In this document: positions 1 through 64,000 of the stretch, piece after piece
Numbering within the stretch: the first letter of the stretch is position 1
How the letters are laid out: every line of letters begins with the position of its first letter
The notes under the pieces: model-generated
What the model saw: only the letters and a program-made list of their open reading frames with translations
Database searches by the model: none
Told to the model about the DNA's origin: nothing
Assembly (NCBI GenBank): GCA_048939765.1
Contig: JBHLPF010000009.1
Span: 1,716-65,715, forward strand
Length of the DNA: 64,000 nt
Direction: 5' to 3'
DNA from: Promethearchaeota archaeon
Lineage (GTDB): Archaea > Asgardarchaeota > Thorarchaeia > Thorarchaeales > Thorarchaeaceae
Translations under genes and position numbers: made by a program

Positions 1-232
1 CATTCCCTTTCTCAGCTTCTTCTTTGAGCGTATTGTCAAGAAGTCGGTCAATCTGCTCATCCTGCTCGGCTACTCGGCTGAAATCCTCAAGAGTAAGTCC
101 TCTTTCCTCAGCTAGTTTCCGAAAAGTGATGCCCGCAGAAACTCTTCTCAGGTTGAATTCCTTGGAGATTCTATCAGCAACTGAACTCTTACCGGTTCCG
201 TGAAGCCCACCGATTGTAATGACGCGCTTCAT
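1..232 (-). CDS. cmk: Cytidylate kinase (partial, runs off window start)
   Basis: Manual translation MKRVITIGGLHGTGKSSVADRISKEFNLRRVSAGITFRKLAEERG; P-loop; canonical position after eL34. Confidence 0.9.
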   Translation of the reverse strand, partial: MKRVITIGGLHGTGKSSVADRISKEFNLRRVSAGITFRKLAEERGLTLEDFSRVAEQDEQIDRLLDNTLKEEAEKGN

Positions 233-233
233 T

Positions 234-503
234 TTACTGTTCTCGCGCCTTTCGTATTATCCCTCGCCTTACTGCACTGGAGGTAGCAAAGCCACCATAT
301 GGGCGATTAGGCTTCTTTGAGGAACGGCTTGATTTACCTGTCTTCCTCTGCTTTGCCTTCTTGGAGAGCTGCATCATCTTGCCTGTCAATGAACATGTTC
401 CTCTTGCACTGTAGATCTTACGTCTGTGGACCATTTGACGACCACCAGGAGTCTTGATAGTGCGATTTGCTCTTCCTCTCGTCAGCTCACCAGGACGTGG
501 CAT
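234..503 (-). CDS. rpl34e: 50S ribosomal protein eL34
   Basis: KTPGGR..HRRK, KKPNRPYGG motifs; operon context. Confidence 0.93.
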   Translation of the reverse strand: MPRPGELTRGRANRTIKTPGGRQMVHRRKIYSARGTCSLTGKMMQLSKKAKQRKTGKSSRSSKKPNRPYGGFATSSAVRRGIIRKAREQ

Positions 504-653
504 TTCGTATCACCCACAAGTGTTCAGTGGCTTTTCATAGGAGCCCCGGGTCTTTCCTTTTAAGGAAAGCGGTGTGTCAGGTCGTTTGAAATGAACCTGC
601 GACCCAATTGATTATTGACTGAATCTATCTCTCTGAAGGAGTATTACCGCGCT

Positions 654-1226
654 CTATGTAAGCGAAACACCCATGAGCCTTTGGAGTATCTGTCCAAGTC
701 CTAATCCGACCATCATATAGAATCCAAAGTAGGTCATCCCAAAACCCAATGGATGAGCGAATCCCAACCAACCTTCAAAGAAGGGCAGGAGTTTATGGAT
801 GCTGAATGGTATTATTGCAACAACCCTATCGACACCTGCAACAGTATCAAAGTAAAATCCTCGAAGGACTTGGAATACGATGATAAAGGGGATGAAGAAC
901 AAAAGTCCGGGCTTACAGCGTGCAGTCATGCTTTCACGCTGAATTCTCTCGATGTAGGCTTTTCTTCTCCGTACTTTCCTCAGTAGTTTCTCATTCTGTG
1001 TCTTTTCTGCCTCTTTCTGCATCTCCTGATGTTGCTTGATTTCAGCCTGATACCTCTTGAGCCGTCTAGTGTCGGTGAGCCGTCTCTGAGCGAGATTACT
1101 GATAGTCGTTATCCCCAGCGAGAATATCATTATGAACAGCGCAGCCAGAGGGGGATCTTGGAAAATCGCGAAGGTTGTGTTGAACCAAGTCTGGAAAGCG
1201 GCGAAGAAATCTTGCATCGGTTTCAC
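654..1226 (-). CDS. DUF106 / EMC3-TMCO1 (Oxa1 superfamily) membrane protein
   Basis: TM1, coiled coil, KP..F..IPF, further TMs; conserved adk-DUF106-eL34-cmk order. Confidence 0.85.
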   Translation of the reverse strand: MKPMQDFFAAFQTWFNTTFAIFQDPPLAALFIMIFSLGITTISNLAQRRLTDTRRLKRYQAEIKQHQEMQKEAEKTQNEKLLRKVRRRKAYIERIQRESMTARCKPGLLFFIPFIIVFQVLRGFYFDTVAGVDRVVAIIPFSIHKLLPFFEGWLGFAHPLGFGMTYFGFYMMVGLGLGQILQRLMGVSLT

Positions 1227-1822
1227 TCCATCAACGTAGCTGCTAGCTCGGAAGCGGCCTCTTCTACCTTTCCCTCTCGATTCTTGATTATTCTAACGGT
1301 TGCTCCAGTTATCGTACCGACTGCAACCGCTGCGGCTCTACACATTCTTTGGTGTGTATCAATCTCATCAGTCAACTGAGCATCCCGTGTTCTGGATTCA
1401 TCTGAGGTCCTGCGACCAGCAATCTTCTCCGGATCTGCTTCGACCAGAACCACAGTCTTTGGCTGAATCGGCTTCGCGACCCACTCAGGAAGTCCAATGA
1501 GGAAGCCATTCTTTGTTTGGATGAGAGTATGCGTGTCAACGATTACTCTGGCAGTCTTCGCCTTTCGGGTAATCTCCTCTCCAGCAAGCCTTTGGACTTC
1601 TCTTTGCCTTGCTGTAGGCATCTTTCTCAGCTCGTCTCTATCCGTGATGAAGCCGCGCTCAGAAGCTATCTCAAACATCTCTGTCCCGATAGTGAGAATG
1701 AGGACCTCTTCGTCATGCTTATCCTTGACCATCTGTACGGCAGTGTTGATGACAGTGGTCTTTCCAACTCCTGGAATTCCTGTAACAATGACGACGTTCC
1801 TTTCTCCGGCCATTGGACCCAA
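1223..1822 (-). CDS. adkA: Archaeal adenylate kinase
   Basis: VTGIPGVGKTT, DTH..I.T..G.L.GLP motifs. Confidence 0.93.
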   Translation of the reverse strand: MGPMAGERNVVIVTGIPGVGKTTVINTAVQMVKDKHDEEVLILTIGTEMFEIASERGFITDRDELRKMPTARQREVQRLAGEEITRKAKTARVIVDTHTLIQTKNGFLIGLPEWVAKPIQPKTVVLVEADPEKIAGRRTSDESRTRDAQLTDEIDTHQRMCRAAAVAVGTITGATVRIIKNREGKVEEAASELAATLME

Positions 1823-1889
1823 CTATCCAGACATGCACTGAGTTTGCTGGTGGACCTGCTGTGCTCGTTATATAGATTCTGTAAAAGCA

Positions 1890-2933
1890 CTATTTCTTCT
1901 TAGCAGGCTTTTTCTTCTTCTTGTCATTCTTCTTGGGTTTCTTAATGCCTTTTGCAGAGGTTATTATCTCGGCTACCTCTTCCGTTTCAAGGATGCCTTC
2001 CTTTTTTATTACACGCCTCTTGGCTGCAAATGCTTTCTCGCTGTCAATCTTCTCAATCTGCGGCTTCAAAACCACAGTTGCTCCCATCTTTGTTGCGACT
2101 CCGGATATCTGGCGTCTAAGTCTTTTCTGATTGAACTCGTTGGCAGCTATGACTGGTAGGATAAACGCCATGACAAGAAATGGGAGCCCAACTGTCCAGA
2201 ATAGGCTGACAATCAGACTGTCGATATTTGTGAAAACAAGAGGGTCTTCCAACAGGGGGTTCAAGAAGTAGTTCTGGAATGCAGAGATTGGATATGCGAT
2301 TATAGCGAATCCACCCAGCACATTGCCTACCCATCTCCCCACGCCCTGAGTGTCGGGACACTGACGAATGTTCAACTTATCGTCCTTTAGATGGGTTACT
2401 ATCCCTGCATCATTGAGAACCCATGTGGGCATGAACAATGGAAGAGATACCAAAAGAAATAGCAAGCCAGCCATCAAAGACAATGCAAAATTGAAGGCAA
2501 TACCCATTCCAGGTGGAATTGTTGGTTCAGGACCGAATAACCACTCCTTAATAGGAACGATAAGGAAATTGGATGAGCTGAGGCTGAAAAGGGCCGGAGC
2601 CACTGCTCTACGTACCATACGAACTCCACCAAATTCCGTTCCAATGTTCATGATGTTCATCTCATATGAGGCCGACCTGATAATGCTAGCATATAGCAGC
2701 AATAGACCGGCAGCTGGTACAGCTATAATGGCATACTCGATGAGGTATACAGGGATGGCGATTAAAAGAAAGAAAGTCACATCAACGCGCCATAGTGTAC
2801 TCATGACGGGCAGAATAGCGACCGGCCTGACCACCTCAGTGACTCCAGTTATCATATCCCAGGTGAACCATGCGCCCAGAAAGAATAGGAATACAGGCAA
2901 AAGGTAGCGTATTCTACGATTGGTATTACTCAT
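1890..2933 (-). CDS. Hypothetical multi-pass membrane protein with Lys-rich tail
   Basis: 347-aa ORF with about 6-7 hydrophobic segments; C-terminus KKPKKNDKKKKKPAKKK. Confidence 0.75.
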   Translation of the reverse strand: MSNTNRRIRYLLPVFLFFLGAWFTWDMITGVTEVVRPVAILPVMSTLWRVDVTFFLLIAIPVYLIEYAIIAVPAAGLLLLYASIIRSASYEMNIMNIGTEFGGVRMVRRAVAPALFSLSSSNFLIVPIKEWLFGPEPTIPPGMGIAFNFALSLMAGLLFLLVSLPLFMPTWVLNDAGIVTHLKDDKLNIRQCPDTQGVGRWVGNVLGGFAIIAYPISAFQNYFLNPLLEDPLVFTNIDSLIVSLFWTVGLPFLVMAFILPVIAANEFNQKRLRRQISGVATKMGATVVLKPQIEKIDSEKAFAAKRRVIKKEGILETEEVAEIITSAKGIKKPKKNDKKKKKPAKKK

Positions 2934-3069
2934 CTATGCGACCCCTAAACCAAGCTAATTCGTCGCTTTTCCGATTCCATCAATGCATTTTAGCTTTGCC
3001 TGAAATCCACAGCTATTCTGCGAGAAGAGAAACAGTCGAAAATGATCAATAATTGCTACTATGGCTGAT

Positions 3070-4365
3070 TCATAGATTGGTTGTGAACTCGACTAGTCGG
3101 TCGCTAGCCATCACCAGGCTAGGCGCAATAGAAACAACAAATCGATCTGGATCTTCTAATGCAATATCTCTGTCTTTTGTGAAGGACTCAATTGCAGTCC
3201 GTCCATCGTAATCAACAGTGGCTAGGCGCAGACCTAGATGATCTGACGGCATACCAAACTCTGAACCCGGCAAGCTAGAAACTAGTCTGGTTTTGAGTAG
3301 ATGATTCGCCAATTCACTAGAAGTATCTATTCCTCGCGCTCTGAGCACGTCCCTGTGTTTGTTCCAATCAGGAAACAGATAGAAGCCGCCCACTGGTGGC
3401 GGGCAGGAAATACCACCCGCTTCGATTCTACGATGGATATGCCTTGTAACCAATTCATGTATGGTTGCACAGTCATGGATATAGCCCACCAATTCGGTAT
3501 CAGTTCGATATGCCTCAATTCCAGCATACTGTATTGGCGCGGATACACTCGACCAGACCTCACTCCCAACAGCTAGGATACTTCTCAAGAGATCCCTCTC
3601 ATCTTGGGGGAGCAGTAGAACACCAAGCCGATAGCCTCCTAGAGAACGGTCTTTGGAGAGCCCTCCTGTAATGATTGTCCCCTCAGGATAGTATTCGGCA
3701 ATGCTATGGTGTTCTTGGTCGCGATAATGAGTGAGAGCATAGATCTCATCCGATACGACAATAACGTTCTGCTCTCGAGCCACCTTGGCCAATGCTTTCA
3801 ACTGCTGTGCAGAGAAACTGTGTCCCGTGGGATTGCATGGATAATTCAGGACAAGGATTTTCTGTTCGGATGAAATCAGACTATCCTCTTCGAGAGCCTT
3901 CAGCAGCGCCTGAGGGCTGAGTCGGTATGACTCATCAACACTTGTAGGGATGTGATGAATTTCACGGTCTAGATATTTACCCATATGCTGATAACTTACC
4001 CAGGAGGGTGCAGGCAGGAAGAGATCACCGGCAAGAGCAGCCAAGGCGGCAAACATCAATGGCTTGCTTCCTGGGCCAACAACGATTTGTGCAGCTGAGT
4101 ACTTCAGGTCGAACATCTCTTGATAGAATTTTGAGACCTGTTCTCGGAGGGGGAGAATCCCTTGTGTGGAGAGATATTTCTGCCGCCAAGAGTTCTCGCA
4201 CAGCGCATTCCGAACGAGCTGATGAACAGGAAATGGGGACTCCCCGAATCCTAGATGAAGAACTTGTTCTCCCTGTTCACGGAGAGCGGTTATGAGCTCA
4301 TTAATTGCCAGTGTTGCAGATTGACGAAGTCGTTTTGCTGAGAATGAAACCTCCAATGTTTCCAC
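3070..4365 (-). CDS. PLP-dependent aminotransferase class I/II
   Basis: LNYPCNPTG, SDEIY, SKDRSLGGYRLG (PLP lysine) motifs. Confidence 0.9.
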   Translation of the reverse strand: METLEVSFSAKRLRQSATLAINELITALREQGEQVLHLGFGESPFPVHQLVRNALCENSWRQKYLSTQGILPLREQVSKFYQEMFDLKYSAAQIVVGPGSKPLMFAALAALAGDLFLPAPSWVSYQHMGKYLDREIHHIPTSVDESYRLSPQALLKALEEDSLISSEQKILVLNYPCNPTGHSFSAQQLKALAKVAREQNVIVVSDEIYALTHYRDQEHHSIAEYYPEGTIITGGLSKDRSLGGYRLGVLLLPQDERDLLRSILAVGSEVWSSVSAPIQYAGIEAYRTDTELVGYIHDCATIHELVTRHIHRRIEAGGISCPPPVGGFYLFPDWNKHRDVLRARGIDTSSELANHLLKTRLVSSLPGSEFGMPSDHLGLRLATVDYDGRTAIESFTKDRDIALEDPDRFVVSIAPSLVMASDRLVEFTTNL

Positions 4366-4526
4366 ACCTCTGGCGCCCCGGCTATGTTTGTTTCTGATGA
4401 AGCCGAGAGCAAGAGGCAGATGCAGTAGTCGATTAAGAAATAGATTCCTGTGCTATACTCCTTGGCAACGCATCGCTTTCCCATATTTCTCTTGCTGACT
4501 GAAACTGGGAAGGCCACAAAGAAGAA

Positions 4527-4551
4527 TGAGGGCCGAATATGCCAGCCCTCA
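4527..4551 (-). terminator. Hairpin at the secY stop followed by a U-rich tract
   Basis: TGAGGGCTG-GCATATT-CGGCCCTCA then TTCTTCTTT on the minus strand. Confidence 0.45.
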
Positions 4552-6060
4552 AATGATTCCTAGCAATCCTTGGATTCCTTCGCCACCCATTTGGGCTAAT
4601 TGTTCTTTAGCTATCTGCTCGTAATACTGCTTGATGATTGACACCATCAGTAGGATACCCGTCCCGCTGGCCAGAGCTCCCAAGACATCTGCAGTCGCTG
4701 CGAGGACCCCTACAAGGAAACCTCCCAAGCTGGCTAGAATAGGAATGTAGCGATCAAGCAGTCTCTCTAAGACCTTTTCACTTCTCCTGAAGCCTGGCAC
4801 AATGTAACCTGAGTCCAGGAGTTGGCGAGACACATCGCGAGGTGCGATGCCTGAGATATCTACCCATATCTTAGAAAAGCCCCAACAAAGCAAAATCATC
4901 AACAGGGAATAGATCACCACATGTAGCAATGCATCCGGCGGCGCATCTGGGCCAAAGAGTGCAAACAACCCTTGAGGCGGCGTCACATAGCGACTCAGTC
5001 CGAAATCTGCTATCATTCTGGTACTATTTGGATCTTGATGAAATGTGCCAATGAGATTCAGAAACGGGTTAGTTCCAAGCGAGTTGAAGTTCGTGAAGAT
5101 GATCTGTCCGAAGAACAGGATGTTCGCAAACAGTGCCTGAGCCAGAATGACAGGAATATTCGAAGTATAAAGCAGCTTGATTGGATATCTCGCCTTCATG
5201 CCTCTATACTTGGCATACTGGAGAGGTATTTCCACTCGAACCGTTTCCATCCAGATGACAGCAAGCATGATTCCTATTGTGATAAGGAGAGTGAATATGC
5301 CTGGATTGATGCCATCTCTGAAGAGGAGCCAGCCCCAAGGGACCGGATCACCTGCATCAGTGCCAATACCAATCCACCTCAATAGATTCCCAATCAGTGC
5401 TGCAATGATACCTTTTGGTAGATTAGTGCCTCCAGGTGCGAGAGGATCCGGGTTTGCCGACTCGAGGTCAATGAAGTTCAATGCGTTGAACATCACCTGA
5501 CCTGCGACATTGGTCATGATGAACAGTGACACACCAGAGCCAAGGCCCCACCCCTTCTGGACGAGTTCATCCATGAGGATAACAACAATTCCTGCAATGA
5601 ACATCTGCATAAACACAATAACTGTAGCTTCAGGTGCTAGGTCGCCGTATGCCTTGCCGACTATGTAAGCAATCGCCTGAAATGCCGTCATGAACATCGC
5701 TAGGACCTTCTGACCACCAGTGAATAGGGCTCTGTCATCTGGATCGCCAAAGTCCACGTCGATGATTTTCGATCCTGATAGGAGCTGCATCACTAGTCCT
5801 GCAGTGACAATCGGTCCAATTCCTAATTCCATCAGGGTTCCCCGTGTGCTTGCGAGGATGACTCGCAACGCCCAAAGGTAGTCTGTTCCAACTGTCTTGT
5901 CCACTCCGTAGAGAGGAATGTGGCTCATTAGAAGGAAGAGTATCAGGATCACAATAGTCCAGACGGCCTTCTCTCTGAACGATACCTCTCGATCTGGAGC
6001 CTTCACTTCCGGCATTATCCGGACAAAAGGTGATAATGCCCTTAGGAATGTAGACGTCAA
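4549..6060 (-). CDS. secY: Preprotein translocase SecY/Sec61alpha
   Basis: GTLMELGIGPIVTAG, YTSNIPVIL, IPGFR-like motifs; about 10 TMs. Confidence 0.97.
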   Translation of the reverse strand: MTSTFLRALSPFVRIMPEVKAPDREVSFREKAVWTIVILILFLLMSHIPLYGVDKTVGTDYLWALRVILASTRGTLMELGIGPIVTAGLVMQLLSGSKIIDVDFGDPDDRALFTGGQKVLAMFMTAFQAIAYIVGKAYGDLAPEATVIVFMQMFIAGIVVILMDELVQKGWGLGSGVSLFIMTNVAGQVMFNALNFIDLESANPDPLAPGGTNLPKGIIAALIGNLLRWIGIGTDAGDPVPWGWLLFRDGINPGIFTLLITIGIMLAVIWMETVRVEIPLQYAKYRGMKARYPIKLLYTSNIPVILAQALFANILFFGQIIFTNFNSLGTNPFLNLIGTFHQDPNSTRMIADFGLSRYVTPPQGLFALFGPDAPPDALLHVVIYSLLMILLCWGFSKIWVDISGIAPRDVSRQLLDSGYIVPGFRRSEKVLERLLDRYIPILASLGGFLVGVLAATADVLGALASGTGILLMVSIIKQYYEQIAKEQLAQMGGEGIQGLLGII

Positions 6061-6197
6061 GTATTCGTCTCCTGCAGGTTTTTCGACCGAAAGTTAGAGG
6101 TCACCACTTAAAGCTTAGGGTCTTGCTGGTATGCGTCACTTTTGGCTGTCAGAATGATTTATGTTACCAATCTCAAATGGTATTGTTGGGGAAGTTC

Positions 6198-6455
6198 ATG
6201 AGTTCCGATGGTGAAGAGCCAATTTCCAAGGGTATGATATCAAGCATGGACATAGATTCTGAGAACGCAAACTGTTTTCTGGTAATTGCAATACTCACTG
6301 CACTTCTATGCATTGGTGGATATGTTGGCTATATGAGTGCAAACAATCCCGAAGCTGCACTTGCCGCTTCTGTGGCTTTTGGACTGGCAGCAGTTTGTTT
6401 CTCACTTCTTTATATTGGACTACAAATGCGGTATCTTGCATCGATAAAAGTCTGA
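6198..6455 (+). CDS. Small two-TM hypothetical membrane protein
   Basis: ORF 6123-6455, probable ATG at 6198; two hydrophobic helices; fills the uL15-secY gap on the opposite strand. Confidence 0.55.
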   Translation: MSSDGEEPISKGMISSMDIDSENANCFLVIAILTALLCIGGYVGYMSANNPEAALAASVAFGLAAVCFSLLYIGLQMRYLASIKV

Positions 6456-6469
6456 GAGAGTGAAAGGAG

Positions 6470-6919
6470 CTACTCCATAGGCAGGTCCACAGAACCACCC
6501 TTCGCCTCGATCTTCTCTCGTGCTCGTGCAGATATCGCCTTCACTCCAATCAAGTCAATCGCACGAGTGACTTTGCCGGACCCCAATATCTTGTCAATAC
6601 CCATAATCGAGAGATTGACGGTGTACTTGCGTCCTTTCTTTGTGGCTGCTCCCCGCTCAACAAGCCTATCTAGGGCTTCATCGATTTCGCCAATGTTGAG
6701 GGCAGCCATGTCATCAACTAGCTTCTGAGGTCTCTTAAAGCCCCATTTCCCAAAGTAGCGAGGATTCTCCTGCATTACTTTGATGTAGTGATGCTTCTTG
6801 GAGCCTGCCATACCCTTGCCTCCTTTCTGTCCTGAAGCCCTATGACCAGCACTGAAGCCGTAGCCAGCTGCGCGGCGTCCTCGCATCTTGTGAATCTTCT
6901 TGGATCTTCGATTCTGCAT
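6470..6919 (-). CDS. rpl15: 50S ribosomal protein uL15
   Basis: RG.R..GYG...GHR.SG.KGG.G.AG, YFGK.GF, KILG.G; alternative GTG start at 6934. Confidence 0.95.
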   Translation of the reverse strand: MQNRRSKKIHKMRGRRAAGYGFSAGHRASGQKGGKGMAGSKKHHYIKVMQENPRYFGKWGFKRPQKLVDDMAALNIGEIDEALDRLVERGAATKKGRKYTVNLSIMGIDKILGSGKVTRAIDLIGVKAISARAREKIEAKGGSVDLPME

Positions 6920-6933
6920 GACAATTCTCTCCA

Positions 6934-7485
6934 CTAAGCTTTCTTTAGTCGCACTTCGAGGACTCCATTCCTCATCGATGATTTTGCTTCTTCCTTGCGG
7001 ACTTTTGCCGGGAGGCTGATCTCCTTGTGATATGGCCTCTGCGGATTGTCCACGTCAATCGTCAAGGTCTTGCCCTTGACTCGCACTTTTAGCTCGTCCT
7101 TCTCAACTCCAGGGAGCTCAGCTACTACAATTATCTCAGCATTCTCGTCAATGACATCTACCAGTGGCTCGAGCTGAGGTGTCATTCCATGACCTTCCGG
7201 ATTGGGCGCATTTCCAAACCTCTGAATTATCGGTCTTCCATCAGGACCAGGGCGGATAGAGAAACCAAAGGTGAATGGATTGGTTCCGTCAGGATTTTCC
7301 CTTAGAAACTCCTCAATAGAGTCCATATCAAACAGTTTTCCACCGTCCATTTCCTCCATCATACGGCGCATCATCTCATCGATTTGGTCGAATACCTCGT
7401 CAGGGAGGAATTCACCAAACCACTTCCTCAGTTTCTTTCGAGGATCCTCATCGAACGGGTCGTCATCCCAACTCAACCATTTCAC
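6934..7485 (-). CDS. hsp20: Archaeal small heat shock protein (Hsp20/alpha-crystallin)
   Basis: GFSI..GPDG.P.I..FGN, EPLVDV, VAELPGVEK, NGVLEV. Confidence 0.92.
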   Translation of the reverse strand: MKWLSWDDDPFDEDPRKKLRKWFGEFLPDEVFDQIDEMMRRMMEEMDGGKLFDMDSIEEFLRENPDGTNPFTFGFSIRPGPDGRPIIQRFGNAPNPEGHGMTPQLEPLVDVIDENAEIIVVAELPGVEKDELKVRVKGKTLTIDVDNPQRPYHKEISLPAKVRKEEAKSSMRNGVLEVRLKKA

Positions 7486-7486
7486 C

Positions 7487-7969
7487 TCAGATCATTTTAC
7501 TTGCGAGCTGATTTATCTCGGCACCACGATATCCTGTGATTCCTCCCATTCCAACTGGAAGGTGCTTCTTTCCCTTGAACCCCTTGCGGGGAGGAGTCAG
7601 TCTGAACACAGGTTTCAGACCCTCAACATCGCTCATACTTGCCTTTCCCTCAGCTATGGCTTTGGCAAGTGACTTGAAAGTCCGATAGCTCGAGTTCTTT
7701 TTCAGATATTCTTCACTAAGCCTTTTGTTTCCCGGCAGACGGCCCCGCTTGGTAAGAAGCGTCAAGATGGTTTCTTCGTCAATCTCACCCCAAGTGATGT
7801 AGTCGTTTGCCTTTGCTATCATTCCTTGCAAACTTGGCGTGAGCTTCAACACACGAGCTTGGTGTAGTCTGCCCAGCAAGAGCTTGTCTAGAGTATCTTC
7901 TATTTGGGGCCGAACTCTAACTTGTCCTCTCACGCGTATTGCCAGAATGACCTTCTCTTCCAAACTCAT
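7487..7969 (-). CDS. rpl30: 50S ribosomal protein uL30
   Basis: AIRVRG, ITWGEID, VFRLTPPRKG. Confidence 0.95.
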   Translation of the reverse strand: MSLEEKVILAIRVRGQVRVRPQIEDTLDKLLLGRLHQARVLKLTPSLQGMIAKANDYITWGEIDEETILTLLTKRGRLPGNKRLSEEYLKKNSSYRTFKSLAKAIAEGKASMSDVEGLKPVFRLTPPRKGFKGKKHLPVGMGGITGYRGAEINQLASKMI

Positions 7970-8652
7970 TCTTCAGCCACTCCTGATGCTGCCCACTCCT
8001 GAGGAGGTAGCATTTTGTAAGTTTCTATGAGAGCCTCAACATATGCCTTCGCGAAGTTTGATGCAGTCCTTGTTCGCCCTTTTGTGATTGACCAAACATC
8101 CTTAAGACCTGCAATTCTGAGGACCATCTTGCCTACGTCTGCGGTCACAAGACCTGTTCCTTTCGGTGCAGGTCGGAGAGTCACACTGACAGAGCCCGAC
8201 TCGCCTTTTGTCTGGAAGGGGATACTGTGAGGATCGTGACACCTGCATTCCCAAGAGCCACAGCCTCTGCGGAAGATTGTTGCATTCAGTTTTGCTCTTC
8301 CTTCTGCGGCACGAACTGCTGGAACAAATTCCGCAGCCTTACCTATTCCAATGCCTATCACTCCTTCGCCGTTCCCTACGACGACGGTGATTCGGAAGCT
8401 CTTCTGCTGACCGCTGTCTGATTGTCTCTGGACCATTGTGACATCCACCACTTCCTGTCGGAGGTCTGGAATCAACATGTCAACAATCTCTGGCTCACGG
8501 ATGATGTAGTTGTTCTGAAAAACCTCCTCAATGCTGTTGATATGGCCTTCTTTGACCAGATTTCCTAAGGCTGTCTTAGGAACCCAGTCATCAAGGGGAT
8601 TCGTTTCTTGTCTTCGTGGAGGTCTTCGATCTCTTCTTCGACCACTCATCAC
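7966..8652 (-). CDS. rps5: 30S ribosomal protein uS5
   Basis: WVPKT.LG, RRGCGSWEC, PAPKGTG. Confidence 0.96.
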   Translation of the reverse strand: MMSGRRRDRRPPRRQETNPLDDWVPKTALGNLVKEGHINSIEEVFQNNYIIREPEIVDMLIPDLRQEVVDVTMVQRQSDSGQQKSFRITVVVGNGEGVIGIGIGKAAEFVPAVRAAEGRAKLNATIFRRGCGSWECRCHDPHSIPFQTKGESGSVSVTLRPAPKGTGLVTADVGKMVLRIAGLKDVWSITKGRTRTASNFAKAYVEALIETYKMLPPQEWAASGVAEE

Positions 8653-8662
8653 CTTTCATCTC

Positions 8663-9424
8663 CTACTTTGTCTTTCCTTTCGCCTTCTTCTTGCCCCTGC
8701 CTCTTGACACGAGCTTCTTGGGTTTTGGCTTTCTAGGTACCGCACGAGGTGCCTTTTCAGCAGGTTTAGTTTTCTCTTTCTTTGCTGCTGGCTTCTTCGG
8801 TGCAGTCTTCTTTGCTGCTGGCTTCTTCTTCTTGAGATCAGCCATGGGTATCTCTAGCATTGCTTTCTTGGCCTTATCGAACTGCTTTGGTATTGTGGTG
8901 ATGTTTGTTTTCTTTTTGCCTATAATACCAAAATGCTGACTGTCCTTCTTCTTTTCAGTCACGTATTCATAGGCTTGGACAATGTGTTCTCCAGATGTCC
9001 TAGATTCGTCTGGAAGCACTTCAGGATCGTGAGGCACTTCCAATCCCGCATCTACCGCACCCTTCAAGGCGGCATATAGCTTAGATCCACGAATAGGCGG
9101 ATGGAGTCCGACATCCATAATCGCAGTGTCGACGCCACGTGCCTTTGCTCTGAGTCCTGCAAGGAATCCAGTCAGATAAGCTGCAGGCAGATTTGCCACA
9201 CCAGCAGACCAGCCAAATCCTCCCAGCTCAGAGGATATTGCAGAGGCTATAGTATTGTCTCCAATCACCTTCGCATCTATCACCTGAACAATCACGCGGT
9301 TGTTTGTCTTTCTGACCACAAGGCGTGATCCCTTAGACTGCAGGAGTTTCTTTCTTCTGTAGTAGTTTGTCCTTCCTTCTCTGCGGCGTCTGAACTTGAC
9401 TTTGTAAGTTGGACCATGCGCCAT
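8663..9424 (-). CDS. rpl18: 50S ribosomal protein uL18 with Lys/Ala/Pro-rich tail
   Basis: RRRREGRTNY, RLVVRKTN, NLPAAYLTG. Confidence 0.95.
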   Translation of the reverse strand: MAHGPTYKVKFRRRREGRTNYYRRKKLLQSKGSRLVVRKTNNRVIVQVIDAKVIGDNTIASAISSELGGFGWSAGVANLPAAYLTGFLAGLRAKARGVDTAIMDVGLHPPIRGSKLYAALKGAVDAGLEVPHDPEVLPDESRTSGEHIVQAYEYVTEKKKDSQHFGIIGKKKTNITTIPKQFDKAKKAMLEIPMADLKKKKPAAKKTAPKKPAAKKEKTKPAEKAPRAVPRKPKPKKLVSRGRGKKKAKGKTK

Positions 9425-9876
9425 TATTTTTTCGCCCCCAACTTGCGTTCAGCGATATAGGTACGCAGGTGTGCGGTGTTCCTAAACGCATTGCCCTTTG
9501 CCTTGAGGTATAAATCCCGATAGACTCTCCTTGTGATTCTACCCTCGTCCCTTAGCTTCTTCAGCTCCTTCCGCATAGGGCGTATCTTCATCATCCATCG
9601 GTCTTTACTGGAAAGCTTGGATGTGTACTTGCCTTTTCGCTTTCCTGGGCCTTTTCTTTGACCTTTGCGCTTCTGCTGAAGAATATGACGAGCTCTTCCT
9701 CTGCTGACTCCAATCTTCTGCTTCGGTTGAATAGCTCCTTCATCCACCAACCGCCGGATGTCATTTCTAGTGATGGCAAGAGAAACCTCGTCTTCGAACT
9801 CAGGGTCTATCCAGACTCTTGACACTCCAACCTTCATGACTTCAGCAGCAAGTCTCTTCTGTGTGGTAAGTTTCAT
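9424..9876 (-). CDS. rpl19e: 50S ribosomal protein eL19
   Basis: QKRLAA, RVWIDP, KGPGKRKG, LYLKAKG. Confidence 0.96.
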   Translation of the reverse strand: MKLTTQKRLAAEVMKVGVSRVWIDPEFEDEVSLAITRNDIRRLVDEGAIQPKQKIGVSRGRARHILQQKRKGQRKGPGKRKGKYTSKLSSKDRWMMKIRPMRKELKKLRDEGRITRRVYRDLYLKAKGNAFRNTAHLRTYIAERKLGAKK

Positions 9877-9878
9877 TC

Positions 9879-10712
9879 TCAGTCCAACTCCAAGTCTTCG
9901 AGGTCTGTAAAGAGATCCTCCTCGCCAATACTCTCCGGCGCTCCAGGATTCAGGACTCTGAGTAGCATGGCATCAGCTTTCTTGATAATCTCTTGACGCT
10001 TCCTGAGCCCAACAGTGGAACCAATACGTATTGCATGAATGTCTGGATCCAGTCCCTCAACATCTGCGGGTTTATGAACATAGACCTCAACAAACCTCGA
10101 AGGATGCAGGCCTCTGACAGCTTTGGGCTTCCGATATCCCGCAGAAACCATTGCGATTCGGCCTTTGCGTTTCTCTCTGGTTGCGCTGTCGATTCCCCTC
10201 ACTTTTCGCCACGAGTCACTGACTCTTGTCCAACGATGGGCTTGCTCATGCCTGAACTTTGGCTGTTTCTTCCGCTTTGCCTTGGCAATTCTCAACAGCC
10301 GCTGGTCTATGAGTTCATCTCTAGGAAGCACCCTCTTTGGTTCCTTCTTTTTCTTTGGTTTCGCCTTGGGCTTTGCTTTCTTTGGCTTCGGCTCAGCTTT
10401 CTTCTTGGCAGGCTTCTTTGGTTTGACCTCTTCCTCCGCCTTCTTCTTCGGCTTGGGCTCAGCTGCAGGCTTCTTTGGCTTTTTCTTTGGCTTCTCTGCC
10501 TTGGGTTTTTTTGAGGGCGGAGTAACCATCTTCTGTGCAGCTTTGATAAGTTTCGCAGCTCCAGCTTCACTTAGTCCATCCACCTTCGCAGCCAGTTTCT
10601 CTGGCACAGACTTGGATAGCTTGGCGACTGTCTTGACTCCTGCACCTCTCAACTTCTCTTCGATCTTTGGACCCAATCCGGGCACGTCTGTGAGTGTGGG
10701 TTTCTTTGACAT
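9879..10712 (-). CDS. rpl32e: 50S ribosomal protein eL32 with N-terminal HhH domain and Lys-rich linker
   Basis: WRKVRGIDS, GYRKPKAVRGLHPS; N-terminal VPGLGPK HhH motif. Confidence 0.93.
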   Translation of the reverse strand: MSKKPTLTDVPGLGPKIEEKLRGAGVKTVAKLSKSVPEKLAAKVDGLSEAGAAKLIKAAQKMVTPPSKKPKAEKPKKKPKKPAAEPKPKKKAEEEVKPKKPAKKKAEPKPKKAKPKAKPKKKKEPKRVLPRDELIDQRLLRIAKAKRKKQPKFRHEQAHRWTRVSDSWRKVRGIDSATREKRKGRIAMVSAGYRKPKAVRGLHPSRFVEVYVHKPADVEGLDPDIHAIRIGSTVGLRKRQEIIKKADAMLLRVLNPGAPESIGEEDLFTDLEDLELD

Positions 10713-10725
10713 GGTTTATTCCTCC

Positions 10726-11289
10726 TTAGACAATCGCCTTTACTTCCTCACCCTTTCTCTTCCTAATGACATAGATGCCATCAAGGAACACGCGTCTGTC
10801 CTTGTTTCGAATCTTAGTTGCCAACTGGATGTTTGCAGCACTCTGAGAGACTGCTTCGATGTCGATACCACTAATGATGATCTCGTCTTCTGTGGTCTTT
10901 ACTTCAACATCTCCGATTAGTTTCGCCCGACGAACACCTCTCTCGCCGATGAAGTTCTTGATTAGCACTTGATCTCCTTGAGTTTCAACAGACATTGGAA
11001 AGTGGCTATAGACAATCTTCATCTCGTATACATATCCATATTGAACTCCGATGAGCATGTTACGAATATGTGCAATTGCTGTGCCGACAAGGGCCTTTGT
11101 TCTTTTGCGGCTAATCGATGTTGAAGCTACTACTTCATTGCCTTCCATCCTGATGTCAGCTTGTGGATTAGGAAATGACCGAATCAGAGAACCTTTCGGA
11201 CCTGTGACAGTAGCAGTCCTTCCTTCGAGTGAAACCTGGCATTCACTGGGTATCTCGATTCGCTTCTCGTAAACATAGCTTGAAGACAT
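10726..11289 (-). CDS. rpl6: 50S ribosomal protein uL6
   Basis: VTGPKG, YSHFPM, KNFIGER, DRRVFLDGIY. Confidence 0.96.
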   Translation of the reverse strand: MSSSYVYEKRIEIPSECQVSLEGRTATVTGPKGSLIRSFPNPQADIRMEGNEVVASTSISRKRTKALVGTAIAHIRNMLIGVQYGYVYEMKIVYSHFPMSVETQGDQVLIKNFIGERGVRRAKLIGDVEVKTTEDEIIISGIDIEAVSQSAANIQLATKIRNKDRRVFLDGIYVIRKRKGEEVKAIV

Positions 11290-11304
11290 TTGTCAGACCT
11301 CCTT

Positions 11305-11715
11305 CTAATACACAAAAGCTAGTAGTCTTCCGCCAATCCCACGGTTCTTGGCATCTCTGTGAGTCATGACTCCCTGTGGAGTGGTCACAATCAAAATGCC
11401 ATAGTTGTAGGCTGGAAGGAATCTCTTCTCGTATCTCTCAAATCCGTCGCGTTTGACAGGAAAGCGTGGTTTAATCACACCACACCTGTTTGTCCGTCCC
11501 ATCAGCTGGATACGGAACCTTCCTGACATTCCGTCATCTATACGTTCGAATTCGCCAATGTATCCCTGTGTCTGCATCACCTGCAGAACTCTCTCTATAA
11601 GACTGGAAGCCGGTTGAATCATTACCTCAGGCTTTCCAACTATCTCACTGTTGTAGATGCTTGACATCGCATCAGCCAATGGGTCTAGCAGTGTCATCCT
11701 CTTTCTGGCCTCCAT
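11305..11715 (-). CDS. rps8: 30S ribosomal protein uS8
   Basis: [29 protein letters not shown]. Confidence 0.96.
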
Positions 11716-11885
11716 TAACTATACTTTCTGAATCCCAGCTTCACCGCTGTTTCTCTAAAACACCGGCGGCACATGTTGAGCCCATATGAGCGAATAATTG
11801 CCTGGTGGGTCCCACAACGAACACAGGTGCGGCTACCTTTGCCCATTCTCTTGCGCCTCTTTACACGTTCTTTCTTTGTATTCAT
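11715..11885 (-). CDS. rps14: 30S ribosomal protein uS14 (zinc type; absent from the ORF track)
   Basis: Manual translation [56 protein letters not shown] (56 aa). Confidence 0.95.
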
Positions 11886-11896
11886 TATGGCTCGCC

Positions 11897-12499
11897 TCAG
11901 AACAGGTATGTTCTTTCTCTGACTTTCTCCAAGATTTCGACACCAAAGCCGGTCTTGATGAAAACCATGCTCTCTTCCGGTGTCAGTCGGTGTCTATATG
12001 GGACCTTTGTCCTTCTTCTTCTCCTTCTCTTCACCCGGAAGCCGGGTCGCTCTATGCACACCGTTATGTTCATTCCCTGAATACCAAGCTGTGGGTCATA
12101 CTTTACATCAGGAATGTCGATGTGTTCTGTGATGCCAAATGCGAAATTGCCATCATCATCCCAGTTCTTGATCAGCAATACATTCTCCTTTGCCTCTAAG
12201 GCTCTAGCCAGGAACTTGTGCGCCTTATCATCTCGCAGCGTGACTCTCACTGCAATTGGTTCTTTCCGACGAATTCCGAAGTCTCGCACGGTCTGACGAG
12301 CTCTGGACTGAACCGGTGTTTGACCTGTGAGTTGTTCCAGAATCGCCGATGCTCTATTGAGAGGCTCGCCTCCACCTGTACACATGTCGACTACTACCTT
12401 GGCCACATAAGGCGCTTTCATTGGATATGCCTTCCATTCTGCCAGGTAGAGATCCTCATTCGGAGTTGCATTCTTTCCTGTTTCCGATGTTGTACTCAT
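11897..12499 (-). CDS. rpl5: 50S ribosomal protein uL5
   Basis: [30 protein letters not shown]. Confidence 0.96.
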
Positions 12500-13248
12500 T
12501 GAGATGCACCTCCTGAGTCCGTAGTAACCTCAGATGTCTTCTTGCCAAGAACAAATACATATCCAAGTGCAGTCTGGAATCGATTGCCCTCGGCGTCTTC
12601 TATCGTAACTGTACTAGCATGAGTCCCAAAGCGTTTCTCTATCTCCAGAATCTTCCCTTCGATCCCAATGTTCTTTCCTTGGCTCACAACTGCATAGGAG
12701 CCCTTCTCCATTGGAATTGTCTTGATATGCTTCTGGTCTGGAAGCGATACCTGAATGGTGTCAAGAGTATTGAAATCGGCAGGCTTGCCACCTGATGGCA
12801 GTAAGAGGTTGCGACCATCATGCAGCGTCATCTGGAGCCTTCCTCCTGGAACCATCATCTTCTTCTCAACTCTACAGAGTTTGAAGCTGGCTTCCTTGTC
12901 ATCGATTGGGACGAGTCGTAGTCCGCCTTTCTTCTTTGGAACCAGCCTGAACTTCTCTTCAGAGTCTTGTATCTCAAGGACATCCATCATTCCAATTGGA
13001 AATCTCGGATCCTTGCGAATCCGGCCATCGACGCGAACTTGACCAGTATTCAGAATGGCCTTTACTTCACGCATATTCTTCGCATAGCCGAGCATCTCCC
13101 TGAGTACAATAGCGAGAGTCAAGCTGTGATCCTTTGGATGTGGTCCCGGAATTGGCCTAGTTGTGAACTTGGCTTCCTTGCGCTTGATCGGCCAATATTT
13201 CGGCGCCGGCAATCGTTTCAGGTGCTTCTTCTGCCCTCTTCTTGCCAT
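12496..13248 (-). CDS. rps4e: 30S ribosomal protein eS4
   Basis: HLKRLPAP..W, PGPH, VDGRIRKD..FPIG.MDV. Confidence 0.96.
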   Translation of the reverse strand: MARRGQKKHLKRLPAPKYWPIKRKEAKFTTRPIPGPHPKDHSLTLAIVLREMLGYAKNMREVKAILNTGQVRVDGRIRKDPRFPIGMMDVLEIQDSEEKFRLVPKKKGGLRLVPIDDKEASFKLCRVEKKMMVPGGRLQMTLHDGRNLLLPSGGKPADFNTLDTIQVSLPDQKHIKTIPMEKGSYAVVSQGKNIGIEGKILEIEKRFGTHASTVTIEDAEGNRFQTALGYVFVLGKKTSEVTTDSGGASQ

Positions 13249-13635
13249 CTACTCACTCTCCGCTAGTTTGACTACTTTGTTGTCAATGATTCTCTTCCTG
13301 TCATCATCGAGCTCAAGCTTCACAAGCATAAGATTCGAGGGATGTATAGGAACTTGAGCCTCCTTTCCATCGGCCTTGGTCGTTGTAGCGCTCTCAAGAT
13401 AGACTCTGACCCCCCTGTAGTCAACTCTTACGATTTTTCCCTCAGTATCTCTGAACTGGCCACGCATAACTCGAACAAGGTCGCCTTTCTTTACGACCAA
13501 TGACCTTAGACCATATTCTTCCCGTAGGAACTCGTCAAGTCTGCACTTCATCATCTTCTTGTGCGAGTGTAATGGCGACTTGTACATTCGCCTTCTCTGC
13601 TTCCCTGGAGACTTTGAGCTAATCTTCTTCGTCAT
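13249..13635 (-). CDS. rpl24: 50S ribosomal protein uL24
   Basis: SKSPGKQR, KGD.VRVMRG, PIHPSNL. Confidence 0.95.
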   Translation of the reverse strand: MTKKISSKSPGKQRRRMYKSPLHSHKKMMKCRLDEFLREEYGLRSLVVKKGDLVRVMRGQFRDTEGKIVRVDYRGVRVYLESATTTKADGKEAQVPIHPSNLMLVKLELDDDRKRIIDNKVVKLAESE

Positions 13636-13645
13636 TCATCATACC

Positions 13646-14068
13646 TCACACAATCTTGGATGCTATGGCTGAAACACGCGGCCACCTCAGTGTGACTTCT
13701 CTCGCCATTGGTCCCCGAAGCTCAGAACCTTGCGGCTCGCCACCCGGCTTGATTAGAACCGCAGCATTATCTTCGAATTGCATCCACGTTCCATCAGGTC
13801 TTCGGTATGGCTTTCTCTGCCGCACTATTACAGCTTGGAGCACTTGCTTACGGAGGTCCTGCTTGCCTTTTGTAACAGAAACATTGACCTTATCACCAAT
13901 GCCTGCTTTTCCAAGCTTCCTGAGATTTCCCTTGTATCCGAAAACTGTGATGATTTGGAGCTCCTTAGCCCCCGAGTTGTCAGTGCAAAGAATCTTAGCC
14001 CCAATGGGCAAACCACGTGCTATTCTAGGAGTGAATTTCCTGATACCTCTACCAACCTTCCTCGACAT
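13646..14068 (-). CDS. rpl14: 50S ribosomal protein uL14
   Basis: DNSGAK, IVRQRKPYRRPDG, FEDNAAV. Confidence 0.96.
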   Translation of the reverse strand: MSRKVGRGIRKFTPRIARGLPIGAKILCTDNSGAKELQIITVFGYKGNLRKLGKAGIGDKVNVSVTKGKQDLRKQVLQAVIVRQRKPYRRPDGTWMQFEDNAAVLIKPGGEPQGSELRGPMAREVTLRWPRVSAIASKIV

Positions 14069-14071
14069 GAT

Positions 14072-14431
14072 TTATTCCTCCTCATTTGATTCCTGCTTGA
14101 CAGCCGCCACTACCACACAGGTTACTGTCTTGCTAAGTGGCTTACATTCAACCGCCTTGACACTGTCGCCAACACTCACATCGATGCAAGGTGGAAGATG
14201 CGCATGTTTCTTGCTTCTTCGCCTCTCATACCTGGAGTACTTCTTTATCAAGCTAAGATAGTCCTGCCGAAACGTTATTGTCCTGTGCATCTTAGTGCTG
14301 GTGACTACACCCTCCATGACTCGTCCACGAACTGCTAGATTGCCATGAAATGGACAATGCGGATCTTCACAGGCTTTCTCAGGAGGCTCTACGTTGGGGA
14401 TCCCAATATTACGTATCTTCGCTTCCGGCAT
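14072..14431 (-). CDS. rps17: 30S ribosomal protein uS17
   Basis: C.D..CPFHG.L.VRG, KYSRYERR, HLPPC. Confidence 0.96.
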   Translation of the reverse strand: MPEAKIRNIGIPNVEPPEKACEDPHCPFHGNLAVRGRVMEGVVTSTKMHRTITFRQDYLSLIKKYSRYERRRSKKHAHLPPCIDVSVGDSVKAVECKPLSKTVTCVVVAAVKQESNEEE

Positions 14432-14432
14432 T

Positions 14433-14717
14433 CTACCATCTCCTCCTCTGTGGTTTCTTCATTCGATTCTCTGGAGTACCTCTCAGCTTGTGTCCCTCAA
14501 CTCTAACTATCATGCCATTAGGCAGTTTGAAATCAAACACACTATTCGTCTTTGGAACCATAATCTCTCCAGTTTCGGTGGAGATGTGGATCATCTCTTT
14601 TGACTCGTCGACTATGGGCCCCTGTCTGCAGATGTGTCCCGGATCAGAGGATTGTACTATGTGCGTTTCTAGCCCTATGAGTTCATGTCTGGTTAGATTG
14701 GCTGGCGTAATCCTCAT
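14433..14717 (-). CDS. rnp1: Ribonuclease P protein component 1 (Rpp29)
   Basis: HELIGL, G.IVDESK, L.GTPENR.KK. Confidence 0.93.
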   Translation of the reverse strand: MRITPANLTRHELIGLETHIVQSSDPGHICRQGPIVDESKEMIHISTETGEIMVPKTNSVFDFKLPNGMIVRVEGHKLRGTPENRMKKPQRRRW

Positions 14718-14926
14718 GCCTGTTCCTCACGCTCCATCTCGCTCTGGATGGTCAGTATCCGGGCGATTGCCCTCCTGACATTCCTTATTCTATAGGGATT
14801 GTCTGTTCCTCCGCCGGTTGCCATCTGGATTCGAATCTCTGTTAGTTCATTATAGAGATCTTTCAATCTCTTCTGACGTTCAATGGGAGTCAGGTTTCTG
14901 ATGTCTTTGGCAGTTAGACGGGCCAT
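14714..14926 (-). CDS. rpl29: 50S ribosomal protein uL29
   Basis: RNVRRAIARILT. Confidence 0.93.
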   Translation of the reverse strand: MARLTAKDIRNLTPIERQKRLKDLYNELTEIRIQMATGGGTDNPYRIRNVRRAIARILTIQSEMEREEQA

Positions 14927-14928
14927 CT

Positions 14929-15828
14929 CTATTCACCCACCTCTTCCAAATCGTCAAGCTCCTCTAGCTCCTTCAACGACTCCTCTGTCGCTTCCGGAGT
15001 AGGTGCTTCATGGACATCAGAGGTTTTGTCATCAGAATCAGTGCTTGTAGGTTCCGGTTCCGGCTCATCTTTAATCTTGACTGGCTCTTCTACTAGCTCA
15101 AGACCGTCCAGTTCCTCAAGCTCTCTCAATTCTTCAATGTCAGTGATTCCCTCAAGCCCTTCCTCGACCTCCACAACCTCTTCTTCCTCTTCGGGTCTCT
15201 TAACGACCTCCGGCTCGACAGCTTTTCTTGCCTTGGGTGTCTTCACACTGATTACACCAGGCAGTCTGGCCTCCGGTCGCATGATTCTCACCTTGATGCC
15301 TATCGCACCCGGTTTCAGAATAGCTGTGTCATCAGCCTCATCCACCCATGTGTCAGCTGGTTCACCGGTCTTTGCAACGGTGGCTTGTTTGAATTTCTGG
15401 TACCTCGCTCTCCTACTCGAGAGCTTGCCTTTTACAATAATCTCACATCCCAGAGCACCAGCGCGCATGACTCGTCTGAGAATCCAATATGCCATTCTCC
15501 TGAATCGAACACCGCGTTCAAGCTGTCTTGCAAGTCTTGATGCCATGACCTGTGCATTGAGCCATGGATTCTCGATCTCACTGACTTCCACTTGGACATT
15601 CTCTATTCCAAACTCGGTTTCCAGAATCTCTGTCAGCTCTCTGATCTTGGAGCCGCGGCGACCAATAACAACTCCAGGTCGAGACGCATGAATGACAACT
15701 TCTGTTCTCATGGGCATTTTTCTAATCTCGACACCACCATATCCAGCGGAGTTCAGTTCTCTCGCCAGGAACTCGTCAACTTTTAGCCTACGAGAGTTCT
15801 GGTCGATGAAGTATTTCACTGCGGACAT
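14929..15828 (-). CDS. rps3: 30S ribosomal protein uS3 with long acidic tail
   Basis: AGYGG, RPGVVIGRRG, GIKVRIM; Glu-rich C-terminal ~100 aa. Confidence 0.96.
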   Translation of the reverse strand: MSAVKYFIDQNSRRLKVDEFLARELNSAGYGGVEIRKMPMRTEVVIHASRPGVVIGRRGSKIRELTEILETEFGIENVQVEVSEIENPWLNAQVMASRLARQLERGVRFRRMAYWILRRVMRAGALGCEIIVKGKLSSRRARYQKFKQATVAKTGEPADTWVDEADDTAILKPGAIGIKVRIMRPEARLPGVISVKTPKARKAVEPEVVKRPEEEEEVVEVEEGLEGITDIEELRELEELDGLELVEEPVKIKDEPEPEPTSTDSDDKTSDVHEAPTPEATEESLKELEELDDLEEVGE

Positions 15829-16292
15829 TATGCCACTTCCTCCAAGACAATCTCAATGTGTGTAGTGTTTTCGAAATATGGGCTGCTTCTTCCAAATGCC
15901 CTCTCAACATACTTCTTGTAAGTGCGTCCTCTATGCGCAGCTGCATGGATTATCCTGAGTCTGTCAATATCTAATCCCTTCGCATCAGCATTGGCTTCCG
16001 CATTCTTCAAAACTCTCAGGATGTTCTCAGATGCCTTTACCGGATGGCCACCTGGGCCCCACTTCTTCATCCCTGAGTGGTGTCCCCGTTTCTTCTTATG
16101 GCGTCTATAAGGAATCCAGGCTTTCTCCTCCACTACTTTGTCCAATAGATCGATGGCTCTATCTAGCATCATGCCTCTGATGACATTGCAGACCTCTCTG
16201 CTTTGCTTCGGCGAACACCTTATGTTTCTTCCACTCGCCACCGCGGTCCTATCCGGATCGATGCCTATGATCGAGTATCCATATGTTGGCAT
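15828..16292 (-). CDS. rpl22: 50S ribosomal protein uL22
   Basis: SPKQSREV, G..PVKAS, AFGRS.P, THIEIVL. Confidence 0.96.
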   Translation of the reverse strand: MPTYGYSIIGIDPDRTAVASGRNIRCSPKQSREVCNVIRGMMLDRAIDLLDKVVEEKAWIPYRRHKKKRGHHSGMKKWGPGGHPVKASENILRVLKNAEANADAKGLDIDRLRIIHAAAHRGRTYKKYVERAFGRSSPYFENTTHIEIVLEEVA

Positions 16293-16496
16293 ATCGACTC
16301 ACTTCCAGTGCTCCAACTATTCTTAGCCCACTCTGGTTCAAGTTGCTAAGACGTTACCGCTCAACAACCACTCCAAAACCTACCGGCACACGTCTACAGG
16401 CTAACTCTGCGCGCAGAACTAGACGCCTGCACTGAATCCATCGGCTCTGAAACAGTCGTCCTAGGAGCGACTGGCGTTCGCCGGGTGATGTTTCCA

Positions 16497-16502
16497 TTTA
16501 AA
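16497..16502 (-). promoter_or_regulatory. Putative TATA box of the ribosomal protein operon
   Basis: TTTAAA about 205 nt upstream of the rpl22 ATG, implying a long leader. Confidence 0.45.
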
Positions 16503-16528
16503 CGTTACGAAACAAGGCTATTCTTTTG

Positions 16529-16927
16529 CTACGGATTATCACCGAACTCGGCAGTGACGCGTCTCAGAACCGGTGTATTTATCGATTTCTTAACAAGGTC
16601 GATTCCTTTCTCTGTCATTGTCGCCTTAACATAATGAATTCCAGCTGACCTTACGTACACGAGATTCCTTGCCTTCAATTCCTGCAGGCTTGCGAGGACA
16701 ATTTGTGTGAGTTCTGAATCCGTCAGGGCAATGCCCTTTCCCGGTGTCTGAAACGTTTCACACATCTTTAGTACCGTTCGCATACTGCTGAGCTGCCTTC
16801 TTTTACTGTCATAGGGATTGGAGAATAGCCAGAGGAGAACAATGAGATCAACAACTTCAAGGTCGAGATTTGCGTTGTTCTGCAGCACCTTCTTTGCTAC
16901 GATCTCTACGATGGGCATTCTCCTCAC
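16529..16927 (-). CDS. Hypothetical winged-helix-like protein
   Basis: C-terminal SLQEL.ARNLV...TMTEKG resembles a wHTH wing. Confidence 0.6.
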   Translation of the reverse strand: MRRMPIVEIVAKKVLQNNANLDLEVVDLIVLLWLFSNPYDSKRRQLSSMRTVLKMCETFQTPGKGIALTDSELTQIVLASLQELKARNLVYVRSAGIHYVKATMTEKGIDLVKKSINTPVLRRVTAEFGDNP

Positions 16928-16965
16928 ACTCTAGATGAACTCAATGCTATTCAATGAATCGCCCT

Positions 16966-17679
16966 TTATACCAGCCCTATTAGTCCTGTCTTCGGTAGGT
17001 AAATCACTCCCTGATTCATCAGGCGATCGAGTGAAGATTCAACTGACTCTTTGGAAACTCCAAGTTCTTCAAAATGCTCCACAACATCAACCATTTCTGC
17101 CTCTCCACCCCTTTCTTGAATCCAATCCAAAATCTCCTTTGTTACATCGACTAGAGAGGGCTTGGTTTTCTCCTTAGACGGAACACCGACCAACTGGACG
17201 GTCCAAGGTCTTGGAAATACCAATGTGCCTCGATTTGAAAGCTTATTGAGCTGGTCTTCTACCCAAGACCAGTCTAGCTGGTACTCGAGGCAGAGTTCAG
17301 CTATTCTGTCCAATGAACATGCTCTCTCACTGGCCTCTCTCTCCAGGAGTTCTAGCAACCGTTTTGACTTACCAGTTGGCAGTTCCTCCTCTGATTTGTC
17401 AATGACGTCCTTTACGCTGAGTTTCTCAGGAGGGAGAAACTCTCTTACTCTTTGTTTGCTCACTTCAACCGCTTTCAGAAAAGAGTCGCCGCCCCGGGAA
17501 GCATTGAATTTCTTTACAGCATTTGATGCTCTTTCCGGGGTGTCAAACAGGGCACAGGCTGCCTTGGAGATGTCGATTATGTGTCCGCAGTAGCTGCAGC
17601 GACGTTTCTTTTGGCCTGCAGGTGCATTAGTGAAGTTCTTGCACTTTGGACACCTGAATACTAGAAACGGCTTCTGCAT
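16966..17679 (-). CDS. Zn-ribbon (DUF1922-like) protein with two C-terminal winged-helix domains
   Basis: CPKC...CSYCG; two repeats of L..L...G.(I/L)..P; ORF extends to 17736. Confidence 0.65.
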   Translation of the reverse strand: MQKPFLVFRCPKCKNFTNAPAGQKKRRCSYCGHIIDISKAACALFDTPERASNAVKKFNASRGGDSFLKAVEVSKQRVREFLPPEKLSVKDVIDKSEEELPTGKSKRLLELLEREASERACSLDRIAELCLEYQLDWSWVEDQLNKLSNRGTLVFPRPWTVQLVGVPSKEKTKPSLVDVTKEILDWIQERGGEAEMVDVVEHFEELGVSKESVESSLDRLMNQGVIYLPKTGLIGLV

Positions 17680-17795
17680 TAGTGTCGGCGCCTCCGCTAG
17701 ACTGTCAGCTACCCTGCTATTTAAACCGACTAGCATTGACTACATGAATATGGTTATATCAGGCTTCAGATTGGACGAGACTTGGAGACCCCTCT

Positions 17796-18032
17796 ATGGC
17801 AAGAAAAGCACAGAAGATAGTCATTGACAACAAGATGTGCAAAGGATGTCATATCTGTATCTCGGTCTGTCCGCATGCAGTTCTTGAGAAAGCAGATGAG
17901 GTGGACAACCGTGGGTTCTTTCTTCCAGTTGTAGTGAATCTAGATGCATGCAAAGTGTGCAGAATCTGCGAGATGGAGTGCCCAGACTTTGCGATAGCCG
18001 TGATCAGCGATGATCAATCCAATAACACATGA
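17796..18032 (+). CDS. 2x[4Fe-4S] ferredoxin (2-oxoacid oxidoreductase delta-like)
   Basis: CKGCHICISVCP and CKVCRICEMECPD. Confidence 0.9.
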   Translation: MARKAQKIVIDNKMCKGCHICISVCPHAVLEKADEVDNRGFFLPVVVNLDACKVCRICEMECPDFAIAVISDDQSNNT

Positions 18033-18092
18033 ACTAAAATGGACTAGACGCCATAGATTGTGAGTATTTGAACACAATAGTGAGGTTGGCAA

Positions 18093-18671
18093 TTGGAGAA
18101 TCCAGAGATTCGAGTCCTTCTCGAGTTAAGAAGGGAGCTTGAGGAGCAATTGAATGAACTCAGAGAAAGGGCTGATCAGGTTCAGTCATATATTCAAGCT
18201 CTTGACTCTGTCATTGGTGTCAGCAGTTTTGCCACCGCAGATACTGCGATTGGTGCTGCAGCAACCGCAGATGCACTGAGTACCGAAGCTGAGGAAAGAG
18301 CGGCGCTCACACCTGATGAGCCACGAACGATACAGGTGATGAATAAGCCTGGTGATTTAGAGTTGGCTACAATCGAGTTGGAGCCACAGAGTCTGACAAT
18401 CATCCCTGCCTCGCATGCCATCTATGATATCAAGAGAGGCGCCTTCGCACGGTTCTTTGTTGAGCGAATTCTCGGTCAGTTCCAGCAGGAGGATCGCCAT
18501 CGAGTTGAGAATGGTGAGATTGCATGGGAACAAGCATTTGATTTTGAAGTGCAAGCTGACGAGGGAGTGCTACAACAGATTGTTATCCGCAATTACTCAG
18601 AAGGTGACAGATTGAGCGAGATTCAGAACACTCTTCGATGGGCTCTTGAAAAGATATATAGGGCTCGATGA
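18093..18671 (+). CDS. Hypothetical protein with N-terminal coiled coil
   Basis: LLELRRELEEQLNELRERADQV heptads; 192-aa ORF with TTG start. Confidence 0.7.
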   Translation: MENPEIRVLLELRRELEEQLNELRERADQVQSYIQALDSVIGVSSFATADTAIGAAATADALSTEAEERAALTPDEPRTIQVMNKPGDLELATIELEPQSLTIIPASHAIYDIKRGAFARFFVERILGQFQQEDRHRVENGEIAWEQAFDFEVQADEGVLQQIVIRNYSEGDRLSEIQNTLRWALEKIYRAR

Positions 18672-18728
18672 GGCGCCAACATGCACTAACCTTGTCTTCC
18701 AGTGCAAAAGTATTAATGCCGGCCTAGA

Positions 18729-19382
18729 TTGAGATTCCTTGCCATTCCCGTTCGCGAAGGAGAGTTAAGGCAAGTGCCCCATTTCGAGAAGAAGATGGCA
18801 GTCAGTCCACAGATGGTGGTCAATGTGGTTCGGGACGCTCATGAATTCTTCAGGGAAAACAATATCGATGAGCGATACGAGAATATGGCCTTGGATCTCA
18901 TCCGACGATATGTATCGCACGAAGGTCTACCTAGAGAGAGTGACCCTTTCTTTGCTGCTTCGCTCTTCGTTGTTACAAGACACCCATGGAGTCATCCAAA
19001 TCCGCTGACAAAGGGTGATTTCGCGACCAAGATCAGGATCAAGGAATCTAGTCTTGAGTGGTATACTGAGAGCATAATAGACAGACTAGATTTCATAGTC
19101 CTGCATGACCGTAACCGCAATCCATACTTCTTTGATCCAGAGGGAACAATAGCAAGTGTCGTGGACTCGATTGTCCGCTCCAGTGTCGGTGAAGAGGTTG
19201 TGAAGAGCATTGTAAAAGGAGGCGTTGTATCTCCAACTGCACTGGCAGACAAGATAGTTGATCGTCTGTGCAGTGTTGTCAGAATTGTTCCATCTGCATT
19301 TGAACATGAACTCCATCGTCTTGTGCAGCGAAAGATTGAGGAGGAGAGTAAACGCCTGCTTGAACAGCTTGAGGGGCACTAG
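18729..19382 (+). CDS. Hypothetical protein, possible cyclin/TFIIB-repeat fold
   Basis: DPFFAASLFVVTR...LTKGDFATKIRIKESSLEWYTESIIDRL resembles a TFIIB core repeat. Confidence 0.6.
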   Translation: MRFLAIPVREGELRQVPHFEKKMAVSPQMVVNVVRDAHEFFRENNIDERYENMALDLIRRYVSHEGLPRESDPFFAASLFVVTRHPWSHPNPLTKGDFATKIRIKESSLEWYTESIIDRLDFIVLHDRNRNPYFFDPEGTIASVVDSIVRSSVGEEVVKSIVKGGVVSPTALADKIVDRLCSVVRIVPSAFEHELHRLVQRKIEEESKRLLEQLEGH

Positions 19383-19394
19383 TGCTAGTCCACA

Positions 19395-19754
19395 TCAAGT
19401 GTTTTCAGGCTGCAGTGTGACTTCTTCTACAAATCGCTTACCAGCAACTACTTGATCTATGGAGTGGATGACTGCACCAGCCTGCTCTAAAATCTCCTTG
19501 ATCGACTCATATTGTAAGTTGTCACCCTCGAGAGTGATTGTTATGCTCTCTGTGTTCTGATCAACTTCTTTCAGAGAGATGTTTAACCCGTTGACCTGCT
19601 CATCTCTTGAGAGCATCAACGCAAGATCAGTGAGCCTAGGCGTGTGAGGCTTCAATACGTCCAGAACTATTCTTCGAATGCCTTGAGGCAATAAATTCAT
19701 ACCCCGACGTCGACTCTTAAGTCGAGTTTCTTGGACCTCCCCATGGTCAGTCAT
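19395..19754 (-). CDS. DUF211 family protein
   Basis: IRRIVLDVLKPH.P, EVD..TE, GAVIHSIDQV.AG. Confidence 0.88.
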   Translation of the reverse strand: MTDHGEVQETRLKSRRRGMNLLPQGIRRIVLDVLKPHTPRLTDLALMLSRDEQVNGLNISLKEVDQNTESITITLEGDNLQYESIKEILEQAGAVIHSIDQVVAGKRFVEEVTLQPENT

Positions 19755-19939
19755 AGTTAAACCTTACTACACAGCATTGCCGGCCATTTCATTTCAATCC
19801 TTGATACTCTTCTCTCAGATACGCGCTGATGGTTACTCACTCTTGATTAACGTCCGAATGCTTATATCACAGGCAAGCCTCCCCAGCTAGGGGGCCTCAG
19901 TCTGAGACCTCCTGCCGGGAATAGGTAAGGGAAGCAGAC

Positions 19940-20251
19940 TTGAAGCAGGACAAATTGACGAAGCATACTCTGGACAAAAAGGCCGATCCTCCGAAATCGC
20001 CTCCAAGACGCAAGAGGAAGTCAACTCGTAACATTGAGATCAACATTACTGACTTCAAGACACATCCACTCTGGGATTTATTGGTGGAAACCGCTCAGAG
20101 GAATCCTCGATATGCTAATCTCGCAGGCCATACGAGGGAGCACATTCTGAGCACACAACCAGACATCAGTCCCAAGGAGCTTGCAGCCAGACTATCCATA
20201 ACTCTTGGAGAGTCTATCGTGATCCTTGACGATGTGAAGTCAGAGTCCTGA
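19940..20251 (+). CDS. Hypothetical protein with C-terminal HTH-like segment
   Basis: Basic N-terminus; ISPKELAARLSITLGES. Confidence 0.55.
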   Translation: MKQDKLTKHTLDKKADPPKSPPRRKRKSTRNIEINITDFKTHPLWDLLVETAQRNPRYANLAGHTREHILSTQPDISPKELAARLSITLGESIVILDDVKSES

Positions 20252-20319
20252 AGATGTCTTTCTAGATGCATACAAGCTCTCTTTTATGGATGCGCATGTT
20301 CTATGTTCTTGATGCGTTC

Positions 20320-21399
20320 ATGTATGAGCACACTAAATTCAGAGATGCACGACACGCAAAGACTCTGGTTAGTGAAATAGAGGATCTTAACGCTGACAGG
20401 CCTACTCGGATAGTTCACGTCTGCGGAACACATGAGGATACAATAAGCCGTCATGGACTTAGATCACTTCTTCCAGGTAGTATCTCTCTTGTTGCAGGTC
20501 CTGGCTGTCCGGTTTGTGTATGTGCCGCCGAGGATGTCGACTTCGCAATTGAACTATCCCGGAGGGGCCACATAATCGCAACATTTGGTGATATGATACG
20601 TGTTCCTTCCACATCATCATCGCTCATCAAAGAGCGTGCAGATGGCGCCGATATCCGGATTGTGTACGGGGTCAATGAAGCAGTGGACATCGCCAAAAGA
20701 AATCCAGACCGTGAGATAGTTTTCATGGGAGTAGGCTTCGAAACAACTGCTCCTACTATGGCTGTAGAGATATTGAAAAAGCCTCCGAGCAACTTCTCTC
20801 TTCTTACATCCCTAAAGGTGATACCTCCTGCGATGGAGATTCTTGTCAATATCGAGGGATTTGCAGTCGATGGTTTCATTACACCTGGGCATGTGAGTGC
20901 TGTGATAGGAACCAATTCCTATCAGCCATTGGCTAGGAAGCATAGAGTTCCATGTGTGGCAGCTGGATTCGAGCCCCTTGACGTGTTGGAGTCAATCAGG
21001 ATGATCCTGCTGCAGATCAAGGAAGGACGAGCTGAGTCGGAAAACGAATATACTCGAGTCGTGCAGTCTGAGGGAAACATTGCGGCACAAGATGTTCTTG
21101 AGAAAGTATTCCGGCTCGGAAACGCATCTTGGAGAGGGCTAGGAACTATCAAGAACTCTGGGTACTTCCTTCGAGAGCAGTTCAACAGATATGATGCCCG
21201 TCTGAAGTTTGACCTCCCTCCAATCAAATCTGTAGATATTCTCCCCGGCTGCAAATGTCATGAGGTCATTCTCGGCATCGCCAATCCTTCGGACTGTTCT
21301 CTCTTTGGCAATAGATGTGTTCCTGAGGATCCATATGGTCCATGCATGGTAGGCCATGAAGGGACATGCAGAATCAGGCACGAGCATCAAGAATTCTAG
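20320..21399 (+). CDS. hypD: Hydrogenase maturation protein HypD
   Basis: VCGTH, GPGCPVC, GFETT, PGHVS, GPCMV..EG.C; ORF extends to 20266. Confidence 0.96.
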   Translation: MYEHTKFRDARHAKTLVSEIEDLNADRPTRIVHVCGTHEDTISRHGLRSLLPGSISLVAGPGCPVCVCAAEDVDFAIELSRRGHIIATFGDMIRVPSTSSSLIKERADGADIRIVYGVNEAVDIAKRNPDREIVFMGVGFETTAPTMAVEILKKPPSNFSLLTSLKVIPPAMEILVNIEGFAVDGFITPGHVSAVIGTNSYQPLARKHRVPCVAAGFEPLDVLESIRMILLQIKEGRAESENEYTRVVQSEGNIAAQDVLEKVFRLGNASWRGLGTIKNSGYFLREQFNRYDARLKFDLPPIKSVDILPGCKCHEVILGIANPSDCSLFGNRCVPEDPYGPCMVGHEGTCRIRHEHQEF

Positions 21400-22034
21400 T
21401 TACGCCGCTCCTTCTCAAGTTCTCTCAGCTCCCTCTCAGTATTCGCATTGGAGAAGGTTGCTAAATCCGAGTCAAATTCGGACAATACAAGAGTCGAGAT
21501 GTACAGGACATTTCTCAGTCTGTCCAACAAATCCCTCATCCGATATTTCTTCCTTTCCGCCGTTTCGATACCTGCGGTGTACGCATGCTCTGCGAGATAT
21601 ATTGAATGAAGGGGCTCAATATATCCTGAAGGCCAGGATGGGACCACTGCACCATGGCTTTCTCGCAGTTGGTATATAGTCTTCAGTACATCCACATTAG
21701 CAAGCGGCGTGTCAATGGGAAGCAATTGTGTATAGTCTGTTTCGGTATACTCGAAAGCTGTTATAGCTCCAGTGAGGGCGCATCTGACCGAGTCCTGTGG
21801 ATCAACGACTATGGGGAGATCCTTGGCATGTTTCTCCAGAGATTTTGCCTTCTCTTCGTTCGAAACCACAATCATTACCCGGTGGGACAACTTCGTAGCA
21901 ATGTCAATCATATGTGCGATGAGTGGTCTTCCTCGGAAATAAGCAAGACTCTTCTCTGACTTGAAGCGAGCTGAGTTTCCCCCAGCCAGAATTGCAACCG
22001 TCAAGTCTTGGTCACTCATTTTACACTTCCTCAT
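21396..22034 (-). CDS. mobA: Molybdenum cofactor guanylyltransferase
   Basis: ILAGG.S.RF..EK, D.P, EPLH..Y, N.NT..EL. Confidence 0.9.
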   Translation of the reverse strand: MRKCKMSDQDLTVAILAGGNSARFKSEKSLAYFRGRPLIAHMIDIATKLSHRVMIVVSNEEKAKSLEKHAKDLPIVVDPQDSVRCALTGAITAFEYTETDYTQLLPIDTPLANVDVLKTIYQLRESHGAVVPSWPSGYIEPLHSIYLAEHAYTAGIETAERKKYRMRDLLDRLRNVLYISTLVLSEFDSDLATFSNANTERELRELEKERRN

Positions 22035-22246
22035 TCTTTTCAGTGCCAGCGGGCTATCGACTTACTCTTGAATCTGACGTTTAGGATGTGCTATGGTCCA
22101 ACTGTCATCTATATAAATAGTGAATCAAATCTCGAAAGTGCCCAGGGAATAGGCATGTCCCGTTTTGTAGATGAAGGCGTGAGATTCACTTCCAGCAGCC
22201 TGTTACGGACTGGTCGATTCTTCCTGCTATTGCAGAAAAAGAGCCA

Positions 22247-23155
22247 TCATTGAGGAGGACTCTCTGACTCCAACTGCTGGTCTTTGGAACTCTCCACAAC
22301 AAGAGGGAAGTCAGGCTTAACTCGATGTCCTGATAGAATATCTTCGACATCGGGAAGGTCTAGAGCCACCGCTAGAAGCTCCGTGTAGTAATATACTGGC
22401 AGTTTGAAATCAGTTCCATATGTCCTGTTGACAATACGTTGTCCTGACTCAAATGAGATGAAGCAGGTTGGACAAAAGACCACTGCAGCATCAGGATTGA
22501 CCATCATCATACTATCCATTTTTTCCTTTAGAATAGAGAACGATATGTCTGAGGCTTGCCCCCGGATGCCAGCTCCACAGCACATTGTCTTGTCCATGTA
22601 ATCAAGCGGCTCCATCCCAAGGGTTTCAACCAGCTTGTCAAGCTTGACTGGAGCCTCTGGTGAGTCGACCTGCAATATCTCTGACGGCCTTAGAAGATGG
22701 CATCCTGAATGTGTGACCACGCTCATGCCCACAGGCTTTACCACCTTCTTGCTAATCTCTTCAGTGCCAATCTCATCATGGAACAACTGGTGGAGATGGA
22801 TAATTGATGAAGTGCCTTTATACTCCATACCAACTGCAGCCAACTGTTCGTTCGCGAGAGTCTTTCTCTCTGGTTTGGTATCCATCTCATGTTTTGCCAT
22901 AGTCAATGACTCGTGGCACCCTGCGCAAGCTGTAAGAATATCAAGACCCTGCGCTTCTGCCAGAGCTATGTTCCTTGCTGCAAAGACCAACCAGGTTTCA
23001 TCTGAGAAGGATCGCACTGCATTAGGCTCTGGACAGCACGTGAATGGTAGGTCCACAAGCTCGATGTCGAAATGAGGCGCAACCATTCGGATGGACTTCT
23101 CAGCAAAAGGGAGCCGATATGCCATTGTGCATCCAATGAAGAACGCGTACTTCAT
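22247..23155 (-). CDS. hdrB: Heterodisulfide reductase subunit B
   Basis: FIGC, TCCPEP, HSGCHLLRP, MCCGAG, CPTC (two CCG domains). Confidence 0.95.
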   Translation of the reverse strand: MKYAFFIGCTMAYRLPFAEKSIRMVAPHFDIELVDLPFTCCPEPNAVRSFSDETWLVFAARNIALAEAQGLDILTACAGCHESLTMAKHEMDTKPERKTLANEQLAAVGMEYKGTSSIIHLHQLFHDEIGTEEISKKVVKPVGMSVVTHSGCHLLRPSEILQVDSPEAPVKLDKLVETLGMEPLDYMDKTMCCGAGIRGQASDISFSILKEKMDSMMMVNPDAAVVFCPTCFISFESGQRIVNRTYGTDFKLPVYYYTELLAVALDLPDVEDILSGHRVKPDFPLVVESSKDQQLESESPPQ

Positions 23156-23643
23156 TCAACAGCGGTCTCCTTTGCTAGGTTCTTCTCCAGAATCTCCATT
23201 GCCCCAGTCCCCTCGAACAGCGTCTTGATCTGTTCTGGGTCTGCCTTTGGAATCTCTGGGAGCCCAAGTTGATTTCGCTTTCTATCTACTCCGGAAGTAC
23301 CGGGTGCTATTGCTCCGATTGTGAAGAAGGACTCAACAGCCTGAACGATACTGATTGGTGCCTTTCCATCAGCAGTGGATAGGTTCTTGAGTTCAATAAG
23401 AATGTCTGCCAGAGAAACCCCCATGGGGCATCTTTGTTCACACATGAGGCAGTACGCACAAAGCCATTCATTTCCTTCCTCTATCAGCTCTCCATTTGCT
23501 ATCACTGAATCAACAGCTAGTCTTGGGTTGACTTCTGGTGCCACCCTAAATACTGGACATGATGAGGAACATATACCGCACTGAAAACACGGCTTTGCAG
23601 CTTCCCTGAGTTCTTCGATGCGTTTCTGTGGGTCGCCTTTCAT
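23152..23643 (-). CDS. hdrC: Heterodisulfide reductase subunit C
   Basis: CFQCGICSSSCP; WLCAYCLMCEQRCP. Confidence 0.93.
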   Translation of the reverse strand: MKGDPQKRIEELREAAKPCFQCGICSSSCPVFRVAPEVNPRLAVDSVIANGELIEEGNEWLCAYCLMCEQRCPMGVSLADILIELKNLSTADGKAPISIVQAVESFFTIGAIAPGTSGVDRKRNQLGLPEIPKADPEQIKTLFEGTGAMEILEKNLAKETAVE

Positions 23644-23651
23644 CTTTCCAC

Positions 23652-26192
23652 CTACTTCCTTGACTGCTTCTTTGGTGTGGTTGCTTTCTTAGTCGCTGTC
23701 TTTGGCTTTGAGGACGCCTTTTTCTTCGTCTTCTTCTTTGCTGCAGTCTTTGCCTTTGCTTTTGGTTTGCTCTTTGGCTTTGGTACAGGCTTTGTCTTGT
23801 TGTGTTTCTCAACAACATCTGCCATGTCTTGCATTATGCCTTGCCACTTCTTCCCCTCACTCGCCGAAATCCAGTCCACTCTGAAGCGTTCATCCGCAAT
23901 TCCATTTCGCTCCATCCATCTGCGGAGTCTTGGCTCACGCTTTGCCATCCAATGGTTTCCTGTCTGGAAGTGACAGTCCGAAGGCAAATGGCAACCAGAG
24001 TACAGGACTGCTCCAGCTCCGAGCTCGAATGCTTTCTGAGCAAATTGAACGTGGTATCGACCAGAGCAGAGTGCGCGTATCACTCTTGCATTGGTGGGAT
24101 ACTGCATCCGTGAAACACCAGCTAGGTCTGAGCCGCGGTAGGAGCAATAGGTACATGCAAAAGCGACGATTTTCTCTGAAGGATTCTCTTTGAGTGCCAT
24201 CTCAATCTGAGCATGAATCTGTTCATTTGTGAAGTTGGGCATGTAAATAGCGTCGTTTGGACAATCACCTGCACAGGCGCCACATGCCTGACATAAAGCG
24301 CCCACCACAGTATGCTTTCCTGCACCATCTACCACGATAGCTCCATATGGGCACCTCTTTACACACGTGCCACATCTTGTACATTTGTCCTGCAGAATCT
24401 TGGCGCTCAGGGCCTCAATGGGATACCTTCCCTTTTGCAGTATTATAGAAGCGCGTCCAGCCGCGGCACTAGCCTGAATAACTGAGTCCCTGATGTCCTT
24501 GGGTGACTCTGCGCCGCCACAGATGAAGATACCAGCTGAACTCGTATCAACAGGCCTCAGCTTAGGATGGGACTCTATATAGAACGAGTCTTCAGTGCAA
24601 GATATCGGTAGTGGGAAGTCTCCAGCCGTTCCTTGAGCTCCCATTGAAAGGATGACCATGTCATAATCGACCATGAGCAACTTATTGTGTGTCGTGTCCT
24701 CAACAGCAACTCTCAGACTCTTGGTGTCGGGATACTGCTGAATCTCTCCAACACGTCCTCGTATGAACTTGACACCCTCTTCTCTCGCTTTGAGGTATTG
24801 GTCCTCGAAATACTTGCCATGCATCCGGAGGTCCTGATAGTATATTGTGACCTCAGTGTCTGGATAATGCTCTTTGATGAGCAAGGAGCACTTCACTGAT
24901 TCCGCACAGCAATAGTTGGAGCAGCCTGTTCTGGTCGAGATGTTGCGTGAGCCGACACACTGAACTATTGCAATTGACTTCGGCTTTGAAACATCTGATG
25001 GCCTTACTAGATGCCCCTCAGTTGGCCCCGCTGCGTTGATCAGTCTTTCAAACTCCAATGTTGTAATGACATTTGGATATCTTCCCCACCCGAGCCGTGG
25101 AATTTTATTGGGATCTGCAGGAGTAAATCCTGTTGCTAGTATGATTACACCTGCCTGGAACTCGATGATCTTGTTTCTATCAGAGGGGACTATTGCCTCC
25201 TGTTCACACCTGTCTATGCATTTTCCACAACGAATGAGGTCCATTCCAAGACATGCGTCAGGATTGATGAAGAAGGTTGAAGGGACAGCTTGTGGGAATG
25301 GGATACTGATTGCCTTGTTCCATGTAAGGTTCTGATCTGTACGACTGGGCACATCTACTGGACAGACCTCGACACAGTCGCCACATGCCGTGCACTTGTC
25401 GGGGTCTACGTATCTGGCCCTCTGCTTCACTCGTACATTGAAATTGCCAACATACCCCGAGATCTCATCGACTTCAGCCATTGTAATGAGATTGATGTTT
25501 GGGTGCCTTGCCACATCCACCATCTTGGGTCCTAAAATACAAATGGAACAATCATTCTGGGGGAAGACCTTGTCAAGAAGCGCCATGATCCCTCCAATGG
25601 TCGGTTCCTTTTCGATCAGGTGGACTTTGAATCCCGCCTCTGCCAAGTCCAATGCGGCTTGCATGCCCGCAACGCCTGCTCCCACAACCATTGCAGCTTG
25701 GGTGACGGGAACATCAAGTTCTGGTTGAGCCTCCAATGTTCTTGCCTTCGCCACAGACATAGCCACAAGCTCCTTGGCTTTCAATGTGGCTTCTTCTGGC
25801 TCGTGCATATGTACCCACGAAACGTGTTCACGTATGTTTGCCATTATACAGAGATAGGGGTTCAATCCTGCAGCCTTGACTGTCTTTCGAAATGTGTCCT
25901 CATGCATAGTTGGTGAACAAGACGCCACGACAACTCTGTTTAGTCCATGTTCCTTTATGGCCTGTTGAATCTCGTTCTGCCCCGGATCTGCACAAGTGTA
26001 TCTATTAGTCTGAACAAAGACCACATCTGGCAGAGTTTCCGCGTACCTGGCGACTTCATCTATGTCCACAACTGCGCCAATATTCTTCCCACACGCACAT
26101 GGGAATACTCCTATCCTCACTTCTCCTTTTGCAGAAACGACCGTCGTATCTTCAGCAGCTTCAGCCTGTGTTTTCGGATCGCTTGTGGTCAT
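23652..26192 (-). CDS. hdrA: Heterodisulfide reductase subunit A fused to an MvhD-like domain
   Basis: C.CGKNI, VGAGVAG (FAD), NDCSIC, CSNYCC, two ferredoxin inserts; C-terminal CSY...CSGR...GCH..DCH (MvhD). Confidence 0.95.
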   Translation of the reverse strand: MTTSDPKTQAEAAEDTTVVSAKGEVRIGVFPCACGKNIGAVVDIDEVARYAETLPDVVFVQTNRYTCADPGQNEIQQAIKEHGLNRVVVASCSPTMHEDTFRKTVKAAGLNPYLCIMANIREHVSWVHMHEPEEATLKAKELVAMSVAKARTLEAQPELDVPVTQAAMVVGAGVAGMQAALDLAEAGFKVHLIEKEPTIGGIMALLDKVFPQNDCSICILGPKMVDVARHPNINLITMAEVDEISGYVGNFNVRVKQRARYVDPDKCTACGDCVEVCPVDVPSRTDQNLTWNKAISIPFPQAVPSTFFINPDACLGMDLIRCGKCIDRCEQEAIVPSDRNKIIEFQAGVIILATGFTPADPNKIPRLGWGRYPNVITTLEFERLINAAGPTEGHLVRPSDVSKPKSIAIVQCVGSRNISTRTGCSNYCCAESVKCSLLIKEHYPDTEVTIYYQDLRMHGKYFEDQYLKAREEGVKFIRGRVGEIQQYPDTKSLRVAVEDTTHNKLLMVDYDMVILSMGAQGTAGDFPLPISCTEDSFYIESHPKLRPVDTSSAGIFICGGAESPKDIRDSVIQASAAAGRASIILQKGRYPIEALSAKILQDKCTRCGTCVKRCPYGAIVVDGAGKHTVVGALCQACGACAGDCPNDAIYMPNFTNEQIHAQIEMALKENPSEKIVAFACTYCSYRGSDLAGVSRMQYPTNARVIRALCSGRYHVQFAQKAFELGAGAVLYSGCHLPSDCHFQTGNHWMAKREPRLRRWMERNGIADERFRVDWISASEGKKWQGIMQDMADVVEKHNKTKPVPKPKSKPKAKAKTAAKKKTKKKASSKPKTATKKATTPKKQSRK

Positions 26193-26410
26193 TGAGCCAC
26201 TCCCTTGTCCTGCAGGGGGACAATTCTGTTCTCGCGCCTATTTCTAGTCTGGACAAGCGTGGGCTAAATAAAGTTTGAGAATAGCAGACAATTTCGTTCA
26301 ATATAGTTCAGAAGCATCCGTCGTTGAGGAGTAGCATCAAGTATCAGCCGCGTGTCCGCCATCAAAGATATGATAAGGCGATTAGTTTGGCAAAGAGAAA
26401 TGACTTCGAT

Positions 26411-26734
26411 ATGACAGTGAGCGCTGATGGGCCAAGAATGACTAGAGAGAAACGCACAGTGGAGAAGATGATCAGATTCTATTGTGAACGAAAGCACAAT
26501 AGAAAGGATGGCAATCTCTGTGAGGCTTGTTTCACTCTTCTTGACTACTCAATGGATAGGCTAGACCACTGTCAGTTCGGTGAAGATAAGCCGACTTGTA
26601 GAAAATGTACTGTTCACTGCTATAGGCCGACCAGGCGAGAGGAGATTCGTCAAGTGATGCGGTTCTCAGGACCTCGGCTTGCAATTAGGATGCCTTCTGA
26701 TTGGATACGGCATGCCTTTGACGAGAAGGAATAA
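26411..26734 (+). CDS. Nitrous oxide-stimulated promoter family (YgbA-like) protein
   Basis: REKRTV..MI..YC, RLD.C.FGE.KPTC.KC..HCY.P. Confidence 0.85.
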   Translation: MTVSADGPRMTREKRTVEKMIRFYCERKHNRKDGNLCEACFTLLDYSMDRLDHCQFGEDKPTCRKCTVHCYRPTRREEIRQVMRFSGPRLAIRMPSDWIRHAFDEKE

Positions 26735-26808
26735 TGAGGCGAGCTGGGGCACCAAAACCGTAAAAAGCAGGTCTCAACGTCGAGGGTTTGTTTCAAGGAG
26801 GTAGTCAC

Positions 26809-27582
26809 ATGCCTGGCAAGGTATGGAAGTACATCACAGATAAGCTGGAAACGGAAGGCGCTTGTCATTTCTCCCTGCTTGACCCCGACCCGCTAGCTAT
26901 GAATAATGAAACTGTTGTAGAGCTGGCAAAGATTGCAGAGGTGTCTGGTTCCGATGCCATAATGATAGGCGGCAGCACAATCTTTGGTGATATTGATGAT
27001 TCCGCCAAAGCTATCACCGACGCCGTTGACATACCTACCATTTTATTTCCTGGCAACATTACAGGTGTTACCGAGCATGCAGACGCCATGTTCTTCATGA
27101 GTCTTCTAAACAGTAGGAGTCCATACTACCTAATTGGCGCCCAAGCTCTTGCAGCGCCACGGGTAAAATTCTCGAACATTGAGCCAATTCCAATGGCATA
27201 TCTTCTGATAGAGCCAGGCAAGACTGCAGCCTGGGTCGGCGACGCCAGATGCTTCCCCCGGGACAAACCAAAACTCGTCTTGATGTATGCCCTTGCAGCA
27301 GAGCTACTTGGATTCAAACTAGTCTACCTTGAGGCTGGAAGTGGCGCCGAGGGCGGTGGAGTCCCGACACAGACCATTGCTACTGTAGCGCAATATTGTG
27401 ACATCCCCATCATCACAGGTGGTGGCTTCAATGATGCTGAATCAGTAGTTAGGGCTGTCGAAGCCGGGGCATCCATTGTGGTTCAGGGAACGTATATCGA
27501 GAAATATGCTCAGGACGACAAAGGAGCGGGTTTGAAGAAGATAGTAAAGGCACTGAAGGACGCAGGAGCCAAGAAGATATAG
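26809..27582 (+). CDS. Geranylgeranylglyceryl phosphate synthase
   Basis: LLDPD, IMIGGST, LFPG, SLLNS, YLEAGSG; GGAGGT Shine-Dalgarno upstream. Confidence 0.93.
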   Translation: MPGKVWKYITDKLETEGACHFSLLDPDPLAMNNETVVELAKIAEVSGSDAIMIGGSTIFGDIDDSAKAITDAVDIPTILFPGNITGVTEHADAMFFMSLLNSRSPYYLIGAQALAAPRVKFSNIEPIPMAYLLIEPGKTAAWVGDARCFPRDKPKLVLMYALAAELLGFKLVYLEAGSGAEGGGVPTQTIATVAQYCDIPIITGGGFNDAESVVRAVEAGASIVVQGTYIEKYAQDDKGAGLKKIVKALKDAGAKKI

Positions 27583-27657
27583 TATAGAGATTCGCCCTAA
27601 GTTTAAATACTCCTAAGGGCTTTTTGACCGAGAGTCCCCCAAGGGAGGTCCAGCACC

Positions 27658-28056
27658 GTGTCCTCAAAGACTGAAATGCTTACCGAGCTTCTCGAAGACC
27701 TAAGTCGTGCCTCCCAAGGTAATGTCCAGGCCAGCGTCATAATCTCCCGCTCTCAAGGACTACCGATCTGCTCTCATTTTCCTCCTACAGATGACGCTGC
27801 TATGGTGCCTGAAGAAGATGTTATAGCAGGCAGGGCTATCCAGATCGAGTCTCAGACCATCAAGGTTTTCAAGCAGCTCAAACGGGGCCCTTTTGTTAGA
27901 ATGCTCATAGAGGGCGAGTCTGGGTATGTCATCGTCTGCGACGCAGGAGAGGATGCAATACTTGCGGTCCTGACGACCAAGGGCGCAAATGTTGGCTACA
28001 TGTTCTTTATGATGGCACGACACTCTAAGCGCATAGCAAATATCCTCGGCGGCTAG
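27658..28056 (+). CDS. Roadblock/LC7 domain protein
   Basis: ASVIISRSQGLPI, LIEGESGYVI...AG..AIL.VL, N.G..F. Confidence 0.85.
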   Translation: MSSKTEMLTELLEDLSRASQGNVQASVIISRSQGLPICSHFPPTDDAAMVPEEDVIAGRAIQIESQTIKVFKQLKRGPFVRMLIEGESGYVIVCDAGEDAILAVLTTKGANVGYMFFMMARHSKRIANILGG

Positions 28057-28115
28057 TTTTTCATTCCGGCACTCTTTTATTCGTCAGCTTGGGCATCTGA
28101 AAACGCATCATCCAG

Positions 28116-29057
28116 GTGAGTAGATTGGCTGACGAAAAACCAGAAACACCCGAGGAATCAGAAGAGTCAGAGGATGAATGGGCCAAGTGGCGACAAGCAG
28201 GAGTTGTAGCCCGCGAGGCTCTTGATATCGCTCGAACAATGGTAAAACCCGGGACCAAGGTCATCGCCATTGTAGAAGCTGTTGAGAACTACATTCGAGA
28301 GAAGGCTACTGGTATCTCTTTCCCGTGCAATGTTGCCATCAATAATATCGCTGCGCATTATACCTCTCCTTTGGATGATGAAACCATTATTGCCGAAGGC
28401 GACCTTGTGACTGTGGACTGCGGAGCCCACGTCGATGGATGCATATCCGATAGTGCGTTCACTATTGCTCTCAATCCAGAACACCAGAGCATCGTAAAAG
28501 CGTCTGAGGACGCCACCAAAGTGGCCATCCGAATGATGCGACCCGGAGCCAAACTGAATACCATTGGGGCATTGATCGAAGACACCATCAAAAGCGCTGG
28601 CTTTGAGCCCGTTAAACAGCTCTCAGGTCATCAATTGAATGAGTATGAACTGCATGGAGAGAAGCAGGTTCCATGCGTATCAGGCAAGTCAGAAGTGTTG
28701 GTGGAGGAAGGTGAGGTCTATGCCATTGAAACCTTTGCTAGCACAGGTTCTGGGAACGTCACAGATTTACCAGATCCCCTGATTTTTCAAATGTTACCCA
28801 TTCGAGTCCCTGTGAGATTCAAGGGGACAAAGCGGTTTCTAGGCATTGCTCGTAAAGAGTTCAAAGAATTCCCGTTTGCTAAAAGATGGATGGCGGAGAA
28901 GCTTCGAAAAGCAGACTTGGAACTTGGCATCAGAGAACTTCAGAAGAATGGTGCCTTGATTGCTCATCACATTCTAACGGAGGAAGAAGGCGAACTAGTA
29001 TCTCAAGCTGAGCACACCGTCATAGTGACCGAGAACGGCGTTGAAAGGACCACCTAG
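28116..29057 (+). CDS. map: Methionine aminopeptidase type II
   Basis: FPCNVAIN..AAHY, VDCGAHVDG.I.D.A, GH, AIETF, Q.EHT. Confidence 0.95.
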   Translation: MSRLADEKPETPEESEESEDEWAKWRQAGVVAREALDIARTMVKPGTKVIAIVEAVENYIREKATGISFPCNVAINNIAAHYTSPLDDETIIAEGDLVTVDCGAHVDGCISDSAFTIALNPEHQSIVKASEDATKVAIRMMRPGAKLNTIGALIEDTIKSAGFEPVKQLSGHQLNEYELHGEKQVPCVSGKSEVLVEEGEVYAIETFASTGSGNVTDLPDPLIFQMLPIRVPVRFKGTKRFLGIARKEFKEFPFAKRWMAEKLRKADLELGIRELQKNGALIAHHILTEEEGELVSQAEHTVIVTENGVERTT

Positions 29058-29244
29058 CACGGTATTCGACTGTTTTCTCCCATTCGGAGCGCATCAGAAT
29101 CCGACCAACCAAATTTCCATACAATTAAAAGTCCTTTTTTCCATCTGAAAGAAAGGTGGTCCCGGGAGACTGTCTTCTATTCCAGTGGTTTCGCTATGAC
29201 ATCTGACAGGCTCTTATCATCCTGATTGAGACGGAGGAGCAGCT

Positions 29245-30213
29245 TTGGATCGAGCGCGTGGCGATGCTCAAGAGAGGGTTAGTCAGAATAGAAGTGAACC
29301 TGAGACCCATACATGCCCAGAGTGTGGCTCGACCGGGGTAGTTGAGGACACCACTCGGGGCGAACGCGTCTGTGGAGGATGCGGGCTAGTTCTATCTGAC
29401 CATCGAATCGATACAGGTGCAGAGTGGAGGGCATTCAGTTCTGAAGAGGCTGATGCCCGAAGTAGGGTTGGTGCGCCTTTGAGGTACACTGTGCATGACA
29501 AAGGTCTCTCAACGGTTATTGATTGGAGGGATCGTGACACCTCAGGGCGCAAGCTGAGTCCCAGCCGCCGCTCTGAAATCTATCGCCTAAGGAAGTGGCA
29601 AATCAGGTCACGCGTTCATAGCTCAATGGATCGGAATCTGGCACAGGCCATGTCAGAACTGGAGCGACTTGCATCTCAACTAGGCATACCAAAACCAATT
29701 CGTGAACTTGCAGCCCTGCTGTACAGGAAGTCCATCATCAAGAAACTAGTGAGAGGACGATCTATTGAGGCTATGGTGGCTGCAACACTCTATGCAGCTT
29801 GCAGGATACGGCAGAAACCAAGACCGCTCGATGAGGTTGCTGACGCTTCACGTGTGGATAAGAAGAAACTCGGGCAGTGTTATCGCCTTCTTCTGCGCAG
29901 TCTTGCCATCAAGATTCCCCTAAGTAGTCCAATCGACTATATCTCACGCTTTGCATCTCAGTTGTCACTGTCAAGCCCCGTTCAGCTGAGGACCGTTGAA
30001 ATCCTTCAGCGAAGTAGAGACATCGGATTGACCATCGGACGTGATCCATTGGGTCTCGCTGCAGCTGCAATCTATGTGGCTTCAATCATGCTCGATGAAA
30101 GGAGAACGCAGAGAGAGATTGCAGAGGTTGCTAGGGTTACTGAGGTGACCGTCAGGAACAGGTACAAAGAGATCGTACGGAAGCTAGGAATCGACTCTAT
30201 GGCTCTAGGCTAG
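29245..30213 (+). CDS. tfb: Transcription initiation factor IIB (copy 1)
   Basis: CPECG..CGGCG Zn ribbon, EWRAF, RGRSIE, EVTVRNRYKE. Confidence 0.96.
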   Translation: MDRARGDAQERVSQNRSEPETHTCPECGSTGVVEDTTRGERVCGGCGLVLSDHRIDTGAEWRAFSSEEADARSRVGAPLRYTVHDKGLSTVIDWRDRDTSGRKLSPSRRSEIYRLRKWQIRSRVHSSMDRNLAQAMSELERLASQLGIPKPIRELAALLYRKSIIKKLVRGRSIEAMVAATLYAACRIRQKPRPLDEVADASRVDKKKLGQCYRLLLRSLAIKIPLSSPIDYISRFASQLSLSSPVQLRTVEILQRSRDIGLTIGRDPLGLAAAAIYVASIMLDERRTQREIAEVARVTEVTVRNRYKEIVRKLGIDSMALG

Positions 30214-30275
30214 TTCTCACTGGTATCAGTATTTCTGTGGCACACCCAAGTCTAGATCTGACCCGGGTTAGAGAA

Positions 30276-30617
30276 CTAACGCCGTCCTCCACCTGTAAAT
30301 GACCAGTCCACTTGAACCATCTCTTCCGGGAACCCTAGCTTTGCCAAAACATCAATGATAATTCCCCGATGGTCTCCCTGCAACTCAACATGGCCATGTT
30401 TTGCAGCTCCACCGCAGGCTAGCTTGCCTTTGAGCTTTGTAGCTAGGTCTCCAAGATCAATATTCTTGTCAAAACCTTCAATCACGGTCGTAAGACGACC
30501 CCATTTTCTTCGTTCAACAGTCACAGTAATGCGGGCTTCTTCTTGAGCTATGGTCTCACAGACACACAGGTCAACTGGCAATCCGCAATTTGGGCATATT
30601 CCACCTTCATCGCTCAC
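30276..30617 (-). CDS. sui1: Translation initiation factor SUI1/aIF1
   Basis: CPNCGLP..LC.CE, LK.KLACGG, ELQGDH. Confidence 0.94.
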   Translation of the reverse strand: MSDEGGICPNCGLPVDLCVCETIAQEEARITVTVERRKWGRLTTVIEGFDKNIDLGDLATKLKGKLACGGAAKHGHVELQGDHRGIIIDVLAKLGFPEEMVQVDWSFTGGGRR

Positions 30618-30757
30618 GCAGTCGTATACTCCTGAAAGTTAGTTTTACAAAGATGGCTCTTTTCACGCATATAAGTTCTCTGAAGGCGAACGTCGAACTG
30701 AGCGCGAATCGTTGAGATAGGCAAGAGTAAAGAGATGTCGGTATAACGACTAAACCC

Positions 30758-32347
30758 ATGCAGAGTGGAGTCCTAATTGTGGATGCGCTGAGCGCTGGGA
30801 CCGGACGCCGGGCAAGCTCACGAGACTCCATTGGCTGTGGTCCACGCTCAATCGCGGGAGTCTTGGAGAAGCATAACATACAATGCCGCATTGTGAGGGT
30901 AGAGAATCTGCTCTCAAAACCTGGACAAATGAAGAGGGTCCGTGACATAGCAATCAGTGCGATGACCATGGATTTGCCTGTAGTGAGAAAGTTAGCTAGA
31001 AAATGGAGAAGAAGCAATTCTCAGGGCAAGCTACTGGTTGGCGGACCACTGGCATCCGCACCTGACGTTGTCTTGAAGGCATTGAAACCCGATGTTATGG
31101 TATTGGGTGAGGGTGAGGCCACCTTGGATGAACTACTCACTCACGGATTCCTTGAAGAGGAAATAGACTGCTCAGATATCAACGGAATTGCATACCTCGA
31201 TGAGGGCTCTCCTAGAATCACACCTCCAAGGTCATTTCTTACTCCTGAAGAGATGTCATCAGTGTTTGTGCCCTCATCCGTACGGATTGTAGACTATCCC
31301 ACCTATCAGGCTGCACGTATCTATGTGGAAACCGTAAGAGGCTGTTCAAACTTCAGACGCACAACGATTGCACTTCCCAGCGGCCAAGAGTGCACTGAGT
31401 GTGGAAACTGTGATTCTGCGGACCCGGACGCAAGACTCCACTGTCCAGAAGACATCCCTCCTGGTTGCGGATTCTGTAGCGTCCCTGGAACTTGGGGTCC
31501 ACCAAGAAGCCGCACTGAAGACGCGATTGTGCATGAGGTTTCTGAGCTAATAGATTTAGGTGTACACAGAGTTGTTTTGGAGGCTCCCGACTTTCTAGAC
31601 TTTCATCGAGACAAAGAAGGTCTCACAGATCCGTGCAATCCACCAGCCAATAGCAATGCGATACGCGATTTGCTGATTCGACTCACCTCAATAACAGAAG
31701 TCGCAGAAGGAACTGTCCATCTGTCCATCGAGAACATGAAGGCCTGCTTGTTCACTGACGAGGTTGCAGGTGTCCTCTCGGAATCGATGCAAGGGATATC
31801 TCCCAATATAGGACTTGAAACCGGTTCTGATGACCATCTAAGAAGCATCGGGAAGTGCGGAAGCTCTGATGATGTTTTGAAGGCAGTGAGGATAGCAAAA
31901 GCATACGATATGGCCCCATTCGTGTATCTGATCTATGGTCTTCCTGGAGAAACGCCTGATACAGTTAGGAAGTCCATAGATCTAATGAGACAAGTTGCTG
32001 AAGCTGGCGCCGAACGAATCATCCTGTACGGCTTCAGAGCATTGCCGGGGTCTGCGTTTGAAGAATTTCCTGAACCCCATCCATCTGATGCCGTCAGCGC
32101 TCCGCTTCGGAAAGAAGCCGCTCGAATAAACCGGGCACGTAAGGACAAACATGTCGGCACCACAGTCCGTGGAGTAGTTGCTGAACCATCAATGACTCAC
32201 CATGGTTACTCAATGGTCTATCCACTGAGTGAAGGACCCCTCATGACGGTGAGAGGTGGCTATTCTCCCGGAGCAGTTCTTTATGTCAAAATCATTAGGG
32301 TTCTGAGCAGCGGCCTAGTTGAAGGTGAAGTGACCGAAGAAGACTAG
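30758..32347 (+). CDS. B12-binding-like radical SAM protein with C-terminal TRAM-like domain
   Basis: LVGGP, GEGE, ETVRGC...GCGFC, GLETGS, GLPGET. Confidence 0.85.
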   Translation: MQSGVLIVDALSAGTGRRASSRDSIGCGPRSIAGVLEKHNIQCRIVRVENLLSKPGQMKRVRDIAISAMTMDLPVVRKLARKWRRSNSQGKLLVGGPLASAPDVVLKALKPDVMVLGEGEATLDELLTHGFLEEEIDCSDINGIAYLDEGSPRITPPRSFLTPEEMSSVFVPSSVRIVDYPTYQAARIYVETVRGCSNFRRTTIALPSGQECTECGNCDSADPDARLHCPEDIPPGCGFCSVPGTWGPPRSRTEDAIVHEVSELIDLGVHRVVLEAPDFLDFHRDKEGLTDPCNPPANSNAIRDLLIRLTSITEVAEGTVHLSIENMKACLFTDEVAGVLSESMQGISPNIGLETGSDDHLRSIGKCGSSDDVLKAVRIAKAYDMAPFVYLIYGLPGETPDTVRKSIDLMRQVAEAGAERIILYGFRALPGSAFEEFPEPHPSDAVSAPLRKEAARINRARKDKHVGTTVRGVVAEPSMTHHGYSMVYPLSEGPLMTVRGGYSPGAVLYVKIIRVLSSGLVEGEVTEED

Positions 32348-32454
32348 AATGCACAATTTCTAAGGCCAGTCATAAGAAAAGCTTCATATGCAGAGAATTC
32401 CGGCGTGATGCTGAATGAACCACCGACTTGGTCAGGTTCCCGAGGCGATATTTG

Positions 32455-32598
32455 ATGGTCTACATTTGCCATAGCTGTCACAAAGAGGTCACTCCAGAAG
32501 GTTTGAAGACTCTTCCAGGCGTGAAATGCCCATACTGTGGAGGCCGGATTCTATACAAGATTCGCCCACCTGTTGTAAAGAGAGTAAAGGGTGTCTAA
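32455..32598 (+). CDS. rpo12: RNA polymerase subunit Rpo12/P (absent from the ORF track)
   Basis: Manual translation MVYICHSCHKEVTPEGLKTLPGVKCPYCGGRILYKIRPPVVKRVKGV. Confidence 0.93.
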   Translation: MVYICHSCHKEVTPEGLKTLPGVKCPYCGGRILYKIRPPVVKRVKGV

Positions 32599-32607
32599 TT
32601 CCTTTTT

Positions 32608-32628
32608 ACCCTGAATGTGATTCAGGGT
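32608..32628. terminator. Perfect 9-bp hairpin between convergent units
   Basis: ACCCTGAAT-GTG-ATTCAGGGT. Confidence 0.5.
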
Positions 32629-32720
32629 CTGTACAGAAGGTAGATCGCTGCAATTGCTGATGCCAAGAATAGGAGAATGAAGAATGCGCCTCCGATCTTG
32701 ATTCTTAATGAACGCCTCAT
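32622..32720 (-). CDS. 32-aa single-TM micro-protein (absent from the ORF track)
   Basis: MRRSLRIKIGGAFFILLFLASAIAAIYLLYRP; ATG overlaps the Get3 stop (TAATG). Confidence 0.6.
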   Translation of the reverse strand: MRRSLRIKIGGAFFILLFLASAIAAIYLLYRP

Positions 32721-33679
32721 TATTGCTCTTCTCCAATGAGAATCTTCCCTAGCTCTGTGAGCCCATCTAGACCTCGGATCTCTTTATCGAATAGAGGCAC
32801 CTCTGTTATATCAAGGTCCTTGTAGAGGTCCTTGATATCCACCATATTAGACTGTTGCATTTCTCTTCTTGTGCTGCAGAAGACACAGTCCGGATTGGGA
32901 GGTACAAGCTGGTTGACAATGATGTTGCTAGCGGGGATGTTCCAGCTGTGAAGACTCCCCAGCAGTCTTTGAGTCTCAAATACAGCCATAGCTTCTGGTA
33001 TCATCACAATTGCAAACTGAGTCATCTCAGGATCAGAGAGCTGTATTCTTGCCGCAAGGATTTTGTCCTTTGTGCGTTGTAGCATCTCCCATGAAGACTC
33101 GTCCTGAGCGCCGCCTCCGAACATTGCCCTCAGTCCTGACATCATAGAACTCAATCTCTGGCGCAGAGTGAGCATTCTTCCAAGCCAGCTATCCAGAAGA
33201 TCAGGCAGTTCTAGAAGTTTCAAGGTGTGTCCTGTCGGTGCTGTATCGAAGATCACTCTATCGTACGACGTGTCTTCAAGAAACTCCAGCATCTTTCCAA
33301 ACGCCATAGCTTCATCTGAACCAGGAGGTGACATGGCACCGATGTCTCCAACAAGCTGTGATGCCATTTCCAATTCTGGTCCAGCGCCACCTCCTCCTAT
33401 TGAATTCTGAAATTCCTGCATGCCCTTCGCGGTGTCGATTTCCATTCCCCAGAGATTCTTCACTCCCTTGATCTCAATAATCTCTCCACCTGAAAGGTCC
33501 TGATCGAAGCTATCACTCAAGCTATGAGCTGGGTCTGTTGACATCACTAGAGTTCGAAATCCATGCCTCGCTGAGAGAAGTGCCATTGCGCCTGCACAGC
33601 TAGTCTTACCGACACCACCCTTTCCACCTGATAGGATGAACTTGATGCTATCATTGTAGACGATACCCTTTATTGTCAT
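32720..33679 (-). CDS. get3: Get3/TRC40/ArsA family ATPase
   Basis: GGKGGVGKTS, STDPAHSLSD, FDTAPTGHT, C-terminal CVFC; ORF extends to 33766. Confidence 0.88.
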   Translation of the reverse strand: MTIKGIVYNDSIKFILSGGKGGVGKTSCAGAMALLSARHGFRTLVMSTDPAHSLSDSFDQDLSGGEIIEIKGVKNLWGMEIDTAKGMQEFQNSIGGGGAGPELEMASQLVGDIGAMSPPGSDEAMAFGKMLEFLEDTSYDRVIFDTAPTGHTLKLLELPDLLDSWLGRMLTLRQRLSSMMSGLRAMFGGGAQDESSWEMLQRTKDKILAARIQLSDPEMTQFAIVMIPEAMAVFETQRLLGSLHSWNIPASNIIVNQLVPPNPDCVFCSTRREMQQSNMVDIKDLYKDLDITEVPLFDKEIRGLDGLTELGKILIGEEQ

Positions 33680-33840
33680 TCTCTGACCTCTGGCGGCACA
33701 GGCTCGTGTCAGTCTATTAATGCTTCCATGCATCCAGAAACAGCATGCATAAGTATAAGCGCGCAATATCTAATGACGTAGGACAAGGAGTCTCACCACA
33801 TCTGAGCCCCCCGAAAAGTGCATACTCCGAGGATATCTCT

Positions 33841-34560
33841 ATGTCATCTTTCCCACAAGTAAGGACTTCAGTACTCGAATTTCCATCCACCATTATCCGA
33901 TTGATGGGAATATCTCCTCCTGAGGGAATGCCGCCACCAAATGCAGAGATACTGGCAAAGTTCAATCCCTCTGCAGTAGTCATGGTCATCATCGACAACT
34001 TCGGGCTATTTGAGGCAGTGGTCTACAAGCCGGAGGCCATGATAAAGAATCTAGAGGCGCTAGCATTGATTGAAACTGATGATCCCTATGCGATTCCTCT
34101 GATGACAGCTTTGCTTCGCCCCTTGGATGGCTTTCATATCATGAGGCATGCTCGTAACTATGGGAAGTCTGTAAAACTGATCTGCAGAGAAGAGGACACA
34201 GATGCCCTCGGTTTTGATTCAGGTATCACGGTGCACAAGCGTGACGATATGGCGACATATATTGAGGCGACAAAGCACATATTCAAGACAGAAGTGCTCT
34301 ATCTCCACTTTCTCGACTTCGAGAGCCTCTACGCTCAGTATGGTCACAGAACTCCACCCAAGACACTTCTTGAGAAGATTGTACGAAGAACTGACAACTG
34401 GGTGAAGGTGTTGCTAAAACAGGCAAGGGTGGGTACACTATTCATAGTGATAGGAAATCATGGTAGGCATCCAATACCCTTGGACTATGAAGGCAAGCTA
34501 GCAGAGTGGCGGAAGGCCAATGCACCCATTGCAATGATGTTCCAGAAGCGGTCTGAGTAG
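33841..34560 (+). CDS. Degenerate alkaline phosphatase-superfamily protein
   Basis: VIIDNFG, LHFLDFE, IVIGNHG echo DG.G / D..GH / ADHG motifs. Confidence 0.55.
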   Translation: MSSFPQVRTSVLEFPSTIIRLMGISPPEGMPPPNAEILAKFNPSAVVMVIIDNFGLFEAVVYKPEAMIKNLEALALIETDDPYAIPLMTALLRPLDGFHIMRHARNYGKSVKLICREEDTDALGFDSGITVHKRDDMATYIEATKHIFKTEVLYLHFLDFESLYAQYGHRTPPKTLLEKIVRRTDNWVKVLLKQARVGTLFIVIGNHGRHPIPLDYEGKLAEWRKANAPIAMMFQKRSE

Positions 34561-35352
34561 TCATAGCAAAGCTGGAATCCCGAAGACAATTGCCAGTAGA
34601 GCTAGTATTAGGCATAACTTCCAAAAACTGACGTGTCGTGCCAATCTCAACAAGGTTTCCATTGATAGGAAACCGGTGATGAAGACAATGGCCTCCATGA
34701 AAACCAAATCTGCAAATCCGATTGAAGGAGGAATTGTATTTCCCGTGATTCCCTCAATGATGAGAATGCCAATCACAGCTGGCACACTCATTAGGAAGCT
34801 GAATCTCAGTGCAGATTCCCTGTCAACTTTTTGCATCAATAGAGCGGAAATAGTCACACCAGATCTACTGAGTCCCGGAAGTACAGAAAAGCCTTGAACC
34901 AGACCTGTCACTGTAGCCTCACGGTCTCCGGGTTCTTCAGTCTGAGGAGCTGGATCTGCAGCCTCTCGTGTGGGTAAGTATAGAGCAATAGCAGTCACCA
35001 GCAGCAAGCCTCCTACTAGTATGTTCATGATTTCTCCATGAATGATTGACAGACTCTGTTTGAGGAATAGATAGAGCGGGATAGCAGTAACAGTAGTGCT
35101 GATCGTAGCAATCAGTAGCAGTCTGAAGAGCATGCGGTCCTTTAGAGTCAAAATCTCGAAGACTACCCTGGGATAGCGTACCAAGACAGCAAGTGTTGTA
35201 CCGAGGTGCAGCCAAGCGACCAAGCTCACTATCTCGCCATGTGGAACAGATCCAATGTTGTACAAGAATAGCACAACTTGGCCCTCGCTGCTAATGGGCA
35301 ACCACTCAACCAAACCCTGGATTAGTGCTACAATGACCTGCCACATTTCCAT
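34561..35352 (-). CDS. uppP: Undecaprenyl-diphosphate phosphatase BacA/UppP
   Basis: QGLVEWLPISSEG, PGLSRSG.T, FSFLMS.PA. Confidence 0.92.
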   Translation of the reverse strand: MEMWQVIVALIQGLVEWLPISSEGQVVLFLYNIGSVPHGEIVSLVAWLHLGTTLAVLVRYPRVVFEILTLKDRMLFRLLLIATISTTVTAIPLYLFLKQSLSIIHGEIMNILVGGLLLVTAIALYLPTREAADPAPQTEEPGDREATVTGLVQGFSVLPGLSRSGVTISALLMQKVDRESALRFSFLMSVPAVIGILIIEGITGNTIPPSIGFADLVFMEAIVFITGFLSMETLLRLARHVSFWKLCLILALLAIVFGIPALL

Positions 35353-35442
35353 AAGATTGTCCGCTCTTGTCGGGCTTTGTACTAAACAATTAAAAGGCTA
35401 ACTCAAAGCCGAAAGCACACCTCAATAGCAGGATGCGAGATA

Positions 35443-36105
35443 ATGGTCTTGGACAATGGCAGATTCATGAGTTCTGAACTTGCACGACTCACTCAAATGT
35501 TCGAAGAGCACTTTCGATTGGCTTTGTCAGCAATTAAGATTGTCAGGAGTGCCATGATTGATTGGCTCGAGGAGAGTAAAGCCGTTGACCCGGAGGATTT
35601 GAAGAAGATTACTGAACTTGAGGAAAAGGGGGATGCCCTCAAGCGTGGCATCCTTGACGAGCTATCAAAAGCCAACTCTTTGATGCAGAGAGAAGACCTG
35701 CTACGTTTGGTTCATTACAATGACAAGCTAATTGATGGCGCTGAAATCGCCTGCTACCATCTTGCCGACGTCATCAACTCATGGACACCAGAAGGTGAAT
35801 TGAAGGAGAGCATTGCCGAGCTTGGAAGACTCGTCACGGAGGAGATTACGCAGCAGAGAGAGGCTGTCAGATTTCTCTCGATAAACATCGAGAACTCCAT
35901 AGAAAAAGCCAATGAGATCTGCAGACTCGAGAAGGAGATCGACATCGTGCAGAGAAAGATTGTGGCCCTAGTATATCCACTGAAGATAGAGTTGGCGATT
36001 CTCCTTAGATTTCGAGACTTCATCAATACCATGGAAGAGATTGCAAACTTAAGTGAAGATGCAGCTATTACAATCCGAGGTCTTTCACTGACACTAAACA
36101 CATGA
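35443..36105 (+). CDS. DUF47/PhoU-like phosphate transport regulator
   Basis: LEE.GD...R, REDL..L....D, LEKE.D, E.IAN..ED. Confidence 0.88.
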   Translation: MVLDNGRFMSSELARLTQMFEEHFRLALSAIKIVRSAMIDWLEESKAVDPEDLKKITELEEKGDALKRGILDELSKANSLMQREDLLRLVHYNDKLIDGAEIACYHLADVINSWTPEGELKESIAELGRLVTEEITQQREAVRFLSINIENSIEKANEICRLEKEIDIVQRKIVALVYPLKIELAILLRFRDFINTMEEIANLSEDAAITIRGLSLTLNT

Positions 36106-36111
36106 GAGCCG

Positions 36112-36684
36112 GTGCAACTATTGTCTGAGTCTGTTGAGATTGCTTCTGCTGAGTTGATAGGAGACAGAGCAATCGTCTGGAATCCGGACCATGGTATGGC
36201 TCTCTATTCTGAGGGGTATTTTGGCCAGCCTGTTGGCATAAGAAAACCAAAGTCCCCAGTCTTCGATAAGCCACTTGAACTCTCTCTAATTGAGTGTGCT
36301 TATCTCACCGATACAGGGCGCATTCAGGTCACCAGAACTCCAGGTAACCACGTGCTGACTCTGGATGAGATTCTTTCCTTGGGAGAGAAAATATCCTCTG
36401 ATTTTCGCGACAAGTATCTTGTGTATTCACAGGTTCGTCAGCTCGGTTACATTATTCGACCAGGGCTCAAGTTTGGAACAGACTTTGCAGTCTATGAGCA
36501 GGGGCCTGGAAAGGATCATGCACCATTTCTGATCCATGTGATTCCACAGAGAAAGGGAGTAGTTCCGCTAGATATCGTCAGAGCAGGACGGCTCGCATCA
36601 AGTGTTAGAAAGAAATTCATAATTGCCACAGTGAAGGAGAGCGGAGAGATTGCCTACTATAGCTTTGTCTGGCACCGCCCTTGA
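36112..36684 (+). CDS. endA: tRNA-splicing endonuclease (single-unit, catalytic)
   Basis: LSLIE..YL, GLKFG.DF.VY, H, RLA.SVRK (Tyr/His/Lys triad). Confidence 0.93.
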   Translation: MQLLSESVEIASAELIGDRAIVWNPDHGMALYSEGYFGQPVGIRKPKSPVFDKPLELSLIECAYLTDTGRIQVTRTPGNHVLTLDEILSLGEKISSDFRDKYLVYSQVRQLGYIIRPGLKFGTDFAVYEQGPGKDHAPFLIHVIPQRKGVVPLDIVRAGRLASSVRKKFIIATVKESGEIAYYSFVWHRP

Positions 36685-36762
36685 CAGATAAATGAGGAAA
36701 ACAAATAAGTGCCAAAAATAAACCGTTTGTCAACTCATCCAGTCCATGATGGTGATTTCTGA

Positions 36763-37080
36763 ATGGCAGATAAAGCTGAGAATGCAAAGACCTTCGGTGC
36801 ATTGCTTGCAAAGGCATGGGAACATACTCCCTCCTTCATCTGTAGCAATGAAGACTACATCTACATCATGTTTCCAGCTGATGAAACACAAGACAAGTGG
36901 GTTGAGGCTTCACTGACATTTCCTGATGGCTCTCTTGACACTCAGGAACATTCACCTAAGAAAGCACTAGCCCTTATTGTCGAGGAACTGAAAGTCTTAC
37001 CACAGTATGGTGCTGACACCATTGTTTCAACCAAAGGCAAGCTGGACGAAGCCGCCGCTCGCCTTGGAGAACTAGCATAG
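36763..37080 (+). CDS. Hypothetical protein
   Basis: 105-aa ORF, co-oriented, with a GGTGA Shine-Dalgarno-like element upstream. Confidence 0.65.
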   Translation: MADKAENAKTFGALLAKAWEHTPSFICSNEDYIYIMFPADETQDKWVEASLTFPDGSLDTQEHSPKKALALIVEELKVLPQYGADTIVSTKGKLDEAAARLGELA

Positions 37081-37139
37081 ATCGTTTTAGGGTCGAACAC
37101 AGAATACCAATTCACCTCTGCATAGGTCGGAGCAGGACG

Positions 37140-37931
37140 ATGTCTGACGAATATATTGAGTGTCCCTCGTGCAATTCTATCGTCCCTATCGGACGCTTCT
37201 GTAAATCCTGCGGAGAAAGCCTCATAGTTGCTCCTCCAGCAAAATCTCCGAAAGAACCATCTCCTGAACCCCCGGCACCGCTAATTCCAGAAGAAGACAT
37301 GCCAACTAATCTTCCTGAATTTGCGATCACTGTCCCAGAAATGGACAAACTTGCATTTACTAGAATAATGTCCAAAGCCGAACTCAGCGTCATTCAGAAG
37401 GATCTGGACCTCCTGATTAGGCAGATACAGTCCACTAGACAGGCACTTCAATTGCAGCATTCTGACAAGGCTCTCCTGACAGCCAGGGCTGAGCAGCTCA
37501 GAGCGGCTTTTGATAAAACAAAAGCCAGACGAGAGGAGTTATCCAGCGGTACTGGGAAGCTAGTTTTGGAGAAAATCCATGCTAGCTTCAAGGAGCACGA
37601 GGAGAAGCTTGCCAAACTAGATGCGGCGGAAGACTCGTTAGACTCCGCAATCTACAAAGAACAGCGTGAAAAGCTCATTGCGACTCTGAAGGCCTTGAAA
37701 AAGGAACTGAAGAATTCCATCAAGGTGGCAGAGAAATGGCACAAGGGCATGAAGGGGGCACGTCGTACCATAGAGAAGGACAGCAGTAGACTTGATGCCA
37801 AGTACAAAATGGGAGATATGTCTGCGAGTACGTATGATGACGCAAAAGCTAGAATCGAGAGGTCCCTCATGGTTCTTGAAGTGGCGAGAGGAATGCTGGG
37901 TGAGATCATAGAGAACGCAAAGAAGATGTGA
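37140..37931 (+). CDS. Zn-ribbon plus long coiled-coil protein (CdvA-like tail)
   Basis: CPSC...FCKSCG; Pro-rich linker; LDAKYKMGDMSASTYD motif. Confidence 0.7.
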   Translation: MSDEYIECPSCNSIVPIGRFCKSCGESLIVAPPAKSPKEPSPEPPAPLIPEEDMPTNLPEFAITVPEMDKLAFTRIMSKAELSVIQKDLDLLIRQIQSTRQALQLQHSDKALLTARAEQLRAAFDKTKARREELSSGTGKLVLEKIHASFKEHEEKLAKLDAAEDSLDSAIYKEQREKLIATLKALKKELKNSIKVAEKWHKGMKGARRTIEKDSSRLDAKYKMGDMSASTYDDAKARIERSLMVLEVARGMLGEIIENAKKM

Positions 37932-37963
37932 CTGACTGAACAGTTTCGAGGAGACTGAATGCA

Positions 37964-38284
37964 ATGGCTCTTAGTCTTTCAGATTGTACGGCGCAGTGCA
38001 AGAAGTTCAGGTGCGATCGCAAGCCAAGTGAACTAGAAATTCGTGGCAAAGGTGAGAAAAAGATCGTCTGGTGCACTTGGGTGGATGATGAGTGCGATGG
38101 TCCTTGGTGTATGTACGGCGTCTGCATTGATCACAGAATGACTACTGATGGAAAATGTAAAGGCTTCAGCAAGTCCCGGGCGCCGTTACTGGGCCCGGAT
38201 CAGATTGAAGACTATAGCAGTGAAATGGATGACGGTATACCAGAAAAGTTTCAGAAAGATATCAGCGGACGAAGAATGTCTTAG
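37964..38284 (+). CDS. Cys-rich hypothetical protein
   Basis: Eight Cys: C..QCKKFRC, WC.W..DEC.G..C.Y..C...C. Confidence 0.7.
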   Translation: MALSLSDCTAQCKKFRCDRKPSELEIRGKGEKKIVWCTWVDDECDGPWCMYGVCIDHRMTTDGKCKGFSKSRAPLLGPDQIEDYSSEMDDGIPEKFQKDISGRRMS

Positions 38285-38362
38285 CAAACCACATCTGATG
38301 CGGTGCCCCGTAATGTCTATAAGCAACACGGAAACCATCGCACTCAGCGAAGGTGAATCGGA

Positions 38363-38488
38363 TTGTTTGATGAAGTTCGTCCAGAAATGAGAGCACTGAT
38401 CTATCTCATGATTGGACTATCCATGCTAGGTATAGGGATTATTCTGGGTCAGGCTGCCTTCGCAATCGGCTTCCTGGGGCCACCTTGA
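38363..38488 (+). CDS. 41-aa single-TM micro-protein (absent from the ORF track)
   Basis: MFDEVRPEMRALIYLMIGLSMLGIGIILGQAAFAIGFLGPP; AGGTGA six nt before TTG. Confidence 0.5.
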   Translation: MFDEVRPEMRALIYLMIGLSMLGIGIILGQAAFAIGFLGPP

Positions 38489-38516
38489 TTCGTCGATTTT
38501 GCATGAGTGATTCCTC

Positions 38517-39518
38517 TTGACAGAGCTTGAGGATATCATACAAATCTTGAATGAATTCGAGGGTATCTCTCGCAAGTATGTCCTGCCCGCCATAATAGGG
38601 AAACTCAGATCTGCATCGTTCAATGGAACACAAGAGCATGGACTTGGTGAGGACTCTGCTGCGATTAGTACCAGCAGCGATGATGTCGTTCTTCTAACCA
38701 CAGATGCAATTGTAGAGGAGTTATGTCTGCACCACCCCCATGCGGCGGGCTTTAATGCAGTCTTGGCAACTGTGATGGACATCTATGCGGCTGGAGGTAC
38801 TCCAACATCCTTTGCAGTTGCTCTTTCGTACTCGGATGATAAGATAGGCGAGCAGCTACTAGAGGGCTTAATTGATGGCTCTCAGTCATTTAGAGTTCCC
38901 ATCGTACGAGGGCACACGAGTCCACAATCACGTCTGACTTATGTTGTTGGATCTGCCACTGGAACTGTTCGCAAGGAGCATCTTCTGACCGCAGGAGGAG
39001 CGGAATCCGGGGATGCTCTAGTCCTCCTCTTTGATAAGGTTGGGCAAAGAGGAGCAAGCTACAGACTTGGTTGGGACTCGGTGACTGGACACAGTTCCGA
39101 GTATGTCGTGAAGAGATTAACAGTGATGAACGAGCTGGCAGGCGAAAACCTGCTAAATGCCTCAAAAGACATATCCGTCGCTGGACTAGTAGGTACTGCA
39201 GGAATGATGCTAGAGTACTCAGGAAAGGGCGGCATCATTGATATTGATGCTGTAGATATGACACGCCCTCAAAGCATAGGACTGACTGACTGGATTCGTA
39301 TGTACATATCGCTAGGGTTTCTAGTAGCTGCGTCAGAATCGAATCTGAAACGTATCGTGAAGATTGCAGAAGCACACGATATGACGGCTACCAAGATTGG
39401 AAGTGTTGACGATAGCACATCGCTTCGGTTGCGACTCGCCTCTGAAGTGCGAATTATGTTTGACTATTCCAAGGGTCCCCTGTTGATTCCAAAGGTCGGC
39501 ACCAATGATATCTCCTAG
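38517..39518 (+). CDS. AIR synthase (PurM-fold) related protein
   Basis: GEDSAAI, D.YA.GG.P, GGHT-like RGHT, KDIS.AG..GT. Confidence 0.85.
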   Translation: MTELEDIIQILNEFEGISRKYVLPAIIGKLRSASFNGTQEHGLGEDSAAISTSSDDVVLLTTDAIVEELCLHHPHAAGFNAVLATVMDIYAAGGTPTSFAVALSYSDDKIGEQLLEGLIDGSQSFRVPIVRGHTSPQSRLTYVVGSATGTVRKEHLLTAGGAESGDALVLLFDKVGQRGASYRLGWDSVTGHSSEYVVKRLTVMNELAGENLLNASKDISVAGLVGTAGMMLEYSGKGGIIDIDAVDMTRPQSIGLTDWIRMYISLGFLVAASESNLKRIVKIAEAHDMTATKIGSVDDSTSLRLRLASEVRIMFDYSKGPLLIPKVGTNDIS

Positions 39519-39561
39519 TCCGTCATAGTTATAATGCATACTTGTCCGACTTGCGGATGAA

Positions 39562-39789
39562 GTGAGGAACTTGTCGACAACAAAGAAGACCTGCAGTATT
39601 GCAGGCTGCAATAAACCCTACAAGAGGTCCTTTGCCACAGTACGGATAACCGAGAGTATAGCCAAGTCCGGTCTGAGGGTGAAGGATGCTCGGTCGCGCA
39701 AGACTTACCTCTGCTCAGATCATTGGAAGCAGGTAAAGAAAGCCTTCAAGAAGGATACAAAACCTGAGCGGATGCGATGGGGTCACTAA
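39562..39789 (+). CDS. Small basic putative Zn-binding protein
   Basis: CSIAGC...YLCSDH; Lys/Arg-rich. Confidence 0.7.
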   Translation: MRNLSTTKKTCSIAGCNKPYKRSFATVRITESIAKSGLRVKDARSRKTYLCSDHWKQVKKAFKKDTKPERMRWGH

Positions 39790-39839
39790 CAATTGTCTTA
39801 TCAGCATGTGCTCACTAATATTCGCAAGGTATCAAAGAA

Positions 39840-40199
39840 ATGAGCGCCGAAGAGGATGCTTTCTCAAGACTAAGTCCCAGCTGGAAGTTGTGGCTTGAGT
39901 ACAAGGGTGAATATGTATTTGGTCCGGGAGCCTATGCTATTCTGAAGAGCATTCAGGAGAAGGGAACCATAACCGCCGGAGCGAAGGCCCTAGGTATGTC
40001 ATATCGCTATGCATGGGGTGTAGTGAGAAAGATTGAGCAGACACTTGGAGTGAAGCTCTTGGAAACCTTCAAAGGAGGTACTGAGGGCGGCGGAGGCGCA
40101 AGAATAACTGATTTTGGGACCAAGCTAATGGCGCTTTTTGCAAGTGTTCAAGAGAGTTTTGAGCAAGTGAGTAGTGAAGAAGACCGTCGTCGTTCATGA
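39840..40199 (+). CDS. modE: ModE-family winged-helix regulator
   Basis: GTITAGAKALGMSYRYAWG, GG..GGGA.IT.FG. Confidence 0.88.
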   Translation: MSAEEDAFSRLSPSWKLWLEYKGEYVFGPGAYAILKSIQEKGTITAGAKALGMSYRYAWGVVRKIEQTLGVKLLETFKGGTEGGGGARITDFGTKLMALFASVQESFEQVSSEEDRRRS

Positions 40200-41255
40200 G
40201 AATCTAAGGACAATAGCCTTGTTTGGACAGTGGCTTTTGCAATCCAGGCACAATATACAGTCCGCTGAGTGCATATGCTGGTACGGGAACCTACGTATTC
40301 TGATGTTCATTGGGCATACTACTTCACAGACGTTGCATGTGTCAGGAGTACATCGTGCTGGATTCCTTCCGATACTGAACAATGCCGCCCTTGAGAATAC
40401 ACCGTAGAGCCAACCAGCGGGACAAATCCATCTACAGAACCACCTCGGTACCCAGAAGCTGACAATGACGACTAAGGCGACAAATGCAAACTGGACCAAG
40501 AACCATCCCCATTGTGTCACATACCAGAGTGTTTCAAGACTTGTTGGCCAGCTCTGATGCGTGAACTCTATGAAAATTATGTATGCTGGATTCACTGGAT
40601 TAAACGCATCACTTGCAAAGACGCCTAGAATATCCACCAATGCCTCTTCATTCCCAAGAACCGTGCTGATTCCAACCCAAGCAGCCAAGAAACCTACGAT
40701 GACAAAGATGTACATCTTTATTCGACGGAGTTCTCTCTCAGTTCCGGGTGCTGGACGCACTTTGTTTCTATTTGGTAAAGATGCAAAGTCCTGAATGGTC
40801 CCTATAGGGCAGATCCATCCACATGCAGATCGTCCTAGAACGGTCAATACGATTATCATTGCACCAAGCGTGAAGAATGGGAAGAATCCGGTAGTCAATT
40901 CCAGCTGGAGTGTGTCAAAGCTACCTGCTAGAACAGAAAATGCGCCTTCTAATGGAGAAAGAATCGGAATAGCGGGCAAAATGTCACGAAAACCTTGCCA
41001 GAAGGCTATGACTTGGTCTCCACCAAACCATGCCGCAAAAAGGTAGACGTTGATTCCTATGAAGAATAGAATCTGTACAACTCTTCTCAGCATTCTCGTG
41101 TTAAGAATAAGACCCAGAGGATTCTTCAGACTGACTCTTGGAAGCCTATCGATCTCATGTTGTTCTTCAGTTGTTTCCTCCTCAGCAATCTCATCCAGCT
41201 CGATCTGCTCATCGTCGTCAGGCATGTCATCAGTCCTTTCGGAATCCTCCGCCAT
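40194..41255 (-). CDS. Membrane 4Fe-4S binding protein (NapH/MauN/NosR-like)
   Basis: GRSACGWICP.G, RWFCRWICPAG, C..C..VCPM, CILCLDC...CP. Confidence 0.88.
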   Translation of the reverse strand: MAEDSERTDDMPDDDEQIELDEIAEEETTEEQHEIDRLPRVSLKNPLGLILNTRMLRRVVQILFFIGINVYLFAAWFGGDQVIAFWQGFRDILPAIPILSPLEGAFSVLAGSFDTLQLELTTGFFPFFTLGAMIIVLTVLGRSACGWICPIGTIQDFASLPNRNKVRPAPGTERELRRIKMYIFVIVGFLAAWVGISTVLGNEEALVDILGVFASDAFNPVNPAYIIFIEFTHQSWPTSLETLWYVTQWGWFLVQFAFVALVVIVSFWVPRWFCRWICPAGWLYGVFSRAALFSIGRNPARCTPDTCNVCEVVCPMNIRIRRFPYQHMHSADCILCLDCKSHCPNKAIVLRFS

Positions 41256-41341
41256 TAGATTCAGACCTCTTCTAGGGCGTATCGACGGCGAAGACTTGAG
41301 CTAGCATTAAAAAGCTTGTGTTGAAAGATGAGTTCCTTTCG

Positions 41342-41752
41342 CTATATCGCTGGTATGAATGATATGTGTATATCGCTCGCAATCAACTGAATCACTAGAG
41401 AATATGCGCCTGCTTCCGAGGGCGGTTGCAGCACAATTGAGTGTCCATATGTTTCGCCCCAATACTGAGAGGGGACTCCGAGTTTCTCAAACGCAACAGT
41501 GAGATTTCCGCCGCTGGATGTGACTGACACACCATCTGGTACATTGATCTCAAACGACGTACTGTTCACAGTCCCGTTGTCCACCCTTTCTATCAGATTG
41601 TGCAGCCTTTCAGCGAAGTGTTCTGCCATCTCCAACTGTGACGCATTGCCAAGCGTATCTATAGTATATAGAAGAACCGGGACTCCAATAATGACCGCCG
41701 TGCTCAACCCAATGGCGATGAGAATCATTTTCTCGAGAGACCTTGATACCAT
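41342..41752 (-). CDS. Signal-anchored hypothetical protein (pilin-like N-terminus)
   Basis: MVSRS-LEKMILIAIG.. hydrophobic helix followed by a beta-rich domain. Confidence 0.6.
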   Translation of the reverse strand: MVSRSLEKMILIAIGLSTAVIIGVPVLLYTIDTLGNASQLEMAEHFAERLHNLIERVDNGTVNSTSFEINVPDGVSVTSSGGNLTVAFEKLGVPSQYWGETYGHSIVLQPPSEAGAYSLVIQLIASDIHISFIPAI

Positions 41753-41854
41753 GTTTCTTTGTTCAGCAATCTACCCAATAAACGGCCCGCTCGATTGTGA
41801 GTGTCACCGAAGGCTTTAAGCTGTTATGAACATCATGAACGTGGCTGCCATACT

Positions 41855-43258
41855 ATGAAGAAAATGGTTCCAATCCACATTGGGCTTGTAGGTCATATAG
41901 ATCATGGAAAGACCGAGCTCGCACGGGCACTCAGTGAGAAGGTGTCAACAGCTGGTCTTGACAAGCATCCACAAGCCAAAGAGAGGGGCATCACAATAGA
42001 CCTCGGGTTCACTATGTTCACCTTAGGTGATTTCCTAGTTACACTTGTTGACGCGCCAGGGCATGCTGATCTCATTAGAAGTGTTGTAGCTAGTGCGGCC
42101 ATTATCGATGCCGCCATTTTGGTGGTTGCTGCTGACGAAGGCGCACAGATACAGACTGGAGAGCATATTGTTGTGCTCAAGTCGATGGGAATTGAGAATA
42201 TACTTGTAGCAATCACAAAGACTGACACAGTTGATGCAATTCGGTTAGATGCTGTGGTACGGCAGATGAAGGACATCATCGCGGGTGCTCAAATCTCTAA
42301 TGTCGACTATGTAACGGTTTCCTCGAAAACTGGTGAAGGTTTGGACAAGCTAAGGGACATTCTACTCAACAGGCTTGAACCCCAGAAGCGACAAAAGGAT
42401 GGGCCCTTTCTGATGCCTATCGACCACGCATTCACTGTGAAGGGCCATGGCACAGTAGTCACAGGTACAGTACTACGTGGTACTCTGAGCGCCGGTGAAA
42501 CAGTCCAGCTATCACCCCAGGGCAATTCCTCACGAGTCAGGTCTATACAGACATTTGGTGAAGAGAGGACCGAAGCCAGCGCGGGAGATCGCGTGGGGCT
42601 GAATGTTCCAGACATTGACCATAGGGTAGTTAAACGCGGCAATTATCTTGCGAAACCTAGCACAATGCATCATTCTAGGCATATCATTGTGAGCTTGGGG
42701 AGAAATGGACTCTACAAGGGTAGGGTCTCAAAGGGGTTGATCCTAAGTGCTACCGTGGGCATGCCAACAGTGACAGCCGAGCTGATTCCGCTTCTAGGTG
42801 ACACCAATATGATGCTGGAGGAGACAACTGAGTTGTCATTCAAGGCAGCCCTCGTGTTTCAGGAGGACATTCCAGTAGAGATTGGGACTCGAGTTCTCTT
42901 GATGCGCACGGATCTGCCTCCCACGCATATGCGCATCATGGGTTCTGGCGAGGTGATCGAGATTCCTGAGAATCTTGTTCTGAAGCGGAGCATTCGTAGA
43001 ACTGGTCATGTGAGCAGGATTCGCGAAGACGATGTTCTAGTGGAGGGACTGGCATCAAGCAAAGAGATTGCAGAGTCATTATCTGGTTTACATGTACAAA
43101 CACCAAGAGGAATCAAGGGAACCCTTAAGCAGCCTTTTGGAACACGAGGTGTTGTATCAGTCAAGTTTGAGAGTCCCGTTGAGGACTCAGAAGAGGTAAT
43201 CTATGAACGATTCGTTGAGGAGGAGATGGCCTTTGGATATAGACGAAAAGTTGGCTGA
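41855..43258 (+). CDS. selB: Selenocysteine-specific elongation factor SelB
   Basis: GHIDHGKT, ERGITIDLGF, DAPGH, TKTD; C-terminal extra domain; Sec cluster context. Confidence 0.92.
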   Translation: MKKMVPIHIGLVGHIDHGKTELARALSEKVSTAGLDKHPQAKERGITIDLGFTMFTLGDFLVTLVDAPGHADLIRSVVASAAIIDAAILVVAADEGAQIQTGEHIVVLKSMGIENILVAITKTDTVDAIRLDAVVRQMKDIIAGAQISNVDYVTVSSKTGEGLDKLRDILLNRLEPQKRQKDGPFLMPIDHAFTVKGHGTVVTGTVLRGTLSAGETVQLSPQGNSSRVRSIQTFGEERTEASAGDRVGLNVPDIDHRVVKRGNYLAKPSTMHHSRHIIVSLGRNGLYKGRVSKGLILSATVGMPTVTAELIPLLGDTNMMLEETTELSFKAALVFQEDIPVEIGTRVLLMRTDLPPTHMRIMGSGEVIEIPENLVLKRSIRRTGHVSRIREDDVLVEGLASSKEIAESLSGLHVQTPRGIKGTLKQPFGTRGVVSVKFESPVEDSEEVIYERFVEEEMAFGYRRKVG

Positions 43259-44543
43259 GCTCATTCCAAAAAGAATGGCCGAGCGAGGTCGCATCACTAT
43301 GGACTCGCTTCTTGCTCCAATCAAAGACATTTTGAACAGACGACGGTTTCCTGAGAAATCTCTAGCAGATGACCAAATCGAGCTGATGTTTCGTCTATTA
43401 TCTTCCATGGATACAGACAAAGACCCTGCCGCAGCACGAGTAGGGGAACGAGAGGCGCGAGTAGCATCACCATATATTTCGCGGCTTGCAGCTGGATTCA
43501 ATCATGGCATTGGACGTGGTGGCCGCGTCACAGCACCACAGCCCAAGGCTCCTGGTGCCTCCTTAATGCAGCAGCTTGCAAACACAGTGGCCCTTGATGC
43601 GATGAAGAGCCTTGGCCTTCCAAATGTGAGAGCTGGAATTGTGCTGCCTTTAGCCACCGGCATGACCATTGGTCTCGTCTTGAGCGCTCTTAGAAGCGAA
43701 TACTCCTTTGATACAGTATTGCATCCCCGGTTAGACCATTCGTCACCAATAAAAGGCGTTGCTTTGACTGGCCTTGACATGGTGACCACCCCAACTGTCT
43801 TGGAGGGAGATGCAGTACGTGCTGACTTGACCAAGCTAGAAGAAGAGGTATCAAAGAGGAAATCGTGTGCAATTCTTGCGACTACGACATTCTTTCCACC
43901 GAGGGAGTCAGATCCAGTGAAGGATCTATCTCGACTCTGTAGCGATGAAGACATTCCACTTGTCATCAACAATGCATATGGGGTTCAGTCCGAGGCAGTC
44001 ATGGCTCGTCTGCAATCCGCCATTGATGCTGGACGAGTAGATGCAATAGTACAGAGTAGCGACAAGAACTTCCTGTCGCCGGTCGGTGCATCAATCCTAG
44101 TATCACCGAGGGAGGAAACGGTAGAGAAAGCTGCTGAGAGCTACGCAGGTAGGGCTTCTGCAGCTCCTGTGGCTCAGACATTGGCAGCTCTTCTTGCACT
44201 TGGTCTTGAGAGATACCGGACTCTGAGAGAGGAGCAGCTTAAGAACAAGCACCTTCTTGATGCAAAGCTAGCCGAGATTGCTGGGTCCATTGGCCAACGT
44301 GTCCTCTCAGTTGAGAATCCAGTCGCTTCAGCAATGACACTGGACGGTCTGGACGCCAAAGATCTTGGTGGCAGGCTCTATAATCTCCGAGTTACTGGCC
44401 CTAGGGCTATTCCTAAAGGTGCATTCGGATCATGTATAGACAACTATCCACACAGTTATCTTGTCATGAATGCAGCCATAGGATCTTCTAGGAGTGACAT
44501 AGAGAATGCTACTACGAAACTCTTTAAGGAGGTCAGTGGCTAG
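43233..44543 (+). CDS. spcS: O-phosphoseryl-tRNA(Sec) selenium transferase (SepSecS)
   Basis: SMDTDK, VGEREAR, HGIGR.G....QPKAPG, INNAYG, QSSDKNFL.PVG; likely TTG start after a GAGGAG Shine-Dalgarno (ORF from 43203). Confidence 0.95.
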   Translation: MDIDEKLAELIPKRMAERGRITMDSLLAPIKDILNRRRFPEKSLADDQIELMFRLLSSMDTDKDPAAARVGEREARVASPYISRLAAGFNHGIGRGGRVTAPQPKAPGASLMQQLANTVALDAMKSLGLPNVRAGIVLPLATGMTIGLVLSALRSEYSFDTVLHPRLDHSSPIKGVALTGLDMVTTPTVLEGDAVRADLTKLEEEVSKRKSCAILATTTFFPPRESDPVKDLSRLCSDEDIPLVINNAYGVQSEAVMARLQSAIDAGRVDAIVQSSDKNFLSPVGASILVSPREETVEKAAESYAGRASAAPVAQTLAALLALGLERYRTLREEQLKNKHLLDAKLAEIAGSIGQRVLSVENPVASAMTLDGLDAKDLGGRLYNLRVTGPRAIPKGAFGSCIDNYPHSYLVMNAAIGSSRSDIENATTKLFKEVSG

Positions 44544-44572
44544 CTCATAGCTGGCCTGAGGGAGGGCTAGCC

Positions 44573-45217
44573 TTGGAAGAAATCGGCGACAAGATCGAGA
44601 TTAGCAAGACCATCAGCTACGATATGCCAGATTCATCAGTTGTGTTTCGACTTGCTTGGTATGTAGTTGCATCGAAGCCTGGCGTTCTCCTGAACGAATA
44701 CAGCGAGGCTGAAAGCCAGATATACAAGGGAAAGGCCATCTTCTCATCGAAAGAAGCCAATGCCGACGTGCGCATCTGGGTTGAAGAAGCACAGAGATCG
44801 GTGGAGATAACTGGTTGGGGTACTGAACAAGACCAGCTTGAAGAGTATCTCAATGAAGTTGCTGCATCAGTGGAGTCCTCAGTGGGCAAGTATCAGTCTC
44901 TCTCAGATGAAGAGAAAGGGAAGCTTCGGCGTGCTCTTGTTGCAAAGACATGTTGGGACAAGATTGTTTTCGAGATTCTCAATAAGGCTCCTGCCGGTAC
45001 TGTCTATTTCCAGCTGGCTCACGGTCGGGAGATGATAATCAAGGCTACTGAGGGTGAGGACATACATGCCCTGCCTTTGACTACGTCGGGTTGGCTTACC
45101 AGAATCGAGGGTATGCCTAGGGATGAGGCGCTGCCGAGTAGTATAGCCATGGAACTGGCTAAGAAGAGTGTAGAGTGGAAGAAGGAAACGCAGGACATCA
45201 TTGCTCGCTACATTTGA
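44573..45217 (+). CDS. Hypothetical protein within the Sec cluster
   Basis: 214-aa ORF; GGAGG Shine-Dalgarno-like element; co-oriented between SepSecS and tRNA-Sec. Confidence 0.75.
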   Translation: MEEIGDKIEISKTISYDMPDSSVVFRLAWYVVASKPGVLLNEYSEAESQIYKGKAIFSSKEANADVRIWVEEAQRSVEITGWGTEQDQLEEYLNEVAASVESSVGKYQSLSDEEKGKLRRALVAKTCWDKIVFEILNKAPAGTVYFQLAHGREMIIKATEGEDIHALPLTTSGWLTRIEGMPRDEALPSSIAMELAKKSVEWKKETQDIIARYI

Positions 45218-45265
45218 ATGTCTAACCTCTAAGCTTAAGTCCAAGGCGCCTTCTGAGAAAGACGT

Positions 45266-45356
45266 GGCCTCCTACAGGGTCGGTGGTCCGGCTCCATGGG
45301 CTTCAAACCCATGATCGTGCAAGCGATGAGAGTTCGATTCTCTTTGGAGGCCGCCA
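45266..45356 (+). tRNA. selC: tRNA-Sec (anticodon UCA at 45303-45305), 9/4 fold, CCA encoded
   Basis: Acceptor GGCCTCCTA/TTGGAGGCC; D stem GGGTCGG-TGGT-CCGGCTC; anticodon arm CATGGG-CTTCAAA-CCCATG; variable arm ATCGT-GCAA-GCGAT; T arm AGAG-TTCGATT-CTCT; G73 then CCA. Confidence 0.95.
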
Positions 45357-45481
45357 AATCATAGTCGCTTTCTTGCCTCTCTTTTCTGATTACCGAGTAG
45401 GTGATTGGACCAAAACAATATCGCAAGGAGGTCTGCTTCTCCTCCTCGATGAAGAAGGTGTCTTCGTCAGAGATCATTGGC

Positions 45482-46249
45482 TCAACTATCCCTTGCTCTC
45501 GATTCTAGCTCCTTCAATATGTTTTCAAGCCGTTGTTCAGTTTCTAGTGGAGAGAGACCCTGCTTCTTTGCCAGTGTAAGAAGCCTTCTTCTCTCCCTGA
45601 AGACAAATGGATTCTTCCTCATAGATGGATTCTCGTCCAGGAACTGCTTCACAACCTGCCTTGTGATGGCATCCAACAGGTCACTCATCGACTTGTGGGG
45701 TGAACGAGTCACACTAGAGAAGGCACCAAGATTGTCCAATCTCTCAACTATCTCTCGTCCGGATTCGTTAGGGTCGTCCTCCATGAGGTTGTAAGTCGCA
45801 ATTGGCTTATCCCAGGCATATTTCGAACCAGGGACATCAAACTTCTCGGCTATCTTCTCTATCACACCATCTGGTACAGGCCTCTCTCTTTTCATATTCC
45901 ATTGAATGGCGTCTTCAAGTGGAGTTGAAACGTGAACAACTGCAAAAGCGGTTTTGCTCTGCTCCGCAATTGCAAGGAGTTCATGCCTCATACTTGCATA
46001 GTAATTTGTGTCGTCATGGATTACGGATATGCCCCCTTGAAGTAGTCTGCGCGTGTTTTCAAGAGCCTCCTTTCTAACTTCATGTTCCTTTTCTGGCCTG
46101 AAATCTGAGTAGAACTCCTCATCGCGCCAACGATCAGTGCTTACAATCTCCACCTTGGTTACGTTCATGAGCTGATCCTTGATGGCTTTGGCTAGAGTTG
46201 TTTTTCCAGATGATGGGATTCCGCAAAGTGCGAGTAGGAATCGCTCCAT
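45482..46249 (-). CDS. pstK: L-seryl-tRNA(Sec) kinase PSTK
   Basis: LCGIPSSGKTT, VSTD, DDTNYY.SMR, N..R...VP, YAWD.P; adjacent to tRNA-Sec. Confidence 0.92.
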   Translation of the reverse strand: MERFLLALCGIPSSGKTTLAKAIKDQLMNVTKVEIVSTDRWRDEEFYSDFRPEKEHEVRKEALENTRRLLQGGISVIHDDTNYYASMRHELLAIAEQSKTAFAVVHVSTPLEDAIQWNMKRERPVPDGVIEKIAEKFDVPGSKYAWDKPIATYNLMEDDPNESGREIVERLDNLGAFSSVTRSPHKSMSDLLDAITRQVVKQFLDENPSMRKNPFVFRERRRLLTLAKKQGLSPLETEQRLENILKELESRARDS

Positions 46250-46337
46250 TTGACCTCGAGAAGTTGTATACGTGACTGCAAAAGAATGCTGTGCTATGAA
46301 AGAGAGATGAGAGCTGTAGGGGGGATATATCCCTCCA

Positions 46338-47276
46338 CTACGGCTTGATTGTAATCCTCAGGCTGTTCGCCAAGTCCTTGTACCTGTTGCGTACTGTGAC
46401 TTCGGTCACATTTGATGCCTCAGCAATCTCACGCTGAGTTCGTCTATCATCTGTGATAATCCCCGCAATGTAAAGGGCAGCAGCTGCAAGACCACCCGGG
46501 TCCTTGCCAGCTGTGATTCCCTGCTCTCGAGCATCGTTGATGATGCCCATCGCAGTCTGAACGGTCTTGCCGTCGAGTTGCAGGTCTGCAGAAATTCTTG
46601 GCATCAGATCATTGGCTGACGGTATTGGTACTTTGACATCAACATTCCGAAGTATGAGTCGAACGCACTGGCCTAATTCCTTCCTATTCACTCTGGCCTC
46701 AGTCACAATCTCATCAAGCTGCCTTGGAATCTTGTGAATTCGACAGGACAGATAGATGGTAGCAGCGACCATGCCCTCAATACTTCTTCCTCTGACAAGC
46801 CTCCTCGCGAGAGCCTTCCTGTAAATCAGTGCAGAGGTTTCTTTGGTTTCGTGAGGCACGCCGAGCTGTGATGTCAATCTGTCCATCTCACTCATAGCGA
46901 TGCTTAGATTTCTGTGCTGAGAGCTATGAACAAGCGTCCTGATCTGCCACTTCCTCATACGATAGATTGCTGCACGGGAACTAGCAGCTATGGTTCTACC
47001 ATTCGCGTCTCTATCACTCCACCCGATTGTTGTGGCCAGACCCTTATCTGCCATTGTCAGAGTCATTGGTGAGCCGGTCCTGGCTCTGGCGTCTCTCTCT
47101 TCAGCAGTAAATGCTCTCCATTCAGGGCCTGAGTCAATATGTCTCTCGTTGATGACGCATCCACATGATGTACAGATGCTCTCTCCTCGAGTCAAGTCTT
47201 CATAGAAGTCGTTACCCCCGCAGATAGAACAGACTGCGATACCTTTCTGCTTCATGGGGCGGATTGGTCTTGCCAT
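46338..47276 (-). CDS. tfb: Transcription initiation factor IIB (copy 2)
   Basis: CSICG..CTSCG, EWRAF, RGRSIE, EVTVRNRYK. Confidence 0.96.
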   Translation of the reverse strand: MARPIRPMKQKGIAVCSICGGNDFYEDLTRGESICTSCGCVINERHIDSGPEWRAFTAEERDARARTGSPMTLTMADKGLATTIGWSDRDANGRTIAASSRAAIYRMRKWQIRTLVHSSQHRNLSIAMSEMDRLTSQLGVPHETKETSALIYRKALARRLVRGRSIEGMVAATIYLSCRIHKIPRQLDEIVTEARVNRKELGQCVRLILRNVDVKVPIPSANDLMPRISADLQLDGKTVQTAMGIINDAREQGITAGKDPGGLAAAALYIAGIITDDRRTQREIAEASNVTEVTVRNRYKDLANSLRITIKP

Positions 47277-47590
47277 TCATGATCACCTTATGGACCCCAG
47301 CTCGGATATGGCCGCAAACATACTGCAAGTATTGCTGCGAACAAAAGTCACTCCGAGTGGAGTGTGTCCCGAAGCGCTAATTTATGTCTATATAAGTGTA
47401 AGCATCCGTGAAAATACGTACTGGATATTTTTGAGATAGAAAGTCGAACTGAGAGAAAAATACCCTCTCTTTTGAAGAGTTTGGCGGACGCCCAAAGTGT
47501 CTGGCTGTGTGGGGGCAGCCAGTCCATGGAGAATGGAGCTGGGCGTCCGCCTTTGTTCTCAGCGGGATTTTTGCGTAAGCGTGATGTCCA

Positions 47591-48160
47591 TCACTCTAGG
47601 CAGTACCATTCTTTGACAGATGTTTCGGGAATGATGTGGATGTTGTCGTAGTATGTGTGGTCAGTTTCCTCGACTATTGTCTTCGAGAGTGCAATCTTGA
47701 ACAGACCATCGCTCTTTCCAAGGAGATACCCTGCCAGATACTTGAGAGGCACATGTTGTTTATCGGCTTCCTCCTTGGTCATGGCGCAACACTCGACTCC
47801 TGGACTTTCATAGACCACTTCTACCATGTCGTGTGAATTACAGGCCTCCATGCGATTCAAGAACTTGGTTTCGTTCTTTATTCGTTCCATTCCGCTAATT
47901 CTCTCAGTCATGGACGCGTCATAGTGGAAGGGCTCATCCATCAGTCGGTGAATTGATGGAACCATAAAGAGAGTCTTGTCCTCCTCAGAGGCTATGTCAT
48001 CCTTTCCTCCATCGACATAGCGTATGTCACTGCTCTCTCCGACCTTGTATCGGATCCAGTAGCGCTTGGCATCAGCCTTCTTGTCTTTATCTTCCTTCTT
48101 GATGTTCACCATTACATCCTCTTCTAGGACCAATGGCTGAAACGGGTTTTTCGTAACCAA
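47591..48160 (-). CDS. Hypothetical protein
   Basis: 189-aa ORF; TTG start preceded by GGAGGA. Confidence 0.7.
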   Translation of the reverse strand: MVTKNPFQPLVLEEDVMVNIKKEDKDKKADAKRYWIRYKVGESSDIRYVDGGKDDIASEEDKTLFMVPSIHRLMDEPFHYDASMTERISGMERIKNETKFLNRMEACNSHDMVEVVYESPGVECCAMTKEEADKQHVPLKYLAGYLLGKSDGLFKIALSKTIVEETDHTYYDNIHIIPETSVKEWYCLE

Positions 48161-48247
48161 TTAGTCATCCTCCATGATTAATTAACTATATCACATTAAC
48201 TATAGTTATGCTTATAAGACTTCCTCAATCTGTAATTATGAAACAGC

Positions 48248-48835
48248 TTGATGGACTACGTAGTGATTTTTCTCGGCGTGATGATCTTTGGACTTCAGCA
48301 TAGTGGAGTCTCTGCCTTTAGGATCAAGAATCGAATAATCGATCGTTGGGGCAAGGAGGGCTATGCCAGACTATTCACTACCACAAGTATTCTTTCCATT
48401 CTCGTTGCATTTCTGACGATGAACTACTGGGATTGGTTCTACTTCATCATAGATCCCAGTCTCGTCAATCTACCCCTCTTCATAACTGGCGCGTTCTTGG
48501 TCGCCTTTGGCTTAGTGGTGACTACGATGGCATCCCGTGTGATATCCGTCAGTACGGTGGCTGATATGAGAACCGACAGAGAACCAGAGCTTGTCACAGG
48601 CGGCATCTATTCACGGACAAGACATCCCCTATACTTGGCCACTATAGTTCTTTTGCTCGGCGCGGCTGCAATCTATCCTTTTGATAGGGTGATTGTGTTC
48701 TCCCTTGTTCTGTCCACATATGTGTTGATTGGGGCATACTTGGAGGAGAGAAAACTCGTTGCAGTCTACGGTCAGAGATATCTTGAATATCGCAAGAAAG
48801 CTGGCTTTATGTTCCCTCGCATCAGGAACGTCTAG
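48248..48835 (+). CDS. Isoprenylcysteine carboxyl methyltransferase/PEMT-family membrane protein
   Basis: LVTGGIYSRTRHPLYL, EERKL...YG..Y.EY. Confidence 0.88.
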   Translation: MMDYVVIFLGVMIFGLQHSGVSAFRIKNRIIDRWGKEGYARLFTTTSILSILVAFLTMNYWDWFYFIIDPSLVNLPLFITGAFLVAFGLVVTTMASRVISVSTVADMRTDREPELVTGGIYSRTRHPLYLATIVLLLGAAAIYPFDRVIVFSLVLSTYVLIGAYLEERKLVAVYGQRYLEYRKKAGFMFPRIRNV

Positions 48836-48846
48836 GCACAAGGTTG

Positions 48847-49284
48847 TTACTTCTCAATTCTAGAGAGATGCCGGGCTTGTTTGACTGCGGAAGCTGACAC
48901 CTGATGGACCACTCCCTTTTCAACCACATAATGGTCTGTTTCAACCTCTGGAGTGAAGTGTCGTTTGATGTCCTCAATAAGAAAATGCAGTTGAACACAA
49001 TGAGGGCTGCCATCAACGGTCAGAGCAGTCAGTCTGCTGATTTGTGAGTATCTTACTATCGATCCAATCTTGAAACCTGCCTGGTTTGCATGGGTCTCTT
49101 CAAGGCACACACTTAGGACAGCAGAGCCACCATCTCTTTCTCGATGTTCCTCCACAATCTCAGGATATCGACTGTTCATGCAGCTCCCGACAAGGAGAAG
49201 CTTCCCTTTTTCTCTGAGGCGGGAGTCTCCAACATTAATACACATTAAATGCTCAGAATGTCCGCAACTGCAGTCCACTACCAT
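48847..49284 (-). CDS. Putative Fe-S binding conserved protein
   Basis: GSC, VCLEETH.N, TVDGSPHC. Confidence 0.7.
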   Translation of the reverse strand: MVVDCSCGHSEHLMCINVGDSRLREKGKLLLVGSCMNSRYPEIVEEHRERDGGSAVLSVCLEETHANQAGFKIGSIVRYSQISRLTALTVDGSPHCVQLHFLIEDIKRHFTPEVETDHYVVEKGVVHQVSASAVKQARHLSRIEK

Positions 49285-50237
49285 TTCCTCCGAGGTGGAG
49301 CGTCTTGCTCTTGGTCCTCATCTTGCTCGATATGTTGCTCAACCAGTGGCGACGCTATACTCGCTACCATGTCTCCCTCAAACAGGTAGTTCATTCGGCT
49401 CAAAGAGACAACCGTGCCATCGTAGGGACAATGAACCTCGGACTTGTCTTGCACAACCCCCAGCACGTCGCCTATTCTGACCTCCTCTCCAAGGTTCACA
49501 TCAGGAATAAAGAACCCCTCCGCGTCAATATTGACTTGTTTCGTTCTGCCGGTGTAAACGCTCGATGTATCGATGCTTTCTCCTGGTATCATGTCCTTCA
49601 TTCTCATGAAGTTTAGAATTGCTTCCCTGACTTCTACTGCAGCCTGGGGCTCTATGCTTTCCCTTTCCCCTCGCATCTCGATGGTGATTACTGCTATGCC
49701 TTCATGTGCCGCCTCTGTAGTCAAAGCACCTCGATTTCCCAGGCTCTGCACGACCAAGGGCAATCCAATCTGCGAGGCTAGATTTCGGACATGGATATAC
49801 TCTCGATGCATTGCCACTGTATGACTGATGCAGGATTGTACTCCGGTCTTTAGGTGAATGACATAGTCTGCCTGTGAGACCTTTCTCCATATCTCCCACG
49901 CAATTCTCTGGGTGACGGTACCATGCTCATCACCAGGAAACACAGTATCTAGGTCCTTTGAGTCTAGAGGCGACACTTTCGCCCCGAGCCTGAATGCAAG
50001 CGGACCCGCAACAGGGAGAAGTGTGACCGAGCCATCCACTCGTGAAAGGTCTTGGAGGTGCTTCATGATCAAGTAGCTCACGTAGACATCAGTAGCTGAG
50101 AGGCCATTAGCACCTGAGATTATCAAGATGTTAGGCCTATGCTGACCATAGGTGTAGAACCCCAGCGTCGTGCCGGTCTTTGCATCTATGTCCAGGGCAT
50201 CTACCGTTGGTTTCACCATCAGAAGACCTTCTCTCAA
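49278..50237 (-). CDS. Succinylglutamate desuccinylase/aspartoacylase-like protein, catalytically degenerate
   Basis: M14-like scaffold (FPGD..GT.TQRIA, ITIE) plus lipoyl-like C-terminal domain; Zn ligands missing. Confidence 0.75.
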   Translation of the reverse strand: MREGLLMVKPTVDALDIDAKTGTTLGFYTYGQHRPNILIISGANGLSATDVYVSYLIMKHLQDLSRVDGSVTLLPVAGPLAFRLGAKVSPLDSKDLDTVFPGDEHGTVTQRIAWEIWRKVSQADYVIHLKTGVQSCISHTVAMHREYIHVRNLASQIGLPLVVQSLGNRGALTTEAAHEGIAVITIEMRGERESIEPQAAVEVREAILNFMRMKDMIPGESIDTSSVYTGRTKQVNIDAEGFFIPDVNLGEEVRIGDVLGVVQDKSEVHCPYDGTVVSLSRMNYLFEGDMVASIASPLVEQHIEQDEDQEQDAPPRRKW

Positions 50238-50286
50238 TTTATGCTACTACTCAGAATGGAGGAATATGAGTTGGTGTAACACGGGA

Positions 50287-50922
50287 TTAGAGCCAGTTGA
50301 AGAGATACACATCAGTTTCATGATTGCGAGTCGCAAATGAATCATGTCGCCCAAGAGCATATTTGCTGTTCATCTTGAGATGGTCTTTCTCAAACAGCCC
50401 TGAGTGGACAGCACTATGTCTTCGGTCACCAATCCATATCATTGGAGAGCCATTTTCAGCAATCTCGAGCCCAATGGATGAATAGAACGGTTCCCATGCC
50501 ATCATCACAACATCAGGACGATATTTCGATACAGCTTCCATAGCGTCCAAATTCTCAACCCACTTTGGATAGGCGATTCCATAGCTGCCCATCCGTGCAT
50601 CAGTTGCAATGATATCGGATTTAATATGCGGCTTTAGAAACTCCGTGAGTTTCCCGTCACCGCTCATCACTTCAAGGACAGTCCCATGTGGATTATGGGT
50701 TGACTGCAGGCCATTCAACAGATCCGCAAGCTCATTGATGAACTCGATACTATAGATTTGGAAAATCCATCTCCCCTTCTCATTCGCACCGCTACAGTAC
50801 TTCAATACGTCATTTTCCGACTCGACTTCTTCAAAGAACTCCAGTACCCGCTGATAGGGAAGTAGTCTCTCATGCACATCGATATACTCGGTGCTAGATG
50901 ACCGCGTCCAAATGTTTCCCAT
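50287..50922 (-). CDS. Putative SAM-dependent methyltransferase-like protein
   Basis: VLEVMSGDG motif I, IIATD. Confidence 0.6.
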   Translation of the reverse strand: MGNIWTRSSSTEYIDVHERLLPYQRVLEFFEEVESENDVLKYCSGANEKGRWIFQIYSIEFINELADLLNGLQSTHNPHGTVLEVMSGDGKLTEFLKPHIKSDIIATDARMGSYGIAYPKWVENLDAMEAVSKYRPDVVMMAWEPFYSSIGLEIAENGSPMIWIGDRRHSAVHSGLFEKDHLKMNSKYALGRHDSFATRNHETDVYLFNWL

Positions 50923-51151
50923 GGGCGAGTGATTTCTGTCTGCCTTTTCACTCTATCCATGGCCCCCTGCTATTCTAGGCTAAATTTAGTTGGCCAAAGG
51001 TCTAATAAGGGGCTGTCACGAGAACAACTTCGAGTGAGCCAGGATGGATTGCGTTCTCGAATATTAGAACGAATGACTTTTGCGTTTCCTTTATAGAGGA
51101 TACCGGCTACGGCTCCTCAAGCACTTCAATAATACATAGAGGCGTCCAGAG

Positions 51152-54052
51152 ATGAGTGAACAAGTCAAGTTTGAGAAGAAGTGGCAGAAAAGATGGGAGA
51201 AAGATCGTATCTTCGAAGTGGATCCCGATCCAAAGAAAGAGAAATTCTTCCTAACAGTCCCATATCCATACCCCAATGGTGCTTTGCATATAGGTCACGG
51301 TAGAACCTACACAGTAGGAGATTTAGTTGCGCGCTACAAGCGAATGCAAGGCTTCAATGTTCTCTATCCGATGGCGTCTCATATCACGGGCACACCCATC
51401 TTGGGCATTGTGGATAGAGTCAAGCATAACGACCCTGTGGCAATTGAGCAATACAAACGTGACTTGCGAGTCTATCTAGATACTGAAGAAGAAGTTGATG
51501 AACAGGTAAAGAAGTTCGTTGATCCTTGGGCTACAGTATGGTTTTTCGCCAATGCAATCTCAGCCGACTTCAAGGCTCTAGGCTATAGCATTGATTGGCG
51601 CCGTCATTTCACAACAGGTGATGAGATCTATAATAGCTTCATCACTTGGCAATATAGTAAGTTCATGGACCTGGGCTACATCAAAAAGGGCTCTCATCCT
51701 CTTCTTTATTGTCCCAACTGTGGAAATCCAGTTGGTGAGGACGACATCCTAGTAGGGGTCAATGCAAAGGTCAAAGAATTCACTGCCATGAAATATCCCT
51801 TTGGGGATGGATTCTTAGTTGCCGGGAGCCTGAGGCCTGAAACAACCTTTGGCATCACAAACGTGTGGATTAATCCAAAGGAAGAGTATGTTAGGGCTGA
51901 TGTGGATGGAGAGAAGTGGATCGTTTCTACAGCAGCTGCAGAGAAGTTGAAGCTACAAGCAAAAGAGGTAGAAGTCCTGGGAACCTTCAGAGGCTCTGAG
52001 ATCATCGGCAAGACATGTAAGACCATTCATGATGGACGCGACATCCCCATCCTGCCCGCAGAGTTTGTTGATGTGAACAATGCAACTGGAGTTGTGTATT
52101 CAGTCCCTGGTCATGCACCTTACGACTACATTGCTTTGCGTGACTTATGGGATGACCCATCGGGGCTTGAGCAATACGGCATTACTGCAGAAGAAGTGAG
52201 AGCCATTGACATCATTATGATGATCGAGATTGAGGGCGGTAGTGACTTTCTAACAAAAGACCTAGTTGACAAATTGGGTATTGCCAACCAGAATGACCTG
52301 GAGAAACTGGAGGAGGCGACTAGCGAGGTCTACAAGGCCGAGTTCTATGAAGGCATTATGATGGACAACTGCGGACCCTTTGCAGGGCGAAAGGTAAGTG
52401 ACGTCAAGGATGATGTCATTGCCTGGCTAAAAGACCAGAATCGAGGTGATGTGTTCTATGAGCCAGATCAGCGGCCAGTTGTCTGTAAGTGCGGAACAGA
52501 CGTGCAGATCGCAGTTCTGGCTGGGCAATGGTTCTTGGACTATGAGAGTCCTGGCTGGAAGGACAAGGCGTGGGACGCATTGAATTCAATGAAGATAATC
52601 CCTGAAACCTTCAGAATCATGTTTGAGTCGACCTTCGATTGGTTAGCTCAACGGCCATGTGCCCGGAAAAGAGGTATCGGGACTCCACTGCCCTTCGATC
52701 CAGAATGGATCATAGAAGCATTGTCTGACTCTACCATCTATATGGCATTCTACACAATCGCTCATATCATTGAGCAAAACAAGCTGAACGCCAAGCACCT
52801 TGCAGTGCCCTTCTTTGACTACGTGTTTCTAGGCAAGGGAAAACTCAACAAGGTCGGGAAGGAAACAGGAGTTTCACCAGAGCTACTAGGATCAATGCGT
52901 GAGGAGTTTCTATATTGGTATCCGAATGACCAGCGGCATACAGCTCCTTCGCATATATCAAATCACCTGAGCTTTGCCATCTTCCATCATGCAGCGATAT
53001 TTCCCAAGAAGCACTGGATTAAATGCATCAGCATCAATGAACACATGAACATGGAGGGCGGAAAGATGTCGAAAAGCAAGGGCAACACCATCCCTCTGGG
53101 AGAGATTCCCACAAAATATGGGGCAGATGTGTTCAGAACTTATGTGCTGTCAGCAGCTGAACCAGGCAGTCTCATGGATTGGCGCGAACGAGATGTGCCA
53201 TCTGTAAGGAATCGCATCAAGCAATTCAGTGAGATCATGAAGAAATACTCAAGGAAAACGCCTAGGGCCTACACAAAGAAGGACAAGCCAACAGAAACCA
53301 CTCGATGGGTGCTGTCCCGCATAAATACCATCATCAAAGAGTGTACAGAATATATGGAGAACTTCAAGATACGCGACTATGCCATTACAGTCATGCCCGA
53401 GATGATACGCACGATCCATCACTATTTGAAACGGAATGTGCCCAAAGAAGAGCGCGAGGCGACCATGGCCTACATATGCGACAAGTGGGTCCGATTGACT
53501 GCACCGATGACTCCGCATGTCAGTGAGGAGTTCTGGTCTAAGATGGACCGTGACGGCTATGTTTCGTTAGCGCCATGGCCTAAGGCGGACAGAAGGCTGA
53601 TTGATCCATCTGTTGAAATGGCCCAGCAGGTGGTCGAAGCCACGGTCAAAGACATCCGAGAGATTGCAAAGCTGCTGAAGGACAAGAAGGCGTCAGATGT
53701 CCATATCTATGTGGCACCTCAATGGATGTTCAAGGCAATGAACAGCATAAGGACAGACGATGTTTCGCTGATAGTGGGTGACATCATGAAACACTTGATG
53801 TCAAATCCAGACTACAGAAAACATGGGAAACAAGTCAAGAATATAGTCGATAGAATTGCCAAGGAAAATGGACTGTGGGACCACTCTAAGAGCGCAAAGG
53901 ATGAGCTGACCGTCTTGAAAGACTCTGCTGAGTACATCTCTTCCGAGATTGGGATGAAAGTGACTGTCCATAGTGCAGTAAAGCCAGAATATGACCCTCA
54001 AAACAAGGCAAAATTCGCATTACCAGGTAGAGTTTCATTGTACTTGGAGTAG
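51152..54052 (+). CDS. leuS: Leucyl-tRNA synthetase (archaeal/eukaryal type)
   Basis: [21 protein letters not shown]. Confidence 0.96.
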
Positions 54053-54244
54053 GGGGTCATCCTGGGATGAGATTCCCATCGTTGCTGTGACATGAAATCT
54101 AGGGTGAATTCTGAAGCTCCCGACTCAGTTGCTCTTGATTGAATCACATGAATGAAGCGCGAAATTCAATACCACGGGATGGATTATTATGCTGGATTCT
54201 GCAGATTGATTGTGGCAATCTCTTCACCTTGGAGGTTATGACTC

Positions 54245-55297
54245 ATGCCTGACGGAACTAGTAAAGCGGGTCTTCCACCCGGAACTCCTGTGCATACAGG
54301 AATCGAGCGAACTGAGAAGGTCACCGTTGAGATTGTGGAGTACAATGAAGAGCAGATGAGTGAATACACTGCTGACTGCATGCAGGACTGCGATCCGCCT
54401 CATGATTCAGTGAAGGTGAAGTGGATCCATGTCAATGGCGTTCATGATTTGGATATCATCAATTATATCGGAAACGCATATGAAATACACCCGTTAATCC
54501 TGGAGGACATTCCAAGTGTCGGTCAGCGTCCCAAGGTTGAGGTGCTACAGAACAAGGTCTATTTGGTCCTGAGAGTCTTCGATATAGTAGGAGAGGATAG
54601 ACATGTTGTCTCAGAGCAGTTGAGCATCATCCTGGGGAAGAATATCCTTCTCTCCTTCCAAGAGTCCTCGGAGGATATTTTCAAAGCAATCAGAGACAGG
54701 CTTCGGAGACCCACAGGACGAATTCGAAAGGATGGTCCTGACTATCTGGCGTATGCGCTCGTAGATGTTGTGGTTGATGACTACTTTCGGGTCCTAGAGG
54801 AGGTCGGGGAGCAAATCGAGCGTTTGGAGGACGAGCTAATTGAGGAGGCAGACAGTGAGGTCCTCAGCCGTATCTATAGGCTGAAACGTACGGTCATTGC
54901 TCTTCGAAGGTATATCTGGCCTCTTCGTGAGGTTGTGTTTGCCCTAAATAGAGACGAAACTGAACTAGTGACTGACACGACCAAGGTCTATCTTAGAGAC
55001 CTATACGACCATGTGATCCGAGTGACTGACCTTGCCGAGACTTATCGAGAGGGCATCACGGGGATGCTGGATATCTACCTCTCGACTATGAGCAATAAGA
55101 TGAATGAAGTGATGAAGGTTCTCACAGTGATTTCCACTATCTTCATCCCCCTGACTCTGATGGCCAGTATATACGGAATGAATTGGATCTGGATGCCCGA
55201 GCTTGATTTTTTCTATGGCTATCCAGTATTCCTCATGGTTATGCTGCTCATCACCGTCATCTTGGTGATTTACTTCAGACGCAGGGGCTGGATCTAG
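54245..55297 (+). CDS. corA: Magnesium/cobalt transporter CorA
   Basis: GLPPG, MNEVMKVLT...TIFIPL, YGMN. Confidence 0.95.
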   Translation: MPDGTSKAGLPPGTPVHTGIERTEKVTVEIVEYNEEQMSEYTADCMQDCDPPHDSVKVKWIHVNGVHDLDIINYIGNAYEIHPLILEDIPSVGQRPKVEVLQNKVYLVLRVFDIVGEDRHVVSEQLSIILGKNILLSFQESSEDIFKAIRDRLRRPTGRIRKDGPDYLAYALVDVVVDDYFRVLEEVGEQIERLEDELIEEADSEVLSRIYRLKRTVIALRRYIWPLREVVFALNRDETELVTDTTKVYLRDLYDHVIRVTDLAETYREGITGMLDIYLSTMSNKMNEVMKVLTVISTIFIPLTLMASIYGMNWIWMPELDFFYGYPVFLMVMLLITVILVIYFRRRGWI

Positions 55298-55346
55298 CAT
55301 TGCCATATGTTAGCCCTTAATACATGATTGAGCTGACGCTGGTTCA

Positions 55347-56126
55347 ATGTCAGAGTCAGAACCCCTTATGCCTGCCCTCTTCGTTGGGCATGGATCACCC
55401 ATGAATGGAATAGAGGACAACGAATTTGCGGAGAACTGGGAGAAGATTGCCGCTCAGATTCCTAAACCAAAGGCAATTCTCTGCGTTTCTGCTCACTGGG
55501 TTTCGCAAAATACACTCGTGTCAACAGCACCCCTGCCTGAAACAATTCACGACTTCTATGGATTCCCCGATGAGCTCTACAAACTGACCTATCCAGCTCC
55601 TGGTGCTCCTGAGCTTGCGATGCGGATTCAGGAGATTCTCAAGTCAAATCCGGTCTATCCAGATGAGTCGAGAGGTTTGGATCATGGTGCCTGGGTTGTA
55701 CTACGGAGAATGTATCCAAATGCAGACATTCCAACCCTCCAACTGAGTCTGCACCAAGCATTGACGCCTCAGGAGCATTATGACATTGGTAGGGAGCTTC
55801 TTCAACTTAGAAGAGAAGGGGTCCTAATTCTGGGCAGTGGCAACATCGTGCATAATCTGGCGCTGGCAAGAATAAACCACACAGGATATCCTTGGGCCTA
55901 TGAGTTCGATGAATATGTTAGAAAGAGAATAGATGCCGATGACCACAACTCACTCATTCACTATGAACTCATACCGGACTCGGGCAAGGCATTTTGGACA
56001 AATGAGCACTATTTGCCACTCCTGTATGTACTTGCATTGAAACAGCCTCATGAGCAAGTCCGTCATTCAGCAGCTAAGGTCATCTATGGATCAATATCCA
56101 TGCGCTGTGTTCTCATACGCGACTGA
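55347..56126 (+). CDS. 4,5-DOPA extradiol dioxygenase (YgiD/DODA)
   Basis: GHGSPMN, SAHW, IHDFYGFP, RGLDHG.W, GSGNIVHNL, EHYLPL. Confidence 0.92.
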   Translation: MSESEPLMPALFVGHGSPMNGIEDNEFAENWEKIAAQIPKPKAILCVSAHWVSQNTLVSTAPLPETIHDFYGFPDELYKLTYPAPGAPELAMRIQEILKSNPVYPDESRGLDHGAWVVLRRMYPNADIPTLQLSLHQALTPQEHYDIGRELLQLRREGVLILGSGNIVHNLALARINHTGYPWAYEFDEYVRKRIDADDHNSLIHYELIPDSGKAFWTNEHYLPLLYVLALKQPHEQVRHSAAKVIYGSISMRCVLIRD

Positions 56127-56269
56127 GTTCGCGCTTTCAGTATTTTTCCTATCTAATCTTTCAAGACGAAGCAATAAGTGCTGTCGGAACGGTTTTGTTT
56201 CTAAGAAGGAACAGTTTTATTCCCTCACAGTGGATGTACCAAGAAGTAGTCTTTCGGTGGGTGAATATA

Positions 56270-56506
56270 ATGATTACAGCCTTTATCATGGCAAAGATCG
56301 AGTCGGCAAAGGCCCGTGACGTGCTTATCCATGTCAGGGAGCTGGAAGAGGTTGAAGAAGCCCACCTGATTTATGGTGCATATGACCTCTTGATCAAGGG
56401 TGTTTTCAAGACTCCAGAGTCCTTGAGCTCCTTTGTCGTAGATACCCTGCGAAAGGTTGATGGAGTGAAGGACACAGTAACAAATGTCTGTGCTGCATCG
56501 GACTGA
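56270..56506 (+). CDS. Lrp/AsnC ligand-binding domain protein
   Basis: YG.YDLLIK, LRKVDGV..T.T. Confidence 0.88.
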   Translation: MITAFIMAKIESAKARDVLIHVRELEEVEEAHLIYGAYDLLIKGVFKTPESLSSFVVDTLRKVDGVKDTVTNVCAASD

Positions 56507-56542
56507 CATCGCTTCTCTTTGAAGCATTAGGTGGCTCCGCTT

Positions 56543-57043
56543 CTATTTGTCCTCCCAGTAGTATTCGAAGTCACAGCAGTTGCGCTCTTCCATGAGAGTC
56601 GTAGACCTCTTCAATCTCATATTTGGATGAAGAGCTGGGGTAGCTGGGAAGTCCTGTTTGCAGTGAAGCAAATATCCTATATCAGCTGCGTCAAGGTCAT
56701 TGAATACCTTAGCGTAGATGCACTCTGTGACAATACAGATTGACTTGGCAGCGGTTTCCTCTGTGATTTCGACAACTTCCATGCTGTCTTTGTTGAGAGC
56801 ATCCACCCAATGTCTAAGCAGCACCTTCACGTCATCAAACGACTCTATTGGCCTATCCAAGGACTCAACGACGCTTCGCACATCATTCACTGCATTCTTC
56901 TCTGCCCAATCTGAAACAATCTCATGTGCCTTGTCCTTCCCCAAGACTTGCTCTAGTTCACGAATAAGGGACACAAGCTTTGAGCTCTTGTCCTTGAAGT
57001 GTTCGTAGACAGTGATATTCATCCTATTCTGGAATATTGACAT
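56543..57043 (-). CDS. L-2-amino-thiazoline-4-carboxylate hydrolase-like / V4R-like protein
   Basis: VTEC.YAK, GY.L.C..D, L.R..TLM.....CDF. Confidence 0.8.
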   Translation of the reverse strand: MSIFQNRMNITVYEHFKDKSSKLVSLIRELEQVLGKDKAHEIVSDWAEKNAVNDVRSVVESLDRPIESFDDVKVLLRHWVDALNKDSMEVVEITEETAAKSICIVTECIYAKVFNDLDAADIGYLLHCKQDFPATPALHPNMRLKRSTTLMEERNCCDFEYYWEDK

Positions 57044-57055
57044 AGTTCATTTCTC

Positions 57056-58939
57056 CTATTTGATGACAGCTTCTCCATCCCTTTCAAGACCAAGTCGCTT
57101 CAGAGTCTCCATCGTGGGGAGTCCTGTTTCCAAATCCCATCCTCGTTGTTCATAGTACTCATCAAGCATTTGATCTAGCTCGACAACCTGTCCTGTTGAG
57201 GGACCCTTTGGCGCTCCTTCTTTGGTCAGTCTATCAGGGAGTTGGTCCTCGCGACGAGTGATACCTCGAGCAACATTGAACAATCGATTGAGATTTACAA
57301 TGCGTTCTCCAATTTCCTGTAGTTCTTCGCTTGTTAGGTCTATGCCATTGTGTATCTTGAGAGCCTGAGCAATATCATCATAGTAGAATTCAGGAGGAAT
57401 CTGCGTTCCATACTTACATAGGCCAACGCTCTCGACCATGACCATAAAGTCCTCACATTCCTTGACCATAATCCCTTTGTATTTTGGATTGAGGCGGTCC
57501 GCCATTTCAGGTAGATATTGTTCCCCAAATCGTTCCTTGATCTCCTTGTCAAATCCTGCTTCATCGAGGACTGGGAACGCATACAGATGGTCTGCGCCTC
57601 TTGCTGCAGTGACTGCAGCCAGTCCCATTGATTTCTGAGCCCGTGGCTCTTGTCCTGCAATCTCTTGCTTCTTCACAGTCATAACGAACTTCTCTGTTCC
57701 GCGACCAATCTTCGCCGCAGCTCGTGCACTGCCCTCCGCAAGGATATCACCAAAGCCCTCTCGCAGGGCAATCATCTTGGTGAGCTTGACAATAGTTTCA
57801 TGATTGCCCCAACTGAGATCGATGTCACTGGTGTCTTCAGCCGTCAGAAGTCCTTCATCCCACGCCTCCATTGCCCAAGATATGGTGGCACCGAGAGAAA
57901 TAGTATCCATACCATACATGTTGGCCAGATGATGACTGTAGAGCACCGACTCTAGATTGTCATTTCCACAACGGGAACCGAGAGATGACTGTGACTCGAA
58001 CTCCGGCGACCCACCGATGTATTTGTATGGGCCCTCCTTGACTCCGGTGTACCTGCCACATCGCTGCAGACAACTCCAGTCAGACCTTGGCTTGACTAGA
58101 TGCTTCTCTGTAATTGTGTGCCCACTGATCTTCTCAAAGCCCTCGAAGACTCCTTGGCGCATATTATAGCTTGGGAGCCTACCAATATGATTCATCAACT
58201 CGACCAGATTTGTAGTTCCATACTTGGCCCGTTCTTTTGTGAAGGGATTTGCCAGCATCCTCTCATAGAATATGTCCATCTGCTTGAGGTAGTTCTTGGA
58301 ATCTGCAACCTCCAGCTTTCCAGACCCTCTCACCGAGATTGCTTTGAGTCTTTTTGAACCCATTACTGCGCCGAGTCCTGACCTCGCGGATGCACGGTCT
58401 CGGTCATTCATGATAGCTGCGAATCGAACCTTGTTCTCTCCTGCCTGTCCTATTGACAGCACTCTTGCTCTCTTGCTATGCTTCTCACGAATCCAATCAT
58501 CCGTTTCAAAGACCGATGTGCCCCATATATCAGACGCATCTAGAAGTTCAACGGTGTCATTTTGGATATGGAGATACACTGGGTCCGATGATGCTCCAGT
58601 GAAGATGATTGCATCATACCCAGCAAATTTCAGCTCAGCACCCCAGAATCCAGCCGCATGAGATTCTCCCCAGATATCGGTTAGAGGTGATAGTGCAGCA
58701 ACCACGTGACGCGACGCCTGCGGAAACATCGATCCAGTGAGAAGTCCAGTAGCAATTCCGAGCACATTCTTGGGGGATAGCGGACCAATTCCAACAGGAA
58801 TGTTATCATATAGAACTCGTGAGAGATAGCCTGCTCCAAGGAGATACTCCCTGACCATCTCCTCTTCAACGGGTCTTTTCTCAATCTCACCCTTGGTCAG
58901 ATCAATCCAGAGATTATTGCCTCCAATCCCCTTCATCAT
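57056..58939 (-). CDS. aor: Tungsten/Mo aldehyde:ferredoxin oxidoreductase family protein
   Basis: SPLT....S..GG-like, GLGAVMGSKRLKAI, GMDTIS.G, RG..HL, LDEYY..RGWD..G.P. Confidence 0.93.
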   Translation of the reverse strand: MMKGIGGNNLWIDLTKGEIEKRPVEEEMVREYLLGAGYLSRVLYDNIPVGIGPLSPKNVLGIATGLLTGSMFPQASRHVVAALSPLTDIWGESHAAGFWGAELKFAGYDAIIFTGASSDPVYLHIQNDTVELLDASDIWGTSVFETDDWIREKHSKRARVLSIGQAGENKVRFAAIMNDRDRASARSGLGAVMGSKRLKAISVRGSGKLEVADSKNYLKQMDIFYERMLANPFTKERAKYGTTNLVELMNHIGRLPSYNMRQGVFEGFEKISGHTITEKHLVKPRSDWSCLQRCGRYTGVKEGPYKYIGGSPEFESQSSLGSRCGNDNLESVLYSHHLANMYGMDTISLGATISWAMEAWDEGLLTAEDTSDIDLSWGNHETIVKLTKMIALREGFGDILAEGSARAAAKIGRGTEKFVMTVKKQEIAGQEPRAQKSMGLAAVTAARGADHLYAFPVLDEAGFDKEIKERFGEQYLPEMADRLNPKYKGIMVKECEDFMVMVESVGLCKYGTQIPPEFYYDDIAQALKIHNGIDLTSEELQEIGERIVNLNRLFNVARGITRREDQLPDRLTKEGAPKGPSTGQVVELDQMLDEYYEQRGWDLETGLPTMETLKRLGLERDGEAVIK

Positions 58940-59424
58940 ATCTCCTCCTTGTTGTACAGCTCATTCTCGTGCATACTATAGAGTGTTGATAGGCGACCGT
59001 CCGAATCCTTCTCATTCAGTTCACTCTCAGTGGTGATCCAGATTGCATTAACAGGGCATCGGTCAACACAATCTCCGCACTGGATGCATTTGATTGCCTT
59101 CTTGGTGTCTGGATGTAATCTGATTGCATAATAGGGGCATGCCTTGACGCACTCGCCGCTGCCTGTACACTTCTTGTTGTTCACAATGACAACACCCTTA
59201 GACGTGCGACTTATCGCCTTGTTTGGACAAGCAGCCATGCATGGAGCGTCTTCGCAGTTTCTACAAAAGAGGGGGAAATCAAGGCCTGGCTCAATTCTTA
59301 CTGCTCTGACCCGAGACCAACGAGGGCCGATCACTTTTGAAAATCGCATGCTGCATACATTGACGCATATCATGCATCCTGTGCAGACTTCAGGGTCTCC
59401 AAACACGAACTTCAACTCAGTCAT
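58936..59424 (-). CDS. 4x[4Fe-4S] electron-transfer subunit
   Basis: CTGCMIC..VC, CRNCEDAPC...CP, KCIQCGDC..RCP. Confidence 0.92.
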   Translation of the reverse strand: MTELKFVFGDPEVCTGCMICVNVCSMRFSKVIGPRWSRVRAVRIEPGLDFPLFCRNCEDAPCMAACPNKAISRTSKGVVIVNNKKCTGSGECVKACPYYAIRLHPDTKKAIKCIQCGDCVDRCPVNAIWITTESELNEKDSDGRLSTLYSMHENELYNKEEI

Positions 59425-59427
59425 TCT

Positions 59428-60810
59428 TCAGTCCTCAATTGGTGTCATACCTGTCATTGCTTGGAACCTTCCATGTCCTGGCTTGACTAGCATCCTGTCA
59501 TCCTCAAAAACTGGGGTGCCGCGGACAACAGTCATTGTTGGCGCTCCTTTCATTGTCATGCCTTCATACAGTGTCCAGCCACACTTTGAGAACATCATAT
59601 CAGATGTCAACTTCTCCTCCTTCCAAGGGTCAATTATGACGAAATCTGCATCAGCACCAATAGCCAAAACACCTTTTCTTGGATAGAGGCCAAACAACTT
59701 TGCTGGATTTCTGGATGCAACATTCAATAGCCGCGTGAATGATATTCTTCCTTTGTTGACGCCTTCTGAGAGCAGCACTCTCAGTATCATTTGGACTCCA
59801 TCAACACCTGACCAAGCTTCGCGAATGTCTTCAATCCCCGCTTCCTTCATCTCCAAGGGGCATGGTGCATGGTCACTGACTGTCATATCGATTGTTCCGC
59901 GAAGTAGCGCTGACCATAGTGCAGACCTGTCAGCCTCTGCTCTTAGCGGCGGATTCATCTTGCTCCTCGGTCCAAGTCGGTTCATATCATCTCTTTGAAA
60001 GACCAAATGATGAGGGCATACCTCGGTGGTGACCATGGTCCCCTTCAGCTTGGCCCGCTCAACATCTGCCAAGCCCTCTCTGGTTGTGATATGTGCAACA
60101 TGAAGATGGCCCCCTGTCAGCTCTGCAATTGAGGTGGCCTGCTTCACAGCGAGCTGTTCAGCTAGGTTTGGTCTGGCTAGTGAATGGCTTATTGGTGCAT
60201 CCCATTCTCCTTCCATCTCTCGACCAAATTCGTCAAGCACGCCTTGATTCTCTGCGTGCAAGGTTATGTGTGCGCCACACTCCGAGGCAGTACTGAGTGC
60301 CTGAACCAATACGCCGTCACTAACTGGATATGGGTCACAGGTGAATGCCTTGAAAGCTGCAATGCCCTTCTCAACCATGGCCGGAATCATGGTGTAATTA
60401 TCAGAATTCAACATGCCTGCATAGAATGAGAAATCCACAACAGACATTGATTCACCTTGGGATATCTTTTCCTCCACCGCCTTGGGCGAATCAACCTGGT
60501 TAGTCAACGGCATGTCTATCACGGTTGTGACACCCCCCGCCGCAGCTGCACGCGAACCAGTGGTAAAATCTTCATGACTCAGCATGGTGGGATCATGTAG
60601 GTGCGCATGTCCATCTATCAGTCCTGGAATGACGATTTTTCCTTCTGCATCAATGACGGTCGAGGCATCTGGCAAATGTTCATCGGTGGCAATACTGCAG
60701 ATTCGACCAGCATCTATTCCAAGGCCACCTCTAGTTAGCCCTGACTCGAGCAGTAGCTTGGCATTCTTAACCACAAGGTCTACCATTATAGGCTGCCCCC
60801 TAACAATCAT
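59428..60810 (-). CDS. Cyclic amidohydrolase (allantoinase/dihydropyrimidinase/dihydroorotase family)
   Basis: PG.ID.H.H, AAAGGVTT, FKAF, HAEN, NPPLR, SDHAP. Confidence 0.9.
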   Translation of the reverse strand: MIVRGQPIMVDLVVKNAKLLLESGLTRGGLGIDAGRICSIATDEHLPDASTVIDAEGKIVIPGLIDGHAHLHDPTMLSHEDFTTGSRAAAAGGVTTVIDMPLTNQVDSPKAVEEKISQGESMSVVDFSFYAGMLNSDNYTMIPAMVEKGIAAFKAFTCDPYPVSDGVLVQALSTASECGAHITLHAENQGVLDEFGREMEGEWDAPISHSLARPNLAEQLAVKQATSIAELTGGHLHVAHITTREGLADVERAKLKGTMVTTEVCPHHLVFQRDDMNRLGPRSKMNPPLRAEADRSALWSALLRGTIDMTVSDHAPCPLEMKEAGIEDIREAWSGVDGVQMILRVLLSEGVNKGRISFTRLLNVASRNPAKLFGLYPRKGVLAIGADADFVIIDPWKEEKLTSDMMFSKCGWTLYEGMTMKGAPTMTVVRGTPVFEDDRMLVKPGHGRFQAMTGMTPIED

Positions 60811-60818
60811 GGGATGGC

Positions 60819-61109
60819 CTAGCCGCCTCCCACTGGAGGGAAGAGGGCCACTGCATCCCCCTCTTCTAGCAGGGTGTCATACCCATCAAGTCGTTCTATA
60901 CGAGTTCCATTAATCATACATTGATAGAATCGTTTCAGCTTGTCAGTTTCCTCATCTATCACAGTATCAATGAACCGTCTTCCGTATTGTTCTTTTAGTT
61001 TCTCAAGCAAGCCCTTGATGTCATCAGCTTCAATCTCAGTACTTCTAGTCCCGACAGCCTCCCGCACGGTTGCAAAGAATTTCACAGTGACTACTGGCAA
61101 GCGTTTCAA
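60819..61109 (-). CDS. moaD: MoaD/ThiS/SAMP ubiquitin-like sulfur carrier
   Basis: KFFAT.RE..G, C-terminal FPPVGGG. Confidence 0.92.
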   Translation of the reverse strand: MKRLPVVTVKFFATVREAVGTRSTEIEADDIKGLLEKLKEQYGRRFIDTVIDEETDKLKRFYQCMINGTRIERLDGYDTLLEEGDAVALFPPVGGG

Positions 61110-61255
61110 CTCAGTTTTTCAACGTGGGTCTATGGCATTTTAATACTTATGAACGAGGATTATCATACGCTTTAGGTGTTCGTCAAATGGCTCTTGATGC
61201 ACAGGAATTATTAGCTTGAGTGTTATTGCTTTAGCATCCGTTACCGTGACAAGTA

Positions 61256-62170
61256 GTGTCGAAAGAGGTTGGGCCAATGGAGATTGTGGTAATTGGACAT
61301 CTGAGCAGGGATTTCACAATCACCCCTGAGAGGAGAATTGAAAACATCGGGGGCGGCCCCGCATATGCTATGATTGCACCTAGGATTGGTGCCCTGGGCG
61401 CTGGAATTGTAAGTTGTGTGGGTGCGGACTTTGAGGATGAATATCTAAACGCTCTTGAAGATGCGGGACTCAACATCTCTGGAGTCCAGATACGAGGACA
61501 GAAGAGTACGAGGTTCATCAATGAATATGATGAAGAGGGAATTCGAACGCAGAGGGTTGAAAGCATAGGTCCCTCGATACGGCCTGATGACATTCTTCCT
61601 CAGCACAGGGATGCCAGCATCTATCACTTCAGTCCACTGACAGCTAGCGAGATCTCCTATTCGGTCATCAAGTCTGTGCGAGTGGGAGGCCCTCTGCTAT
61701 CCATTGATTGTCAGGGCTTTCTTAGAGGAATCGAGGATGAGCAAATCATTGAGAGAGAATGGCTTGATAGAGACGAGATTCTAGGACTGGCCGATGTTGT
61801 GAAATTTGATGAGGCAGAACTCAAACTGGCATATGATTCTCAGTCAGAGCTATCAGCAGTGACCGAAATCCTCAACATCGGTCCGCGAATGGTCCTAGTG
61901 ACACGGGACAGACGCGGGTCCACGGTTTATACTCGAAACACGCAGAAGGATATCCCCCTTGTATTGGCCAACGCTCAGACTGACCCGACAGGTTGCGGCG
62001 ATGTATATGTCATTTCCTTTCTTCTGGAATACATGAGAACAGGTGACGTGAAGCGGGCGGGTCTTTTTGGTGCAACGTGTTCCTCATTCAATGTGGAAAC
62101 CGCAGGTCCGTTTGACCTACCGACCCGAGAACAGGTCGAGAGAAGGATGAAGCCCTACGTTCAGTCATAA
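61256..62170 (+). CDS. PfkB-family carbohydrate kinase
   Basis: GG...Y, DPTGCGD. Confidence 0.9.
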   Translation: MSKEVGPMEIVVIGHLSRDFTITPERRIENIGGGPAYAMIAPRIGALGAGIVSCVGADFEDEYLNALEDAGLNISGVQIRGQKSTRFINEYDEEGIRTQRVESIGPSIRPDDILPQHRDASIYHFSPLTASEISYSVIKSVRVGGPLLSIDCQGFLRGIEDEQIIEREWLDRDEILGLADVVKFDEAELKLAYDSQSELSAVTEILNIGPRMVLVTRDRRGSTVYTRNTQKDIPLVLANAQTDPTGCGDVYVISFLLEYMRTGDVKRAGLFGATCSSFNVETAGPFDLPTREQVERRMKPYVQS

Positions 62171-62198
62171 AGGGGAATCCTTTTTCGTCAGTTTATAT

Positions 62199-63404
62199 GT
62201 GAGCAAACCGGTGGAAGCAGTGCTAGATGATTTAGACTCACTAATGGAGAAACATGAGATAGATGGACTATTTGTCACCGGAAATGCATACAACACTCCA
62301 GACATCTATTGGCTGACTGGTTTCAGGTCGGGAGATGATATTACGTATGTGAAGAATCGAGGGGAGGAACCTATTGTGGCTTCGTTCTTCCACACTCTGG
62401 AGCGAGTTCTGAAGGAAAGCCGAATACGGCGGACTCATGACTTGACTCAGGTCTACATCGGACTGTTACAGGAGGGGAAAAACGCGCGTGATAACATCGA
62501 GGTATTCGTGAAAGACACTATGAAGGAAGTCTTCACTGGTCAGATTGTTGGTGTACCTGATCACACTCCCGCTGAACAACTCATAGTCATTCAGAAAATG
62601 GGGTATGAGGTGAAAGTAGTTCCAAATCTGTTGCGTGAAGCTCGTGCCACGAAATCCGCAGCTGAGATTGATGCAATAAAAAAGGCTGGTGATGCAACCG
62701 TTGGTGGAATCACCAAAGTCCTTGAGATGGTTAAAGACTCAGCCATTGGTCCTAACAAGACACTGTTGTACAGGGGCGAGCCATTGACAGTCGGGCGGAT
62801 GAAACTGGCACTTGAGCACTTTCTACTTGACCATGGTGCGGAGGCTGCAACGGATACAATCCTAGCTGTTGGAACGAAGGCCTTCGACTGGCATTATTCA
62901 GGCGCTCCTGGTGATGAATTGAAAGCTGAACAACCCACCATTCTAGATGTCTTTCCTCGGCTAAAACAGGAACGCTATATCGCTGATGTAACTCGTACTT
63001 TTGTGAAGGGTTCAGTCAGTGAGAAACTATGTGACATGTTTGAGTCTGTTCAGGGGGCGGCTGGTTCATCTATTGATGCTATAAAGGATGGTGCCAAGAT
63101 TGATGATGCAAATATGGCCTGCGGTGACCGTCTGAAACGCTCTGGGTACGACTCACGCCGGCTTAATCCTCAAGCCTCTGAGGGTATGACGCACGGGCTT
63201 GGACATGGGATTGGTCTTGAAGTGCACGAGAACCCATCACTGTACGATCGAGAGGCATACTTTGAGTCAGGTCATGTGTTGGCTATTGAACCAGGCGTCT
63301 ATTTGAAAGCAGTAGGCGGTGTACGAATAGAGAATGACTATCTAGTCAGTACTGACAGAGCTGTTCTCTTAACCAAAGGGCTTGATGAGATTCTGTATTT
63401 CTAG
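62199..63404 (+). CDS. Xaa-Pro aminopeptidase (M24B)
   Basis: D.TRTF, HGLGHGIGLEVHE.P, IEPG.Y, GVRIE. Confidence 0.93.
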   Translation: MSKPVEAVLDDLDSLMEKHEIDGLFVTGNAYNTPDIYWLTGFRSGDDITYVKNRGEEPIVASFFHTLERVLKESRIRRTHDLTQVYIGLLQEGKNARDNIEVFVKDTMKEVFTGQIVGVPDHTPAEQLIVIQKMGYEVKVVPNLLREARATKSAAEIDAIKKAGDATVGGITKVLEMVKDSAIGPNKTLLYRGEPLTVGRMKLALEHFLLDHGAEAATDTILAVGTKAFDWHYSGAPGDELKAEQPTILDVFPRLKQERYIADVTRTFVKGSVSEKLCDMFESVQGAAGSSIDAIKDGAKIDDANMACGDRLKRSGYDSRRLNPQASEGMTHGLGHGIGLEVHENPSLYDREAYFESGHVLAIEPGVYLKAVGGVRIENDYLVSTDRAVLLTKGLDEILYF

Positions 63405-63421
63405 TCGAATGCTGTAGACCA

Positions 63422-64000
63422 TTAATCCATGCTTAGTGCAGAATATGGGCAAACCGAGATGCACATGCCGCACCCTTCGCACTTCTCTGAGTCGATAGAG
63501 AAAGTCCCCTTTCCTTTATCCAGGTTGATCGCGTGGTACACACATGACTTTGGGCAAAGTCCACACCTTGTACATTTCTCGAGATCTATTTTTGGGGGCG
63601 GTTCTAGTTTCACTCCCTTTTTGAGATGCTTGAGGGCCATTCCCTTGACGTCACTCACAGAGTCATATCTATGCTCATCTAGCCAATTGTCGATCTCTCG
63701 AACAATCTGACCATATACTGTGTCACCCTGCAGGATTGCTGCTGTGCATACCTCAACCGCAGATGCTCCTGCCATCAAGAATTCAATTGCGTCCTCTCCT
63801 GTCGTGACCCCACCCACAGCTATGACTGGCTTCTTGATGCTCCTGGCAATATCCGCGATACACTTCATTGCGATGGGTTTGAGAGATGCGCCACTCATCC
63901 ATCCCTCTCCCAGGTCGCTTCCAAGGACCGGCTTACCTGTTTCAATGTCAATCCTAAGAACTGGACCGTATGTGTTGATTCCAACCACCCCATCAACAAA
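63422..64000 (-). CDS. Dihydroorotate/dihydropyrimidine dehydrogenase (PreA-like) with C-terminal 2x[4Fe-4S]; 5' part outside window
   Basis: GINT, SG..LKP, GGV..G.DA.EF.MAGAS.V.VC; two CxxCxxCxxxC motifs. Confidence 0.85.
   Translation of the reverse strand, partial: FVDGVVGINTYGPVLRIDIETGKPVLGSDLGEGWMSGASLKPIAMKCIADIARSIKKPVIAVGGVTTGEDAIEFLMAGASAVEVCTAAILQGDTVYGQIVREIDNWLDEHRYDSVSDVKGMALKHLKKGVKLEPPPKIDLEKCTRCGLCPKSCVYHAINLDKGKGTFSIDSEKCEGCGMCISVCPYSALSMD

Follow-up and report, generated by a model that had tools for sequence, protein, structure and literature searches.

A short gene directly downstream of get3 in several Asgard lineages encodes a putative tail-anchored peptide that may act in the archaeal GET-like pathway as a partner or dedicated client

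Introduction

We wanted to establish whether a very short open reading frame, which begins at the stop codon of a Get3 gene in a thorarchaeal contig, is a real gene and, if so, what its product might have to do with Get3. The frame lies near the middle of the stretch of DNA analyzed here (the window; 64,000 nucleotides of contig JBHLPF010000009.1), and a preliminary description of that DNA had proposed that it encodes a tail-anchored micro-protein acting as a client, membrane receptor, or regulator of an archaeal GET-like system. Binding and delivery of tail-anchored proteins have been demonstrated for two homologues, MjGet3 and MtGet3 (cited in PMC6593721).

Results

The upstream gene

The gene that precedes the micro-ORF is located on the minus strand (33679-32720) and encodes an ATPase of 319 amino acids, which matched PF02374 in Pfam at E 5e-85 and the NCBIfam model TIGR00345 (GET3_arsA_TRC40) with 285.7 bits against a cut-off of 135. 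Full-length alignments were obtained to two archaeal Get3 structures (3ZQ6 and 3UG6) and to human TRC40 (6SO5), and at this length the protein contains one ATPase domain as opposed to the two of ArsA (1F48). The P-loop, GKGGVGKT, is of the deviant-Walker-A type; the CxxC motif is present as CVFC, in register with CEFC (3ZQ6), CDFC (3UG6), and CKMC (6SO5); human TRC40 and the protein could be aligned without gaps across the Met-rich insert of the client-binding subdomain; and the eukaryotic receptor-binding motif DELYED is partly kept as DLYKD. By these profile matches, motifs, and structure-sequence alignments, the product is of the genuine Get3/TRC40 targeting-factor type, as the preliminary description had named it. 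The start codon of the maximal ORF (TTG at 33766) is probably not the one used. The ATG at 33679 (MTIKG..., 319 aa) is most likely the true start because homologues are annotated at 319-320 aa, and the shorter version is further favored because the start of a divergent ORF on the plus strand (33745-34560) overlaps the maximal Get3 ORF. This divergent ORF of 271 aa has no Pfam match; NCBIfam gives it only a weak resemblance, at E 2e-4 and well short of the cut-off, to the C-terminal portion of phosphopentomutase. We also note that a tandem pair of ArsA/Get3-family genes, the products of which are ~31-33% identical to the Get3 of the window, is found in the same genome outside the window (G000, contig C81:18023-19820; loci L113 and L114) and is present again in many relatives.

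The micro-ORF and its product

The micro-ORF consists of 32 codons followed by TGA (32720-32622, minus strand), with the ATG at 32720-32718, the stop codon at 32624-32622, and the translation MRRSLRIKIGGAFFILLFLASAIAAIYLLYRP. Base 32720 is common to the TAA of Get3 (32722-32720) and the ATG of the micro-ORF, and the resulting TAATG overlap (32718-32722, minus strand) is presumed to be a site of termination-reinitiation. A Shine-Dalgarno-like GGAG is located 10 nt upstream of the ATG, inside the last codons of Get3 (32731-32734, minus strand), and GGAG, GGAGG, or GAGG is seen 4-14 nt ahead of the micro-ORF start in most relatives; we regard this motif as weak evidence because the same bases are constrained by the G-E-E codons at the C terminus of Get3.

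The peptide has a basic N terminus (residues 1-9, net charge +4), a hydrophobic stretch that spans residues 9-29/30 of 32 with a mean Kyte-Doolittle value of 2.45-2.7 and is predicted to form a transmembrane helix, and a C-terminal tail of 2 residues. Net charge falls from +4 on the N-terminal side of the helix to +1 on the C-terminal side, and the positive-inside rule, applied to the sequence only, would thus place the N terminus in the cytosol. A single transmembrane helix that ends no more than ~30 residues from the C terminus and no N-terminal signal sequence, which together define a tail-anchored protein, are both seen in the peptide, and the same layout recurs in 20/20 aligned homologues. 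Further, the window contains, over its six frames, 459 ORFs with a length of 25-45 codons, and the micro-ORF is the sole one of these with a hydrophobic stretch of transmembrane grade. The overlap and the 32-residue peptide that had been described earlier were therefore recovered exactly, on the minus strand; charge and hydropathy agree with the basic N terminus, hydrophobic helix, and 2-residue tail claimed for it, and the features of its sequence support a topology of the tail-anchored type.

Evidence that the micro-ORF is a protein-coding gene

We found the small frame after Get3 again in 24 related loci, and its length there is mostly 32 codons. Its start codon varies between ATG, GTG, and TTG, its stop codon varies too, and the junction with Get3 takes the form of TAATG, of ATGA, or of a spacer of 5-8 nt (46 nt in one family), so that the start is offset from the Get3 stop by -1, +2, +5, +6, +8, or +46 nt. 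The ratio dN/dS is about 0.05-0.2 in the frame of the micro-ORF (median pairwise 0.21) and 1.0-1.7 in the shifted frames (medians 1.03 and 1.68). Between the two most similar micro-ORFs, 10 synonymous and 2 non-synonymous changes were counted, the third codon position varies most (variable sites at positions 1, 2, and 3 are 26/32, 20/32, and 31/32, respectively), and frame and length are held across saturated synonymous divergence. The check proposed at the outset, i.e. whether the frame persists downstream of get3 orthologues and evolves as a coding sequence, thus returned both conservation and purifying selection of the coding type. We conclude from these substitution patterns that the micro-ORF is a genuine protein-coding gene under purifying selection.

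It could be argued that the frame is a chance ORF which is kept by an RNA element (a 3'-end hairpin or terminator) or by an antisense overlap with the 3' end of rpoP, because the stop codon lies within a hairpin and the end of the convergent rpoP gene is only 24 nt away. This reading is largely refuted, and we give it a very slim chance: the substitutions are periodic by codon, dN/dS is well below 1 in the frame of the micro-ORF only, frame and length survive saturated synonymous divergence, the micro-ORF is present where both the hairpin and rpoP are missing, Rfam has no match to the region, and no other of the small ORFs in the window encodes a helix of this grade. The hairpin itself (32609-32629) is located between the convergent genes and consists of a perfect 9-bp stem, formed by ACCCTGAAT (32609-32617) and ATTCAGGGT (32621-32629), and a loop of 3 nt. 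It folds with -14.4 kcal/mol in a 51-nt context and holds the minus-strand stop codon of the micro-ORF, so that sequence and folding energy bear out the earlier remark that the frame ends inside such a structure. No T-run follows it on either strand, and a bacterial-type scan returned no terminator. Strong stems are confined to the genus of the window and a few others, and in most genera the stem is weak or missing. Members of the genus of the window share a 5-bp core, CC(C)TGA/TCAGG(G), and because this core stem varies little, covariation is almost nil. On these grounds, we rejected the hairpin as a part of the module; it is probably a local feature of 3' ends or of convergent transcription. 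The convergent neighbor is a gene for the zinc-ribbon RNA polymerase subunit P (Rpo12; 32455-32598, plus strand; PF03604, E 1e-6), which is followed by a T5 run at 32604-32608. A reverse-frame RpoP signature is seen downstream in all loci of family f1, and the Rpo12 gene is context only, outside the module of Get3 and peptide.

Conserved residues and novelty of the family

A Ser in the middle of the helix (Ser-21) is invariant in all 20 aligned sequences, Arg-2 and Lys-8 are nearly invariant within an N-terminal basic cluster that is kept, and in Thorarchaeia, the residues Leu-17, Phe-18, Ser-21, and Ala-25 form a conserved face of the helix centered on the Ser. The invariant Ser and this face suggest packing against a partner in the membrane.

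Searches of Pfam, NCBIfam, and Rfam returned no match for the peptide or its region, and a Pfam scan of 20 members gave matches at noise level only, with neither GET2 nor CHD5/Get1 among them (E up to 10). Among 1.84 billion representative proteins, we found 10 matching clusters, all of 32-36 aa, none fused to another protein, and all unnamed or labeled "hypothetical protein"; the exact peptide of the window is absent from a collection of 15 billion proteins. This scarcity agrees with the suggestion that the gene is too short for normal annotation, and gene finders almost never call it. Full-text searches of the literature did not turn up any account of a small ORF that is coupled to an archaeal Get3, and neither a review of Get3-like proteins nor a 2010 survey of the gene context of ArsA homologues mentions the micro-ORF. 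Overall, the peptides appear from their sequences to be a previously undescribed family of 30-38 residues, single-pass and of the tail-anchored type, and the gene illustrates how conserved genes of ~30 codons are systematically absent from Asgard annotations. We note that the only Rfam match anywhere in the window is a tRNA-Sec (RF01852, 59.9 bits) at 45266-45352 on the plus strand.

Distribution and linkage to Get3

A profile of the thorarchaeal peptide gave one strong match per genome and was confined to that family and order. The DNA after Get3 was next inspected in 39 further Asgard loci, where the same layout (a basic N terminus, a single helix, and a tail of 2-8 residues that includes Pro) was seen in three more families, i.e. 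f12, in which the peptide reads MRKKQQNLLVAIILMIIILGSVIVGVLLLSLPLLP, f15 (Baldrarchaeia), in which it contains ...KLFALLFLLLVCISFFLYAFLIFSP, and f6 (an "Asgardarchaeia" lineage), in which it has 48 residues. The two profiles, that of the thorarchaeal peptides and that of these further versions, align end to end with an hhalign probability of 95%, a figure inflated by transmembrane composition, and the Get3 proteins of the peptide-bearing lineages are only about 45-55% identical to each other. A combined profile gave exactly one match per genome in 97/301 Asgard genomes (73 in f1, 1 in f2, 18 in f12, 4 in f15, and 1 in f6); the carriers are Thorarchaeia, one family of Baldrarchaeia, and two other lineages, and each carrier genome is metagenome-assembled (a MAG). 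Profile statistics for short transmembrane segments are inflated by composition, and weak matches within large ORFs (genomes G043, G012, and G240) were treated as spurious; a 49-aa ORF in a Lokiarchaeia-type genome (G230), which matched at E 2e-4, is a possible further copy.

When coordinates were compared, the peptide match was seen in 94 cases to follow that of Get3 on the same strand at a distance of 2-49 nt, and one further match adjoins a Get3 fragment at a contig break, so that 94 + 1 of the 96 credible matches are adjacent to Get3. In the four f1 genomes that gave no match, Get3 is missing as well or lies at the end of a contig. In f1, the peptide gene is followed by the convergent rpoP; in f6, an MBL/beta-CASP-type gene comes next instead, and in the related lineages f8 and f10, the same MBL gene follows Get3 directly, without a peptide. 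Because the downstream gene changes with the lineage and the junction of Get3 and peptide stays constant, the linkage is to Get3 and not to the neighborhood. The MBL/beta-CASP-type gene (MxxxHFLGGxREVGR...) was recognized after Get3 at loci L098 (f6), L089 (f8), and L086 (f10), and the f6 microprotein gene is placed between it and Get3.

The micro-ORF was not found after Get3 in 15 other sampled Asgard families or at four methanogen Get3 loci (Methanocaldococcus, Methanococcus, Methanothermobacter, and Methanobacterium). It is therefore not general to archaeal GET-like systems and is limited to some Asgard lineages, and, because these families and methanogens have Get3 without the ORF, Get3 does not need the peptide. 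Several other features adjoin Get3 at these loci. At L105 (genome G039, family f14), the stop of Get3 is overlapped, through an ATGA, by an ORF of at least 157 aa, which extends past the end of the locus and whose N-terminal helix resembles a signal anchor; this ORF encodes a different Get3-coupled membrane protein. In Methanocaldococcus, Get3 is followed by a gene-free, GC-rich, structured-looking stretch of 385 nt (L135:2248-2631), and at both Methanococcales loci (L135 and L136), a DUF116 gene (PF01976) immediately precedes Get3 in the same orientation.

On a Get3 tree, the peptide-bearing Get3s do not form one clade and 4 changes are needed, and a single peptide-bearing clade was rejected (AU p = 5e-4); this scatter implies several losses or gains. 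In Freyarchaeia (f19), a look-alike, ...RRKILAIILILLFLG[ST]..., stands alone 0.87 Mb from Get3 (L139:2523-2640, minus strand; L140:2515-2589, plus strand; L141:2521-2595, minus strand), ends 2-3 residues past the helix, and has a DUF763-like gene of 370 aa on one side and small-GTPase genes on the other. Given its distance from Get3, encoding in cis with Get3 is not obligatory.

Discussion

A peptide that is encoded directly after Get3 and has the layout of a Get3 substrate raises the question of whether it is a substrate. Our tentative answer, to which we assign a probability of roughly 45-50%, is that the peptide may be a dedicated, obligate client of Get3 and a small subunit of a membrane complex. 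Get3 and the peptide would form a two-gene operon in several Asgard lineages, presumably with translational coupling. The ribosome that ends Get3 would re-initiate at the overlapping or nearby start of the micro-ORF, and the finished peptide would be released with its sole hydrophobic helix still within the ribosomal tunnel, so that co-translational targeting would be impossible. Get3 made from the same mRNA would then take the peptide into its hydrophobic groove and deliver it to the cytoplasmic membrane with the N terminus inside and the C terminus outside. There, the peptide would serve as a small subunit of a membrane complex through its Ser-centered face (Leu-17, Phe-18, Ser-21, and Ala-25), and its partner could be the insertase itself. 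In an alignment of Get3 proteins, no column separates the lineages that bear the peptide from those that lack it, and generic binding in the groove fits this result better than a specialized docking surface. Recognition of a client requires neither an invariant polar residue nor a conserved helix face, and both point to a function within the membrane. We note, however, that adjacency to Get3 proves co-expression and not interaction, and that peptides of such small size and high hydrophobicity can also enter membranes spontaneously or with the help of YidC. The unlinked Freyarchaeia look-alike and the families and methanogens that have Get3 alone likewise count against an obligate client.

Two other roles for a membrane peptide encoded beside Get3 have to be weighed against this one. 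The peptide could serve Asgard Get3 as its membrane receptor, anchor, or regulator and would then be functionally a minimal analogue of Get2/CAML; its basic N terminus (M-R-x-x-x-K-R-K) would bind the acidic surface of Get3 at the membrane, its Ser face would dock the helix on the archaeal YidC/Ylp1-EMC6-like insertase, and the stoichiometry would be fixed by translational coupling. Strict co-location and coupling in ~97 genomes are a pattern typical of the subunits of one complex; the conservation of the basic cluster, with its Arg and Lys, would suit such binding, the invariant Ser and helix face suggest helix-helix packing, the part of the DELYED-aligned motif that Get3 retains would be in keeping with a receptor, and Lewis and Hegde found no GET2 homologue in archaea (PMC8675477). 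We nevertheless consider this role unlikely. Only ~9 residues precede the helix, compared with the long tether and three transmembrane helices of Get2/CAML; the positive-inside rule alone predicts basic residues ahead of a helix; no Get3 column co-varies with the presence of the peptide; Get3 occurs in the absence of the peptide in most Asgard lineages and in the methanogens; the Freyarchaeia copy is unlinked from Get3; and there is no similarity to Pfam families, GET2 and CHD5/Get1 included. Some of the same observations would suit a small membrane protein whose function has nothing to do with Get3, e.g. an accessory subunit of a transporter or enzyme, which shares the Get3 transcript and inserts spontaneously or via YidC. 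That the Freyarchaeia look-alike sits by itself between DUF763-like and small-GTPase genes, that the peptide is patchy on the Get3 tree (4 changes, with a single clade rejected at AU p = 5e-4), and that Get3 bears no signal of co-adaptation all speak for a role of this kind. We doubt it, because adjacency to Get3 outlasts all other neighbors at ~45% Get3 identity between lineages, and the order of Get3 and then peptide is kept with tight coupling wherever the two are linked. Prokaryotic gene adjacency this persistent usually reflects a functional link.

Much less probable is that the peptide damages membranes in the manner of a type I toxin, or that it forms a C-terminal anchor of Get3 produced by frameshifting or read-through, and both readings are largely refuted. 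In size and hydrophobicity, the peptide is like type I toxins, which are often multi-copy or mobile, patchy at the strain level, and accompanied by a cis-antisense RNA, but it is co-inherited with Get3 and kept vertically as a single copy at a fixed housekeeping locus in 97 genomes, with no repeats or signs of mobility. At loci L017 and L020, the micro-ORF is in frame with Get3, with only the stop and one codon between them; elsewhere, the relative frame varies, every ORF has its own start codon, and no fused protein is catalogued among the 1.84 billion representatives, in which all matches have the length of the peptide itself. A fusion with Get3 was accordingly rejected.

Overall, we conclude from comparative sequence analysis that the peptide is encoded by a real, undescribed gene and is a candidate for a partner of the archaeal GET-like pathway or for a client dedicated to it. 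It is thus a natural, genetically designated candidate for a Get3 partner in Thorarchaeia, Baldrarchaeia, and related Asgard lineages. If it is a client, it would be the first dedicated client of an archaeal Get3 and a useful native substrate for biochemistry; if not, it would be part of the docking machinery. Were it a receptor, a single helix would capture Get3 and couple it to a YidC/EMC6-like insertase, which would be a minimal precursor or analogue of the function of Get2/CAML in the closest archaeal relatives of eukaryotes.

Among known systems, the peptide most readily invites comparison with the minimal clients of Get3/TRC40 (Sec61-beta and, as very short examples, sarcolipin and phospholamban), with which it shares a very hydrophobic C-terminal helix, a basic N-terminal side that is predicted to be cytosolic, and an external tail of few residues; like them, it is too short for co-translational targeting, and it is encoded beside a bona fide Get3. 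Unlike these clients, it has practically no cytosolic domain, and it has no sequence relationship to them (Phospholamban matched 1/20 members at E 0.14); further, its gene shares an operon with the targeting factor, an arrangement that has no eukaryotic counterpart. The translocon-associated tail-anchored proteins RAMP4/SERP/Ysy6 have a transmembrane core, ...LFIFVVCGSAIF..., which resembles LFIFLFLASAIA in that a small residue in the middle of the helix is followed by Ser. Membership of that family (PF06624) failed, with a match in 1/20 members at E 0.74, and RAMP4 is twice as long as the peptide and has a ribosome-binding N-domain.

With Get2/CAML, which captures Get3 for the GET insertase, the peptide shares an N-terminal basic cluster that is predicted to face the cytosol and a genetic tie to Get3. 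Get2/CAML proteins have three transmembrane helices and a long tether, whereas the peptide has one helix, ~9 residues before it, 32 aa in total, and no sequence similarity to them. We therefore did not place it in that family, given the single helix and the lack of a GET2 match in Pfam at E up to 10. Its length, single helix, and lack of a Pfam match likewise exclude Get1/WRB (CHD5) and an insertase of the Oxa1 superfamily, which have three transmembrane helices and a coiled coil in the cytosol. Finally, the peptide is like the small bacterial membrane subunits KdpF, CydX, and AcrZ in being a single helix of 30-50 residues that is missed by annotation, coupled within an operon, and conserved along one helix face. 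The partners of those bacterial proteins are integral membrane complexes from their own operons, whereas the operon partner of the peptide is a soluble targeting ATPase.

Follow-up and report, generated by a model that had tools for sequence, protein, structure and literature searches.

A Compact Selenocysteine Gene Cluster of Known Type in a Thorarchaeial Genome, and the Likely Adaptor Nature of Its Sel_Asgard Protein

Gene Content and Layout of the Locus

The window analyzed, a stretch of 64,000 nucleotides from a Promethearchaeota archaeon (GCA_048939765.1 JBHLPF010000009.1:1716-65715), contains within 4.4 kb (41855–46249) five elements related to selenocysteine (Sec): the genes for aSelB and SepSecS, a 214-aa ORF, tRNA-Sec, and the PSTK gene (table 1). 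The original prediction had described overlapping selB and SepSecS genes, followed by an unknown ORF, a tRNA-Sec, and a convergent pstK, and this arrangement was recovered in full, selB and spcS being identified by both profile and structure matches. These two genes overlap by 56 nt in different frames, SepSecS and the 214-aa ORF (Sel_Asgard) are separated by 29 nt, and another 48 nt lie between Sel_Asgard and tRNA-Sec. Because of this overlap, of the 29-nt spacer, and of Shine-Dalgarno-like motifs before both downstream starts (GAGGT, 7–11 nt 5′ of the SepSecS ATG, and GGGAGGG, 5′ of the Sel_Asgard TTG), selB, spcS, and Sel_Asgard look like one translationally coupled transcript. The GC content is flat across the region (0.46–0.50), so that the cluster does not stand out by its composition.

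Table 1. Features of the Sec Locus and the Neighboring Zinc-Finger Gene (positions in the window)
Feature	Position	Strand	Assignment and matches
aSelB/EFSec	41855..43258	+	Sec-specific elongation factor; TIGR00475, PF21440, 4AC9
SepSecS (SpcS)	43203..44543	+	O-phosphoseryl-tRNA(Sec) selenium transferase; TIGR03531, PF05889, 2Z67
Sel_Asgard, 214-aa ORF	44573..45217	+	NF045535; putative two-domain protein
tRNA-Sec	45266..45352 (45356 including encoded GCCA)	+	RF01852, ARAGORN
PSTK	45482..46249	-	O-phosphoseryl-tRNA(Sec) kinase; PF08433, 3ADB/3A4L; convergent with operon
zn75	39562..39789	+	Small basic C2CH zinc-finger protein, 75 aa

The Sec Machinery

The longest ORF of aSelB (41801..43258, plus strand) opens with a GTG at 41801, and homologs align from its residue 19–23 onward; the likely start is the ATG at 41855, as originally predicted. 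The protein scores 285 bits with TIGR00475 (cut-off 242), contains the aSelB_III domain (PF21440), and aligns over its full length (residues 11–470) with Methanococcus maripaludis SelB (4AC9, E-value 1e−89), human eEFSec matching its N-terminal part only. These matches identify it as an archaeal-type, four-domain Sec-specific elongation factor. SepSecS is recognized by TIGR03531 (437 bits, cut-off 225), by PF05889 (3.9e−110), and by the M. maripaludis structure 2Z67 (1.6e−109), and its SSDKN motif is conserved. The lysine of this motif, Lys288 here, is presumably the one that binds PLP (K278 of the M. maripaludis protein).

The original prediction had placed SelD outside the window; indeed, a profile search of the genome found it on another contig (G000:C87:36248-37054, minus strand; 210 bits, cut-off 125). 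The gene has one in-frame TGA at the active-site position (motif HGUSCK), SelD thus being itself a selenoprotein, which indicates that the Sec system is in use. Rfam models, which are not Asgard specific, detected no SECIS downstream of selD.

The tRNA-Sec passes the Rfam Sec covariance model RF01852 (59.9 bits, gathering score 47), as the original prediction implied, and ARAGORN calls it SeC(tca). It displays the features of archaeal and eukaryal tRNA-Sec: the anticodon UCA, a 9/4 fold in which a 9-bp acceptor stem (with one U.U) and a 4-bp T stem form a 13-bp helix, a D stem extended to 7 bp that closes a 4-nt loop, and a long variable arm. The discriminator G and CCA are encoded, and the folding z-score is −3.9.

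For the kinase, the original prediction named grouping with KTI12-like proteins unlinked to Sec as a possible refutation. The best Pfam family of this protein does bear the KTI12 name (PF08433, 129 bits), and the archaeal PSTK equivalog TIGR03574 scores 126.5 bits, under its curated cut-off of 290.5. However, PF08433 spans PSTK and KTI12 alike, and the low TIGR03574 score results from a sequence too divergent for an equivalog trained on Methanococcales. The closest solved relatives are the M. jannaschii PSTK structures 3ADB/3A4L (7e−27), which match over both domains, including the C-terminal one, whereas no KTI12 structure matched at E ≤ 0.001 in the solved-structure search. The kinase is also the sole PF08433 gene in the genome and lies beside tRNA-Sec. 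Strong matches to its family were found in 7/7 Sec-using genomes sampled and in 0/8 Sec-less ones, and in genomes G371 and G396 the gene is deleted or truncated along with SelB, SepSecS, and tRNA-Sec. Such a distribution is at odds with the Sec-independent presence of a KTI12, and an Elongator cofactor of this type is extremely improbable here. Its matches and its distribution identify the protein as a PSTK and not a KTI12: a P-loop kinase whose C-terminal domain would bind tRNA.

Based on the established functions of these gene families, SerRS would load serine onto tRNA-Sec, PSTK would phosphorylate the resulting Ser-tRNA(Sec), SepSecS would convert Sep-tRNA(Sec) into Sec-tRNA(Sec) with selenophosphate supplied by the Sec-containing SelD, and aSelB would bring Sec-tRNA(Sec) to UGA codons.

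Sel_Asgard Is a Catalogued Family with a Predicted Vps28-C-like Bundle

The ORF following SepSecS is present as predicted, and the term "unknown" did not hold: it matches NCBIfam NF045535 (Sel_Asgard) with 230.6 bits (cut-off 132) over positions 3–194 of the 195 of the model. On this profile match, it is assigned to a catalogued, Asgard-only family named "putative selenocysteine system protein", a label that its close relatives already carry in the NCBI annotation. Identity between the Sel_Asgard proteins of different families is only 17–25%. The residues invariant throughout the phylum are limited to F25, D129, R152, and E153, with Y145 and K203 nearly so; none of the residues conserved phylum-wide looks catalytic. 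A basic helix (LAKKSxEWKKET) is also conserved.

The AF2 model of the protein is of high confidence (pLDDT 91.7, pTM 0.88) and comprises a TBP-like N-terminal domain (residues 8–83) and a Vps28-C-like helical bundle (residues 86–211). With Foldseek, the C-terminal domain resembled the C-terminal domain of Vps28 (2J9W; probability 1.0, target TM-score 0.70, rmsd 2.8–3.3 Å) and the N-terminal one resembled the TBP-like folds of RnlA, PGM domain 4, AlkA-N, and the AP2 beta2 appendage; these matches were local, none covering the whole structure at E ≤ 0.001. Because four-helix bundles are generic, the link to Vps28-C rests on transitive homology: the NF045535 model aligns with the C-terminal ~195 residues of Loki-type proteins of 630–800 aa, the same tail region passes Pfam VPS28 (25.5 bits, cut-off 24.5), and hhalign paired Sel_Asgard with this region in one Loki-type protein of the PCI/Ig/Vps28-C kind (probability 90%, E-value 1.4e−6). 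These large proteins form the "adaptin appendage + Vps28-C + PCI/HTH" class (PMC10936438). Sel_Asgard itself does not reach the gathering score that would place it in the Pfam VPS28 family (PF03997), which gave no match for 40 family members at E ≤ 10, nor did a genome-wide VPS28 scan pick up the ORF; the similarity is structural and transitive. No Pfam domain, and neither L7Ae nor any other RNA-binding domain, was detected in the protein, which, with a TBP-like domain and a helical bundle in place of an L7Ae-type domain, does not qualify as an SBP2 either. Sel_Asgard is most likely a non-enzymatic protein–protein adaptor in which a TBP-like platform is joined to a Vps28-C-like bundle. This two-domain makeup and the homology to PCI/Ig/Vps28-C tails may not have been reported before, as we found no earlier description in the literature.

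Distribution and Synteny of Sel_Asgard

The original prediction had considered the physical clustering of these genes informative and had proposed to follow it across Asgard genomes. Six genera of the Thor family, to which this genome belongs, show the complete order SelB-SepSecS-Sel_Asgard-tRNA-Sec-PSTK(−)-TFB(−), in a total of eight 20-kb loci; five more loci of this family either reach a contig end or are without nearby tRNA-Sec and PSTK. The compact order is thus a trait of the Thor-family lineage and not a peculiarity of this genome. On a broader scale, SepSecS immediately precedes Sel_Asgard, in the same orientation, in 100 of the 101 genomes with both positions listed (seven from the Thor family and 94 from the other families of the search, mostly f22), with a median gap between HMM matches of 225 nt. 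A search of 400 Asgard genomes found the two genes together in 233, Sel_Asgard alone in 48, SepSecS alone in 10, and neither in 109; the odds ratio is 53, without correction for phylogeny. The 14 control genomes, that of M. jannaschii among them, gave no Sel_Asgard match.

The association is real, but it is weaker than it looks, and thus less informative on function, because Sel_Asgard persists in Sec-less lineages and is missing from a Sec-using one. It is kept without SepSecS, SelD, and PSTK in Hermodarchaeia (f14, 19/19 sampled), in the Odin-like family f29, and in families f28, f6, and f2. The Sec-less Hermodarchaeia, f28, and Odin-like families matched NF045535 at E-values from 1e−32 to 1e−47 in the 400-genome search, and genomes of these groups scored singly (G100, G108, G299, and G304) gave 141–157 bits, above the cut-off. 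The median dN/dS of Sel_Asgard measured in Hermodarchaeia is 0.055, indicating purifying selection. In G371, a congener, SelB, SepSecS, tRNA-Sec, and PSTK have been excised around an intact, non-accelerated Sel_Asgard. Conversely, family f30 has SepSecS in 5/5 genomes, with a Sec-type SelD confirmed in the one checked (G308), and has no Sel_Asgard.

The steadiest neighbor of Sel_Asgard throughout the phylum is zn75, whose residues C11, C16, C51, and H54 are invariant. It adjoins the Sel_Asgard homolog in Sec-less Hermodarchaeia (15/15 loci), f28, f29, and f6, and lies 1.7–6 kb from it in Thor, f16, and f22. Its AF2 model has a pLDDT of 83, and the best fold match, the SAP30 zinc finger, is not significant. 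This conserved neighborhood makes zn75 a possible partner of Sel_Asgard; we found no earlier description of this neighborhood in the literature, so that the finding may be new.

What Does Sel_Asgard Do?

One alternative is that Sel_Asgard is a dedicated and essential Sec-decoding factor, either the missing equivalent of SBP2 in archaea or an escort of tRNA-Sec similar to SECp43, which would couple the eukaryote-like Asgard SECIS to aSelB. The tight, same-strand adjacency to SepSecS, the strong co-occurrence of the two genes, and the conserved basic helix are in line with such a role, as is the fact that Asgard archaea are without SBP2 (PMC4989117; PMC11227280). The phyletic pattern already strains this interpretation, however: the gene is retained in families devoid of SepSecS, SelD, and PSTK, with purifying selection measured in Hermodarchaeia, it survived the excision of the Sec genes in G371, and f30 combines SepSecS and a Sec-type SelD with its absence. 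Considering also that no RNA-binding domain was detected, we regard a dedicated factor as very unlikely. At the other extreme, Sel_Asgard may be unrelated to Sec, its place beside SepSecS being the relic of an old synteny block. Indeed, synteny of the block BacA-DUF47-EndA...NapH-like Fer4-zn75-Sel_Asgard extends from Thorarchaeia to Hermodarchaeia, which lack Sec, and to the Odin-like family, the gene outlives Sec loss, and its fold class is otherwise tied to ESCRT and adaptin-like proteins. Yet SepSecS-Sel_Asgard is the one adjacency surviving at 17–25% identity while SelB, PSTK, and tRNA-Sec move around, and chance synteny seldom persists at such divergence; moreover, the 29-nt spacer and the GGGAGGG motif suit co-translation from one mRNA. 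Inherited gene order as the whole explanation therefore seems rather doubtful to us.

The reading that we consider very probable is that of an ordinary Thorarchaeial chromosomal Sec operon of the archaeal/eukaryal route, together with a non-dedicated adaptor protein, Sel_Asgard. In Sec-using lineages, Sel_Asgard would be co-expressed with SepSecS and would probably assist the Sec machinery; a second, Sec-independent role, possibly exerted with zn75, would keep selection on the gene after Sec loss. A more specific version, in which Sel_Asgard and zn75 form an Asgard-specific adaptor pair that, in Sec-using lineages, docks SepSecS, and possibly also PSTK or aSelB, in a complex that channels tRNA-Sec, besides serving a Sec-independent client, is quite unlikely. 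If true, the pair would be a structurally new functional analog of SECp43 or SepCysE, and its Sec-independent client would explain the retention of Sel_Asgard in Hermodarchaeia and Odin-like genomes.

Sel_Asgard appears to be built from the TBP-like and Vps28-C-like modules used in Asgard ESCRT/adaptin-like proteins. This makeup directs experiments toward protein–protein contacts, SepSecS and zn75 being candidate partners, and away from enzymatic activity or RNA binding of the SBP2 type. Although the family name of NF045535 points to a role in Sec, Sec-less genomes, too, score above the cut-off of the model: public annotation is spreading the term "putative selenocysteine system protein" for a family that persists in Asgard classes without selenium machinery, under strong purifying selection where measured (Hermodarchaeia). 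We accordingly caution against reading Sec use from the presence of Sel_Asgard.

Comparison with Known Systems

Among Asgard adaptor-like proteins, the closest counterparts are the "adaptin appendage (Ig+TBP) + Vps28-C" proteins (Makarova et al. 2024, PMC10936438), with which Sel_Asgard shares the Vps28-C-like bundle, the TBP-like fold, and homology to the tail. In contrast to Vps28 and the adaptin-appendage proteins, it has neither steadiness box nor Ig or longin domain and does not lie in an ESCRT locus; it also persists in Hermodarchaeia, although ESCRT families are reported as absent there (PMC10936438). It thus looks like a Vps28-C module but not like a Vps28 ortholog. The putative pairing with zn75 would echo the contact between Vps28-C and a zinc finger that joins ESCRT-I and ESCRT-II in eukaryotes.

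The machinery of Methanococcales provides the best solved relatives of PSTK, SepSecS, and aSelB (3ADB, 2Z67, and 4AC9), aligned over their full length, and its tRNA-Sec shares the 9/4 arrangement and the extended D stem. The neighbor genes examined around the Sec genes of Methanococcales and Methanopyrus were reported not to lie near Asgard Sec genes (Huang et al., PMC11227280). The presence of Sec systems in Loki- and Thorarchaeota, on which the original prediction relied, is well documented, the Asgard machinery having been described in Lokiarchaeota (Mariotti et al. 2016, PMC4989117) and then throughout Asgard archaea, with 77% of Thorarchaeia being Sec users (Huang et al. 2024, PMC11227280). 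The present locus shares with these systems tRNA-Sec, PSTK, SepSecS, EFSec/aSelB, a Sec-containing SelD, and the PSTK/SepSecS route. Even the product of its fifth gene had been flagged by gene neighborhood, as a hypothetical protein confined to Asgard archaea and frequently encoded close to secS, efSec, and pstk (Huang et al., PMC11227280). The Sec cluster is therefore of a known type and its arrangement already documented; its interpretation holds and is not new. [quoted passage not shown]

The Selenocysteine Locus and Its Gene Products

All five selenocysteine (Sec)-related elements named in the original prediction, that is, overlapping selB and SepSecS genes, an ORF, a tRNA-Sec and a convergent pstK, are present between 41.8 and 46.3 kb, so that this observation is confirmed in full; its interpretation as a cluster for Sec biosynthesis and insertion is likewise supported, though this type of locus had already been documented. 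The GC content is flat over the region.

Features of the Sec locus, its surroundings and related loci (window positions unless a genome and contig are named)
Feature	Coordinates	Strand	Remarks
Block from BacA to Sel_Asgard neighbors	34561-41255		Counterparts at loci L058-L062 and L092-L106
AIR-synthase-superfamily protein	38517-39518	+	Nearer methanogenesis-marker-2/sll0787 type; under every curated cut-off
zn75	39562..39789	+	75-aa basic protein; invariant C-x4-C...C-x2-H: C11, C16, C51, H54 (C2CH)
ModE-type N-terminal HTH, stand-alone	39840-40199	+	TIGR00637 78.7 bits, below cut-off 98.5
orf136	41342-41752	-	Matches no family
aSelB, EF-Tu-type GTPase	41801..43258	+	TIGR00475 285 bits (cut-off 242); archaeal SelB domain III
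SepSecS	43203..44543	+	TIGR03531 437 bits; 2Z67 at 1.6e-109; SSDKN motif conserved
Sel_Asgard, 214 aa	44573..45217	+	NF045535 230.6 bits (cut-off 132)
tRNA-Sec	45266-45356	+	Rfam RF01852 59.9 bits (gathering score 47); ARAGORN SeC(tca)
PSTK, 255-aa P-loop kinase	45482..46249	-	Convergent with the other cluster genes
orf189	47591-48160	-	Matches no family
Half-way Sec-loss locus L084	6000-8800 (G396:C161)		
Excised Sec locus L083	8800-11200 (G371:C1)		
Multidomain Loki-like protein, L050	1486-3381 (G149:C1)	-	PCI/winged-helix repeats and Ig-like segment; similar proteins at L051, L052

Residues 11-470 of aSelB align with Methanococcus maripaludis SelB (4AC9, E-value 1e-89), and the match of human eEFSec is confined to the N-terminal GTPase part. 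Because alignments of its homologs begin at residues 19-23, translation probably starts at the ATG at 41855, the coordinate first proposed. The gene overlaps that of SepSecS by 56 nt in different frames; a GAGGT motif precedes the SepSecS ATG, and Sel_Asgard begins 29 nt 3' of SepSecS at a TTG codon preceded by GGGAGGG. The tRNA-Sec starts 48 nt past the end of Sel_Asgard and has an acceptor stem of 9 bp (one U.U), a T stem of 4 bp, a D stem of 7 bp with a 4-nt loop, an anticodon stem of 6 bp, a long variable arm, and an encoded discriminator G and CCA.

The identity of the convergent kinase required more care, given that the Pfam family PF08433, named after the Elongator cofactor KTI12, takes in both PSTK and KTI12, and that the protein scores only 126.5 bits on the archaeal PSTK equivalog TIGR03574 (cut-off 290.5). 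Among solved structures, only those of M. jannaschii PSTK (3ADB/3A4L, E-value 7e-27) proved related to it, with an alignment that runs through the C-terminal domain, and no KTI12 chain appears at E ≤ 0.001. Moreover, it is the sole member of its family in the 3.37-Mb genome, its gene was deleted or truncated along with selB, the SepSecS gene and tRNA-Sec in two Sec-losing relatives, and strong near-full-length matches occur in 7/7 Sec-using but 0/8 Sec-less genomes (15 genomes). Structural matches, single copy, joint loss with the Sec genes and covariation with Sec use therefore settle its identity as PSTK, as predicted, and speak against a KTI12-like protein unlinked to Sec.

SelD lies outside the window, as had been noted, and was found on contig C87 (210 bits, cut-off 125). 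The gene contains one in-frame TGA, which falls within the HGUSCK motif; Rfam models matched no SECIS downstream of it. We rejected the AIR-synthase-like gene of the window as a cryptic SelD, as its score of 53 bits falls short of the SelD cut-off of 125. This gene lies directly 3' of Sel_Asgard in families f4 and f16 (genomes G002, G117), where the order is SelB-SepSecS-Sel_Asgard-AIR-synthase-like. It is not Sec-specific, because it is also encoded, away from Sel_Asgard, in Hermodarchaeia genomes devoid of Sec.

The ORF between SepSecS and tRNA-Sec, described at the outset as unknown, does exist but is not unknown: it belongs to the NCBIfam family NF045535 ("Sel_Asgard, putative selenocysteine system protein"), a name that its close relatives carry in NCBI annotation.

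Gene Order around Sel_Asgard

We compared 20-kb regions around Sel_Asgard from 32 genomes with the proteins of the window. In the Thorarchaeaceae, the conserved order is DUF47, EndA, o37140, the AIR-synthase-like gene, zn75, the ModE-type HTH gene, NapH-like Fer4 (minus strand) and orf136 (minus), continuing with SelB, SepSecS, Sel_Asgard, tRNA-Sec, PSTK (minus) and TFB (minus). Six genera provide eight loci with a complete Sec part; of the family's remaining loci, those of genus g13 have no tRNA-Sec and PSTK nearby, and the others are cut off by a contig end. Outside this family the arrangement is looser: in the Loki-like family f22, tRNA-Sec, SepSecS and Sel_Asgard are contiguous, SelB being several kilobases off on the opposite strand and PSTK elsewhere, and in family f21 only SepSecS-Sel_Asgard is left. 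What stays constant is a SepSecS gene with a co-oriented Sel_Asgard on its 3' side (100 of the 101 genomes with both positions listed), the HMM matches being separated by a median of 225 nt in that set.

No neighbor accompanies Sel_Asgard through the Asgard classes, those without Sec included, as constantly as zn75, a protein labelled "hypothetical protein" in all sources, whose linkage is steadier than that of the Sec genes. It adjoins the Sel_Asgard homolog convergently in 15/15 loci of Hermodarchaeia, is codirectional with it in families f28, f29 (Odin-like) and f6 (gaps of 37-90 nt), and lies 1.7-6 kb away in Thorarchaeaceae, f16 and f22. Its model (pLDDT 83) shows a small zinc-finger core and a long basic helix, for which the best fold match, the SAP30/SAP30L zinc finger, is not significant (E-value 0.17-0.25). 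A weak Pfam THAP match (E-value 0.047) was also recorded.

Several other features of the neighborhood deserve mention. A block running from BacA, a DUF47/PhoU-like protein and the tRNA-splicing endonuclease EndA to the NapH-like polyferredoxin membrane protein, zn75 and Sel_Asgard occurs in Thorarchaeia, Hermodarchaeia and the Odin-like family, an unusually deep conservation of gene order. The ModE-type HTH gene sits between zn75 and the NapH-like gene, a position conserved across Thorarchaeaceae. The cluster is flanked by orf189, conserved across that family, and by orf136, whose N-terminal hydrophobic segment has a pilin-like look; neither is found near Sec genes beyond the family.

Persistence of Sel_Asgard after Loss of the Sec System

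Among 400 Asgard genomes, 233 encode both Sel_Asgard and SepSecS, 48 only Sel_Asgard, 10 only SepSecS and 109 neither, an odds ratio for co-occurrence of 53, uncorrected for phylogeny. In Hermodarchaeia (family f14), all 19 sampled genomes contain a Sel_Asgard homolog (E-values 1e-32 to 1e-47; 141-157 bits in G100 and G108, scored individually) and none contains SepSecS; families f28, f29, f6 and f2 likewise have the former without the latter. Sec-type SelD and PSTK were absent from the checked representatives of these lineages. The median dN/dS of Hermodarchaeia Sel_Asgard is 0.055, at a high dS of about 1.7. Conversely, family f30 has SepSecS in 5/5 genomes without Sel_Asgard; one of them, G308, was checked for Sec-type SelD and has it. 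Sel_Asgard is therefore neither needed everywhere for Sec nor dependent on Sec for its upkeep. In a small Sel_Asgard tree, grouping follows taxonomy, Sec-less and Sec-using lineages are interspersed, and there is no separate clade of Sec-less paralogs.

Two relatives represent natural stages of Sec loss within the Thorarchaeaceae. In the half-way one (G396), Sel_Asgard is intact next to a SelB(19-119)/SepSecS(325-445) fusion remnant and a 59-residue PSTK stub, and tRNA-Sec is gone; this genome retains a TGA-containing selD elsewhere. In the other, a 92% complete congener (G371), SelB, SepSecS, tRNA-Sec and PSTK were cleanly excised around an intact Sel_Asgard, leaving Sel_Asgard between TFB and a SepSecS C-terminal remnant of 26 residues, beyond which lies orf136, and there is no selD. 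Its Sel_Asgard retains every motif invariant in the family, with no rate acceleration. These data confirm that Sel_Asgard outlives the Sec system. A role in the SepRS/SepCysS pathway might explain this retention, and SepRS is indeed present in f28, f29, f30 and f16; we rejected this explanation because Hermodarchaeia, f6, f2 and Thorarchaeaceae genomes all keep Sel_Asgard and lack SepRS.

Fold and Probable Role of Sel_Asgard

The Sel_Asgard family is tiny (29 clusters in a profile search of 1.84 billion representatives); at about 210-236 aa, its full-length matches stand alone, the others being shorter fragments, and no informative fusion was found among these clusters. Searches against PDB, with the single sequence and with a profile, gave nothing significant, and Pfam gave no match. 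An AlphaFold2 model built with 40 homologs (pLDDT 91.7, pTM 0.88) comprises two parts, a beta-alpha-beta4 domain at residues 8-83 and a five-helix bundle at 86-211. At E ≤ 0.001, Foldseek returned no match to the whole chain. The Vps28 C-terminal domain (2J9W) superposes on the bundle with probability 1.0 and an rmsd of 2.8-3.3 Å (target TM-score 0.70), and the N-terminal domain resembles TBP-like folds (RnlA NTD/NRD, phosphoglucomutase domain 4, AlkA-N, AP2 beta2 appendage). Independently of this comparison, NF045535 also matches the last ~195 residues of Loki-like proteins of 630-800 aa. For one of these (L050), the tail exceeds the Pfam VPS28 cut-off of 24.5 with 25.5 bits and reaches 41 bits with NF045535; hhalign aligns this tail with the Sel_Asgard profile over 202 columns (probability 90%, E-value 1.4e-6). 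The PCI/winged-helix repeats of these proteins match E3_UFM1_ligase and DDRGK.

F25, D129, R152 and E153 are the only residues of Sel_Asgard that stay invariant throughout the phylum, Y145 and K203 being nearly so. Cys127 and His150 are invariant among close homologs, mostly from Thorarchaeaceae (at least 49% identity), but vary across the phylum, and we rejected a selenium relay via a conserved cysteine. The paucity of invariant positions and the lack of conservation of Cys127 favor a scaffold over an enzyme or a cysteine-based selenium carrier. Given the fold assignment, the linkage to zn75 and a gene that outlives the Sec system, Sel_Asgard is probably an accessory adaptor rather than a dedicated Sec factor. 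Because eukaryotic Vps28-C touches ESCRT-II through a zinc finger (PMC10936438), it is an attractive hypothesis that Sel_Asgard may similarly contact zn75.

Comparison with Known Systems

A full Sec machinery, together with the absence of SBP2, was reported in Lokiarchaeota (Mariotti et al. 2016, PMC4989117), and a survey of >400 Asgard genomes classed 77% of Thorarchaeia as Sec users (Huang et al. 2024, PMC11227280). From gene neighborhood, the latter authors drew attention in their Discussion to a hypothetical protein, restricted to Asgard archaea, whose gene often lies close to secS, efSec and pstk. Their protein, MBD3157761.1, which was absent from the Sel_Asgard cluster members looked up, likely belongs to the same family as NF045535. 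The cluster is thus a documented Asgard/thorarchaeial Sec locus, and Sel_Asgard a curated family that others linked to Sec by neighborhood. The cited literature contains neither its fold assignment (TBP-like plus Vps28-C-like, and homologous to the C-terminal part of Asgard PCI/Ig/Vps28-C proteins) nor the phylum-wide linkage of zn75.

Sel_Asgard is not a member of the Vps28 family, and Pfam VPS28 fails to detect it; it is also retained in Hermodarchaeia, which are listed without ESCRT families (PMC10936438). Makarova et al. (2024, PMC10936438) described a class of Asgard multidomain proteins combining Vps28-C with an adaptin appendage (Ig + TBP), often with PCI/HTH domains, and read them as protein-interaction hubs. 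Sel_Asgard looks like a minimal stand-alone TBP + Vps28-C form of this module.

Follow-up and report, generated by a model that had tools for sequence, protein, structure and literature searches.

Sel_Asgard, encoded among selenocysteine genes in Asgard archaea, is retained after loss of those genes and may be a protein-protein adaptor

Archaea, and Asgard archaea especially, raise the question of how ribosomes couple a SECIS element in the 3′-UTR to UGA recoding in the absence of SBP2. Lokiarchaeota lack SBP2, and the SECIS binder there is unknown (Mariotti et al. 2016, PMC4989117). An obvious candidate for this niche has already been flagged: Huang et al. (2024, ISME J, PMC11227280) reported an Asgard-exclusive hypothetical protein (e.g. 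MBD3157761.1) that is often encoded near secS, efSec and pstk, and suggested that it might be associated with the selenocysteine (Sec) pathway. This unnamed protein is probably identical to the family curated at NCBI as NF045535, 'Sel_Asgard, putative selenocysteine system protein'. Both the family and the idea of a Sec role were therefore in the record before the present analysis. In a different context, a study whose main text makes no mention of selenocysteine (Makarova et al. 2024, mBio, PMC10936438) reported multidomain proteins of Asgard archaea in which Vps28-C occurs together with adaptin-appendage, Ig and HTH/PCI domains; a contact of Vps28-C with ESCRT-II was proposed there. New here are a predicted domain assignment for Sel_Asgard, an alpha/beta domain followed by a Vps28-C-like bundle, and a probable homology to a family of large Lokiarchaeal paralogs, which we regard as a modest lead.

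We analysed a 64,000-nucleotide stretch of Thorarchaeal DNA (the window; GenBank assembly GCA_048939765.1, contig JBHLPF010000009.1), which contains a Sel_Asgard gene within a cluster of Sec genes (Table 1). The original prediction, made from the letters of the DNA, described a 214-aa same-strand ORF 29 nt after SepSecS and 48 nt before tRNA-Sec, and these coordinates were confirmed. SelB overlaps SepSecS, and PSTK and the TFB-like gene are convergent on the minus strand. The position of the TTG start codon is common to homologs, several of which use ATG there. Going solely by spacing, the ORF would be co-transcribed with SelB and SepSecS; a promoter and terminator scan of the locus gave no signal exceeding shuffled expectation.

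Table 1. Features of the Sel_Asgard locus, in window coordinates
Feature	Coordinates	Strand	Basis or remark
AIR-synthase-like gene	38517..39518	+	PF00586 + PF02769; TIGR03267 234 bits, below its cut-off
SelB / EFSec, archaeal	41801..43258	+	TIGR00475 285 bits; aSelB_III domain present
SepSecS	43203..44543	+	PF05889 E 3.9e-110; TIGR03531 437 bits
GGGAGGG, Shine-Dalgarno-like	44560..44566	+	read from sequence; 6 nt before TTG
Sel_Asgard family protein gene	44573..45217	+	214 aa, TTG start; NF045535 match; AF2 model
N-terminal alpha/beta domain	44594..44896	+	residues 8-108, strand-helix-four strands-long helix (model)
C-terminal four-helix bundle, Vps28-C-like	44906..45205	+	residues 112-211 (model); Foldseek, hhalign
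tRNA-Sec (UCA)	45266..45356	+	ARAGORN; RF01852 59.9 bits
PSTK (KTI12 family)	45482..46249	-	PF08433 E 2.4e-37; best NCBIfam TIGR03574 126 bits, below its cut-off
TFB-like gene	46338..47276	-	conserved flank; tblastn synteny table

To place the gene in context, 63 Thorarchaeal loci with flanks of up to 10 kb were compared, 62 from the family of the window (f1) and one (L120) from its sister family f2; the alignment of closer homologs (A2) drew only Thorarchaeota loci and the f2 locus. Throughout, f denotes Asgard families, with f9 being Lokiarchaeia-type, G denotes genomes and L denotes loci. The ORF is intact in 63/63 of the Thorarchaeal orthologs, with dN/dS of 0.03–0.2, and it is a real gene, far beyond a chance ORF.

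The encoded protein matches NF045535 with 230.6 bits (E 1.4e-68, cut-off 132), and the alignment is full-length, placing residues 19–210 on profile positions 3–194 of 195. It differs in no respect from other members of the family and is an ordinary one; some homologs already carry the Sel_Asgard name in their NCBI records. The description of the ORF as an unknown protein is accordingly superseded, the family being both curated and flagged in print (PMC11227280), and the remark that it has no recognised motif stands for Pfam (no matches at E ≤ 10) and falls for NCBIfam. A Pfam search with 28 family members at E ≤ 10 returned nothing meaningful, and no L7Ae domain among the matches. Sel_Asgard is represented by 21 of 1.84e9 cluster representatives (E ≤ 1e-3) and has matches in 281 of 400 Asgard genomes and in 0 of 14 control genomes, Sec-positive M. 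jannaschii included. By these profile searches, the family is tiny and Asgard-only.

The position of the gene beside Sec genes is conserved well beyond the window. Approximately 50 of the 63 Thorarchaeal loci share the order AIRS-like ... SelB-SepSecS-ORF-tRNA-Sec, with PSTK and TFB on the opposite strand. In f9 genomes, the gene lies directly 3′ of SepSecS in every readable pair, as seen in two phylum-wide scans, and in f13, f21 and f26 it likewise comes straight after SepSecS, while in f7 it is divergent from an adjoining SelB. The gap from SepSecS to the gene is 29–270 nt, on the same strand, in at least five Asgard families. Tallied by family, eight have both the gene and SepSecS, one has SepSecS only, and five have the gene only. 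The gene is genuinely linked to sel genes, and the linkage is conserved across deep divergences.

The gene is also kept where the Sec genes are gone. At least five independent Thorarchaeal lineages have deleted the Sec genes around the gene and kept the gene itself. Specifically, SelB, SepSecS, tRNA-Sec and PSTK have been lost in G010/G011, which belong to the window's own genus, in G020, G363, G373 and G348, and at locus L073, and in each case the ORF is intact between the same flanks. Short fragments of SelB, SepSecS or PSTK remain in L093 and L073. In L069, the deletion scar joins the region upstream of SelB to the final ~20 SepSecS codons, preserving the promoter and the ribosome-binding site; L067 is collinear with this deletion at 88% identity, so the loss of the Sec genes is older than the split of the two. 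A search of the Sec-deleted Thorarchaeal genomes found no SepSecS anywhere in the genome and no intact tRNA-Sec, with sub-threshold tRNA-Sec remnants beside the ORF in G020 and G373 (RF01852 also matches ordinary tRNAs at 30–40 bits, and its matches were counted only near or above 47 bits or when adjacent to the locus). Every genome with SepSecS also has a TGA-containing SelD. In Sec-less carriers, the best SelD score does not exceed 95 bits (cut-off 125), and the idea that these carriers use selenium in some other way was rejected because they have no true SelD.

Furthermore, five other families (f2, f3, f12 with ~19 genomes, f15 and f31) have full-length homologs and no SepSecS or SelD, and no tRNA-Sec except for one borderline match at a contig end in G329. 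The homologs in these families have all the invariant residues, and those of f12 and f3 have neighbouring genes unrelated to Sec. The converse is also seen. Two 100%-complete genomes of the Sec-positive family f32 have no homolog, even in a permissive HMM scan beside SepSecS, and f23 and f24 have only relatives of the C-half, of 130–144 aa, encoded apart from SelB-SepSecS (a different contig in G160; the same contig, 10 kb off, in G161); all compared genomes are MAGs, and gene absences carry a risk of incompleteness.

In pairwise dN/dS estimates for the gene (Nei-Gojobori), the Sec-less pair L067/L069 gives 0.097 at dS 0.28, compared with 0.05–0.10 for Sec-positive pairs of similar divergence, and Sec-less L073 gives 0.21–0.24 against its Sec-positive sisters, compared with 0.19 among those sisters. 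On a maximum-likelihood tree, the Sec state needs nine changes, and supported branches force at least six of them; the Sec-less Thorarchaeal tips are not long-branched. A search for residues that separate Sec-positive from Sec-negative members found none. Co-occurrence of the gene with the Sec trait, in all users of Sec and in no others, thus fails both ways, through the Sec-less carriers and through f32. Judging from these genome comparisons, the core function of Sel_Asgard is probably independent of both selenocysteine and selenium, and Sec decoding is probably possible without the gene. A selenoprotein form of the protein in G030 was considered and rejected, the in-frame TGA being a true stop codon.

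The structure of the ORF product was predicted by AlphaFold2 from a 28-sequence alignment, with a pLDDT of 93.9 and a pTM of 0.90. The model agrees with the original prediction of an alpha/beta N-half and a helical C-half, and gives the domain boundaries listed in Table 1. D129, R152 and E153 are invariant and F25, Y145, W202 and K203 near-invariant, in Sec-positive and Sec-negative members alike. The family is mostly acidic, which argues against RNA binding: of 12 diverse members, 10 have a pI of ~4.8–5.5, and most carry a net charge of −7 to −10. No cysteine is conserved, Cys127 being confined to Thorarchaeota and some members being free of cysteine, which makes persulfide- or selenide-carrier chemistry implausible.

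A sequence-profile search of the PDB at E ≤ 10 returned noise only (TetR, prefoldin). In structural comparisons with Foldseek, the PDB gave no match at E ≤ 1e-3 and no L7Ae-type fold, and BFVD gave nothing significant. The helical half nevertheless aligns with the Vps28 C-terminal domain (CTD; 2j9w_A) over 99 columns, with a probability of 1.00, a TMt of 0.72, an rmsd of 3.1 Å and an E-value of 0.08. Four-helix bundles are common folds. The alpha/beta half has local TBP-like matches, namely PGM domain 4, AdoMetDC, the RnlA NRD and the beta2-appendage; the match of the ORF model to the beta2-appendage has an E-value of 0.22, and the ORF has no beta-sandwich. The Foldseek comparison that had been proposed as a check thus returned resemblances to the Vps28 CTD and to TBP-like domains, and neither an RNA-binding fold nor any match at E ≤ 1e-3.

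A further comparison runs through an intermediate family. Along its whole length, the NF045535 profile also matches the C-terminal ~200 residues of Lokiarchaeal proteins of ~790 aa (E 1e-9 to 1e-13). These proteins comprise N-terminal Zn ribbons, five winged helices of UFL1/DDRGK1/PCI type, an Ig-like sandwich, and a C-terminus corresponding to Pfam VPS28; PF03997 (VPS28) is on record for many of them, and a search of Sel_Asgard itself with PF03997 gave no match. The region homologous to Sel_Asgard comes after the Ig-like sandwich. With hhalign, the Sel_Asgard alignment (A3) matches the paralog C-terminus with a probability of 98.7% (E 2.1e-16, 206 columns), and the paralog module matches bona fide Asgard Vps28 with 94.9% (E 4.3e-8), on the Vps28 CTD. 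The direct comparison of A3 with Asgard Vps28 gives 31% (E 5e-4, 49 columns), with two conserved Trp residues aligned. These profile comparisons suggest that the C-half is homologous to the Vps28 C-terminal domain, with the Lokiarchaeal paralog as the intermediate.

The structural model of the paralog matches UFL1-DDRGK1 (E 4.6e-12). It also matches, over 235–259 columns, the whole appendages of AP2 alpha (1w80_A, E 3.5e-6) and, more weakly, AP2 beta2 (1e42_A) and gamma-COP (1pzd), with a pLDDT of 30–56 in the alpha/beta part. On this model, the alpha/beta N-half of Sel_Asgard may tentatively be equated with the 'platform' of the adaptin appendage. Relative to the multidomain proteins of the type described by Makarova et al., Sel_Asgard as a whole appears homologous to the last ~210 residues of the Lokiarchaeal PCI proteins, whereas its own invariant D-Y-RE-WK signature is absent from the paralogs. 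Relative to Vps28, the predicted four-helix bundle of the C-half may be superposable on the CTD (2J9W), but Sel_Asgard has the alpha/beta N-half in place of the N-terminal steadiness-box hairpin, is encoded in a Sec operon rather than in an ESCRT cluster, and is not a Vps28 ortholog.

The reading that we prefer is that Sel_Asgard is an Asgard-family adaptor with a Sec-independent core role that is likely also a partner of the Sec machinery in Sec-positive cells; we put its probability at roughly 0.5. Sel_Asgard would be the stand-alone counterpart of the C-terminal module found in the large Lokiarchaeal proteins with PCI/UFL1-like, appendage-like and Vps28-C parts, and would make its contacts through a putative site comprising D129, Y145, R152, E153, W202 and K203. 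In Sec-positive Asgards, the gene would be transcribed together with SelB and SepSecS, and some component of the Sec machinery would probably be among the partners, as the conserved operon position, taken by itself, suggests. Sec decoding could proceed without Sel_Asgard, whose core function would be free of selenium. The function as an adaptor is suggested purely by analogy with its domains, and the invariant D/R/E/K cluster might just as well form a site for catalysis or for a ligand. Selection on the gene is unchanged where it outlives the Sec trait, as it does repeatedly, and there is Sec decoding in the absence of the gene; Sel_Asgard is therefore best treated as a general adaptor and a possible Sec client, and not as 'the archaeal SBP2'.

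The most serious alternative, which we consider unlikely though by no means far-fetched, is that the gene has no Sec function and is a passenger in an old syntenic Asgard block, comprising an AIR-synthase-like gene, a small Zn-ribbon ORF, a Fer4_5 membrane protein gene, the Sel_Asgard gene and TFB, that came to host the Sec genes. The AIRS-like, Fer4_5, orf75 and TFB flanks are conserved in Thorarchaeota, f13, f21 and f24 and survive excision of the Sec genes; the homolog of Sec-less f12 adjoins a Fer4_5 gene, the f2 homolog lies directly upstream of TFB, and the gene and the Sec trait are doubly dissociated. A passenger would not, however, be expected to follow SepSecS directly and on the same strand in at least five deeply diverged Asgard families, as archaeal gene order is otherwise poorly conserved at such divergence, nor to be enriched in Sec-positive families in the way that the family tally records. 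This conservation of the operon across classes could also reflect a Sec-specific role accompanied by a second function in Sec-less lineages.

A more specific version of a Sec partnership is a good deal less probable. Here, the module would have been recruited in the Asgard ancestor as a scaffold that docks SepSecS and/or aSelB onto another machine, winged-helix or ribosome-associated, replacing SBP2/SECp43 in cells whose SECIS elements are eukaryote-like, and a second client would explain its survival in Sec-less lineages. If this were true, a eukaryotic-signature module would have a part in how Sec decoding passed from its archaeal to its eukaryotic form.

Less probable again, to the point of being very doubtful, is the idea put forward in the original prediction, that Sel_Asgard is a dedicated factor of Sec decoding or synthesis, whether it binds SECIS elements as SBP2 does, binds tRNA-Sec or delivers selenium. 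The idea is a natural one: the gene sits between SepSecS and tRNA-Sec, the family is confined to the one archaeal phylum in which SECIS elements are eukaryote-like and SBP2 is absent (PMC4989117, PMC11227280), and the same suspicion is found in the NCBI curation and in Huang et al. (2024, PMC11227280). Its premise, that no archaeal counterpart of SBP2 is known, agrees with both papers. Of the two outcomes of genome comparison that had been named in advance as counting against it, a lack of linkage to sel genes is not seen, the linkage being deep in Thorarchaeota, Lokiarchaeia-type f9, f13, f21 and f26, whereas orthologs are indeed common in Sec-negative genomes, namely in at least five Thorarchaeal lineages and five further families. 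Phylogenetic profiling thus bore out the linkage to sel genes and the enrichment in Sec-positive families, and at the same time placed the gene in Sec-less genomes and found it missing from f32. In particular, the gene stays intact under equal purifying selection after loss of SelB, SepSecS, tRNA-Sec, PSTK and SelD; Sec-positive f32 does without it, and f23 and f24 have only a homologous fragment of the C-half; the mostly acidic protein has no L7Ae or other RNA-binding domain and no conserved cysteine for carriage of selenium; and no residue marks the Sec-positive members. A role in binding SECIS or tRNA-Sec, or in delivering selenium, is accordingly unsupported.

With SBP2 itself, Sel_Asgard has only a hypothesised niche in common, that of an accessory protein linked to Sec where the SECIS elements are of the kink-turn type; unlike SBP2, it is acidic and has no L7Ae domain, it has no sequence or fold similarity to SBP2, and in several lineages it is neither required for the Sec trait nor dependent on it. 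The Sec role implied by the published and curated naming is likewise unsupported by the retention data. That Sel_Asgard is the missing decoding factor is improbable, and the present comparison mainly lowers that expectation.

The remaining alternative, an RnlA-like RNase or RNA-binding toxin/antitoxin-like factor made of a TBP-like alpha/beta domain and a HEPN-type helical domain, is hardly credible and was rejected as an identity, because the HEPN motif Rx4-6H is missing (nothing is conserved 4–6 residues past R152, and H150 is variable), there is no antitoxin-like partner gene or toxin-antitoxin context, and the statistics are marginal (no E ≤ 1e-3, TM 0.27, rmsd ~13 Å), even though E. coli RnlA has its alpha/beta (TBP-like) domain and helical bundle in the same order, its NRD+HEPN region is the best whole-chain Foldseek match (6y2r_B, E 1.9e-3, probability 0.96), and an RNase LS-like phage protein ranks sixth in BFVD.

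Returning to the adaptor reading, the domain assignment yields concrete, testable hypotheses about partners, and through it a protein labelled as part of the selenocysteine system would be linked to the eukaryote-like trafficking modules of Asgard archaea. As a separate observation, a weak Vps28-like match lies elsewhere in the genome from which the window was taken (G000:C21).

The Sec operon scars found in Thorarchaeota are fresh deletions and represent natural experiments of Sec loss. In one of them (locus L069), the 3′ end of SepSecS is joined to the upstream region of SelB, while loci L093 and L073 retain frameshifted fragments of SelB, SepSecS, and PSTK. Decaying tRNA-Sec genes are likewise retained, scoring 46 bits in genome G020 and 37.6 bits in genome G373.

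Deletion of the Sec genes leaves in place an AIR-synthase/SelD-superfamily gene, which adjoins the Sec locus in Thorarchaeia and in Asgard families f13, f21, and f24, and directly follows tRNA-Sec in genome G160. Its top matches, methanogenesis-marker-2 and sll0787-like, are both under the cut-off. SelD of the window's genome is encoded on a different contig from the Sec cluster and contains one in-frame TGA, indicating that SelD is itself a selenoprotein. Across Asgard families, the Sec locus is also accompanied by a Fer4_5 (NapH-like) gene and a 75-aa ORF, and the Fer4_5 gene still adjoins the Sel_Asgard homolog in the Sec-less family f12.

In f23 and f24 genomes, proteins of 130–144 aa are counterparts of just the helical C-half of Sel_Asgard. 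Their genes are separated from SelB-SepSecS: in G160 the two are on different contigs, and in G161 they share a contig but are 10 kb apart.

In the ~790-aa Lokiarchaeal proteins, Vps28-C occurs together with Zn ribbons, a region resembling adaptin/COPI appendages, and five winged helices of the UFL1/DDRGK1-like type; the model also matches the BBSome subunit BBS9 (GAE-platform-helical; E 2.2e-7). In one Lokiarchaeial genome, G032, the Sel_Asgard and SepSecS genes lie ~7 kb from a Vps28-like gene, a proximity that may be coincidental.

Coordinates of Sec operon scars, neighbouring genes, and Sel_Asgard-related genes
Feature	Location	Strand
Sec operon deletion scar	L069 9680-10000	
Sec operon deletion scar	L093 (=L048 8654-9041)	
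Sec operon deletion scars	L073 7899-8545 and 10207-10386	
AIR-synthase/SelD-superfamily gene, conserved Sec-locus neighbour	window 38517-39518	+
Further copies	L055 8262-9218; L127 10695-11642; L129 7099-8037	
SelD	G000:C87:36248-37054, outside window	
Fer4_5 (NapH-like) membrane protein gene	window 40194-41255	-
75-aa ORF	window 39562-39789	+
Locus given alongside Fer4_5/75-aa ORF pair	L038 9419-10528	
130-144-aa Sel_Asgard C-half relatives	L053 7979-8368; L054 7990-8400; L056 6253-6684	
Lokiarchaeal ~790-aa 'PCI domain-containing' protein	L121 3929-6295	-
Same	L122 2447-4816	+
Same	L124 2658-5030	+
Lokiarchaeal 'PCI domain-containing' protein, listed with ~790-aa set	L123 3469-5049	+
Vps28-like gene	G032:C86:50123-50707 (locus L140)
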